Assembly (NCBI GenBank): GCA_038142525.1
Contig: JAYQKE010000003.1
Coordinates: 3,500 to 27,499 of the forward strand
Direction: 5' to 3'
Length of the DNA stretch: 24,000 bases
Source of the DNA: Rickettsiales bacterium
GTDB lineage: Bacteria; Pseudomonadota; Alphaproteobacteria; Rickettsiales; UBA1997
Shown here: positions 1-24,000 of the stretch, in pieces
Numbering within the stretch: the first letter of the stretch is position 1
Layout: each line of letters begins with the position of its first letter
The notes under the pieces: generated by a model
The model's database searches: none
What the model saw: only the letters and a program-made list of their open reading frames with translations
Told to the model about the DNA's origin: nothing
Made by a program: the position numbers and the translations under genes

Positions 1-676
1 ATATCGTCTCTTCTTTGACAAAATTATATCCAAATATTGCTATTATTTCTGAAGAACATCCAGATGAAGAAAATCTAAAATTAAGAGATAAAAAAGAACT
101 TTTTTGATTGATCCAATTGACGGAACTAAAGCTTTTATTAGAAAAAAATCTCAATTTACCATTAATATTGCTTATATTAAAGATAAAAAATTTATTTTAG
201 GATTTATCTATGTGCCAATTTTAGATATTTTATATTATAGTGATTATCAAAATTCTTATAAAATTACTAATTACAATACTCAGCAGAAAGTTAAGATTTT
301 AACCAAAGAAAATAATGATTTAGATGAAGGTATTATTCAAACCTCCTCTCTCGGTAAAAGTGAAAGGGAAATTTTAGCTAAAGAATTTCAAGATATTAAA
401 ATTAAGGATAATATTTATATGACTAGCTCCTATAAATTTTGTTTAATTGCCGAAGGAGTTGCTGATTTTTACCCTAGAAGAGGAGGAATGAAAATTTGGG
501 ATGTAGCTGCTGCTTTTGGAATTTTAAAATTCTTAGATTATAAATTTTTAGATTTAGAGGGTAATGAAATTACTTTTGATGATATGATTAAGGATCTTTC
601 TCTTTCTGATTTTAATTTATTTCGTTCACAAAAGGTGTTGAATTATTTTGATTTTTCTTCAAAATATTTGTTATAG
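1..676 (+). pseudogene. cysQ: 3'(2'),5'-bisphosphate nucleotidase CysQ (inositol monophosphatase family); 5' end lies outside the window and the gene is frameshifted
   Basis: ORF 104-676 carries LIDPIDGTKAF, the IMPase metal-binding motif. It also carries SSYKFCLIAEGVADFYPRRGGMKIWDVAAA, which matches E. coli CysQ as I recall it ([30 protein letters not shown]). Upstream, frame 3 reads IVSSLTKLYPNIAIISEEHPDEENLKLRDKKELF and then hits TGA at 105-107. The two frames join across a T6 run at 100-105 (one base short). The stop TAG at 674-676 takes its G from the adjacent repeat element. Confidence 0.6.
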
Positions 677-846
677 GAACCTCTGAAAAACTAAAAATTG
701 GAATTTTTAGATCATTTTTTAGCAGAAATTCTGTTTCTTTTTGGTGCAATATGAACATATTGTGCCATAAAAAACTAAATTTATGCTAAAAAGGATCAAA
801 AAAGATCAATTTTGCTAAATACATATTTTAGTTTTTCAGAAGTTCC
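676..846 (+). mobile_element. Full-length copy (171 bp) of a palindromic MITE-like element with no coding capacity
   Basis: The termini GGAACCTCTGAAAAACTAAAA ... TTTTAGTTTTTCAGAAGTTCC form about 21-nt inverted repeats. There is a central hairpin GGTGCAATATG/CATATTGTGCC at 743-766. The copy differs from 22537-22709 at only about 8-10 positions by eye. It is flanked by a direct TATA/TATA duplication (672-675 and 847-850). Confidence 0.8.
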
Positions 847-958
847 TATAGTAGGCTAAGTTGACTATATATAGGTTTTAACAACCCCTACCCTTTTATA
901 TCATAAGTAATCTTTGGTTACTTTAGTGGAAGTTTTGTGCAAAAAATAAATATAAATT

Positions 959-2796
959 ATGTGTGGAATTATTGGCGTAATATCAAATAAAAATTCGGAA
1001 GATAAAGTTCTAGAAGGTCTAAAAAGAATGGAATATCGTGGTTATGATTCTTCTGGAATTTCGATCATGAGTAATAATATAATCAAAACTCATAAGGAAG
1101 AAGGTAAAATCATTAATTTAGAAAATTCCATTTCTAAAGATAAAAATTTTAAGGGCAATATTGCTATTGGCCATACTAGATGGGCCACTCATGGTGTTGC
1201 CAATCGTGAAAATGCTCATCCACATTTTACTAACAAAGTTAGTGTAGTTCATAATGGTATTATCGAAAATTATCAAGAAATTAAAGATAAATTAATCAAG
1301 GAAGGTTTTACTTTTAAAAGTCAGACTGATACAGAAATTGTTACTAATCTTATTGCTTCATTTTTAGAACAAAATTTTGATAAAAAGACTATTATTTTGA
1401 AAGTTTTATCGATGATTGAAGGTAGTTTTGCTTTGGGAATTATTTTTCATGATGAGGATAATCTTTTAATTGCAGCTAAAAAAGGTTCACCTTTACTTGT
1501 TGGTTTTGGTAAAAATGAGAATTATATTGCCTCAGATTATTTTGCTATTAATGATTATGTACAAAATATTTGCTATTTAGAAGATGGTGATATTGCCTTT
1601 TTAACCAAAGATAAAATTGACATTTTTGATATTAATCAAAATAAAATTACCAGAGAAATTGAAAAAATTGATAAAAATAGTGAAAAAATTAGCAAAAATG
1701 GTTTTGAACATTTTATGCTTAAAGAAATTTATCAGCTGACCAGAAACTATTCAAAAAACTTTAGCTAAATATTTAGATAAAAAAAATCATCAAATTTCCC
1801 TTCCAAAATTTTCTTTTGATCTAAAAAAAATTGAAAAAATTACCATTGTAGCCTGTGGTACTTCCTATTATGCTGGTATGATTGGTAAATATTTAATTGA
1901 ATCTTTAGCAAGAATTAATGTTGAAGTTGATATTGCATCAGAATTTCGTTATCGCAATCCACCACAAAGTAAAAATTCATTAACTATTTTTATTTCACAA
2001 TCAGGTGAAACGGCTGATACTATTCTTTGCTATGAAATATGTTAAATATCTTAATAAAAAATCTTTAGCAATTGTTAATGCTCCAAAAAGTACTATGGCC
2101 CATTTGGCTGATGATGTAATTTTAACCATGGCTGGCGTTGAAATTGGCGTTGCCTCAACTAAGGCCTTTACAGCACAAGTTGCTATTTTAATATTATTTG
2201 CCCTTAATTTAGGACAAAAAAGAGGCTTTTTAAAAGCGGAAAAAATTGATGAATTAATTGCTTCATTAAATCTTATGCCAAATTTAATGCAGCAGATTTT
2301 ATCAAAAGAATATGTTGAAAATGTTAAAAAAATTGCCCACCAAATTAAAGATGCTGAAAATATTTTATATATTGGCCGCGGTATTTCTTATGCCACATCA
2401 ATGGAGGCTGCTTTAAAATTAAAGGAACTTTCTTATATCAACTCTTCGGCCATTGCTGCAGGAGAATTAAAACATGGTACAATCGCTCTAATTGACAAAG
2501 AAACTTATGTTATTGCCATTGCTCCAGAAAATGAATTATTTGATAAAATTTCATCAAATATTGCCGAGATTTCCGCTAGAAATGGTAAGGTTATTCTTAT
2601 CTCCAGTAAGGGTGGAGTAAATAATATTAAAAATATTATTTCAAATTCCTTGCATGTCGCTCAAAATTGTGATATAATAGCCGAATCACTACTTTATGTG
2701 ATACCGGTTCAGCTGATTGCCTATTATGTTGCATTATTTAAAGGAAATGATGTCGATCAGCCGAGAAATTTAGCAAAATCCGTAACTGTCGAATAA
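959..2796 (+). pseudogene. glmS: Glutamine--fructose-6-phosphate aminotransferase GlmS, interrupted by two +1 frameshifts
   Basis: The N-terminus is MCGIIG, with the Cys2 nucleophile. SIS-domain motifs are present ([29 protein letters not shown]), and the C-terminus is the typical DQPRNLAKSVTVE. The frame path is frame 2 (959-1738), then frame 0 (1740-2045, reading [15 protein letters not shown]...[10 protein letters not shown]), then frame 1 (2026-2796). The shifts are at 1739 and at about 2025-2028. The ORF track shows only the outer pieces, 959-1768 and 2005-2796. Confidence 0.85.
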
Positions 2797-2855
2797 TTTT
2801 TAATAAATTACCTAACTGACTTTGCTAATTTAATTTTTTCTTATTTATAAATAAT

Positions 2856-5800
2856 ATGAATTTTTTAAGAAAATTTATTTTAGCTAGCATAATTCTCTGT
2901 GCAAAAAATACATTTGCGGCTAATTTTACTGTTGATGCTGGTGGTAAAACAATGACTCAATATATCTCTGCCGTTGGTGGTGATCCTGATATTGATACTA
3001 TTATCTTTAATAGTGGTGATAATGGTGTTTTAACTATTGATGCTGATAATGCCACTAATACCATTTTATCCATAGAAGCTAATGCTAGTAATAATGGAAT
3101 TATTGATTTTACTACTGCTAGCAGGGTTTTAGCTGTTCAAAATAATATAGCTGATCAGGATCAAAAACTTTCTGAAATTAGGGCTAACACTTCTGATTTT
3201 ACTATTGATGCTTCTAATTTATATGCTAATCAATTAACTATTAATACTGATTCAGCAATAGCAGGTACAGCAATTTTAAATTTTAATGATATTTCGCTTG
3301 GAGCTAATAATTTATCCATTGCAAATACAGTTAATATTTCTGGCGATATAAATGGAACTGGCGATATAAATGGTTCTAATACTAATCTTAGCTTTAATGG
3401 CTCCTCTACTCAAAATATTGCCTCTACTATTGGGGCCGCTTCTAGAATTGGTAATATTGATATTACAGGTTCAAATATTGGAGCAACCACCATTAATTTT
3501 AATAATGATACAACTATCACTAATATTAATTTTAGCAATAATTTTGCTACCACTTTAAATTTGGGTGGAACGAGCAAAACTATAAATCTTTCTGGAGATA
3601 TATCAAATAGTGGCTCTATTGATGCTTTTATTACTAATTCCACTAATGATGGTACTTTATTAATTTCCGGCTCTGCCAATCAAGATATTAATGCTAAAAT
3701 TGGTACTTCGACCAGTTCTAGATTTAATCAGGTCGATATTAATAATACTAATAATCAAATTACTTTTGCTCAAGATAGTTACATTAATAATTTTAATATA
3801 AGTGCTACTTCTAATAATTCTATTATTAGCAATAGTTCTATAATGGATATTTCAACTGCAAATATTGCCGAAGATGTAATATTTTCTGGTTCTGGTACTA
3901 TGAGCATTAATAATTTAAATATTTCATCCAGTAAAGTCTTAACTTTGCAAAAATCTATTAATATTTCTGGTAATATTACGGGTATAAATGATGGTAATTC
4001 GGAAACTATTATAGGTAATGAAGGTAGGGTTAATTTTAATGGTTCATCAGCGCAATCAGTGTCGGATGTAATATTGGGGGCAGTGCTCTTAGCAGTAATA
4101 GGCTTGCTTCTATTACTAACTCAAATGTCAATGATATTACTTTAAATGATAATGTTTATGTCACTGATGTAATTTTAAATTCTAACGGTAATTTTAATAT
4201 TGTATCTGGTAAAATAATTGATATTGAAGGCAATGTTACTAGATCTTCTGGCTCTGGTATTATTAAAGCTAATGTAAATGATGTTGGAACTGTAAAATTG
4301 TCAGGCTCTACTGCCCAAACTATTGATGTTAATATAGGAGAATCTTCTTCTAGAATTAATAATCTCAATATTTCTAATTTAGCTAGTGTTACTTTAAATA
4401 ATAATTCCTATGTTACAAATCTTACTTATAGCGGTAATAATTTAACTATGATGAGTAATAGCATTTTGGATATTAATAGTGGCGGTATGGATTTAACTAA
4501 CAAAAATACTAATTTTAAATTATCTTCAGCTAATAGCTCTTCCAATCCTTTTGGTCAAATTGAGTTAAATTCTGGCAATCTAACATTAAGTAATAGTACA
4601 GTATTTTTTGATTATAATGGTTTTACTGATTCTACCTTAAATTTTAACTATGATGGAGGAACTTACAATCTTATAAATAGCACTGGAACTGCACCAAATT
4701 TAAGTAATCTATCAGTTTCAGATAATTCTTATCTTTTTAATCACTCCCTGATTTTAAATGGCGGCAATATTGAGACAATTATCGTAAAAGATTCCAGTAT
4801 TTTTAGTGAAGGGGAGTTGGGGAAAAGTAATAATAGAATATTAAATAAAGCTCTCGAAACTTCAGATATTGCAGCAGATATCATGTCAATTAGTAGTCAA
4901 AGTGAACTGAAAGAAGCTATGGAATCTATTAGACTCCCTAATAATGCCGCTTTATTAAAATATAATATAGCCATCAATAATGATGTAAATAATATTATAT
5001 CTCAAAGGGTTAGAAATATTACATTATTCCCCAAAAGAAATAGACAAGCCTTTTGGGGCGATGTTTTTCTTTCTAACATAACTCAATCAAAGAATAGAAA
5101 GAAAGGTTATGATGGTTTTACCTCTGGTGGTACAGGTTTTTTAGCAGGTTATGATTATGTTAATGGTGGTAATGTCATTGGCTTTACCGGCTTTTATTTA
5201 GGTTCAGAAATTGCAAATGATAATAAAGGTGATTTTACCTCTATAATTAGTTCATCTGGGGCTTCTATATATAATAAATTTGGATCAAGACTCAGTCGTG
5301 GTTTTTACAATATTAATGTTTTTAATTATATTTCTAATGAATATAGGAATGAAAGAAAAGTTAAATTACCAAATTTAAAGGAAATTATTAAAGCTGAAAT
5401 TTCTGGTAATTCAATGAATGCTAGATCTGAAATTGGTTATCATATTCCTCTTATCAAAAGTTCACTTTTTTCGCCCAAAATAGCTTTAGAATATTTTTCT
5501 GATAGCAGAGATTCTTATGAAGAAAAAGGGTTGGAAAATCTAGCATTTGAAGTAAAAGAAGAAGAATTTGACAGTTTAATTTTTTCGGCAGGTTTTGATA
5601 TTGGCGGTAAATTTTATACTGGTAAAAAAAGCTTACTCTCTCCCATATTAGATATTTCTTGGCGTAAATATATGGGCGATAAGCGAAAGAGGAGCGTAAG
5701 ATGAGTTTTAAAGGAAAAAATCAATATTTTACCATGAAATCTTCTGAATTACCTTCAGATTATCTTAATCTAGCCATTAATGCTGAATATTCTAAGGCAA

Positions 5801-5937
5801 ATAATCATTTTCATGTTAACCCAATATTTAATTTAAAATATAATTCTATTATTGCCAGCGGATTTATATCTCATTCATTTATAGCTGAGGTCAGCTATAA
5901 TTTTAATTCTAGATTAATGACTTCAAGGGATAATTAG
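2856..5937 (+). pseudogene. Sca-like autotransporter outer-membrane protein with an Asn-rich repetitive passenger and a C-terminal beta-barrel; split over three frames
   Basis: The signal peptide is MNFLRKFILASIILCAKNTFA/A. The passenger is rich in N, S, T and I, with recurring modules such as NGSSTQNIASTIGAASRIGNI, SGSANQDINAKIGTSTSSRFNQV and SGSTAQTIDVNIGESSSRINNL. From about 5040 the sequence has autotransporter beta-domain character (AFWGDVFLS...GYDGFTSGGTGFLAGYDY...EVSYNF). Frame 0 (2856-4145) shifts to frame 2 at the G5 run 4076-4080. Frame 2 then shifts to frame 1 somewhere within 5683-5701. Confidence 0.7.
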
Positions 5938-5990
5938 GATATTTTCTATTTATTACTTAGCAAAAACCTCTTTAAAGATAGGAAGCGCTA

Positions 5991-8168
5991 TCAATCAATT
6001 ACTATCTTCATCCTAGTAGAATTTTTTAATTTTAAATTATTAGTAATTTTTCTGATATAATTTTGTAAATTGAAATTTCTGCTAGAATTAATTATCAAGC
6101 GATAATAAAAACGATTCTTAATTTTAGTTACGGGCATCGGTGCTGGCCCTAGAATTTGAATATTCTTATCAAAAATACTATTCTTTAAAATATTCCTTAG
6201 AGTCTCAATAGCAATTTTTTGATCAAAATCATTAACAATAATTTCAGCCATTTTGCCAAAAGGTGGTAAATTTAATAATTTTCTCTGAGCAATTTCTTGT
6301 TCTAAAAACCTATTACGATCCTGTTTAATAATATATTCAAAAATTGGATTTTTTGGATTAAAACTTTGAATTAAAACCTGCCCCTGATATTTCTCTCGCC
6401 CTGCTCTACCAATAATTTGCGTTAAAAGTTGATAGGATTTTTCAGAAGTTCGAAGAGAATTATTGTAAAAACTAGCATCACCATCAATAATTCCAACCAA
6501 AGATAATTTTGGAAAATGATAACCTTTGGCAATCATCTGTGTACCAATGATAATATCAATCTGGTCATTTAAAATTTTATCAATAATTTTATTAGCAATA
6601 TCCAGATCCTTAATTTCATCACTAGTCATTAGGGCAATTCTAGCCTTCGGGAATTTTTCTTGAATTTCCTCCTTTATTTTCTCAATACCAATACCAGAAA
6701 GTAAAAATGAATCTTTCTCACCACATTTTTGACATTTTTTAGGAATAAAATCTCTATGACCGCAATGATGGCAAATTAATTTATTAATTTTTTGATGATA
6801 AGTAATATTAATTGAGCAATTGGGACAATTAATAATATCACCACATTTTTTACAAATTGTTACATTGGCATAGCCCCTTTTATTAAGAAATAACAAGGAT
6901 TGCTTTTGATCAAGCAAATTTAAGGCGATTTGATCTAATAATTTCTGACTCAAAAAATGATTTTTCTCTAATTTTTCTTGCTTTAAATCAAGAATTTCAA
7001 TTTTTACAGCATCATTTCGAGAGAATTTTTCTGTTAAAATAAAATGACCATATTTACCAGAAATAGAGTTTTGATAAGTTTCTAAAGAAGGTGTGGCGGA
7101 GCCTAATAAAATAGGAATATTTTCCATTTTTGCCCTTACAATGGCCATATCTCGACCATGATAAGATATTTGATCTTCTTGTTTGAAGGATTCATCATGT
7201 TCCTCATCAATAATAATTGTCTTCAGATTTTTAAAAGGCAGAAAAAGCGCCGATCTAGTGCCAATTAAAATCCTAATATTCTCAGAAATTATTGAGTGAA
7301 AAATCCTCTCTTTCTTGGAATTGCCAATTTTTGAATGCCAAATTTCTGGTTCAAAACCAAATCTATCCTTAAAATTTCTAATTAATTGTGTAGTTAGGAC
7401 AATTTCTGGTAGTAAAAATAAAATTTGCCCAGATTTTTGTTCTAAAATTTTGGCAATTAGATGAAAATAAATTTCGGTTTTTCCAGAACCAGTAACCCCA
7501 TCTAAAAATGACACCTGAAAATTCTCCAAAGGTAATTGATCAGAAATTTCCTGTTGTTTTTGCGATAGATTTTTTAATTTAAAAGAGTTTTTATCAATAT
7601 TTTCAGTAATTTTAATAATTTTACGATCAACCTCTTTCTTTTCCTTAATCAAAATATCATCCTTAACCATTTGATTAATCAGGGAAATAGTAAAATCCTC
7701 ATTTTTCTTAATATCTGCTAAAGTTTTTGATGAATCATTAATAAAATCTAAAATCTTTTGCCTTTTTTCAGTAATTTTTTGGCTAAAATCGTAATTTTCA
7801 TTAATTTTAAAGATAATTTCTGTGGATTTTTTAGCCAGATTTTTAAGAAAAACTGCAATTGATAATTTTAAAACTAAACCAGCTGGCGCAAGATTGTAAT
7901 TTGCTACCCAAAAAATAAAATCTATTAATTTTCGATCTAAAGAAAAATTTGGATATTTAGATTCGGCGAATTTTATTTTTGATTCGGCAATATTTTCAGG
8001 AATTTTGTCTAAAATTTCAGTTATTACGCCAAAAATCTTTCTTTTACCAAAGGGAATTTGAAAAATATCACCAATTTTAGGATTTTGATTTTTTTTAACA
8101 AAATAAATAAAGCCGTCATTAAATGGCAAAGGTAGGAGAATTTTAACAAGCAAATTATTACTTATCAT
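5991..8168 (-). CDS. priA: Primosomal replication protein N' (PriA helicase)
   Basis: The 725-aa ORF has Walker A GVTGSGKTEIY and the DEAH-type motif IIDEEHD. It has the Cys-rich zinc-binding insert CKKCGDIINCPNCSINITYHQKINKLICHHCGH...CQKCGE, and TQMIAKGYHFP. Length and architecture are typical of PriA. Confidence 0.95.
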   Translation of the reverse strand: MISNNLLVKILLPLPFNDGFIYFVKKNQNPKIGDIFQIPFGKRKIFGVITEILDKIPENIAESKIKFAESKYPNFSLDRKLIDFIFWVANYNLAPAGLVLKLSIAVFLKNLAKKSTEIIFKINENYDFSQKITEKRQKILDFINDSSKTLADIKKNEDFTISLINQMVKDDILIKEKKEVDRKIIKITENIDKNSFKLKNLSQKQQEISDQLPLENFQVSFLDGVTGSGKTEIYFHLIAKILEQKSGQILFLLPEIVLTTQLIRNFKDRFGFEPEIWHSKIGNSKKERIFHSIISENIRILIGTRSALFLPFKNLKTIIIDEEHDESFKQEDQISYHGRDMAIVRAKMENIPILLGSATPSLETYQNSISGKYGHFILTEKFSRNDAVKIEILDLKQEKLEKNHFLSQKLLDQIALNLLDQKQSLLFLNKRGYANVTICKKCGDIINCPNCSINITYHQKINKLICHHCGHRDFIPKKCQKCGEKDSFLLSGIGIEKIKEEIQEKFPKARIALMTSDEIKDLDIANKIIDKILNDQIDIIIGTQMIAKGYHFPKLSLVGIIDGDASFYNNSLRTSEKSYQLLTQIIGRAGREKYQGQVLIQSFNPKNPIFEYIIKQDRNRFLEQEIAQRKLLNLPPFGKMAEIIVNDFDQKIAIETLRNILKNSIFDKNIQILGPAPMPVTKIKNRFYYRLIINSSRNFNLQNYIRKITNNLKLKNSTRMKIVID

Positions 8169-8739
8169 TCTTATCTTCTATCTGGTTTTTCATGATAAAG
8201 GGTGCTTGTAGGAGCATGAAAATTAGGGAAATAGAAAACATACCAAACACCTTAAAAGCTACCCAAAAATCAGTAGAAAAATTACGCCAGATAAATTCAT
8301 TTAAAAGAGCTAAAAATAGGAAAAACAGAATAAATCGATTAGTCAATATTCTGTAATGAATATTGGTCATTTTAAGGTTATTACCAAATAATTTAGCTAA
8401 TAGTGGTTTATTGAAGATATTTCCAGTAATTAAAATTAAAGCAAAAATAATATTAGCAATTGTTGGTTTGATTTTAATGAATGTTTCATCTCCCGAAAAA
8501 ACCGTTAAACTACCAAAAATGGTTAAAACAATACCGGATATTAAAGCCATTTTAGAGATTTTTTTACTAATAAGATAAATAGTTAAAATAACCAAAATAG
8601 TTGAAATCACTAAAGCATGAGTTGCTACCAAAAGTGGCTGATTATCCTGAGATAGAAAATTAACAGTAATAAAAATTAAAGAAGGTAAGATCTCTAAAAA
8701 TGAAATAATAGGATTTTTTTGATTTGTATTTTTAGTCAT
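8158..8739 (-). CDS. yciB: Intracellular septation / inner-membrane protein YciB (IspZ family)
   Basis: The 193-aa multi-pass membrane ORF is collinear with E. coli YciB as I recall it (KMALI..., DETFIKIKPTI vs NDEFIKWKVTV, FKVFG...LIFMLLQ). Its 3' end overlaps the priA start by 11 nt, which suggests an operon. Confidence 0.8.
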   Translation of the reverse strand: MTKNTNQKNPIISFLEILPSLIFITVNFLSQDNQPLLVATHALVISTILVILTIYLISKKISKMALISGIVLTIFGSLTVFSGDETFIKIKPTIANIIFALILITGNIFNKPLLAKLFGNNLKMTNIHYRILTNRFILFFLFLALLNEFIWRNFSTDFWVAFKVFGMFSISLIFMLLQAPFIMKNQIEDKNDK

Positions 8740-8761
8740 AATATTTTTTTACAAAAATTTT

Positions 8762-8786
8762 GCGCTCCTAGGAGCACATTTTTTTT
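8762..8786. terminator. Possible intrinsic terminator hairpin between sbmA and yciB
   Basis: GCGCTC-CTAG-GAGCAC contains the perfect 12-bp palindrome GCTCCTAGGAGC. It is preceded by AAAAATTTT and followed by AT8 on the + strand. On the - strand transcript the stem is GUGCUC/GAGCGC with a G:U pair in place of the C:A mismatch, but it is followed by AAAAUUUUU rather than a clean U-tract. The assignment is weak. Confidence 0.3.
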
Positions 8787-8886
8787 AACAGCAACTTTTT
8801 AACCAAAATAGATTCTCATTTTGTTAATTTAAGCCTTATTTGACAAGGTTTTACTCTATTAAGAAACCTTATTGACAAAGAGATTT

Positions 8887-9909
8887 TTATTTTAGATTTA
8901 AAGCTTTTTCAAACTCATGTAATCTCTTCCAAATACTTCTAATTTCAGTAATTGTAGTCCAATTATGTAAAAATAAGGCAAAACCACCATGCACCCTGGT
9001 AAAAGCATTGCTAACCTGCACCATAATACCAAGCTGGATAGCGCCAGTAAATAAGCCAGGAGCCATAATTAAATAAGGAACAATCACCATAAATTGATCA
9101 TAGGCGGCAATCCAACAATCAAAATAGCCATAATGCATGTAAAGCCTGTGATAATTTAGCCTAATCCCCAAAAACAATTCCCAAAGAGTATCCTCCCTAG
9201 CATAATTAACCTTATCATCTTCTGCCAAAACTAAATCTTTTCTAAAAGCTGCCTCCACCTTTTGATTATTATATTCAAGACCAGGTAATTTCCAGCCAAC
9301 AAACCAAGAAATAATAAAACCCCCAATTGAAACAAACAAAGTGCACCAAACCAAACTACCATCAAAATCCTTTAAAAAAGGAATTTCTACCTTATCACTT
9401 AAATTCCATAAAATTGGTAGAAAAGCAATTAAGGTCATAATAGCTCTAACTATCTGCAAACCCAAAGATTCTATTAATTTGGCCCATCTAGCACAATCTT
9501 CCTGAATTCTCTGACTTGAGCCCTCAATATCCTTTTCAATATTTTTCCATTTTGGAATATAATTAAAAGTAATAGCCTCTCTCCAACGCAGGGCATAAAT
9601 TCTAGTAAACCAGCCGGTAAAAACTGCTAAGGCAACATAAGGCATAGCAATTATGATAAAACTCGGGCTAGATTTAAAGCCAGTTGAGATATAGCTAAAA
9701 GATATCAAATAATAATATAATTTTGAAATGCCCTCGGCAGGGTTGGAATAATAATCCTTAGCATTTTGCAATAAATCATAAAAATCCTTATACCAGCTAT
9801 TAATAGCAACGGTCATTTGAACTTGTATCCAAAGAGATAAAATCAATAAAAAACCACCACCATAAGCCCAAAGAGCCCATTTTCTACTCTTAAAAAAAGC
9901 TTCTATCAT
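8887..9909 (-). CDS. sbmA: SbmA/BacA-family peptide (antimicrobial peptide) uptake transporter
   Basis: Several blocks match E. coli SbmA as I recall it. INSWYKDFYDLLQ matches VNAWYAPFYDLIQ. IEGSSQRIQEDCARWA...AIMTLIAFLPILWNLS matches IEGAAQRVQEDTMRFA...AIMTLIAFLPVLVTLS. KLPGLEYNNQKVEAAFRKDLVLAEDD matches [26 protein letters not shown]. The protein is 340 aa, shorter than the 406-aa E. coli protein at the N-terminal end. Confidence 0.85.
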   Translation of the reverse strand: MIEAFFKSRKWALWAYGGGFLLILSLWIQVQMTVAINSWYKDFYDLLQNAKDYYSNPAEGISKLYYYLISFSYISTGFKSSPSFIIIAMPYVALAVFTGWFTRIYALRWREAITFNYIPKWKNIEKDIEGSSQRIQEDCARWAKLIESLGLQIVRAIMTLIAFLPILWNLSDKVEIPFLKDFDGSLVWCTLFVSIGGFIISWFVGWKLPGLEYNNQKVEAAFRKDLVLAEDDKVNYAREDTLWELFLGIRLNYHRLYMHYGYFDCWIAAYDQFMVIVPYLIMAPGLFTGAIQLGIMVQVSNAFTRVHGGFALFLHNWTTITEIRSIWKRLHEFEKALNLK

Positions 9910-10238
9910 TATTGGTCAAATTCGGATTCATTTGGATCTTTGAGATATTCAAGATAATTGCCAAAAGGATCTTGAAGATAAATTGAAGAAGTGCCATCGC
10001 GATGTAATTTTAATTCTCCATATTTTTCTGCATCATCTTTTAAAAAGGCCAGATGTGGCGGGTGTTTTCCTGGTAGAACCAGAGCTAATTTAATATTACC
10101 AAATTGTAAAAATCCCCATGTTTCATCCTGATAAAGAATCTCTATCTGAAAATTTTCTGTGTAATATTTAATAGCATCAGCAATATTATCAACTTTTATT
10201 GCCATATGATGAATTTTATCTAATTTTTTATCAGTCAT
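9909..10238 (-). CDS. Glyoxalase / bleomycin-resistance / dioxygenase (VOC) superfamily protein
   Basis: The 109-aa ORF has the pattern of a single VOC module (IHHMAIKVDNIADAIKYYTENF ... LQDPFGNYLEY). Its stop overlaps the sbmA start codon by 1 nt (TAATG at 9909). Confidence 0.65.
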   Translation of the reverse strand: MTDKKLDKIHHMAIKVDNIADAIKYYTENFQIEILYQDETWGFLQFGNIKLALVLPGKHPPHLAFLKDDAEKYGELKLHRDGTSSIYLQDPFGNYLEYLKDPNESEFDQ

Positions 10239-10316
10239 TTTAATATTTAAAAAAACTCCTCTTAGGAAGTAAAATTTTGGGTTAAAATTTCAAAGAAATT
10301 GTGGTGAAAATCAAAC

Positions 10317-10561
10317 TACTCCCGGCAGGATTCGAACCTGCGCACATGGATTAGGGACTGTCCAAAATCTATGTTGAAATACTTTTTTCATTGCTTTTCT
10401 GTTAATTTTTGCCTAAATTCAACGATTTTTTAGCCCAATATGGGTATATTGCACCAAAAAATCATCAAATTTTGTCTAAAAATTACCCAAAAAATCAAAG
10501 GAAAAATATTTCGGACAGTTCCTTTAGGAAACCAATGCTCTATCCCCTGAGCTATGGGAGT
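10317..10561 (-). tRNA. tRNA-Arg(CCU) gene interrupted in the anticodon arm by a 169-nt element (pseudogene or intron-containing gene)
   Basis: The minus strand from 10561 to 10523 reads ACTCCCA TA GCTC AGGGGATA GAGC A TTGGT TTCCTAA A. This gives the acceptor 5' strand, the D-arm, the anticodon stem and the anticodon loop, with anticodon CCT at 10528-10526. The minus strand from 10350 to 10317 reads TCCAT GTGC GCAGG TTCGAAT CCTGC CGGGAGT A. This gives the T-arm with the canonical TTCGAAT loop, an acceptor 3' strand pairing with ACTCCC, and discriminator A. No CCA is encoded. The two halves are separated by 10354-10522. Confidence 0.75.
10354..10522 (-). mobile_element. Diverged copy (169 bp) of the GGAAC palindromic element, inserted in tRNA-Arg(CCU)
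   Basis: Read on the minus strand it starts GGAAC and ends GTCCC. Its 15-nt inverted termini are GGAACTGTCCGAAAT/ATTTTGGACAGTCCC. It shares the block TTTTTGGTGCAATAT...CATATTG.GC with the canonical copies, at the same offset (nt 63) from the GGAAC end. It also shares AATTTTTAGA and is nearly the same total length. The flanks are TAAA (10526-10523) and TAAT (10353-10350), a 3/4-matching A/T-only duplication. Confidence 0.6.
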
Positions 10562-10723
10562 AAAAGACAGCTCCATTACGCTATTACTTTAAGGATATAT
10601 TTCAATAATTCAACTTCAGAAAAACAAATTGTAGCAATTATTATTTTTAAATATGAAATTAAGATATACTATTTTGCAGGAGAAGCTGGTTCTCCATCAA
10701 TCGCAGACGACGGATTACTAACA

Positions 10724-11077
10724 TTAGGTGATGGGAGGTCCCGAAGAATCAGATGGAGGTGGTTCTATGGCTGGAATCTTCTTGCTAGGAGTAATCTCAC
10801 ATTTCAAACCTGATCCTCCCGCTTCAGCATCAAATTTTTCTTGACTTACTATTTGACCAATAGAAAAACTAGCATCTGACAACATCCCACCTATCCATTC
10901 CCCTTCATATTTCTGCTTATCTTCTGAAATATAAGTACCTTGTCCATTTGGCTCTCCATCTTTAAATTGACCTTGATATTGCCTATATCCAAAACCATTA
11001 TTACTATCCCAAGTCATAACACCTTGACCATTTAGCTTTCCATCTTTAAATTGACCTTGATATCTAGTACCATCCAT
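10724..11077 (-). CDS. MORN-repeat protein with a Pro/Ser-rich C-terminal tail
   Basis: The 117-aa ORF has consecutive MORN-like units (YQGQFKDGKLNGQGVMTW, YQGQFKDGEPNGQGTYI, YEGEWIGG). Its tail is IPAIEPPPSDSSGPPIT. There is no signal peptide. An AAGG lies 7 nt upstream of the ATG. Confidence 0.7.
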   Translation of the reverse strand: MDGTRYQGQFKDGKLNGQGVMTWDSNNGFGYRQYQGQFKDGEPNGQGTYISEDKQKYEGEWIGGMLSDASFSIGQIVSQEKFDAEAGGSGLKCEITPSKKIPAIEPPPSDSSGPPIT

Positions 11078-11156
11078 CTTTAAACCTTGTTAACATATTA
11101 ATATGTAAATTTATAAAAAATTACTCCTATTTTAAACCAAAATAGCTACTTAAAAA

Positions 11157-11608
11157 TTAAAGATCTTGTTTTTTCCAACCCTCTTTCTCCCTTTTGTAAA
11201 AATTCAGATCATGGGATTTTTCCTTAGATGATTTCCAAAAAACCCTAGCATCAGATAAATCATTTGGACCAAAAAAATAAAATATCCTATCAAAATTTTT
11301 CATAAATTCTTCTGATTTTTCAGCAAACATAATTAAAAAATCAGCCTCATTAAGATTATCCTCTTGCTTAGTAAGTAAAATTGGTGCGTTTTAAGATCAA
11401 AATTATCTTGATCAGTAATATGTGGTAAAAATTTTGTTTTAGAAAAATTCCACAAACCCAAATCTAGCTTTTGCGTCATTTCATCATCTTCAGATAAAAT
11501 TAAAGCTTTTTTTTGCTGCTCATAAATTTTCAACAATAAGGGTGCCAGCATTTTATGCAAAAGATCGTCAATCTGATAAAAATTAATTTCCATTTGGTTT
11601 TTATACAA
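11157..11608 (-). pseudogene. holC: DNA polymerase III chi subunit HolC, frameshifted in a short A-run
   Basis: The N-terminal piece (11333-11608) reads ...INFYQIDD...KALILSEDDEMTQKLDLGLWNFSKTKFLPHITDQDNFDLK, which fits the chi pattern LDxxLW...F(L/V)PH. The -1 frame continues as NAPILLTKQEDNLNEADFLIMFAEKSEEFMKNFDRIFYFFGPNDLSDARVFWKSSKEKSHDLNFYKREKEGWKKQDL and stops at 11157-11159. The frames join at the coding-strand AAAA run (plus-strand T4 at 11389-11392), which is one base short. Confidence 0.75.
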
Positions 11609-11666
11609 CTTCTACAAGAAAAATTTAAAACCCAAACTTACAATAACTTAGCTTAGAAAACAATAT

Positions 11667-13532
11667 TTAATTAGCAGATCCCTGCTTTCTAAGATATATT
11701 ATTATTGCCATAATAGCAGCAGGTGTAATCCCAGGAATACGGCTCGCAAGTGAAATATTGTTGGGTCTAGCAAAATTTAATTTTTCTACCACCTCATTAG
11801 AAAGACTTTGGATATCTTTATAATTCAAATCTTCTGGAATTTTTAGAAATTCATCCTTTTTAAAAATCTCAATATCCCTCTTCTGCCTTTCAATATAGGA
11901 ATGATAAAGTGCTTGAATTGTAATTTGTTCCTGATTTTCCTGAGAAATTTCTACAAATTCTGGCCAAATCCCTATTATTTTATCAAAATCAATATTACCA
12001 ATTGTCAGCAACTCAAAAGCATTTCTCTTGACTCCATCTTGTTTAATTTCTATGCCAAAATCTTTTAATTTTGCTGGCGTGATAGTTACTTTTTTTAAAC
12101 TCTCTAAATCTTCTATTAAAGATTTTTCTTTTTCTAAAAAAATTCTTTTTCTCTCATCAGAAACCAAACCAATATCAATAGCAATCTTTGTTAATCTTAA
12201 ATCAGCATTATCAGAACGCAGTAAAAGACGATATTCCGCCCTAGAAGTAAGCATTCTATAAGGCTCACTAGTACCAAGACGAATCAAATCATCAATCATC
12301 ACCCCAATATAGCTGTTGGTCCTACTTAAGGTAAATTCCTCATCAGAACCTTTGGCCCTAAAAACAGCATTAACACCAGCCACCAGACCCTGCCCTGCTG
12401 CTTCTTCATAGCCAGTTGTACCATTAATTTGCCCAGCAAAAAAGAGATTTTTAATTTTTTTAGTCTCCAATGTTGGCTTTAACTCTCTTGGATCAATAAA
12501 ATCATATTCAATAGCATAGCCATATTGCGCCACTTTTACATTTTCTAAACCCTTAATGCTTTTTAAAAATCGCAATTGAATTTCCTCAGGAAGTGAATTT
12601 GAAATACCATTTGGATAAATTAAATCAGAATCCAAACCTTCTGGTTCAAGAAAAATCTGATGCCTTTCCTTATCATAAAAACGCTTAATCTTATCCTCAA
12701 TTGAAGGACAATAACGCGGAGCAGAACCGGTAATATTACCATAAGAAATTGAACTCAAATGTAAATTATCATTAATGATTTTATGAGTTTTTTTATTGCT
12801 ATAAGTAATGAAACAATCAATTTGCGGTATAGAAATTTCTTTATTTAAAAATGAAAATGGTTTGGGAATCTCATCACCTTTTTGAATTTCTAGCTCTGAA
12901 TAATCAATTGAATCCTTATAAATTCTTGGCGGTGTGCCAGTTTTTAAACGACCTAAAGCAAAATTATATTTTTTTAACCTTTCCGAAATACCATTTGACG
13001 GCTCCTCGCCAATTCTGCCAGCAGGAATTTCCTTTTGCCCAATATGAATTTTTCCAGCAAGAAAAGTTCCAGCAGTTAAAATAACTGATTGAGCTAAAAA
13101 TTCCCCGCCATTTTCAGTAATTACCCCTTCAATTCTATCATTTTTAATAATCAGATCGGAAATTTTATCAAAATGCAGATCAAGATTCTGGTAATTTTTT
13201 AAAATCTTATTAATGGCTTTTTGATATAATTTCCTATCAGCCTGCGCTCTCGGCGAATGAACCGCAGCACCCTTACTAGCATTTAAAATCTTTACATGAA
13301 TAGCAGACATATCAATGGCTTGCCCCATTATGCCATCCAGCGCATCAATTTCACGCACAATTGTGCCCTTAGCCACCCCACCAATCGCAGGATTGCAAGA
13401 CATTTGCCCAAGATTATCTTCCTTAATCGTAATTAATAGAGTTTTGGCTCCCATCCTGGCTGAGGCCGCCGCAGCTTCCGAACCGCTATGACCACCACCA
13501 ATTATAATTACATCATAAATTTTACTACTCAC
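11667..13532 (-). CDS. mnmG: tRNA uridine 5-carboxymethylaminomethyl modification enzyme MnmG (GidA)
   Basis: The 621-aa ORF has the N-terminal FAD motif [23 protein letters not shown]. It also has [15 protein letters not shown], and is GidA-like over its full length, including [23 protein letters not shown]. Confidence 0.97.
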
Positions 13533-13539
13533 TCAATAT

Positions 13540-14235
13540 TTACTTTAAAATAGTTATTATCACATTTTTATTAACATATTTTGCCAATAACTCTCCAATA
13601 TTAATATCATATTTATTATAAATTTCAAATAAGCTCAAGCCATTTTTTATCTCTTCTAGGAAAATATATTCTGATTTGGATATTTTTTCTGTTTTGACCT
13701 TATTATCCTGACGATAAATTAAATAATTTATAATTCTTTTTCTCTTTTGATCAGATTTTTTAAGAAAAAAATTATAATAAGATTGCCCTAAAAAACATGA
13801 TGGATGCAACTGAAATTTTAAATCAAATAATTCTTCAGTAGGAATTTTCTGCAAATCTTCCTGATTTACAGCTTCGGCATCTGCTGCCAAATATGATAAA
13901 TGACAAGAATATTCAAAATGAGATAAATCCTGAAGAAATTCATTTTGATTCTGAGCAAAATTCTGCCCATAATTATCTAAATTATTACTTTTTGAAGGGT
14001 TTTGAACAATATATTTTTCAGCTAATTTACTAAATTGCTCCTGACCTAAATATTGATAAATTAGTGGGAAAGTTATTTTAAGAGAATTTTCTAAATTTCT
14101 AAAAAGATTATTACGATAAATTTGAAATAATTCCTCTTTTCTGATTTTACCTTTTTTTACAAATTTTAGAATATCAGCTTTTTTTTCATCATATAGAAAA
14201 TTTATAAAATTATTTTGTAAATCTTTTAATGCCAT
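13540..14235 (-). CDS. Hypothetical protein, DUF2063-like (HvfC/BufC-type putative DNA-binding or chaperone domain)
   Basis: In this 231-aa ORF the N-terminal pattern LQNNFINFL...EELFQIYRNNLFRNLENSLKITFPLIYQYLGQEQFSKLAEKYIVQNPSKSNNLDNYGQNF resembles the DUF2063 signature as I recall it (vYrnn...L...yP....lG.e.F..la..y....Ps.s.dl..yG). No DUF692 partner gene is adjacent. Confidence 0.45.
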   Translation of the reverse strand: MALKDLQNNFINFLYDEKKADILKFVKKGKIRKEELFQIYRNNLFRNLENSLKITFPLIYQYLGQEQFSKLAEKYIVQNPSKSNNLDNYGQNFAQNQNEFLQDLSHFEYSCHLSYLAADAEAVNQEDLQKIPTEELFDLKFQLHPSCFLGQSYYNFFLKKSDQKRKRIINYLIYRQDNKVKTEKISKSEYIFLEEIKNGLSLFEIYNKYDINIGELLAKYVNKNVIITILK

Positions 14236-14245
14236 TTATCATTAA

Positions 14246-14920
14246 CTATCTTTTTGCGATAAAATAATCATTAATTTTTTCAACTCTACCCCCCGATTCT
14301 AAAATATATAATTTTAAAGCATTCTTTAGATTTTTATCAGAAAATATTACTTGATCAATTTTGCCCAAAGCAAATTTTGCAATATCATTACTAACCGAAC
14401 CGCTAATTCTTATTTCTTGATCTTGGCATAAATTGCTAAATTTAATATTTTCAATAGCAGTTATTAAATTATTATTATTGGTAATTTTCACTCTGCGATT
14501 ATTATAAAAAAGCCCAGAATTTTTAGCAGAAGTAAATATTTGATTTTCAATTGGCAAAATCATAGCAGATTCTAAAATTTGTTTCCTACCATCATCATTG
14601 ATCTGTCCATAAGAAATAAAAGAAGAAAAATTAGGAAGAGCACGAGAAAAATTAACCATCCCTTCAATTGGCGAAATAATATAAAATTCTTTACAATTTT
14701 TATGATCATTAAGATTTTTACCAGACAATAATTCTATATCAGAATTTTCACCAAATTCCTGAAGAAATTTATCGACAATTTTCTGATAAGATGAATTAGC
14801 AAATTTTGCCGCCGCATTGTAATTATTTTGTAGATTTTCAATCTCAACAAAATCTCTTAATAAAATATTAGAAATATTCTCTAGGATCTTAATCATCCTA
14901 TTTAAATTTGCTGTCTTCAT
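14246..14920 (-). CDS. Inositol monophosphatase family (SuhB-like) protein with a degenerate catalytic motif
   Basis: In this 224-aa ORF, FYIISPIEGMVNF aligns with the IMPase motif W.IDP(I/L)DGT.NF. RISGSVSNDIAKFALGKID aligns with SuhB RRTGSAALDLAYVAAGRVD. The metal-ligand motif DPIDGT is replaced by SPIEGM (14657-14674). The start overlaps the upstream oxidoreductase stop by 4 nt. Confidence 0.6.
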   Translation of the reverse strand: MKTANLNRMIKILENISNILLRDFVEIENLQNNYNAAAKFANSSYQKIVDKFLQEFGENSDIELLSGKNLNDHKNCKEFYIISPIEGMVNFSRALPNFSSFISYGQINDDGRKQILESAMILPIENQIFTSAKNSGLFYNNRRVKITNNNNLITAIENIKFSNLCQDQEIRISGSVSNDIAKFALGKIDQVIFSDKNLKNALKLYILESGGRVEKINDYFIAKR

Positions 14921-15903
14921 TTTAAAATTTTTTTATGTAAATCCAAAGCACTGAGAAAGGCATTTTCTACCCTACCAGAAATAAAATAATCGCCACAAAG
15001 AGCAAGATTTAAATTCTGATCAAATAAAGATTTTTCTGCCTCACGCAATTTTGCATTAGCATAACGCCAACGATGAATATTGACATAATCAATCTTATTT
15101 TGATCAAAATCAATGATTTTTTGTAATTGCTTCAATAATTTTTGCTGTATTAATTCTAGATCATCTTCCAAATTTTCCTTAGCCCAATCATTACTAGAAT
15201 TAATAAGCATTGAAAAATTTTCTGGTCGGCTTTTTTTTGAACTATTAACCGAAATCCAGCTAATTACTGATTCCTTAACCAAGGCAGCATCAAAATCCAA
15301 ATCCAAATCTTCTTTAAAACCAAGCATTAAAGAAAAACATGGCAACATCTGAACATCTTTAATAATCTGCAAATATTTAAAATTTTCTGGCAATAAATTA
15401 AGCGCCTGATGTGATGGAATTGCTAAAATTACATAATCAAAATCAGAAAAAACCTTATCTTCAATAGTTTTTAGAGCCCATTTTTGATTTCTAAAATCAA
15501 TCTTACTTATTTGCTCTTTCAATCTAAGATCTAAATTCTTTGCCATAAATTTACAAAGATTATTCATTTGTGGCAAAGCAACATAATGCGGATTTTCTTC
15601 ATTATTAAATTGCCATTTTCTAGTGATTTTATTATCAACTATTTCACAAAATCTAGCATCCCAAATATCAATAATTCCTTGCTGATAGGCTGTCTGACAA
15701 AATTCCTTAAATTCATCACTTTTAGCAGTAAAAAATTGGGCTCCATGATCAAAATGATAATTTTCTACCCTTCTTGTCGCCATTCTACCCCCAATTCCTC
15801 GTGATTTATCAAAAATTATCACTTCATTTTTTGTCGCCAATTTATTAGCAATGGTCAATCCGGCAATTCCTGCACCAATTATGGCAATTTTCTGATTTCT
15901 CAT
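14917..15903 (-). CDS. NAD(P)/FAD-dependent oxidoreductase, renalase-like (COG3380-type)
   Basis: The 328-aa ORF has the N-terminal dinucleotide-binding motif KIAIIGAGIAGLTIANKL...IIFDKSRGIGGRMATRR followed by FDHGAQFFTA. This is typical of the renalase-like amine-oxidase family, which is often found next to photolyase genes. Confidence 0.7.
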   Translation of the reverse strand: MRNQKIAIIGAGIAGLTIANKLATKNEVIIFDKSRGIGGRMATRRVENYHFDHGAQFFTAKSDEFKEFCQTAYQQGIIDIWDARFCEIVDNKITRKWQFNNEENPHYVALPQMNNLCKFMAKNLDLRLKEQISKIDFRNQKWALKTIEDKVFSDFDYVILAIPSHQALNLLPENFKYLQIIKDVQMLPCFSLMLGFKEDLDLDFDAALVKESVISWISVNSSKKSRPENFSMLINSSNDWAKENLEDDLELIQQKLLKQLQKIIDFDQNKIDYVNIHRWRYANAKLREAEKSLFDQNLNLALCGDYFISGRVENAFLSALDLHKKILK

Positions 15904-15986
15904 TTTATAATTTGAATTATTTTTAATATATCTTAGGATTTATTTGTAAATTAACAACCCCAACCTATTGGCGCTAAAAAAAACCT

Positions 15987-17354
15987 ATGAATAAATCAAT
16001 CATCTGGCTTAGAAATGATCTCAGATTATCCGATAATTTAGCAATAGATCATGTTGCCAAAAATAATCATCAAATCCTCTTTCTCTATATTCAGGATAAA
16101 TCTCTTGGTTCAGCCTCCAAATGGTTTTTACATCAGTCATTAGATGCTTTTAAAAAAGATATTTATCAAAAATATCAAGCAAAATTAATAATCAAATCTG
16201 GTAATGAACAAGATATTTTAGAAAATTTAGTTAAAAAATATCAAATCAATTCTATCTTTTGGAATAGAATTTATGAACCAAAAAAAATCCAAAGAGATAT
16301 TAAAATTAAAAAATATTTCAAAAATTCTGGATTGGAAATTGAAAGCTTTAATAGTTCATTGCTTTTTGAACCATTTGAAATCAAAAATCTTGCTGGGGAA
16401 TTTTTTAAAGTCTTCACACCTTTCTGGAAAAAATGTCTTACTAAAATTGGTGATTTATCATTTCCAACCACAATTCCTAAGGCGCTAAATTTAATAAAAT
16501 TAGAGGGGGAAGAAGATTTATCTTTAGAAAAGTTAGATCTATTAACAACAAACCCAAATTGGGCCCAAGATTGGCACAAAATCTACAAAATCAGTGAAGA
16601 ATCAGCCCATGATATAGCTGATAATTTTGTTAAAAACCGAGTAGAAATTTATAAAAAATCTCGTGATTTTCCAGCCCAAAATAATACTAGCTTTCTTTCA
16701 CCTTTTTTACATTTTGGTCTAATTTCACCTAAACATCTTTATTATAAAATTATACCTTATCTAGTATCAGATGATGCCAGATGCTTTTTAAGTGAAATTG
16801 GTTGGCGTGAATTTTCTTACCATCTTTTATATCATTTTCCAGAACTTCCTGAAAAAAATTTTAAAGCAAAATTTAATAATTTTCCTTGGAAAAATAACCA
16901 AGAAGATCTCAAAAAATGGCAAAAAGGAGAGACGGGATTTCCATTAATTGATGCTGGAATGAGAGAATTATATCAAACTGGCAGAATGCATAATCGCGTT
17001 AGAATGATTGTCGCTTCATTTTTAACTAAAAATCTTTTGATTGATTGGCGTCTTGGTCAAGAATGGTTTTGGGATTGTTTAACTGATGCCGATCTTGCTT
17101 CAAACTCAGCCTCTTGGCAATGGGTTGCTGGTTCTGGTGCTGACGCCGCCCCTTATTTTAGAATTTTTAATCCAATTACTCAAAGTAAAAAATTTGACCC
17201 AGAAGGAGAATATATTAAAAAATGGCTGCCAGAATTAAAGAATCTATCCAATAAAGAAATTCATCAACCACAAGATAGATCAAATTATTATCCAGAAATG
17301 ATCGATCTCAAATCATCTAGAAATATGGCCTTAGCAACCTTTAAAAAAATATAA
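15987..17354 (+). CDS. phrB: Deoxyribodipyrimidine photolyase (class I CPD photolyase / cryptochrome-photolyase family)
   Basis: The 455-aa ORF has an N-terminal IIWLRNDLRLSDNLAI. Its C-terminal FAD-binding block reads TGFPLIDAGMRELYQTGRMHNRVRMIVASFLTKNLLIDWRLGQEWF...DADLASNSASWQWVAGSGADAAPYFRIFNPITQSKKFDPEGEYIKKWLPEL. This is closely collinear with E. coli PhrB as I recall it. Confidence 0.93.
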   Translation: MNKSIIWLRNDLRLSDNLAIDHVAKNNHQILFLYIQDKSLGSASKWFLHQSLDAFKKDIYQKYQAKLIIKSGNEQDILENLVKKYQINSIFWNRIYEPKKIQRDIKIKKYFKNSGLEIESFNSSLLFEPFEIKNLAGEFFKVFTPFWKKCLTKIGDLSFPTTIPKALNLIKLEGEEDLSLEKLDLLTTNPNWAQDWHKIYKISEESAHDIADNFVKNRVEIYKKSRDFPAQNNTSFLSPFLHFGLISPKHLYYKIIPYLVSDDARCFLSEIGWREFSYHLLYHFPELPEKNFKAKFNNFPWKNNQEDLKKWQKGETGFPLIDAGMRELYQTGRMHNRVRMIVASFLTKNLLIDWRLGQEWFWDCLTDADLASNSASWQWVAGSGADAAPYFRIFNPITQSKKFDPEGEYIKKWLPELKNLSNKEIHQPQDRSNYYPEMIDLKSSRNMALATFKKI

Positions 17355-17371
17355 TAAATTCTGAACTTTAA

Positions 17372-17421
17372 GAAACCTCTGAAAAACTAAAAATTGGAAT
17401 TTTTAGTTTTTCAGAGGTTCC
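17372..17421. mobile_element. 50-bp internally deleted mini-copy of the GGAAC palindromic element; likely a bidirectional terminator hairpin
   Basis: GAAACCTCTGAAAAACTAAAAATT-GG-AATTTTTAGTTTTTCAGAGGTTCC consists of the two element termini joined directly. It forms a 24-bp hairpin with one mismatch. It is flanked by a TTAA/TTAA duplication (17368-17371 and 17422-17425). It lies between the convergent stops of phrB (17354) and ppdK (17440). Confidence 0.75.
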
Positions 17422-17439
17422 TTAAGGGTAACTAAGTTT

Positions 17440-20101
17440 TTAATCTAAATTTGCTTGAGCAGCAGCGATTCTAGCAATAGGAACGCGATAAGGAGAACAA
17501 GAAACATAATCTAAACCAACCTTATGACAAAAATTAACTGATTTTGGATCACCACCATGTTCACCACAAATACCTAATTTAATATTTTTTCTGGTTTTTC
17601 TGCCACCTTCTACAGCTATTTCAATCAATTTACCAACACCTTTTTGATCAAGAACTGCAAAAGGATCTTTTTCAATAATATTTTGAGCTTTATAGTCAGG
17701 TAAGAAATTACCAGCATCATCACGAGAAATACCAAGGGTAGTTTGAGTTAAATCATTAGTTCCAAAACTAAAAAACTCTGCTTCTTTAGCAATCTCATCA
17801 GCAACAATTGCCGCTCTTGGAAGTTCGATCATAGTTCCAACCATATAATTCAAATCACCAGCAAAATTAGCTTTTACCTCTTGGTAAGTATCATTAATGA
17901 TTTTCCTTAAAATCTCTAATTCTTTTGGAATACAAACCAAAGGAACCATGATTTCAATTTTCGGCTCCTTACCTGTTTTCTTTTTGATATTAAAACCAGC
18001 TTCAAAAATCGCCCTAGCCTGCATCTTATAAATTTCTGGATGGGAAATACCAAGCCTACAGCCTCTGTGACCGAGCATTGGATTTTCTTCACTCAATCTA
18101 ATAATTCTAGATTTAATATAATCTTTAGAAACATTAAGAATCTCAGCCATTTTGATAATATCCTTATCTTCATGAGGCAAAAATTCATGCAAAGGTGGAT
18201 CAAGAAGACGAATATTTACTGGTAAACCCTCCATGATTTCAAAGATTTCTTCAAAATCCTTTCTTTGCATTGGAAGTAATTTTTCTAAAGATTCTAACCT
18301 ACCATCCTTTGTTTCAGATAAAATCATTTGACGCACAGCATCAATACGATCCTCATTAAAAAACATATGTTCAGTACGACATAATCCAATACCTTCAGCA
18401 CCAAATTCCCTAGCAATTTTGCAATCTTTTGCGGTTTCGGCATTAGTTCTAATTTTTAATCTTCTAATATCATCAACCCAAGACATTATGGTTCTAAAAT
18501 CATCAGATAATTCAGGATCAATAGTTGGGACAGTACCTAAAATTACATCACCAGTAGAGCCATTAATGGTAATAATTTCTCCCTCCTTTATTTTCGTATT
18601 AGAAATAATAACTTCCTTAGCATCATAATTAATCTCAACTTCAGAAGCGCCACAAACACATGGGGTTCCCATGCCACGCGCAACAACAGCAGCGTGAGAT
18701 GTCATGCCACCTCTAGAAGTTAAAATTGCCTTGGCAACCGCCATACCCTTAATATCCTCTGGGCTAGTTTCAGCTCTAACTAAAATAACATTTCCAGCTT
18801 TTGATTTTTCTTCAGCATCTTTTGATGAAAATACCACAATACCAGAAGCAGCACCAGGCGAAGCTGGCAATGCTTTAGTTAAAATTTTAACCTTAGCCTT
18901 TGAGTCAATTCTCGGATGTAATAATTGATCTAAAGATTCTGGAGAGATTCTTTTAACCGCCTCCTTTTGATTAATTAAACCCTCTTGCACCATATCAACG
19001 GCAATTTTTAAAGCAAAGAGTAACACTTCTTTTACCTGATCTGGTTTGAAGCATCCATAATTTATTATTTTGAACGGTAAATTCAATATCTTGCATGTCA
19101 CGATAATGAAGCTCCAATTTTTGATAGATATTTACTAGATCTTGATAAGCAAAGAGGCATTGACTCCTCCATAGAAGGTAAATCGGATCCAGATTTAATT
19201 CTTGCTAATTTAGTAATATTTTGCGGTGTTCTAATACCAGCAACAACATCTTCACCTTGAGCATTAATTAAATATTCACCGTAAAATTCTTTTGCTCCAG
19301 TTGAAGGATCACGAGTAAAAGCAACACCAGTAGCACAATCTTCACCCATATTACCAAAAACCATTGATTGAATATTAACAGCTGTTCCCCACTCGACAGG
19401 GATATCATGAAGTTCACGATAGGTAATAGCGCGATCATTCATCCAAGAAGCAAAAACCGCTTCAATTGCGCCCCATAATTGTTCTTTAACATTTTGAGGA
19501 AATTCTTTGCCCGTTTCCTGCAAAACCTTTTCTTTAAATAAAGAAATAATTTCTTCTAAATGTTTTTCTGTTAAATCAGTATCTAAAAATATACCATATT
19601 CAGATTTTTTTCATCCATAATTTCTTCAAAATTATAATGATCTACACCTAATACCACATCAGAATACATTTGAATAAAACGACGATAAGAATCTAAAGCA
19701 AATCTTTTATTATCACTTTTTTTAGTAAGACCAATTAATGTCTTATCATTAAGACCAAGATTTAGAACGGTATCCATCATGCCAGGCATAGAAGCCCTGG
19801 CACCAGAACGGACAGAAAATAAAAGGGGATTCTCACTATCACCAAAATTAGCTTGCAATTTTTTTTCAATCTTTGCAATAGATTCACTAATTTGAAACTC
19901 TAATTCTACCGGAAAATTTCTATTATTTTTATAATAAATATCACAAACTTCAGTAGTAATTGTAAATCCTGGAGGAACGGGTAAAGCAAGATTTGACATC
20001 TCAGCCAAATTTGCACCCTTACCACCAAGAAGATTTTTCATCGAAACATCACCTTCCGATTTTCCATCTCCGAAATTATAAACTAATTTATTTTTACTCA
20101 T
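17440..20101 (-). pseudogene. ppdK: Pyruvate, phosphate dikinase PpdK, split into three frames
   Basis: The N-terminal piece (19583-20101) contains [10 protein letters not shown]. The middle piece extends upstream of the ORF-track start (to about 19604) and ends at 19098; it contains [14 protein letters not shown]. The C-terminal piece (17440 to about 19153) contains the phospho-His region GGMTSHAAVVARGMG, plus CRTEHMF and GICGEHGGDP. The shifts are at the coding-strand A7 run (plus-strand T7 at 19605-19611, one base short) and at ATGCCTCTTTGCTTAT (19141-19160, one base extra). Confidence 0.9.
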
Positions 20102-20145
20102 TTTAACTAATTAAGAAATATAATATTCAACAACTTAGAAGAATT

Positions 20146-21105
20146 TTACCACCTTATAACTATAGAACCCCAAGTCAATCCAGCTCCCAAAGCATTCATT
20201 ACCACTATACTGCCCTTTTTGATTTTGTGATTTTGTAAATAATAATCTAAAGCCAAAGGAATTGAAGCGGCAGATGTATTAGCATGCTTATCAACAGCAA
20301 TTATTGCCTGATCTTCTTTTAATCCTAACTTTTTAGCAACAGAATTTAAAATTCTAATATTAGCCTGATGTGAAACCACATGATCAAGATCATCTATAGT
20401 AAGATTAGCCAATTCTAAACTCTTTAGAACTGAGCTAGTCATTTTTTCAACAGCATTTTTGAAAACCTCCTTACCAACCATAGTAATAGCCCCTGCTTTT
20501 TGATTTAAAGATACACCGCCATCCGTTTGCAAAATATCACCAAAACTACCATCAGAATATAAAATAGAAGAAAGAATGCCAGATTCATCTTCACTTTTTG
20601 ATAAAATAACAGCTCCCGCTCCATCACCAAATAAAACGCAACTATTTCTATCCTTCCAATCTAAAATTTTAGATAAAGTTTCAGCGCCAATTACCAAAAT
20701 ATTTTTGCAACTGCCAGATTTAATAAAATTATTAGCAATATCCAAAGCATAAACAAAACCAGAACAAACAGCTTGCACATCAAATGCAAAAGCATTTTTA
20801 ATTCCCAATTTTTCTTGTATTATTGTAGCTGTTGAAGGAAAAGTGCGATCGGGAGTAGTAGTGGCAACAATAATAGCATCAATATCTTTGTCATTAAGAT
20901 CAGATTTTTCTAAAGCATTTTTTGTCGCTAAATAACCAAGATCAGAAGTTAATTCATCTTCCACAACATGTCTTTCCTTAATTCCAGTTCTGGACTGAAT
21001 CCAATCATCAGAAGTATCAATAATTTTTTCCAGATCAAAATTAGTAAGGATTTTCTTTGGTAAATATGAACCGATAGATGTAATTTTGCTGGTAATATTT
21101 TTCAT
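20146..21105 (-). CDS. fabH: 3-oxoacyl-ACP synthase III (FabH)
   Basis: The 319-aa ORF has the active-site region AFDVQAVCSGFVYAL, plus SHQANIRIL and GNTSAASIPLAL-type motifs (HANTSAASIPLAL). Its start overlaps the plsX stop by 4 nt. Confidence 0.95.
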   Translation of the reverse strand: MKNITSKITSIGSYLPKKILTNFDLEKIIDTSDDWIQSRTGIKERHVVEDELTSDLGYLATKNALEKSDLNDKDIDAIIVATTTPDRTFPSTATIIQEKLGIKNAFAFDVQAVCSGFVYALDIANNFIKSGSCKNILVIGAETLSKILDWKDRNSCVLFGDGAGAVILSKSEDESGILSSILYSDGSFGDILQTDGGVSLNQKAGAITMVGKEVFKNAVEKMTSSVLKSLELANLTIDDLDHVVSHQANIRILNSVAKKLGLKEDQAIIAVDKHANTSAASIPLALDYYLQNHKIKKGSIVVMNALGAGLTWGSIVIRW

Positions 21106-22160
21106 AATGCTCCACTAATATCGTCAATATAATCTTTTTGCAAATAAGATGAAGATTCAATTTCTTCAACAATTTTATCATTAATATTATTTTCAATTAA
21201 TGATATAGCAACATTGATAGCATTAGCAAATGAATTAGCATCAGCACTACCATGACTTTTAACAACAATACCATTTAGACCAATGAGCATTGCGCCATTA
21301 TAGGTATTGGGATCCATTTCTTTTAATACTTTATTTAAAGATCTTTTTGCTAATAAATATCCAAGCTGGGCTATGATAGAAGATTTAAAACCTTTTTTCA
21401 AAGTATGAGATATTAATTTTGCCGTCCCCTCAATAGATTTTAAAGAAATATTACCGGTAAAACCATCTGTCACAACAACATCAACAGTACCTTTAGTAAT
21501 ATCATCACCTTCAACATAACCATGAAAATATTCCGCAATATCACTTTCTTTTACTAGAGTAGCTGTGTCGCGAACCATATCACTACCTTTTAAATCTTCA
21601 GATCCTACATTTAAAATACCAATTTTTGGCTTTTTAATACCATAAGCGACTTTAGCAAAAACATAACCCATAACTGCAAATTGATAGAGAATTTCCGAAC
21701 TACAATCAACATTCGCCCCCATATCAAGCATTATGGTATTTTTACCTTTAATATTTGGAATTGAAGTAACAATTGCTGGGCGATCAATATCAGGAAGCGC
21801 TCTTAAAATCACTTTAGAAATAGCCATCAAAGCACCAGTATTTCCAGCAGAAACTATAGCATCACTTTCACCTGACTTAACAGAATTAATGGCTAGTCTC
21901 ATACTAGATTTTCCGCCTTTACGAAGAGCAACAGAGGGCTTTTCATCAGACGAAATATAGCTATCAGTATGTATTAAACGGGATTTTTTTTTAAGAGAAC
22001 TGCAATTATTTAATATTGGAGATATTTTTTCTTCATCACCATAAATTAAGAACTCAATATCAGATCTAGCAGAAGAAAGGATATTGGCACCTTGAATTAT
22101 TGACTCGGGTGCAGAATCTCCACCCATAGCATCTAGTGAAATTATTTTATTTCTAGCCAC
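21102..22160 (-). CDS. plsX: Phosphate acyltransferase PlsX
   Basis: The 352-aa ORF has an N-terminal ISLDAMGGDSAP and the motifs SAGNTGALMA and TDGFTGNI. It sits in the canonical rpmF-plsX-fabH order. Confidence 0.95.
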   Translation of the reverse strand: MARNKIISLDAMGGDSAPESIIQGANILSSARSDIEFLIYGDEEKISPILNNCSSLKKKSRLIHTDSYISSDEKPSVALRKGGKSSMRLAINSVKSGESDAIVSAGNTGALMAISKVILRALPDIDRPAIVTSIPNIKGKNTIMLDMGANVDCSSEILYQFAVMGYVFAKVAYGIKKPKIGILNVGSEDLKGSDMVRDTATLVKESDIAEYFHGYVEGDDITKGTVDVVVTDGFTGNISLKSIEGTAKLISHTLKKGFKSSIIAQLGYLLAKRSLNKVLKEMDPNTYNGAMLIGLNGIVVKSHGSADANSFANAINVAISLIENNINDKIVEEIESSSYLQKDYIDDISGAL

Positions 22161-22182
22161 AATATTGAGTTAAAATTATAGA

Positions 22183-22416
22183 TTACTCCTTAGCACCTAC
22201 TTCCTTCTTATCTTCAGTTTCGTTAGCCTCAACTTCTTTCTCTTCTACAACTTTTTTACCATTATAATAACCGCTTGGTGAAACATGATGAGCAATTTTA
22301 TCTTCACCAGTCACAGAATCAACAGTGATATTTGGAAAAGATAATTTCTTTGCACCATTGCCCGCTCTACGATTTCCCCTCTTAGATTTAGATATTTTCT
22401 TCTTTGGAACTGCCAT
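22183..22416 (-). CDS. rpmF: 50S ribosomal protein L32 (with a Glu/Lys-rich C-terminal tail)
   Basis: The N-terminus MAVPKKKISKSKRGNRRA is the L32 signature. The gene lies immediately upstream of plsX. Confidence 0.9.
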   Translation of the reverse strand: MAVPKKKISKSKRGNRRAGNGAKKLSFPNITVDSVTGEDKIAHHVSPSGYYNGKKVVEEKEVEANETEDKKEVGAKE

Positions 22417-22536
22417 AAAATTATAATTTAATTTAAAAGAAAAATCATATATTAACCTTTTAATAAATCAATATTGAATATGAGGCGAGATAAAAAATTA
22501 GGAATTAAAATAATTAATAACTTCTTCATTTCTTAT

Positions 22537-22709
22537 GGAACCTCTGAAAAACTAAAAATTGGAATTTTTAGATCATTTTTTAGCAGAAATTCTGTTTCTT
22601 TTTGGTGCAATATGGACATATTGTGCCATAAAAAAACTAAATGTTATGCTAAAAAAGGGTCAAAAAGATCAATTTTGCTAAATACATATTTTAGTTTTTC
22701 AGAGGTTCC
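22537..22709 (+). mobile_element. Full-length copy (173 bp) of the palindromic MITE-like element
   Basis: The termini GGAACCTCTGAAAAACTAAAA ... TTTTAGTTTTTCAGAGGTTCC form perfect 21-nt inverted repeats. The central hairpin is at 22604-22627. A TTAT/TTAT duplication flanks the copy (22533-22536 and 22710-22713). The right end overlaps the last codons of rarA. Confidence 0.85.
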
Positions 22710-24000
22710 TTATCTCTCAATCTTTGCCAATAATCCACCCTCTTTGCTATCTCCCTTTCAAAACCCCTTTCATTTGGTTCATAATATTTAGGACGCGCCC
22801 CTTTATCTTGTAATATTTCTTCAGGAAAATATTCCTGACCAGAAAAACAATTTTTTGTGTCATGATCATAAATATATCCTTCCTTATAACCCATATCCTG
22901 CATCATTTTAGTAGGAGCATTGAGAATATATTTTGGTGGAGATTGATTATTATATTTTTTAGCATCATTTCTAGCCTCCTTATAGGCCTTGTAGCAGGAA
23001 TTTGATTTTGGTGCAGTAGCGCAATAAATCACTGCATTTGCTATAACATAATCACCTTCTTTTTTACCCAAAAAATGATATGAATCTTTGGCGACCAAAG
23101 CCTGAATCAAAGCATTAGGATCAGCCATAGCAATATCTTCACTGGCAAATCTAACAATTCTTCTAAGAATATAATTTGGATCTTCTCCAGCTTCTAACAT
23201 TCTAGCTAAATAATAAAGAGAAGCATCGACATCTGACCCTCTCATTGCCTTATGAAGAGCACTGATCAAACCATAATGACTATCACTTTTTTTGTCATAA
23301 ATTGCCATTTTCTTTTGCAAAATATCTGACAATTCTTTTAGATCTATTAATTTATTTGAATCAAATAAAAATAATTCTTCACATAAATTTAAAAGATATC
23401 TGGCATCTTTAGCTGCAATTTCTATTAATTTTTTCCTAGAATCTTGAGTTAATGGTAATTTTTTGCCATAATATTCTTCAGCTCTTTTTATTACCAATTC
23501 TAAATCAAAATCTGATAAAGGCTTTAATTCCACAACTCGACATCTAGATAAGAGAGCAGAATTTAATTCAAAAGAGGGATTTTCGGTTGTAGCGCCAATT
23601 AAAATAATTGTGCCATCTTCAATATAAGGTAAAAATAAATCCTGCTGGGATTTATTAAAGCGATGAATTTCATCAATGATTAAAATTGTATTTACAGACT
23701 GATCTTCTCTTCTTTTTATAGCTTCATTAAAAACTTTTCTAACTTCTGACGCTGTGCTATTAGTTGCCGATAAAATTTGAGAGTGATAATTTGGTAATTT
23801 AGCTAAAATTTTAGCAATAGAGGTTTTGCCACAACCAGCCCTGCCCCATAATATTAATGAAGGTATTTTTTGCGATTTAATTATTCTGGTTAAAATGCCA
23901 TTTTGGCCTAAAAGATGATTTTGACCAATAATTTCATCAATTGATTTTGGTCTTAAAATATCAGCAAGAGGCTGATAAATTTGAGTTTGATTATTTTGTA
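22691..24000 (-). CDS. rarA: Replication-associated recombination protein A (RarA/MgsA AAA+ ATPase); N-terminus lies beyond the window edge
   Basis: The frame stays open from the GTG listed at 23533 up to position 24000. My hand translation gives ...LADILRPKSIDEIIGQNHLLGQNGILTRIIKSQKIPSLILWGRAGCGKTSIAKILA...ILIIDEIHRFNKSQQDLFLPYIEDGTIILIGATTENPSFELNSALLSRCRVVELKPL. This covers Walker A, Walker B and sensor regions. The C-terminal MgsA domain contains HYGLISALHKAMRGSDVDASLYYLARML and PPKYILNAPTKMMQDMGY. Confidence 0.9.
   Translation of the reverse strand, partial: QNNQTQIYQPLADILRPKSIDEIIGQNHLLGQNGILTRIIKSQKIPSLILWGRAGCGKTSIAKILAKLPNYHSQILSATNSTASEVRKVFNEAIKRREDQSVNTILIIDEIHRFNKSQQDLFLPYIEDGTIILIGATTENPSFELNSALLSRCRVVELKPLSDFDLELVIKRAEEYYGKKLPLTQDSRKKLIEIAAKDARYLLNLCEELFLFDSNKLIDLKELSDILQKKMAIYDKKSDSHYGLISALHKAMRGSDVDASLYYLARMLEAGEDPNYILRRIVRFASEDIAMADPNALIQALVAKDSYHFLGKKEGDYVIANAVIYCATAPKSNSCYKAYKEARNDAKKYNNQSPPKYILNAPTKMMQDMGYKEGYIYDHDTKNCFSGQEYFPEEILQDKGARPKYYEPNERGFEREIAKRVDYWQRLRDKEPLKN

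Follow-up and report, generated by a model that had tools for sequence, protein, structure and literature searches.

The window, a stretch of 24,000 nucleotides with a G+C content of 30%, belongs to a member of the Rickettsiales, in keeping with the alphaproteobacterial host that a preliminary description of this DNA had proposed. It contains a tRNA-Arg(CCU) gene on the minus strand that is present in two pieces. Upstream of the tRNA locus lie the gene for a MORN-repeat protein, holC, and mnmG (gidA; 11667..13532, minus strand), the last of which is intact (NCBIfam TIGR00136, 840 bits). Downstream of the locus lie the genes for a VOC/glyoxalase-like protein of 109 aa (9909-10238, minus strand) and an SbmA/BacA-like transporter (8887-9909, minus strand), which served as synteny anchors.

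The 5' part of the tRNA gene covers positions 1-39 in 39 nt (10561-10523; ACTCCCATAGCTCAGGGGATAGAGCATTGGTTTCCTAAA) and holds the 5' strand of the acceptor stem, the D arm, the 5' strand of the anticodon stem, the loop UUCCUAA, and A39. The 3' part covers positions 40-73 in 33 nt (10349-10317; CCATGTGCGCAGGTTCGAATCCTGCCGGGAGTA) and holds the 3' strand of the anticodon stem (CCAU), the variable loop, the T arm, the 3' strand of the acceptor stem, and the discriminator A. The 173 nt between the two parts consist of a palindromic element of 169 nt on the minus strand (10522-10354; GGAACTGTCC...GGACAGTCCC) and the tetranucleotide TAAT (10353-10350). Specifically, TAAT is the right copy, with one substitution, of a 4-bp target-site duplication whose left copy, TAAA (10526-10523), makes up the last four bases of the 5' part. 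Intact orthologues read TTCCTAAACCAT at this place.

With the insert in place, no contiguous tRNA was found by ARAGORN anywhere in the 24-kb window or by Rfam at the gathering score in the window, and ARAGORN found none in contigs of the source organism (L040-L043, L048, L049). Once 10350-10522 was deleted in silico, ARAGORN called tRNA-Arg(cct), confirming the coordinates, the insert size, and the tRNA reconstruction given in the preliminary description. Relatives carry an uninterrupted tRNA-Arg(CCU) at the same syntenic position, and the joined halves match it at all but 3 of 72 positions, on which ground a chance resemblance to a tRNA was rejected. The four pairs described for the anticodon stem stand, with the qualification that the U27.U43 mismatch at the top of the stem is native and occurs in intact orthologues as well. 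Run in intron mode, ARAGORN calls tRNA-Gly(ccc), interrupted at 34/35 by an intron of 171 nt. We rejected this call, which could mislead automated annotation, as a formal artefact that arises because the 3' end of the element together with the duplicated target (TCCCTAAT) mimics an anticodon loop (TTCCTAAA).

Contigs of the source organism were reached by exact-protein look-ups with the VOC and MORN proteins of the window, which occur in many ENA, JGI, Logan, and NCBI assemblies (114-143 collection blocks in the index). Contigs L040-L043 are 99.86% identical to the window. The 486-bp interval between the MORN and VOC genes is base-for-base identical in ERZ23495712 (ENA), Ga0228632_1000069 (JGI), ERZ23495543, ERZ27284541, and the window. 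The split allele occurs in independent Illumina metagenome assemblies and is thus real and no artefact, and it is fixed in the sampled population.

The insert and its element family

The insert is a true MITE: it ends in inverted repeats, is flanked by an AT-rich target duplication of 4 bp, and belongs to a family of many copies. Its terminal inverted repeats, GGAACTGTCCGAAAT and ATTTTGGACAGTCCC, match at 13 of 15 positions (GGAACTGTCCGAAAT versus GGGACTGTCCAAAAT), and TAAA/TAAT flanks it where intact orthologues have a single TAAA. The element is 169 nt long, and all paired ends of the family lie 50-173 nt apart, with no transposase gene between them in the ~190 kb of sequence examined. An ORF that overlaps the insert (10409-10813) has no Pfam match. 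Copies are dispersed, with four in the window and more on contigs L022-L039, and their presence or absence differs between relatives.

The three other sites of the GGAAC family that had been noticed in the window were all recovered and constitute subfamily A there. Two copies are full-length, at 676-846 (target duplication TATA) and 22537-22709 (TTAT), and the third, at 17372-17421 between convergent genes, is an internally deleted copy of 50 nt (TTAA). A minus-strand ORF (22691-23533) ends within the copy at 22537-22709. The ends of subfamily A are near-perfect terminal inverted repeats (GGAACCTCTGAAAAAC). A scan of metagenome contigs with the central motif gave 18 loci, one of which (L034) overlaps window positions 1-4201 at 99.7% identity, and these loci include many further subfamily A copies that are 93-99% identical. 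Of 17 subfamily A copies, 12 have a perfect, AT-rich target duplication of 4 bp; the duplications listed are TATA seven times, TTAA twice, and TTAT, TAAA, GATA, and ATTA once each. Subfamily A is young, falls into three size classes of about 170, 142, and 50 nt, and prefers TATA-like 4-bp targets.

The tRNA insert shares with subfamily A only its central ~100 nt, at ~72% identity. Metagenome contigs of the source or closely related organisms contain closer copies, which together with the insert make up subfamily B (ends GGWACTGTCCRAAAT). Two of them (L032:7516-7684 and L038:2036-2204) are 86% identical to the insert over the full length, and further ones on L039, L024, and L029 are about 90-92% identical over parts. 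A reading of the insert as a decayed subfamily A copy was rejected, because closer B copies exist and the self-complementarity of the insert equals that of young A copies. The insert therefore belongs to an older subfamily. Its membership of the GGAAC family thus stands, but the earlier view of it as a diverged copy of the family seen elsewhere in the window does not, the insert representing a separate subfamily with its own ends.

An autonomous insertion sequence was sought in ~190 kb of contigs from the source or closely related organisms, and no family ends more than 200 nt apart were found. An autonomous partner may lie elsewhere in the genome; MITEs are often filed without a known autonomous partner. 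The family has no match among the plasmid-borne repeats of PLSDB. This is apparently an undescribed MITE family of two subfamilies, in an uncultured marine Rickettsiales lineage. We came across no description, in the literature searched, of a MITE within the anticodon arm of a bacterial tRNA, an incomplete search that is weak evidence of novelty.

The insert is predicted to fold into a long rod, with a free energy of -55.0 kcal/mol in the tRNA sense versus -38.3 kcal/mol for the opposite strand. This asymmetry of 17 kcal/mol is due to G.U pairs and may reflect either chance or selection on the transcribed strand. Subfamily A copies have a smaller strand asymmetry of 4-10 kcal/mol. The predicted fold of the whole locus (-80.1 kcal/mol, z = -6.3 versus shuffles) contains the acceptor stem, the D arm, and the T arm, with the insert as a long rod. 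In Rfam, no intron family matches the insert at the gathering score or in permissive mode (E <= 10), where only chance-level hairpin-precursor models appear, consistent with the earlier remark that it has no group I core.

Intact orthologues and the state of the tRNA halves

Marine metagenome contigs were reached via homologues of the transporter. An uninterrupted tRNA-Arg(CCU) (GCTCCCGTAGCTCAGGGGATAGAGCATTGGTTTCCTAAACCATGTGCGCAGGTTCGAATCCTGCCGGGAGCA) lies directly upstream of the VOC-transporter gene pair in L001/L003-L007/L011/L015, in L002, and in L044-L047 (GCA_028040005.1). The orthologue in L002 scores 67.2 bits on the Rfam tRNA model, which has a gathering score of 29. Comparison of the orthologous locus, as suggested in the preliminary description, gives empty sites at the same syntenic spot in four related Rickettsiales lineages, that is, in all related lineages examined. 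The locus originally read TTCC-TAAA-CCAT and now reads TTCC-TAAA-(169 nt)-TAAT-CCAT, which amounts to a 4-bp duplication whose right copy has since changed from A to T at one position.

Genome contigs were scanned at the DNA level for the 5' half of tRNA-Arg(CCU), with A or G at position 7 and with positions 1, 7, and 72 free to vary. The scan gave 14 genomes, mostly Rickettsiales MAGs, with one match each, and tRNA-Arg(CCU) is single-copy in relatives. With A or G at position 7, only intact G7 alleles were returned, all from other species. A scan of metagenome contigs for disrupted alleles (the 5' half followed by a base other than C, GGGGATAGAGCATTGGTTTCCTAAAD) gave no match; this negative is unreliable and no proof of absence, because Ga0228632_1000069 (L041, JGI) contains GGGGATAGAGCATTGGTTTCCTAAAD.

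In most of the genes compared, 41-52% of synonymous third positions differ between the window and three related lineages, and these three lineages have 0-1 differences in tRNA-Arg(CCU) among themselves. The near-invariance of the tRNA despite such synonymous divergence points to strong constraint for most of the history of the window lineage, and the insertion is thus recent on that scale. The nearest relatives found have roughly 85-87% protein identity. A closer sister lineage was sought via the 90% cluster of the VOC protein, whose members led either to the source organism (L048, L049) or to the lineage of L044, and L044 is no closer than the other relatives (amino-acid identity of 85% for MnmG and 64% for the transporter).

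Two side observations concern these relatives. The intact tRNA-Arg(CCU) of GCA_028040005.1 (L044:2908-2981; also L045-L047) has a T for the otherwise invariant G10, so that U10 faces C25 in the D stem; for a gene without any interruption this substitution is odd. Near the orthologous locus of L001, a contig of 197.6 kb, lie IS3-type and IS5-type transposase genes, a resolvase gene, and a ParE toxin gene (1113-5719 and 18157-19026), and the priA and ABC-F genes of L001 are broken up. Mobile elements together with fragmented genes, or else errors of assembly, are thus a common feature of this clade.

The tRNA halves of the window differ from the orthologues by G1 to A and G7 to A in the 5' part and by C72 to T in the 3' part, and are otherwise identical. 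Positions 1, 7, and 72 are G, G, and C in 14 of 14 scan genomes and, by contig look-ups, in three related lineages. The two acceptor strands had been described as complementary, which is not quite the case. Specifically, G7A breaks the G7-C66 pair present in all relatives and leaves A7 opposite C66, and G1A together with C72U turns G1-C72 into A1-U72 with pairing kept.

Set against the other B copies, 7 of the 169 nt of the insert (4.1%) show private changes, which is an upper bound on change since insertion. In the halves, 3 of 72 nt (4.2%) have changed, and in the duplicated target 1 of 8. Although the numbers are small, such like fractions in halves and insert are as expected under neutral drift since insertion, and this fits relaxed constraint on the halves and their neutral decay. 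A paired change at 1-72 would arise by chance in ~3% of cases by a rough estimate, which suggests that acceptor-stem pairing was at some point selected for. Most simply, the 1-72 change arose under selection before the insertion, and one disruptive change followed afterwards.

AGG decoding and the fate of the gene

AGG makes up 40 of 211 Arg codons in the long ORFs of the window, or 6.6 per 1000 codons. Relatives that retain the tRNA have 4.2-7.7 AGG per 1000 codons, a range that includes the value of the window, and other contigs from the source or closely related organisms have 5.9-6.5. At aligned Arg sites, AGG in the window stands opposite AGA in relatives six to seven times, and the reverse occurs at most twice. 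Judging from these counts, AGG is not depleted and is still decoded, in line with the earlier observation that AGG codons remain in use.

The decoder is most likely tRNA-Arg(UCU) with a modified U34. Modification of U34 lets the UCU anticodon read AGG besides AGA, and mnmG, which encodes part of the enzyme modifying U34 of tRNAs such as tRNA-Arg(UCU), lies intact close by. The tRNA-Arg(UCU) gene itself was not seen in the sequence reached, of which ~190 kb (L022-L043, L048, L049) holds no other tRNA-Arg. In E. coli, argW, which encodes tRNA-Arg(CCU), is dispensable since tRNA-Arg(UCU) reads both AGA and AGG (PMC4652775). The two cases are alike in that an AGG-only decoder can be lost where tRNA-Arg(UCU) reads AGG too. 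They differ in that the E. coli case rests on experiment, whereas we infer the same here, and in that AGG is far commoner in the window.

Our main reading, to which we assign a probability of about 0.85, is that the locus is a tRNA-Arg(CCU) pseudogene made by a MITE, with AGG covered by tRNA-Arg(UCU). A non-autonomous MITE of 169 nt has transposed into the TAAA that spans positions 36-39 of tRNA-Arg(CCU), a gene in single copy, and has left these four bases duplicated. Because the gene is in two pieces and no contiguous anticodon arm is possible, it would be a pseudogene, and we infer that no mature tRNA-Arg(CCU) is made. The loss would be tolerated because tRNA-Arg(UCU) with a modified U34 can also read AGG. 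The insertion is recent relative to the split from the nearest sampled relatives, and it has become fixed in the sampled population.

That a MITE had killed a dispensable AGG-reading tRNA was one of two possibilities raised in the preliminary description. It is supported by the terminal inverted repeats, the 4-bp target duplication, the multiple copies, and the empty sites, and also by the lost acceptor-stem pair and by halves that have changed about as much as the insert. Two counterpoints exist. AGG is undepleted and its decoding is still needed, and the halves are otherwise perfectly preserved, with two of the three substitutions restoring a pair. Ordinary gene loss by a MITE, and no new kind of tRNA intron, is most likely. 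The locus would then provide a clean, datable case in which a burst of palindromic elements removes a redundant tRNA from a small, AT-rich Rickettsiales genome, well documented by empty sites in four related lineages and by a population-wide allele. Annotation of this genome as being without tRNA-Arg(CCU) would be correct and no sign of incomplete assembly.

The setting resembles the palindromic-element expansions of Rickettsia. A Rickettsia palindromic element (RPE) is inserted in the tmRNA gene of Rickettsia bellii (PMC1458961). Like RPEs, the elements described here are short, palindromic, and AT-rich, have spread to many copies within a Rickettsiales genome, and can insert into structural RNA genes, a likeness of form and setting. 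Unlike RPEs, they show clear target duplications of 4 bp and are found between genes or at the ends of genes, and the copies in the window are not inserted in frame within protein genes. The R. bellii tmRNA insertion is assumed to be tolerated, whereas the present insertion lies in the anticodon arm, a part of a tRNA that cannot accommodate additional sequence. Correia elements of Neisseria are also comparable; we know of none inside a tRNA gene. They are MITEs of ~100-170 bp that end in inverted repeats, are flanked by short AT target duplications, form hairpins, and are co-transcribed with neighbouring genes (PMC2649163), all of which is similar to the family described here. A difference is that their hairpins are cleaved by RNase III and mRNA stability is altered, with nothing re-joined.

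The gene may be dead and AGG nevertheless be decoded from another, intact copy of tRNA-Arg(CCU) in the genome, instead of by tRNA-Arg(UCU). The undiminished use of AGG would fit such a copy, but we consider it improbable, since each of the 14 related genomes has exactly one match and ~190 kb of contigs (L022-L043, L048, L049) contains no other tRNA-Arg.

Removal of the insert at the RNA level, the other possibility raised in the preliminary description, is less probable still. The rod would be cut from the transcript by a double-strand-specific nuclease such as RNase III, and the halves would be re-joined or would act as a two-piece tRNA. The MITE would then act as a newly acquired bacterial tRNA intervening sequence of a new kind, with the halves held by the acceptor stem and the remaining anticodon stem. 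If true, removal would explain the undiminished use of AGG and the almost intact halves, and it would show as a UUCCUAAACCAUG junction; the joined reference across this junction reads ...GGUUUCCUAAACCAUGUGC... with the lineage-specific A1, A7, and U72. The compensatory change at the 1-72 pair and the fixation of the allele in the sampled population are in its favour, as is the predicted rod, which would bring the halves together and folds better in the tRNA sense. Precedents in part are the hairpins of Neisseria MITEs, which are RNase III substrates (PMC2649163), palindromic elements in Rickettsia structural RNA genes such as the R. bellii tmRNA gene (PMC1458961), and engineered two-piece tRNAs that decode in vitro (bioRxiv 10.1101/2024.11.24.624523). 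However, the engineered tRNAs, made of fragments 1-31 and 34-76, are opened 5' of the anticodon, whereas the break here is 3' of it, and the CCU anticodon was poor in that system (bioRxiv 10.1101/2024.11.24.624523). In addition, no intron family or ribozyme core was matched in Rfam, the halves have changed as much as the insert with one pair lost, and the insert is absent from all related lineages, with nothing that shows retention under selection.

The enzymology also argues against removal. RNase III leaves 5'-phosphate and 3'-hydroxyl ends together with helix stubs, which are no substrates for an RtcB-type tRNA ligase. We know of no bacterial pathway that cuts out and re-joins such an insert or that re-joins RNase III products, nor, to our knowledge, do bacteria have a tRNA splicing endonuclease of the bulge-helix-bulge type. 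Bacterial 23S rRNA contains intervening sequences that are excised by RNase III and whose flanking pieces stay unjoined, being kept together in the ribosome without ligation. The tRNA insert is likewise helical, interrupts a structural RNA gene, and could be clipped from the transcript, but a tRNA cut beside the anticodon has no scaffold comparable to the ribosome.

Reinhold-Hurek and Shub reportedly described in 1992 self-splicing group I introns in bacterial tRNA anticodon loops, including that of Agrobacterium tRNA-Arg(CCU). The present insert interrupts the same isoacceptor in the same tRNA arm, likewise in an alphaproteobacterium. Unlike those introns, it has the form of a simple rod, carries transposon ends, and is flanked by a duplicated target, and neither a group I nor a group II catalytic core was matched in Rfam. 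RNA-level removal is thus unsupported: nothing positive was found for it, neither an intron match nor a diverged lineage that keeps the insert with conserved halves. The finding would matter much more only if the transcript yielded a working tRNA, and nothing here suggests so.

Fidelity of the window sequence

An origin of the split in misassembly or sequencing error is refuted: although the window has indel errors relative to short-read contigs, at least four independent metagenome assemblies share the 486-bp interval base for base, and the insert is flanked by a target-site duplication. About ten small indels distinguish the window from the short-read contigs L040 and L042, at positions 105, 803, 1739, 2025, 4080, 5685, 11384, 19018, 19154, and 19611, and none of them lies in the 486-bp tRNA interval. 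Several fall in homopolymers, and several fall where the contigs read GCAGC or GCTGC and the sequence of the window is garbled, for example GCAGCAG versus GCAAAGAG in the window. The pattern looks like a systematic error of long reads, perhaps tied to methylation of a GCWGC motif. Long-read error would explain the apparent frameshifts in holC (91 aa versus 145 aa in the contigs) and in an autotransporter gene (429 + 468 aa versus 1026 aa), as well as the split pyruvate phosphate dikinase gene (versus 886 aa). The autotransporter gene (2856-5704), neither fragment of which matches NCBIfam, encodes a protein of 1026 aa in L040. The gene is large, Asn/Thr-rich, and repetitive inside, with diverged ~50-nt repeats at 3494, 3788, and 4390.

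Follow-up and report, generated by a model that had tools for sequence, protein, structure and literature searches.

Short hairpin repeats of Rickettsiales-like genomes and a candidate IS5-family partner

Repeat copies and genes in the window

The stretch of DNA analysed here, whose full 24,000 nucleotides we call the window, has a G+C content of 25-36% and encodes PriA, an SbmA/BacA-like transporter, IspA, MnmG, a photolyase, PPDK, FabH, PlsX, an MgsA/RarA-like protein, GlmS and an autotransporter. When compared with Pfam, its open reading frames (ORFs) either gave no match or yielded domains of housekeeping proteins, transporters or autotransporters. Contigs of close relatives, which come from marine metagenomes, carry ankyrin-repeat genes and several IS families. 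Set among the window genes are four copies of a short repeat, one of which splits a tRNA gene. These features are listed below with the evidence used to place them.

676-846, plus strand: MITE copy A, full, 171 bp, with TATA at 672-675 and again at 847-850 (sequence, terminus search)
10317-10561, minus strand: tRNA-Arg(CCT) gene split by a copy of the repeat, 5' part 10561-10523 and 3' part 10349-10317 (ARAGORN with introns, syntenic relatives)
10354-10522, minus strand: divergent MITE copy of subfamily B, 169 nt, with the ends GGAACTGTCC...GGACAGTCCC; read on the minus strand, it is flanked by TAAA at 10523-10526 and TAAT at 10350-10353 (alignments, nhmmer)
17372-17421, plus strand: mini copy, 50 bp, between duplicates of TTAA (terminus search)
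22537-22709, plus strand: MITE copy B, full, 173 bp, with TTAT at 22533-22536 and again at 22710-22713 (sequence, terminus search, hairpin fold with z of about -10)

An earlier note on this DNA had claimed two near-identical full copies, a fourth copy within a tRNA gene, two hairpins inside the full copies, the flanking tetranucleotides listed above and a window free of any transposase, and all of these claims stand. Copies A and B are 99% identical over their first 99 nt, past which they differ by a few substitutions and small indels and otherwise match. Both contain the internal hairpin CTAAAAATT-GG-AATTTTTAG and the central hairpin GGTGCAATAT...ATATTGTGCC. A search for the 21-nt terminus GGAACCTCTGAAAAACTAAAA with up to three mismatches returned six matches in the window, against an expectation of 0.00 derived from 100 dinucleotide-preserving shuffles of the window. 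These six matches are both ends of copy A, copy B and the mini copy, each with 0-1 mismatch. The mini copy consists of two termini around an 8-nt centre, and it looks like a deletion derivative that arose between TTTTAG repeats of the full element. The subfamily-B copy has only about 65% identity to the other copies in the window and differs from them in its outer termini, and alignments and nhmmer show it to be homologous to the family through the middle of the element.

The insertion that we call copy A is also found at positions 4251-4420 of a metagenome contig (L094) that is 99.7% identical to window positions 1-4201. On this contig, another full copy occupies a position about 210-380 bp to the left of where the window starts.

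The repeats are short and have no capacity to code for a transposase. Specifically, the only ORFs that overlap them are flanking ORFs whose ends reach into the repeats and a 105-aa ORF that passes through copy B, and neither a Pfam scan of the window ORFs nor tblastn of an IS5 transposase against the window found a transposase. The insertions lie at gene ends, in intergenic DNA and, in one case, in a tRNA anticodon loop. Copy A is located just downstream of an inositol-monophosphatase-like gene and upstream of glmS, 14 nt past the stop codon that the former gene has in L094, and the mini copy is located between the convergent photolyase and PPDK genes. Copy B entered the MgsA/RarA-like gene at a point two codons short of its stop, and this gene now ends in the right terminus of the element; the corresponding ORF (22691-23533, minus strand) has its stop inside copy B. 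By our own reading of the sequence, this insertion would have replaced the last codon of the gene and supplied a new stop, such that a C-terminus reading ...DKK-stop would have become ...DKEPLKN-stop. The MITE terminus carries stops in two of three frames.

A dispersed family and its candidate partner

We assembled a catalogue of the family from the window, the MAG loci and 66 metagenome stretches found with a terminus scan. It contains 52 unique insertions with both ends, 47-303 bp in length, from related Rickettsiales-like genomes and marine metagenome contigs, and about 30 additional sites at which one end is present. All of the catalogued copies have the same terminus, and they are dispersed over many non-orthologous sites. 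A perfect 4-bp target-site duplication flanks 38 of the 52 insertions, and eight more have a duplication with a single mismatch. The perfect duplications are TTAA (15), TATA (9), TAAA (6) and TTTA (4), with GATA, GCAA, ATTA and TTAT occurring once each. Fourteen of them are non-palindromic, which marks them as genuine duplications, since an inverted repeat that ran on into its flanks could not produce them. The constant length of 4 bp is also demonstrated by the empty tRNA-Arg site described in the last section. Thus, the non-coding, MITE-like family that the earlier note had proposed to insert at A/T tetranucleotides with a 4-bp duplication extends well beyond the window, and the tabulation of further copies that it had recommended reproduces the duplications elsewhere.

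Several other descriptions of the ends were considered and rejected. The notion that the flanking tetranucleotides belong to the inverted repeat, as might be imagined for the palindromic TATA and TTAA, is ruled out by the direct repeats TTAT, TAAA, TTTA, GATA, GCAA and ATTA. A 3-bp duplication next to a terminus longer by 1 nt fails for copy A. Insertion at TA targets, as by IS630/mariner elements, is not compatible with flanks that do not end in TA, and a model based on IS200/IS605 or REP/RAYT-like elements is not compatible with matching tetranucleotides that vary by site.

The insertions fall into size classes of 47-50 bp (11 sites), 62-65 bp, 74-77 bp, 94-96 bp, 141-142 bp, 167-173 bp (21 sites) and 277 bp, and the largest insertion, at 303 bp, is a tandem partial duplication. 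The smallest class consists of the two termini only, yet it was found at 11 different sites, with a perfect duplication at eight, and so the termini alone appear to be sufficient for movement. Identity among full copies taken from different sites is 94-100%, which points to a recent spread of the family. If this reading of the sequences is correct, DNA transposition is active, or was so until recently, in a marine alphaproteobacterium that looks reduced and host-associated. Among the fetched loci, which were chosen for carrying the element, no polymorphic empty sites were seen.

The family is also present in two MAGs of the genome database, one labelled 'uncultured Rickettsiales bacterium' and the other 'Rickettsia typhi', a label that is probably loose. 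In view of these labels and of the ankyrin-repeat genes and IS families on contigs of close relatives, we refer to the host as Rickettsiales-like. Their elements are 78-80% identical to the window copies, whereas the DNA identity of glmS is only 65.6%, and the insertion positions differ among the genomes. Such high identity between elements of different genomes fits a horizontal spread of an IS together with its MITEs. Subfamily B has other members in two metagenome stretches (L055 and L059), and in one of these (L059) the subfamily-B copy hosts a nested 74-bp copy that belongs to the main subfamily and has a duplication of TTAA. Matches in the candidate division FCPU426 belong to a separate element of about 150 nt that has related termini and are not chance matches.

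The earlier note had further suggested a search for a transposon with GGAACC termini, and such an element exists. It is a complete IS of 1352 bp, found at positions 3-1354 of contig L110, with the left end GGAACCTCTGAAAAACCAATTATC and the right end GGAACCTCTGATTTTCCTATTTAA. It begins with GGAACCTCTGAAAAAC, the very sequence with which the MITE terminus starts (16/16 nt), and over the first 37 nt the MITE end remains similar to the IS left end (about 30/38). The right end of the IS has only 11 nt in common with the MITE terminus (11/11), and the perfect inverted repeat of the IS is likewise only 11 nt long. The transposase of this IS is encoded by a single ORF of 320 aa (P0127, which represents a cluster of 88 members). 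It scores 307.5 bits against the NCBIfam profile NF033581 'IS5 family transposase', for which the cut-off is 140, and it contains the Pfam domains DUF772 and DDE_Tnp_1. The length of the element, its single ORF and its short inverted repeat fit the IS5 family, whose members measure about 1.2-1.4 kb.

Ends of this IS and copies of the MITE occur together on contigs such as L046, L081, L084, L099 and L102. In two of these (L081 and L084), an IS5-type transposase gene begins about 190 bp after a GGAACCTCTGAAAAACCAATTATC end, and ends of this type recur at many sites and contig ends among the one-ended matches. The transposase P0127 is also found on contigs whose length is exactly that of one IS, and many contigs end about 120 bp inside the IS, as would be expected of a repeat present in high copy number. 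Therefore, these repeats can be seen to break assemblies. The only contig that overlaps the window (L094) was seen to carry MITEs and no IS copy. An IS5 copy in another contig (L038) was at one time considered as the partner, but it matches the terminus over 11 nt of its right end only, has a frameshift and lacks a recognizable left end, and it was replaced by the intact 1352-bp IS.

Given these observations, we consider the repeats to be gene-less MITEs that are very probably moved in trans, as the earlier note had supposed, by the transposase of this 1352-bp IS5-family element, which is found elsewhere in the same bacterial population. That this particular transposase mobilizes the MITEs is what we infer from the matching termini and the co-occurrence on contigs, with indirect support from the 94-100% identity of copies at different sites. 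The partner under this model would be an IS5-family element with GGAACCTCTGA termini. Its DDE transposase, supplied from copies elsewhere in the population, would bind and cleave at the termini of the MITE (GGAACCTCTGAAAAAC...), and would excise or copy the element in trans. Insertion would then proceed at tetranucleotides resembling T-W-W-A through a 4-bp staggered cut, whose repair would yield the 4-bp duplication.

Several observations speak against this model, among them the short match at the right end of the IS, the lack of an IS copy on L094 and the different outer termini of the subfamily to which the tRNA copy belongs. In addition, no alignment between the MITE and this IS was obtained past the first 37 nt or so, and therefore the direct parent may be an older or a different variant of the IS. 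Furthermore, five full IS copies were recovered with both flanks. The 4-bp duplication is perfect in only one of them (TATG, L116), and in another (L102) it contains a single mismatch. The remaining copies have unrelated flanks, and two of them have one flank in common and not the other. This pattern suggests rearrangement or recombination mediated by the IS, or chimeric assembly of the metagenomes.

The hairpin, its origin and related repeats

The whole element folds as one long imperfect hairpin. Its predicted folding energy is -43 kcal/mol as DNA (z = -9.7) and -64 kcal/mol as RNA (z = -10.3 for the plus strand and -8.9 for the minus strand), and none of 200 shuffles folds as well. The partner IS has itself given rise to hairpins of this kind. 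A 277-bp derivative carries left-end sequence on both arms, in that about 185 nt of the IS left end is followed by an inverted copy of the first 100 nt or so, and an 88-bp derivative is composed of two inverted right ends. Both of these foldbacks form near-perfect hairpins when folded. Because both arms of the 170-bp family resemble the IS left end, and because the same IS yields foldbacks, we propose that the family began as a foldback of one IS end and has diverged since. Such an origin would be the simplest account of why the 170-bp element is palindromic throughout its length.

When six copies that represent four lineages are aligned, 18 of the 66 hairpin pairs exhibit compensatory double changes between subfamilies. 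These changes can be due to independent foldbacks of diverged IS ends or to copying between the arms, although they could also reflect selection on the hairpin. A broader scenario would combine the latter possibility with the mobilization model. An IS5-clade transposon would systematically make hairpin foldback MITEs, selection would keep these as RNA or DNA signals, and the IS and its MITEs would move horizontally as a pair among diverged intracellular Rickettsiales, with the cognate terminus present even in the unrelated FCPU426. In its strongest version, the tRNA-Arg(CCU) that bears the hairpin would still be matured. Retention of the hairpins by selection would explain both the 18 compensatory pairs and the identity of 78-80% between elements against about 65% for housekeeping DNA of the same genomes, and yet we regard the scenario as a whole as improbable.

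We judge it very unlikely that the element is mainly a functional signal at the level of RNA or DNA (a terminator, for example, an insulator or a small RNA), with a hairpin under selection and with mobility as a secondary property. A fold with z near -10 on both strands, the compensatory changes, the identity of the elements relative to glmS and the location of copies at the 3' ends of genes or between convergent ones are all features that such a signal might be expected to have. However, the copies are spread over sizes of 47-303 bp, and those shortened by deletion still disperse. Furthermore, the insertion sites differ among genomes, one copy interrupts and most likely destroys a tRNA gene, no T-run follows the hairpin and Rfam holds no match. 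Independent foldbacks of IS ends that had diverged would account equally well for the covariation, and the identity between genomes fits horizontal spread of the IS/MITE pair.

Gene-less MITEs associated with an IS5-family element have precedents. IS5-family MITEs are known from the Rickettsiaceae, in which Orientia tsutsugamushi carries mISOt1 along with ISOt1 (PMC2575882), and from other bacteria, as with ATR and ISNme1 in Neisseria or BrickBuilt and ISPg1/ISPg9 in Porphyromonas (PMC4596501). Like these, the family described here is short, non-coding and multi-copy, has short target-site duplications and has terminal inverted repeats that match a co-resident IS5-family IS, and mobilization in trans is assumed for all of them. 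By our own comparison, the ISNme1 terminus GAGACCTTTGCAAAA (PMC4596501) is like GGAACCTCTGAAAAA of the present family at 11 of 15 positions. Unlike the known examples, the present family has a different sequence and a near-complete hairpin over its whole length with arms that resemble the IS left end, deletion derivatives in graded sizes of which the shortest are 47-50 bp, and an identical 21-nt terminus in at least three diverged Rickettsiales-like genomes. On the features that we compared, it is a family of MITEs of an IS5-family element.

In the IS5 element of Escherichia coli, the termini begin with GGAAGGTGCGAA and insertion at YTAR-like sites produces 4-bp duplications. The termini here begin with GGAACCTCTGAA, the duplications are of the same length, and the partner transposase, which lies above the NF033581 cut-off, is one that we take to be alignable with the IS5 transposase along its length. 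In contrast to E. coli IS5, the targets are broader and more A/T-rich (TATA, TAAA and TTTA besides TTAA, with few CTAA or TTAG), and the perfect inverted repeat of the partner IS extends over only 11 nt.

The earlier note had also been reminded of the Rickettsia palindromic elements (RPEs), and this comparison holds in part. The shape of the repeats and their habit of landing at or in genes do recall RPE-1 to RPE-8 and the Wolbachia palindromic elements, which are palindromes of 100-170 bp that are abundant in Rickettsiales, whereas the clear inverted repeats, the target-site duplications, the cognate IS and the lack of an ATGAC motif set the present family apart. It could nevertheless be argued that these are selfish palindromes of the RPE type, that they spread by some means that does not require a transposase, and that their likeness to IS ends is incidental. 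The hairpin spans 100-170 bp, copies are dense and adjoin genes in a Rickettsiales-like genome, alignment of the MITE interior with the IS breaks off after about 37 nt, and an RPE has been found within an RNA gene, namely the tmRNA gene of R. bellii (PMC1458961).

Against this argument, which we judge very unlikely to be correct, stand the regularity of the 4-bp duplications (38 of 52 perfect), the 16 nt over which the terminus is identical to the left end of an IS5-family element, the mini copies that retain only termini at many sites and the foldback derivatives made by the same IS. Two published descriptions of RPEs (PMC3767692, PMC1458961) make no mention of a cognate transposase or of regular target-site duplications, and they report that RPEs are often translated in frame within ORFs. 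The copies seen here are outside ORFs or at the extreme 3' end of one, and no in-frame insertion inside a protein-coding gene was seen among the window copies. [quoted passage not shown] In a scan of GTDB species representatives, the exact terminus was absent from all cultured, named Rickettsia genomes, and the only matches labelled 'Rickettsia' come from the one MAG titled Rickettsia typhi.

To our knowledge, the origin of RPE-like palindromes is still unexplained. If our account of the hairpin is correct, the present family would offer a worked example in which one IS end folds back into a palindromic MITE, and this would be a plausible route to such palindromes. The Correia elements of Neisseria and the ERIC sequences of enterobacteria are likewise small, dispersed and hairpin-forming, have TA-rich targets and may affect neighbouring transcripts. 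We know of no identified resident transposase for either, whereas a candidate autonomous element has been found for the family described here.

The earlier note had not recognized the repeat as any named family, and our searches agree. Rfam gave no match at the gathering threshold, and at E <= 1 it returned only a meaningless miRNA match of 18 bits. No match was found among PLSDB plasmids (blastn, 'distant' mode), and a full-text search of the literature for the terminus returned unrelated papers only, none of them on bacterial transposons. Judged against Rfam, PLSDB plasmids and the literature, the family is new but of a kind that is well known, and the current understanding of MITEs is unchanged by these findings.

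The split tRNA-Arg(CCT) gene and consequences for annotation

With default settings, ARAGORN reports no tRNA in the window. Once introns are permitted, it reports a single tRNA that has an insert of 171 nt and a Gly(CCC) model of odd geometry, and the identity Arg(CCT) was established by comparison with a relative. Homologues of the neighbouring SbmA-like protein (86% identity) led to contigs with the gene order glyoxalase-SbmA-IspA-PriA, and three contigs (L038, L039 and L040) have an intact tRNA-Arg(CCT) gene at the syntenic position. The anticodon region of the intact relative reads ...TTGGT TTCCTAA ACCAT..., and the window, on the strand of the tRNA, reads ...TTTCC TAAA / GGAAC...GTCCC / TAAT CCATG.... 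When the 169-nt element and one of the flanking tetranucleotides are removed in silico, ARAGORN calls Arg(CCT), and the restored gene differs from that of the relative at three of 72 positions (G1A, G7A and C72T).

As judged from these alignments, the insert is the product of transposition into a TAAA of the anticodon loop and not an intron, because removal of the element together with one TAAA restores the tRNA and because the relative has the empty site. The split gene is most likely inactive, and if so, a tRNA-Arg(CCU) would have been lost through insertion of a MITE in its anticodon loop.

We find it extremely hard to credit that the insert is intron-like and is removed from the transcript to leave a functional tRNA-Arg(CCU), even though it is located in the anticodon loop, is modelled as an intron by ARAGORN, forms an 11-bp terminal helix when read by eye and is flanked by well-kept halves (3/72) in which a G1-C72 pair has become A1-U72 with pairing preserved. 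The insert is homologous to a dispersed MITE family, relatives have an uninterrupted gene, and the presence of TAAA/TAAT on its two sides means that removal of the insert alone leaves a loop that is 4 nt too long, such that the canonical loop returns only if one duplicate is removed as well. The smallest group I introns known to us are about 200 nt long, and the insert, at 169 nt, falls below this size. A whole-window scan with Rfam gave no match at the gathering threshold, and no bulge-helix-bulge motif could be drawn by hand at the junctions. The changes at positions 1 and 72 are both AT-biased transitions, and G7A creates a mismatch.

For annotation, the practical lesson of this tRNA gene is that the default ARAGORN run misses it, and copies of the repeat that are left unmasked also create false ORF ends, as in the ORF at 22474-22791. 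A consensus for the family and its candidate partner IS would mend both the ORF calls and the tRNA calls.

Insertions within and around the repeat

The MITE, a palindromic non-coding family of about 170 bp, is itself a site of insertion and rearrangement in sequences retrieved from other metagenome-assembled genomes (MAGs) and marine metagenome contigs. A MAG labelled 'uncultured Rickettsiales' carries two copies (L007 about 1252 and L024 about 254) that are interrupted at an identical internal TTA by an element with the termini TACCAATTCCCA.../...TGGGAATTGGTA; this interrupter is a second transposon that uses the MITE as its target. Within a subfamily-B element (L059 2366-2545), a 74-bp copy of the main subfamily lies nested with a TTAA duplication, and therefore subfamily B is the older of the two at this site. 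Another locus (L015 3925-4112) holds a tandem duplication of 133 bp that takes in the left flank of a MITE and its first 22 nt (cttaatcctaaaGGAACCTCTGAA...).

The 1352-bp IS5-family insertion sequence (hereafter the IS), which is the very probable mover of the MITE, has also been a target. One of its copies is represented in two samples, intact in L102 (615-1966) and interrupted in L081 (217-2300), where another copy of this IS has inserted at a CTAA/TTAG site and has in turn been interrupted by an IS630-like element. The difference between these contigs is a nested insertion polymorphism between samples. A further pair, L115 and L117, carries the 1352-bp IS (around 2308-3659) with a common right flank and differing left flanks, and neither has a target-site duplication at the IS. 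The cause is a rearrangement mediated by the IS, or else a chimera that arose when the metagenome was assembled across the repeat.

The split tRNA-Arg(CCT) gene and frames across the repeats

The divergent subfamily-B element within the tRNA-Arg(CCT) gene (window 10317-10561, minus strand) divides it into exons that differ at three positions from the intact orthologue of a related species (L038 9552-9625) and are otherwise identical to it. Two of these changes, G1A and C72T, preserve pair 1-72, which is now A-U, and the third, G7A, creates an A·C mismatch. Exon G+C is approximately 53% in a genome of 29% G+C. The insertion is recent, or else some constraint persists.

Two open reading frames run across repeat copies in the window:
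22474-22791, plus strand, 105 aa, spanning MITE copy B
10409-10813, plus strand, 134 aa, spanning the copy in the tRNA gene
Both are likely to be artefacts made by the repeats, with no independent support.

Broken reading frames in the window

Three genes in the window are each represented by two to three open reading frames:
959-2796, glmS
2856-5704, autotransporter
17440-20101, PPDK

In a 99.7%-identical metagenome contig (compared stretch L094 3575-7774), glmS is a single intact frame of 612 aa, and the autotransporter frame stays open past the site of the window's break, up to the contig end. Small indels separate the two sequences at window positions 99, 798, 1737-1739, 2024-2027 and 4075, and thus the frame breaks reflect either pseudogene formation at strain level or erroneous indels in the source assembly of the window. 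The passenger region of the autotransporter also contains diverged internal repeats of 38-50 nt each (families D2, D5 and D13), spaced 168-602 nt start-to-start.

Relatives of the IS and the repeat

A related species carries a variant of the IS:
L038 17962-19100, also in L040 and L041, variant IS5 copy encoding transposase P0121
The transposase gene has a frameshift near the N-terminus, and the right end (GGAACCTCTGATTTACC...) is the only recognisable end of the element. A search of approximately 90 kb from these relatives (L038, L040 and L041) yielded no MITE copies.

MAGs of candidate division FCPU426 (44-57% G+C) hold ten copies of an unrelated repeat of roughly 150 nt that starts with GAAACCTCTGAAAAACTAAAA and in most copies terminates in ...TTTTTCAGAGGTTAC:
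L001, L014, L019, L022, L026, L029 and L033-L036, carriers of the FCPU426 repeat
This repeat, from a distant phylum, and the MITE thus have a terminus motif in common. The FCPU426 repeats probably belong to a related IS5-clade element as its MITEs.
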